DNA of 10,294 nt from Gemmatimonadota bacterium (GTDB taxonomy: Bacteria > Gemmatimonadota > Gemmatimonadetes > Palauibacterales > Palauibacteraceae), in assembly GCA_039588275.1 (NCBI GenBank), contig JBDHAC010000095.1:1-10294 (forward strand). Direction: 5' to 3'. The notes under the pieces are model-generated. The model saw only the letters and a list, made by a program, of their open reading frames with translations, searched no databases and was not told where the DNA came from. Position numbers and translations under genes: made by a program. Shown here piece by piece: positions 1-10,294 of this stretch (position 1 is its first letter; each line of letters starts with the position of its first letter).

Positions 1-248
1 GGCACGTTCCAGATGTACCACAGCCGCCAGATGGCCCAGAAGGCGACCGATATCACGAGCACCCGCCGCAGCGCGCCCAGGAGGAGATCGTCGAGGCGGG
101 TCGCCGTACGCTCCGCGATCCGGCGCGCGTAGCGGAGGACCCAGCGCCCGAAGATCAGATAGACGGCCGCTGCCAGCAGAACGATCCCGAGGCTCTCGAG
201 TAGCCGCGGGCGCGCGAACTGCCAGGCCGCGTCCAACCAGTCCTGCAC
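1..248 (-). CDS. Probable MscS-family mechanosensitive channel, N-terminal part (runs off the left edge)
   Basis: Hand translation from GTG at 248: MQDWLDAAWQFARPRLLESLGIVLLAAAVYLIFGRWVLRYARRIAERTATRLDDLLLGALRRVLVISVAFWAIWRLWYIWNVP, open to the edge. Two hydrophobic helices separated by T-x-T-x-L-D-D-x-L-L, typical of the N-terminal TM region of longer MscS proteins. In-frame TTG at 290 is an alternative start. The channel core is outside the window. Confidence 0.6.
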   Translation of the reverse strand, partial: MQDWLDAAWQFARPRLLESLGIVLLAAAVYLIFGRWVLRYARRIAERTATRLDDLLLGALRRVLVISVAFWAIWRLWYIWNV

Positions 249-459
249 AGGGACCTGAGCCAGGCCCGACCCCGGCGCTCTTGCGTTCAAAACCGCGAGA
301 ATGGAAGTGAGTCCGATCTGCACCATGCGTATAAGGATAAGGTGTCCCGCCAGCTAGCGAGAGGGATGGCCGGCTGGCGCGCGGGCACGGCTGTCGCGCG
401 GTATGGCCGGCGAGCAGGTGTGGCCGACACAGGCCGGTCGGGACGGTGGCGCTCTCGAA

Positions 460-849
460 TCAGGCGTTGAACGCCGACAGCCACCCCAGCCGGGCGCCGA
501 GGATCAGGAGCACGAGGATGAGGAGGTCGACGGCGGTGCCGAGGCGCGCCTCCGGCCAGCCCAGGATGCTCAAGACGAGCGAGAACGCCGCTGTCCAGAC
601 GGCGAACGACGTCCACCACGCTTGCGATGTCAGACACGCGAAGCCGGCGACCACGAACGCGAGCGCGGCAATCAGCCACAGGACGCCGAAAGCTCTGATG
701 CCCCGATCGCCCACTTCGATGGCGTCGGCCAGGAGGGTGGTCTTGTAAGGCGCGTCCTTGACCTGGCCGATGCCCCAGGGCACGACGAAGCCCACGAGGT
801 GGGAGAAGCCGTGGATCACGAAGACGATCGACAATACCCAACGCAGCAT
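460..849 (-). CDS. Small integral membrane protein (about 4 TM helices, HGxxH motif in TM1), function unknown
   Basis: 129 aa, strongly hydrophobic, with IHGFSHLVGF in the first helix and LWLIAA..F and WW...A....SL motifs. Starts 48 bp after the response regulator stop on the same strand. Confidence 0.8.
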   Translation of the reverse strand: MLRWVLSIVFVIHGFSHLVGFVVPWGIGQVKDAPYKTTLLADAIEVGDRGIRAFGVLWLIAALAFVVAGFACLTSQAWWTSFAVWTAAFSLVLSILGWPEARLGTAVDLLILVLLILGARLGWLSAFNA

Positions 850-897
850 GCGGGCCTCCGGATCAGACGCCGTGCGGACGCGGCGACCCGGCGGGTG

Positions 898-2316
<1,419 letters not shown>

Positions 2317-2398
2317 CGATGCACGAATGCCCTATCCAGATTGGAGGCGGCACGGTGCGCCGGCGCCCATCCGTGTCTCACCGGCGCTTTTCGCCTGA

Positions 2399-2414
2399 TG
2401 CGGGTGTCATGCCG
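2399..2414 (-). promoter_or_regulatory. Candidate sigma54 -24/-12 promoter for the response regulator
   Basis: Minus strand reads CGGCATG-ACAC-CCGCA (GG at 2413-2412, GC at 2401-2400, exact GG-N10-GC spacing) versus consensus TGGCACG-N4-TTGCW; about 85 bp upstream of the start codon. Confidence 0.4.
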
Positions 2415-2533
2415 GGACGGAAAGCCAACCGGTCTGGGCCGTAACGCGTTGCAACTAAGTATCTTACGTCCATGACCGCGGCTCTGATTCGGAGCCGTGG
2501 AGGACGGCAGGCCGGGGCGTGTCGCGGCGCCTG

Positions 2534-2550
2534 CGGGACATTATGCCCCA
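2534..2550. promoter_or_regulatory. Palindromic regulator-binding (enhancer-like) site, copy 1
   Basis: CGGGAC-ATTAT-GCCCCA, an imperfect inverted repeat with a 5-bp AT-rich spacer; similar sites occur at 4922-4938 and 6083-6099. Confidence 0.55.
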
Positions 2551-2608
2551 AAGTGGGCGGGCGCGCCAGAGCGGGCCCGGGAGGCTGCAGGAGGACTCGG
2601 GCGATGTG

Positions 2609-3682
2609 CTACGCGGAGAGTGGTAACTCGATCTCCACGCGCGTGCCGCCATCCGGTTCGCTCTCGATGTGGACCCTGCCTCCGAGGATGGCGGCTCGCT
2701 CCTGCATACCGAGGATCCCGAGTCCCCTTCCGCCGAGTATGGGGTGGTCTTTCATCGAGAACCCGTCGCCATCATCTTCGACGGTCGCGCGGACCGCGCC
2801 GTCCAATGCCGAGAGGCGGATTTGCACAGTCGTCGCGTGCGCGTGTCTGACGATATTGGTCACGGCTTCCTGGATGATTCGGTAGAGCGAGAGCTTGCCC
2901 TCGACGGAGAGCAAGTCGTCAATGTTGTCCGCCTGCAGGTCGGCCTCCATGTCGGACTCCCCGAACACGTTTCGCAGGTGGGCTCGGATCGCGGCCACGA
3001 CGCCGGCTTCCTCCAGCGCCGGCGGCCGTAGACCTCGCAAGATCCTGCGAACGCCCTCCGACGTCTCGTGCAGCTCGCGGTGGATCTCCGTCAGCAGTTC
3101 CTCGCGGCGATCCTCCGTGGGAGCGCGTCGCGCCATCTGGAGCCGCAACAGGATCGAAGCGAGCCGCTGCGCCGTATCGTCGTGCAGATCTCGGGCGATG
3201 CGCTGTCGCTCCTCCTCCGCCCCCTGCAGCACACCGGCGCCGAACTCCCGCAATCGCTTGCGGGACGTGATGTCGTGCACGGTAGCGACGATGAACACGC
3301 CGCGGGCGGTGCGCAGCGGGCTCAACCCGACTTCCACGGGCAGGTGGCTGCCGTCCTTTCGGCAGGCGATGAGCTCCATCCCGATCCCCATCGGCCGACG
3401 CGACGGCGACTCCGCGTATTGACCTCGGTGCGCGCGGTGTTGCGTGCGCATCGCGTCCGGAACGAGGACCTCGACCGAACGGCCTACAAGCTCGTCACGG
3501 GCGTAGCCGAACATGCGCTCGACCTCTCTGTTCAGGTCGAGGATGACTCCCGCTGCATCGACAATCAGGCAGGCGTCAGGAACGGCCTCGAACAGGGACC
3601 GGAATCCCTCACCGCCGAACGGGACCTCGGGCCCGATCGTCTGCTGTGCGTCGCCTGTCGGGGACTCGGTCTTGGACGCCAT
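2609..3682 (-). CDS. Soluble PAS-domain sensor histidine kinase (PAS + HisKA_3 + HATPase_c; NarX/UhpB/NreB-type core)
   Basis: PAS (FEAVPDA, MFGYARDELVGRSVEVLVP, RKDGSHLPVEVGLSP, VHDITSRK); H-box EERQRIARDLHDDTAQ; N-box YRIIQEAVTNIVRHA; EDDGDGF and GLGILGMQERA G-boxes; GGTRVEIELP. No TM segment. ATG at 3682 preferred over the track start at 3736. Confidence 0.95.
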   Translation of the reverse strand: MASKTESPTGDAQQTIGPEVPFGGEGFRSLFEAVPDACLIVDAAGVILDLNREVERMFGYARDELVGRSVEVLVPDAMRTQHRAHRGQYAESPSRRPMGIGMELIACRKDGSHLPVEVGLSPLRTARGVFIVATVHDITSRKRLREFGAGVLQGAEEERQRIARDLHDDTAQRLASILLRLQMARRAPTEDRREELLTEIHRELHETSEGVRRILRGLRPPALEEAGVVAAIRAHLRNVFGESDMEADLQADNIDDLLSVEGKLSLYRIIQEAVTNIVRHAHATTVQIRLSALDGAVRATVEDDGDGFSMKDHPILGGRGLGILGMQERAAILGGRVHIESEPDGGTRVEIELPLSA

Positions 3683-3804
3683 CGAGCCTGTACACGGGCA
3701 GCCTGACAAAAACGATACGGACCCCGGACAGCGCACCCGCGCGCCCGGGGTCGTCGAGTTAGAAGAACGTCGGGAGGGTGGGACGAACTGTCAAACCGAG
3801 CGGA

Positions 3805-4728
3805 CTACGTCGTCGATGCCGCGCCGGCCCCAGCCGCGCTCGGACTCGGTCGGAGATCCACCCCGAACGGCTTGACCGTCAGCACGGGACACGGGGTCCG
3901 TCGGAGCACGCCCTCGGCGACGCTGCCGAGCAAGACCCGCTCGAGTCCGGAATAACCGTGACTCGGCAGAACGATCAGGTCGTGGCCACCCCGCTCCGCG
4001 AAGTCCGTCACCTCGGTCGTGGTCCGCCCCACCTTGACGTGCGTCCCGACCTCGTGAGTCGCACGCAGTGGCTCCGCCAGAGCTTCCAACCGATCTCCCG
4101 CGTCCCGGCGGACTGCCGTCGTCTCGAGAGCGGCCGAGAACGGAACGTAGAAGTCGGGGTAGGTCGGCACCTCGACGACGTGCAGCAGGTCGAGCGCCGC
4201 ACCGAACGTCCCGGCAAGCTCGTGAGCATAGCCGACCGCCAAGGCGGTCTGCTTGGAAAAGTCCACCGGTATGAGTATGCGCTTCACCTCTACCTCGGTG
4301 GCGGGCTCTTTCTTCTCCCGAACGATCAACACCGGGCACCGAGCCTCTCGCAGGACCTCCTCGGCCACGCTTCCCAACAGCAGCCGTCGGATCCCTCGCC
4401 TGCCGTGTGACCCGATCACGATGAGATCGACCTCTCCTGCGTCCGCGTAGTCGAGGATGGCGGGAGCCGCCGCGATCGCGCGCGTGACGTGGTGAGTGAC
4501 GCGCCCCCCTTTTGGCTCGCGCGCCGTCGCCTCCAGAGCTTCCTTCGCCGATTCCTCGCCCGGGAACGGCTCGATCGCCTCGATCGCCGATGTCGCGTGC
4601 AAAACGAGCACGTGCAACAGCTCAAGATCAGCGTCATGCAGTTCGGCGAGGCGGATCGCGTGCGGCAATGCACCCTGGGCACACTCCGAGAAGTCCGTCG
4701 GGAACAGGATTCTGTGTAGGTCGAGCAT
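3805..4728 (-). CDS. Universal stress protein with two tandem USP domains
   Basis: From ATG 4728 (AGGAG RBS upstream on the minus strand), 307 aa: RILFPTDFSECA...LLHV...DLIVIGSHGRRGIRRLLLGSVAEEVLREARCPVLIV, then RILIPVDFS...LLHVV...DLIVLPSHGYSGLERVLLGSVAEGVLRRTPCPVLTVK. Confidence 0.96.
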   Translation of the reverse strand: MLDLHRILFPTDFSECAQGALPHAIRLAELHDADLELLHVLVLHATSAIEAIEPFPGEESAKEALEATAREPKGGRVTHHVTRAIAAAPAILDYADAGEVDLIVIGSHGRRGIRRLLLGSVAEEVLREARCPVLIVREKKEPATEVEVKRILIPVDFSKQTALAVGYAHELAGTFGAALDLLHVVEVPTYPDFYVPFSAALETTAVRRDAGDRLEALAEPLRATHEVGTHVKVGRTTTEVTDFAERGGHDLIVLPSHGYSGLERVLLGSVAEGVLRRTPCPVLTVKPFGVDLRPSPSAAGAGAASTT

Positions 4729-4821
4729 CGGTCTCTCCTGATTCCTGTCGGCGGCGAGGCCGCGAGAGGGCCGCCGCGTCCCGAGCAGGCCCGTATATGC
4801 GGCCCCGGCACTTCCCACCGC

Positions 4822-4837
4822 CGCACCTCGCGTACCC
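4822..4837 (-). promoter_or_regulatory. Candidate sigma54 -24/-12 promoter for the USP gene
   Basis: Minus strand reads GGGTACG-CGAG-GTGCG (GG at 4836-4835, GC at 4824-4823; GG-N10-GC), a good match to TGGCACG-N4-TTGC; about 95 bp upstream of the USP ATG. Confidence 0.5.
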
Positions 4838-4863
4838 GCTTTCACCGGGCGCGGCACCAGCCG

Positions 4864-4890
4864 TAAGTGTATTATTGAAAAGCGTTTGAA
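4864..4890. promoter_or_regulatory. AT-rich tract, possible IHF/DNA-bending site
   Basis: TAAGTGTATTATTGAAAAGCGTTTGAA in a very GC-rich background. TAAGTGTATTATT matches the IHF consensus YAANNNNTTGATW with 2 mismatches and lies between the candidate sigma54 promoter and the palindrome. Confidence 0.4.
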
Positions 4891-4921
4891 TGGATGCGTA
4901 GCGGACTCGCGTTCACCTGTG

Positions 4922-4938
4922 CGGGACAGAACGCCCCG
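4922..4938. promoter_or_regulatory. Palindromic regulator-binding (enhancer-like) site, copy 2
   Basis: CGGGAC-AGAAC-GCCCCG in the divergent USP/DUF5335 intergenic region. Confidence 0.55.
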
Positions 4939-5059
4939 ACCGCGGGCGTGGTCCGGTGTGAGGCCGCGACGCTCCGGAGGTGTCCCTCCTTGGAGGTACG
5001 GTTCGTGGCTGAGAGGAGCGGCCCACCGGACCGGCACGCCAACCGGAAAGACGCCGGAC

Positions 5060-5392
5060 ATGGTGAGGACGATCCCGAGACGGGAGTGGACCCAAGCACT
5101 CGACGGGTTCACGCAACGCAATGCCGGGCGGCGCACCTCGCTCGAGGTGGACGCACCCGGAATCGGGACTCGTTCACAGCAGCGGCATTTCCAGCTCCAG
5201 GGCGTGGTGTACGATCCGCGAGACGAGCGCATCGAGATCATGCTCGGTGGGTTCGAGGGGGTGGGCCCGCATCTCACGCATACCCTGGGAGATGTCGAGG
5301 CGGTCGATCTCGTGACCGATTCGACCGGCCGTGACACGGTGCTTCGCATCGCCCAGGCCACTGGCCAGACCCTCCTGCGCATCGAGCTCTAG
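5060..5392 (+). CDS. DUF5335-like small protein
   Basis: 110 aa from ATG 5060: MVRTIPRREWTQALDGFTQRNAGRRTSLEV...LQGVVYDPRDERIEIMLG...HLTHTL...GQTLLRIEL. The IP..EW...LD.F, L.G..YD and HLTH pattern is recognised from memory as DUF5335-like. Confidence 0.8.
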   Translation: MVRTIPRREWTQALDGFTQRNAGRRTSLEVDAPGIGTRSQQRHFQLQGVVYDPRDERIEIMLGGFEGVGPHLTHTLGDVEAVDLVTDSTGRDTVLRIAQATGQTLLRIEL

Positions 5393-5423
5393 CACGCAAC
5401 AGGTCCAACCAGGATATGCGATC

Positions 5424-5975
5424 ATGGTCACGCTGCACGATATCATGTCTCTCGAAGTCGAGACGGTGACTCCACACACCACGTTACGTGAGGTCGCCGA
5501 GTTGTTCGCCGGCCTTCACATCAGCGGAGCTCCAGTGGTGTCTGGCGATCAGGTTGTCGGCGTGTTGTCGGCGACGGATCTCCTCGGGTTCGACGCCGAG
5601 TCCCGGGGCGTTCCCACCCGCAAGGAATCGCGCACCGGCGAGGCATGGGAGGATGGCGATGAGTGGCACTCGGACGAGGAGGCGCCCGCCTCCTTCTACG
5701 CCGACTTGTGGGCGAACGCGGGCGCCGACCTCACCGCGCGCCTCGAGGTGACGGACGCCCCTGAGTGGAACGTGCTGGAGGAGCACACGGCCGAGGAGTT
5801 GATGACTCGCAGCGTTTGCGCGCTGCCATCCGATACGCCGGTCAGGGAAGCGGCCGAGTACATGCTTCGAGCGAGCGTGCACCGCATCCTGGTCATGGAC
5901 GACGAGGAGCTGGTGGGGGTAGTGACCACGACCGACATCGTGAAGGCCGTCGCGCAATACGGTCTCGGGGGCTGA
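5424..5975 (+). CDS. CBS-domain (Bateman module) protein with an acidic insert
   Basis: 183 aa from ATG 5424 (AGGA upstream): DIMSLEVETVTPHTTLREVAELF..ISGAPVV..VVGVLSATDLL and ELMTRSVCAL..TPVREAAEYM...VHRILVMDDEELVGVVTTTDIVKAVA. Confidence 0.93.
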   Translation: MVTLHDIMSLEVETVTPHTTLREVAELFAGLHISGAPVVSGDQVVGVLSATDLLGFDAESRGVPTRKESRTGEAWEDGDEWHSDEEAPASFYADLWANAGADLTARLEVTDAPEWNVLEEHTAEELMTRSVCALPSDTPVREAAEYMLRASVHRILVMDDEELVGVVTTTDIVKAVAQYGLGG

Positions 5976-5987
5976 ATCCGCGCCGCC

Positions 5988-6040
5988 TGGTCGCGCGCGG
6001 CCACGGCCATCGGAGGCGACCCCGGGGCGCCGCGGCGCCC
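5988..6040 (+). other. Two GC-rich inverted repeats after the CBS stop (possible RNA hairpins or atypical terminator)
   Basis: TGGTCGCGCGCGGCCA (5988-6003, near-palindrome) and the perfect 16-bp palindrome GGGCGCCGCGGCGCCC (6025-6040); no U-tract follows. Confidence 0.3.
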
Positions 6041-6082
6041 GTGCCGGTATCGACCAGAACGCCCCTCCACGCCCTTCGCGAT

Positions 6083-6099
6083 CCCGACAGAATGTCCCA
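6083..6099. promoter_or_regulatory. Palindromic regulator-binding (enhancer-like) site, copy 3, with a weaker partner site at 6050-6066
   Basis: CCCGAC-AGAAT-GTCCCA (reverse strand TGGGAC-ATTCT-GTCGGG). TCGACC-AGAAC-GCCCCT lies 33 bp upstream and shares CAGAACGCCCC with copy 2. Confidence 0.55.
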
Positions 6100-6186
6100 C
6101 CCACCGCGCCGCGGAGCTTGCGTCGCGGAACCCACAATTCCGCGCCGCTAGCCGCGATCTAGGCGGTCCACAGGAGCTCGGACCCG

Positions 6187-6202
6187 AGGTTCAAACCGTG
6201 CA
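6187..6202 (+). promoter_or_regulatory. Candidate sigma54 -24/-12 promoter for the ackA-like operon
   Basis: AGGTTCA-AACC-GTGCA (GG 6188-6189, GC 6200-6201; GG-N10-GC), about 80 bp upstream of the GTG start and 97 bp downstream of the palindrome centre. Confidence 0.4.
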
Positions 6203-6283
6203 CACCCCCGACGCGGAGCGGCCACGCGCCGGGGCTCGGACCCGACGAGCTCGTGGCCGGACGATGCCCGGAAGGGGGTTGGG

Positions 6284-7399
6284 GTGCGCATTGCGGTCCT
6301 GAACATGGGTACCGCGAGCGTGAAGACGGCGCTCGTCGACATCGACTCGAACGGGGTCGACGTGCTGGCGCGTCACCGCGTCGAGATCGGCGCCCGCGAG
6401 CCGGCTCAGGCCGCCAGCGAGGCGCTGGATCGGCTCGGAGCGGGACGGCACGACATCGATGCGGCCAGCCACCGTATCATCCATGGCGGAACACGGTACA
6501 CGGCGCCCGTCGTGCTCGATTCGACGCTGGAGGACGCGCTCCGAAACACCGCCCCGCTCGCCCACCTCCTGAACGCGGCTGCGCTGGCGGGAGTGAACGT
6601 AGCACGCCGCTTCTTCCCGTCGGTCCCGCACGTGGCGGTCTTCGATACGGCGTTTCATGCCTGTCGGCCGCTCGAGTCCCTGTACTACGCCCTGCCGCGC
6701 GAGCTGACTGATTCGCTCGCGTTGTACCGGTACGGCTTTCAGGGCATCGCCCACGAGGCGCTGGTCGAATCGCTCGCCCGGTCTTCTGGGGAAGCGCGCG
6801 AAGGCGTCTGGGCCCTGACCCTGCAGCTAGGCGCCGTGTGCTCGGCTTGTGCCGTTCAGAACGGCCGGTCGGTGGAGACGTCCAACGGCTTCTCGCCCCT
6901 CGAAGGGCTGGTGACGACGACGGGCTGCGGCTCGCTCGGTCCGGGCGTGTTGATCCACCTGTGCGCCCAGGGGTATCCACACGAGTGGATCGAGGAGCGA
7001 CTCACCCGGCGCGCAGGGCTCCTGGGGCTCGCGGGGTGCGAGTCGGTTCCCGAGCTTCTGGAACGTGAGGCGAGGGGCGAGGAGCGGGCCGCCCTGTCGC
7101 TGCGAGTGTTCATTCGCAGGATCGTCCTGACCGCCGGCGCGTTCTTCACCGTGCTGGACGGTCGGGGTGCCCTCGTGTTTGGCGGCGGCATCGGATCGGG
7201 CTCCGCGGAGATCCGCCTCCGAGTGGCCGAGGGCCTCTCGAGCTGGAACGTGCGATTGGATGGGGCCCGGAACGAGGCGGGACCGGGAGGGCTGATCTCG
7301 ACCGAGGGAAGCCGCCCGGTGTACGCGTTCGAGACCGACGAAGAGCGGGCGATCGCCCGAAGCGCGGCCCGGATCCTGGAGCTCAGTCCCGTCCACTGA
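6284..7399 (+). CDS. Acetate/propionate kinase-family (ASKHA) protein with a degenerate active site
   Basis: LNMGTASVK, HRIIHGG, VAVFDTAFH, YALP, RYGFQGIAH, SVETSNGFSPLEGL, ALVFGGGIG and TDEERAIAR align with AckA motifs, but many catalytic residues are substituted (see findings), so the ackA symbol is withheld. Confidence 0.9.
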   Translation: MRIAVLNMGTASVKTALVDIDSNGVDVLARHRVEIGAREPAQAASEALDRLGAGRHDIDAASHRIIHGGTRYTAPVVLDSTLEDALRNTAPLAHLLNAAALAGVNVARRFFPSVPHVAVFDTAFHACRPLESLYYALPRELTDSLALYRYGFQGIAHEALVESLARSSGEAREGVWALTLQLGAVCSACAVQNGRSVETSNGFSPLEGLVTTTGCGSLGPGVLIHLCAQGYPHEWIEERLTRRAGLLGLAGCESVPELLEREARGEERAALSLRVFIRRIVLTAGAFFTVLDGRGALVFGGGIGSGSAEIRLRVAEGLSSWNVRLDGARNEAGPGGLISTEGSRPVYAFETDEERAIARSAARILELSPVH

Positions 7400-7442
7400 T
7401 CCGAGCGAGAGGTGCCGGGTCCGCAGGAGAGGCGAGTCGAGG

Positions 7443-8267
7443 ATGCGAGCAGGTCGCGAATTCCAGCATATCGCACGCCCGCGCGGGCTCCATCGGGCGG
7501 CCCCGCTGACCCGCCTCTTGCTCCTCGTAGCGATTCCCCAGCTCCCCTCCGAGGGAGCACCGCCAGCCTACGCCCAGGAGACCCCCGCCGAGATCGTGGA
7601 TCGGGTGGACAGGCTGCTGCGTGGCGAGTCCAGCCGAGGCACGGTGAGCATGCGGATCGTCACCGAGCACTGGACCCGGAGCCTGGATATGAGCATATGG
7701 TCGCTCGGCACGGACCACGCGCTCATTCGAATCCTCTCACCCCAGAAGGACGCGGGTCTCGCGACGCTGAAGGCGGGGAACGAGATCTGGAACTACCTGC
7801 CGCGGGTCGACCGGACGATCAAGGTGCCCACCTCGATGATGGGAGCCTCATGGATGGGCTCTCACTTCACCAACGATGACCTCGTCAAGGAGCACCGTCT
7901 GATCGACGACTACGACATCGAGATCGCGTTCGAAGGAGCGCGGGACGGGAGCGAAGTGTGGGAATTCGATCTGACCCCGAAGGCTGAAGCGGCCGTCATC
8001 TGGGATCGGATCGTGTACCTCGTTCGAAAGGCGGACATGATGCCCGTGTGGGCGAGGTTCTACGACGAACGGGACGCGCTCATCCGCACCATCACCTGGT
8101 CCGACTACAAGACGATGGGCGGGCGTCTCGTGCCCGCCCTCATGACCATCGAGCCGGCGGACAAGCCGGACGAGAGTACCGCGGTGCTATACGTCGAGCT
8201 CGAGTTCGACGTAGACGTGGAGCGCACGTTCTTCTCGCTTCGGACCCTGCGGTCCCGCGAGCGATGA
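7443..8267 (+). CDS. LolA-like 'outer membrane lipoprotein-sorting protein' family, secreted/periplasmic
   Basis: Hydrophobic stretch then AYA|Q signal peptidase I-like site; LIRILSPQKDAG..TLK, EIWNYLPRVDRTIKVPTSMMGASWMGSHFTNDDLVKE and FFSLRTLR motifs typical of LolA-like proteins encoded with MacB/FtsX permeases. Exact start uncertain. Confidence 0.88.
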   Translation: MRAGREFQHIARPRGLHRAAPLTRLLLLVAIPQLPSEGAPPAYAQETPAEIVDRVDRLLRGESSRGTVSMRIVTEHWTRSLDMSIWSLGTDHALIRILSPQKDAGLATLKAGNEIWNYLPRVDRTIKVPTSMMGASWMGSHFTNDDLVKEHRLIDDYDIEIAFEGARDGSEVWEFDLTPKAEAAVIWDRIVYLVRKADMMPVWARFYDERDALIRTITWSDYKTMGGRLVPALMTIEPADKPDESTAVLYVELEFDVDVERTFFSLRTLRSRER

Positions 8268-8289
8268 CCCGCGATCCCAGCGACGCGGC

Positions 8290-9558
8290 ATGACCTACCT
8301 CTTCCGCCGACCCTGGTGGCGAGTCGGGTGGCGAAACCTGGGCCGCAACCGGCGACGCACCCTGTTCACCGCCAGCGGTCTGGCCATCGGGTACTGCACC
8401 GTCGTGGTCATGACCGGTCTCGGTCGTGGCATGGTCGCCGAGATGGTCGGCAACGGAACCGGGATCCTTTCCGGCCAGCTCCAGCTCCACGGACCGGATT
8501 ACCTGCCCGAGCGAAGCATGTACGAGACCATCGGCGGGCGTGAAGGCGCCGATGTGGAGGCCCTCGTGGCTCGCGTTGAGGCGGATCCGTCGATCGCCGC
8601 AGCCGGCCCTCGCGTCTACGGCGGCGGGTTGGTCAGCTCCGGCGACGCGACGGTCGCGGCCAGCCTGATCGGGATCGACCCCGCCCGCGAGCCCCATGTC
8701 TCGCGTATCCCCGGGACCGTGTACCAGGGCGCGCAACCGACGGTAGGGACGAACGAGCTGTTGATCGGGCGCGAAATGGCGACCCAACTCGATGTCGGAC
8801 CCGGAGACGAGATCGTCCTGGTGGCGCCGGCCTCGGACGGATCGTTGGGGAACGACCTGTTTCGCGTATCGGGCGTGTTCTCCACCGGTCTGACCGAGCT
8901 CGACGGAGCGGTGGCGCTCCTGCCGCTCGACGCTCTCCAGCAACTCATCGCCCTGCCCGCCGACCGCGTTCACGAGATCGCCGCGCGCGTCGAAGATCCG
9001 TGGGCGGCGGCGGCGGCGGCGGAGCGAATCGATGCCTGGCTCGGCACCGCCGCCGACGGTGCGAGGGCGACCGCATGGACCGAGCTCCAGCCCGAGATGG
9101 TGTTCTACGCGCGGCTGTTCGAATCCATGGAGTGGATCCTCCTGGTGATCATCTTCGTGATGGCGGTGTTCGGGGTCGCGAACACCATGCTCACCGGCAC
9201 CTATGAGCGCAGGCGAGAGTTCGCGGTCATTTTGGCGTTGGGAGCCGGGCCGGGGCTCATCCTCCGCTCCGTGCTGGCCGAGGCCATCGCCCTCGGCGTC
9301 CTGAGCCTCGGGGCCGGCGCGCTCATCACGGGCCCCCTGCTCTTCTGGTGGCACGAGGCGCCACCGGACATGAGCTGGCTGTACGGCGGTTTCACGATGG
9401 CTGGCGGGCTCGTCCGGCCGGTGCTCCGCGTCGAGTACCCGCCGGAGATGCTCTGGATGGCCGCCGTCGCGTTGTTCGTCACCGCCGTGCTGGCCGCGAT
9501 CTACCCCGCTTACCGCGGCGCGCGCACTCCTCCGGCCGACACGCTCGCGGGGCGATGA
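8290..9558 (+). CDS. ABC transporter permease, MacB/FtsX (LolE-like) family
   Basis: WRNLGRNRRRTLFT N-terminus, one TM, large periplasmic domain (GIDP..E, LLIGREMATQLDVGPGDEIVL, VSGVFSTG..ELD), then GVANTMLTGTYERRREFAVILALGA and three more TMs ending AIYPAYRGARTPPADTL. Confidence 0.95.
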   Translation: MTYLFRRPWWRVGWRNLGRNRRRTLFTASGLAIGYCTVVVMTGLGRGMVAEMVGNGTGILSGQLQLHGPDYLPERSMYETIGGREGADVEALVARVEADPSIAAAGPRVYGGGLVSSGDATVAASLIGIDPAREPHVSRIPGTVYQGAQPTVGTNELLIGREMATQLDVGPGDEIVLVAPASDGSLGNDLFRVSGVFSTGLTELDGAVALLPLDALQQLIALPADRVHEIAARVEDPWAAAAAAERIDAWLGTAADGARATAWTELQPEMVFYARLFESMEWILLVIIFVMAVFGVANTMLTGTYERRREFAVILALGAGPGLILRSVLAEAIALGVLSLGAGALITGPLLFWWHEAPPDMSWLYGGFTMAGGLVRPVLRVEYPPEMLWMAAVALFVTAVLAAIYPAYRGARTPPADTLAGR

Positions 9559-10294
9559 GCCGCCTGCCGATCCTGGTCCGGCTGGCGGTGCGGAATCTGC
9601 GCCGGAACGTGCGCCGCAGTCTGCTGACGGGCGCGGCCATGGTGGTAGGCGTGGGGCTTCTCGCCATGTCCCGCGCCTTCGCGGAGGGTGGCCACGAGGA
9701 CTGGATCGAGTCCGGCGTTCGTCTGGGCACCGGACACATCGCGCTACAGGCCCCCGCGTTCCATGCCCGCCGCACGATCGAGCACCGTCTCGATGCGGAG
9801 GTGCTGGCGGGCGCCCTGGGCGCCCTGGACGAGTCGTCGCTAGCGGATGACGCGCTAGCAGTGGCCGTGCGCCTCGAGCTACGGGGGCTGGCCAGCAGCG
9901 CGGCCGCGGCCGTGCCGGTGATGGTGAACGGAGTCGACGCCGACGTCGAGCGGAGCTTCGCGGAGCTCGACACCGCGCTCGAGCAGGGTCGTTACCTGGA
10001 GCAGGGTGATCGGCTGCATGCGTACATCGGGGTGAAGCTCGCGGAGCGTCTGAATCTCGAGCTCGGCTCCCGCCTGGTCCTGACGGCCCAGGACGCATCG
10101 GGCGGGATCGCCGCGCAGCTCGTCCGTGTGGTCGGCACCTTCCGCACCGGTCTACCGGAGATGGACGAGCGATTCGTGCAGGTTCCTCTCGAGACCGCTC
10201 GCGCGTGGGTCGGAACCGAGGGAGCGGCGACGTCGGTAGCCGTGCTCCTCGCCTCCAGCCGTCGGGTACCAGTTGTGAAGCGCGCCCTGGTGGA
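9555..10294 (+). CDS. Second MacB/FtsX (LolE-like) ABC permease, N-terminal part (runs off the right edge)
   Basis: Hand translation from ATG 9555 (ATGA overlap with the previous stop): MSRLPILVRLAVRNLRRNVRRSLLTGAAMVVGVGLLAMSRAFAEGGHEDWIESGVRLGTGHIALQ...VNGVD..GRYL...IGVKLAERLNLELGSRLVL...VVGTFRTGLPEMDERFVQVPL, open to the edge. Confidence 0.93.
   Translation, partial: MSRLPILVRLAVRNLRRNVRRSLLTGAAMVVGVGLLAMSRAFAEGGHEDWIESGVRLGTGHIALQAPAFHARRTIEHRLDAEVLAGALGALDESSLADDALAVAVRLELRGLASSAAAAVPVMVNGVDADVERSFAELDTALEQGRYLEQGDRLHAYIGVKLAERLNLELGSRLVLTAQDASGGIAAQLVRVVGTFRTGLPEMDERFVQVPLETARAWVGTEGAATSVAVLLASSRRVPVVKRALV

Follow-up and report, generated by a model that had tools for sequence, protein, structure and literature searches.

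The DNA analysed here, referred to as the window, is a stretch of 10,294 nucleotides from a Gemmatimonadota bacterium (genome G000). It carries a gene of the acetate kinase (AckA) family, the query gene, together with the following neighbours:

898..2316, minus strand: NtrC-family sigma-54 response regulator; the best NCBIfam match is AtoC, below its cut-off.
2609..5975: genes for a PAS-HisKA_3 kinase, tandem Usp proteins, DUF5335 and CBS, assigned by profile matches.
6284..7399, plus strand: AckA-family gene with a GTG start, 371 aa, with eroded catalytic and adenine-pocket residues (ORF, Pfam, alignment, AlphaFold2/Foldseek).
7443..10292, plus strand: LolA-like and MacB/FtsX-type permease genes, in the same direction, found only in this genus.

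The reading frame at 6284-7399 encodes 371 residues without stops, and the protein matched the Acetate_kinase profile (PF00871) with 240 bits against a cut-off of 22. An AlphaFold2 model reached a pLDDT of 93.9, and its top five Foldseek matches, all acetate kinases, had TM scores of 0.87-0.90. The predicted model has the two-domain ASKHA fold, with a TM of up to 0.90 to solved AckAs. A preliminary description of this DNA had called the frame intact and proposed a superposition on AckA; the ORF and the Pfam score agree with the former, and the Foldseek matches bear on the latter. With TIGR00016 (NCBIfam), the protein scored 217.6 against a cut-off of 293.4, and intact sister proteins were likewise below it (P0053, 269; P0014, 291.5). 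The scores with two butyrate kinase profiles, 39.6 against 289 and 50.3 against 222, were both under the cut-offs. A search for longer forms of the query protein gave, among the 120 matches listed, only distant fusions with 31-42% identity.

We mapped residues by a phmmer alignment to M. thermophila AckA (1g99), whose numbering is used for family positions; the offset is +27 from query residue 56 to about 227. D283/F284/R285 were assigned from a multiple alignment with the sisters, as the pairwise alignment has a one-residue gap there. The following features, all on the plus strand, were located:

6302..7342: span of retained residues, with N7 (6302), K14 (6323), H63/R64 (6470-6475), D121 (6644) and E353 (7340-7342); it also includes H67, F152, P205 and G302/G304.
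6563..6571: H94-L95-L96 (P121 to H, H123 to L); H123 is lost in all the clusters of the clade described below, and H or R stands at 121 in 9/15.
6740..6742: Q153 (H180 to Q), codon CAG, loss of a catalytic histidine, from the alignment (role: PMC11717252, available text).
6824..6838: QLGAV (H208/N211/G212 to Q181/A184/V185), the PHOSPHATE2 loop; Q208 and A211 are subfamily-wide, G212 to V is clade-specific.
6884..6886: N201 (M228 to N), from the alignment.
6923..6925: G214 (R241 to G), codon GGC, loss of the catalytic arginine (role: PMC6461089 and PMC11717252, available text).
7043..7051: S254-V255-P256 (D283/F284/R285), loss of the adenine-pocket loop (role: PMC4390882, available text).

Together with D246 to G219 and GIGENS to GIGSGS, these are the substitutions that the preliminary description had listed, and all of them are in the sequence. 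The alignment also bears out the residues given there as retained, N7, K14, R91 (R64), D148 (D121) and E384 (E353), of which N7 and E384 are metal-binding. The acyl pocket V93/L122/F179/P232, as defined in the available text of PMC5517563, corresponds to I66, L95, F152 and P205. The nucleotide pocket is incomplete: G210 and G331-G333 are kept, and G212, D283 and R285 are replaced by V, S and P. The protein thus resembles in fold the acetate/propionate kinases (AckA, TdcD, PduW; 1G99/1TUY, M. smegmatis 4IJN; PF00871), with 30-37% identity, and has N7, K14, R91, D148, E384, F179, P232 and G331 in common with them. Unlike them, it lacks H123, H180, G212, M228, R241, D283 and R285, and its N-terminal part is about 27 residues shorter. 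The other genomes of the genus, G001 and G002, show the same substitutions, which rules out an assembly error. Across 91 columns conserved to at least 95% in 134 sisters, the query alters 14 and the sisters 0.9 on average and at most five. The alterations touch 8 of 23 active-site columns and 6 of the 68 others (Fisher p = 0.006), in line with the earlier view that changes concentrate on functional positions; the test is partly circular, since the sites were chosen from the literature and in part from the very finding under test.

As judged from the alignments, the substitutions form two layers, a subfamily-wide signature and clade-specific losses. The direct parent of the query is an AckA subfamily marked by Q208 (QLGxGC), which shares with it Q208, the absence of N211, an altered GIGENS motif and about 50% identity. 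Outside the clade, Q208, H123, H180, G212, M228 and R241 were each found in 134/134 sisters; unlike the query, the sisters thus keep H123, H180 and R241, and are presumably active. When the query cluster was omitted, Q208 occurred in 118 of the 119 nearest homologues, N211 in none and E334-N335 in five, and 106 kept H123, H180 and R241 together. Moreover, N211A lowers the activity of MtAckA only about 6-fold (PMC4390882, available text). Sisters that keep the triad share Q208, the missing N211 and the altered GIGENS, and we therefore regard these as a signature of the subfamily and not as dismantling. The preliminary description had counted all three as parts of a dismantled site; this is not supported, given the 134 intact-triad sisters for Q208, the counts in the nearest homologues for A211 and GIGENS, and the mild effect of N211A.

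The names of records that carry genes of the Q208 type include Woeseiaceae, Myxococcota, Nitrospira and Dehalococcoidia, and the public annotation of these genes is just acetate kinase. The subfamily (L036-L111) is wide, lies mostly beside phosphoketolase and varies at N211 and E334/N335. Among the loci listed, phosphoketolase was present in the fetched flanks of 63/76 intact-triad genome loci and beside 20/27 of the nearest sister loci. The pairing of phosphoketolase with AckA turns acetyl phosphate into ATP, and the sisters are therefore likely to be ordinary enzymes. Within the subfamily, P0126, P0441 and P0442 represent another AckA derivative, which is independent of that of the query and eroded further; it is kept as a three-protein cluster, with H180 changed to Q, altered HGG and LAPLHN motifs and a shortened R241 region. 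The family matches also include, within P0298-P0416, many acetate kinase fusions of 740-820 aa with PduL-type (PF06130) and cyclic-nucleotide-binding (PF00027) domains, and in P0399 an acetate kinase fused to transaldolase.

The clade of the query comprises 15 protein clusters, which scored 607-653 bits in a profile search against 524 for the next match; these clusters were also the rows from which the profile was built. With 17 trait columns removed, the clade is one branch (SH-aLRT 99; quick IQ-TREE, 42 rows). Its members go down to about 52% identity and are all near full length. H123 is lost in 15/15 clusters (L in 14, V in one), R241 in 10 (G, A, H, Q), H180 in seven (Q, Y), M228 in seven (N, S, T), G212 in nine (V, T, S) and D283/R285 in nine. 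Whether the substitutions recur in close homologues had been raised as a check, and the clade-specific ones do. H180 and R241 are both kept in 4/15 clusters, which may still be active to judge from these residues, and neither is kept in 6/15. P0012 is one of the clusters with both, whereas the G015 protein has lost H123, H180 and R241 and still has G212 and D283/R285. In the tree, R241, H180 and M228 were each lost in more than one sub-branch.

These patterns bear on the idea of a new chemistry, namely that the protein is still a phosphotransferase which uses the kept ASKHA core (N7, K14, D148, E384 and the G331 loop) with another acceptor or donor. N7, G9, H90, R91, H94, D148, F179, G210, P232, G331, G333 and E384 are identical in 15/15 clusters, as are the residues of the retained span except K14 (K or R), and the losses concern mainly carboxylate, transition-state and adenine contacts. 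Position 123 is not free but restricted to L or V, its codon having changed synonymously, and in the nine clusters without G212 and D283/R285 position 121 has become H or R. All this would suit a new reaction. However, positions 180, 228, 241 and 212 vary widely, no new catalytic residue is shared, and the 16 columns conserved specifically in the clade are mostly hydrophobic. That the losses differ in residue between branches fits relaxed sites, not one new catalytic set. Of the 68 conserved non-site columns, 52, including 10/10 polar ones, are invariant in the clade too, so that the retention of N7, R91, D148 and E384 is no proof of function. On balance, we consider a new chemistry unlikely, yet worth keeping in view. 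R149 and E198 are also invariant in the clade; they correspond to R178 and D227 of Salmonella AckA, for which a dimer-interface pocket is described (PMC3475010, available text), and the equivalent of M230 is lost in the query.

Selection was assessed by the Nei-Gojobori method in pairs among three and two related genomes. Within the genus, dN/dS was 0.093 (G000-G001), 0.093 (G000-G002) and 0.106 (G001-G002) at dS of 0.40-0.65, with a 95% bootstrap of 0.06-0.13 for the value of 0.093, and both domains were equally constrained; for G015-G029 it was 0.151. Seven neighbouring genes gave 0.03-0.26 in the same within-genus pairs, comparable to the query gene, and the intact sister pair G025-G036 gave 0.199, above the value of the query gene. 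The codons for L96, Q153, H94, S254 and G306 show synonymous changes, with the new residue kept. None of the five whole copies has a stop or a frameshift. Purifying selection and intact frames together rule out a decaying pseudogene, and the preliminary description, which had favoured selection over random decay and proposed dN/dS below 1 as the test, was right on this point. The low dN/dS is a sign of selection on the protein, without telling for what.

Among 114 genomes of the family, AckA matched at E<=1e-40 in 12 and was absent from 102. The 12 comprise six with the eroded form, two with intact Q208 sisters, one with a broken sister and three with distant matches. The eroded form is present in all genomes of genera g1 (that of the query), g14 and g3 (n=6, one family), with the G004 copy split over two contigs, and none of the six has a second AckA copy. 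In a sample of 401 genomes of the phylum, including the unpublished G211, scores above 312 bits were confined to G000 and G015. A metagenome scan gave no new clade members, as all 80 listed loci keep H123, H180 and R241; the locus scans reached 33 and 9 of 64 parts. The broken copy (L030:6565-7215, G010:C95) is a Q208 sister beside PEP synthase with a frameshift and an in-frame stop, reflecting either real decay or an assembly error. Its state, and the absence of AckA from the 102 genomes, suggest that members of this family can lose an ackA that they do not need. The narrow distribution, the broken copy and the piecemeal loss of functional sites could also mean that the query gene is a relic with no useful function, which persists since it is expressed from an operon and a misfolded product would be costly. 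Against this stand dN/dS values of 0.09-0.15 at the divergence given above, the five undamaged copies, retention in 6/6 genomes of three genera even where PEP synthase is off the locus, and the near-full length of all 15 clusters across the divergence of the clade. A relic is improbable on these grounds.

The preliminary description had taken R241 and H180 to be needed for efficient catalysis, and published mutants bear this out. With R241A, the kcat of MtAckA fell to 0.4%, and P. gingivalis AckA retained 3.9% of its activity (PMC6461089, available text). In Treponema AckA, H180A reduced kcat to 2% and raised the Km for acetyl phosphate 60-fold; R241A left 0.2%, also with a raised Km (PMC11717252, available text). 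R285, which interacts with D283, belongs to the lining of the adenine pocket (PMC4390882, available text). With H180, R241, G212, D283 and R285 all lost, normal acetate kinase activity is unlikely, as extrapolated from single mutants. Substitutions of H123 and H208 were reportedly mild in a study of AckA histidines. The conserved protein lacks H180 and R241 and likely no longer works as an acetate kinase.

A separate canonical ackA, proposed as a further check, was not found in G000, where the query is the only PF00871 match (genome 85.8% complete). Phosphoketolase was found in 0/15 related genomes, which had been picked for an acetokinase-family match, and a PTA_PTB-family match in 14/15 genomes searched. 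G000 carries a Pta-like gene with a DLSRG motif (G000:C8:8906-9823), scoring 269 against a cut-off of 311, as well as an AMP-forming acetyl-CoA synthetase. Being the only AckA found in a genome with a Pta-like gene, and having a largely kept acyl pocket, the protein might be a slow acetate kinase, of which a small fraction of activity trims the acetyl-phosphate pool made by the Pta-like enzyme; the Treponema single mutants R241A and H180A retain turnover rates of about 9 and 95 per second (PMC11717252, available text). We find this rather improbable, because H180 and R241 are lost together and with G212, D283 and R285, because most family genomes have no AckA match despite the frequency of PTA_PTB-family matches, and because repeated loss of R241 is not expected under selection for activity.

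PEP synthase lies directly upstream of the gene in G015, G029 and G004, with a 4-nt overlap in G015 and G029. It also flanks the intact sisters G025, G036, L042 and L053 and the broken G010 copy. The locus in the genus of the query has no PEP synthase; G000 and G001 encode one at another site, which shares 63-64% identity with that of G015, and a search of G002 (91% complete) found none. A universal partnership with PEP synthase is ruled out, since this enzyme adjoins only 3 of the 76 intact-triad loci listed, against the 63 with phosphoketolase, and is missing from the genus locus. A stand-in for the PEP synthase regulatory protein (PF03618) was also rejected: this protein follows no pattern, being present in G015 and G004 and not in G000, G002 or G025. 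The adjacency in three genomes, and the AckA-to-enzyme I phosphoryl transfer cited in the available text of PMC3475010 and PMC4072538, favour one form of new chemistry, in which phosphoryl groups would be exchanged, independently of ATP, with the phospho-histidine of PEP synthase or enzyme I. An AckA rewired in this way from ATP to a protein phosphodonor would have dropped its ATP and transition-state residues but still have the metal site, E384 and the acyl pocket; it could link PEP to acetyl phosphate or to the response regulator of the cluster. However, PEP synthase also stands beside intact sisters, is off the locus in the genus and was not found in G002, and we hold such rewiring to be very improbable. 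A complex prediction for the G015-type protein with the histidine domain of PEP synthase scored 0.00 in a run whose controls did not fold, and weighs on neither side.

Two elements were found upstream of the query gene:

6086..6096: 11-bp inverted repeat GACA-N3-TGTC, a candidate activator site, identical in G000, G001, G002, G015, G029 and G004.
6188..6202, plus strand: GG-N9-TGCA, a candidate sigma-54 -24/-12 element, a weak match to the full consensus (GG and TGCA only).

The inverted repeat has a single exact copy in G000, and a weaker similar site lies at about 6052-6065. It stands about 200 bp before the gene in g1; in G015 and G004, PEP synthase follows it at about 180 bp, and in G029 at a somewhat greater distance. 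It was not found in 4/4 intact-sister loci, some of them short, nor in L036-L062. The GG-N9-TGCA element lies 101-102 bp from the repeat in 6/6 clade genomes, which are related, and in 0/4 intact-sister loci, with a background of 2.2e-4 per base in G000. The alignment puts the upstream elements of g1 and of g14/g3 in different columns. A scan of 4700-7500 for sigma-70 promoters and terminators found none, and rpoN was present in 4/4 genomes tested. The two elements likely constitute a sigma-54 promoter with its activator site, and we infer that the NtrC-type regulator (898-2316) is a candidate reader of the repeat. The usual sigma-54 contact motif of such regulators is GAFTGA; this one has GSFTGA and is 95-96% identical across the genus. 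In the simplest history, PEP synthase was lost in g1 from between the element and the gene, and the gene stayed, the direction of this change being the presumed one. More GACA-N3-TGTC-like sites occur at 3782-3792 and 2537-2547 of the window, at L022:3964 and at L026:3225, upstream of the PAS kinase and response regulator genes, which hints that a single regulator has several sites within the cluster.

We favour, with about even confidence, a non-catalytic ligand-binding or regulatory role, that is, a regulated pseudo-kinase. The gene descends from the Q208 subfamily, whose members are mostly beside phosphoketolase, and loss of the partner that produces acetyl phosphate may have relaxed the catalytic sites. 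A hydrophobic residue was fixed at H123 in the clade, with R241, H180, M228, G212 and D283/R285 then lost piecemeal. The remaining half-pocket would bind a small acid or a phosphorylated metabolite and pass its state to a partner; the metal site N7/D148/E384, R91, H90/H94, F179, P232 and the dimer-interface residues may support both ligand binding and an open-close domain motion. Expression would be driven by the NtrC-type regulator of the cluster and sigma-54. Purifying selection and the upstream element are both kept in the genus where PEP synthase is absent from the locus. Since H180 and R241 contribute to the binding of acetyl phosphate or acetate as well, ligands should be bound more weakly. 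The idea of an acetyl-phosphate sensor is weakened by the raised Km of H180A and R241A (PMC11717252, available text), and that of a nucleotide sensor, for the query gene, by the loss of G212, D283 and R285.

A remodelled nucleotide pocket with N211 replaced is also known from the PPi-dependent acetate kinase of Entamoeba histolytica (EhACK, 4H0O; PMC5517563, available text). There, Q323-M324 block the adenosine pocket and an extra Gly is present, whereas the query keeps G331-I332 (G302-I303) and instead loses catalytic residues. A PPi-type enzyme is ruled out by this Gly-Ile pair and the absence of Gln-Met. The query shows two traits of a pseudoenzyme, as conserved catalytic residues are missing from an intact fold in a gene under purifying selection. 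Pseudoenzymes are a known kind, and the eroded AckA clade is a variant within it. In the literature searched, with subscription journals largely outside its coverage, we found no description of a pseudo-acetate kinase or of this clade, and nothing on Gemmatimonadota together with PEP synthase. The clade is small and its role predicted, which limits the weight of the finding. Because acetate kinases are annotated by similarity, the clade genes are labelled 'acetate kinase', and such labels would speak for acetate fermentation by uncultured bacteria probably unable to perform it through the query protein. The clade also offers a natural gradation, with intact sisters at one end, single losses in between and the query at the other, a test set for the change from enzyme to pseudoenzyme and for a non-catalytic role of the AckA fold or of the proposed dimer-interface pocket.

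The kinase, Usp and CBS genes are also near the gene in G001, G002, G015, G029 and G004, with no match to DUF5335 in G004. Within the fetched stretches, the Usp, CBS, PAS kinase and NtrC-type regulator genes are common to the clade genomes. In G004 (L026:4975-11152), a nitrous oxide reductase cluster (nosZ, nosD and ABC genes) lies between the CBS gene and PEP synthase. G000:C84 (MscS, aconitase) appears to precede the contig of the window and G000:C13 to continue it; the cluster goes on with genes for an ABC ATPase, a HAD acid phosphatase, Usp, RtcB and archease (G000:C13:1-9600; L020:14391-19467; L022:11002-15331).
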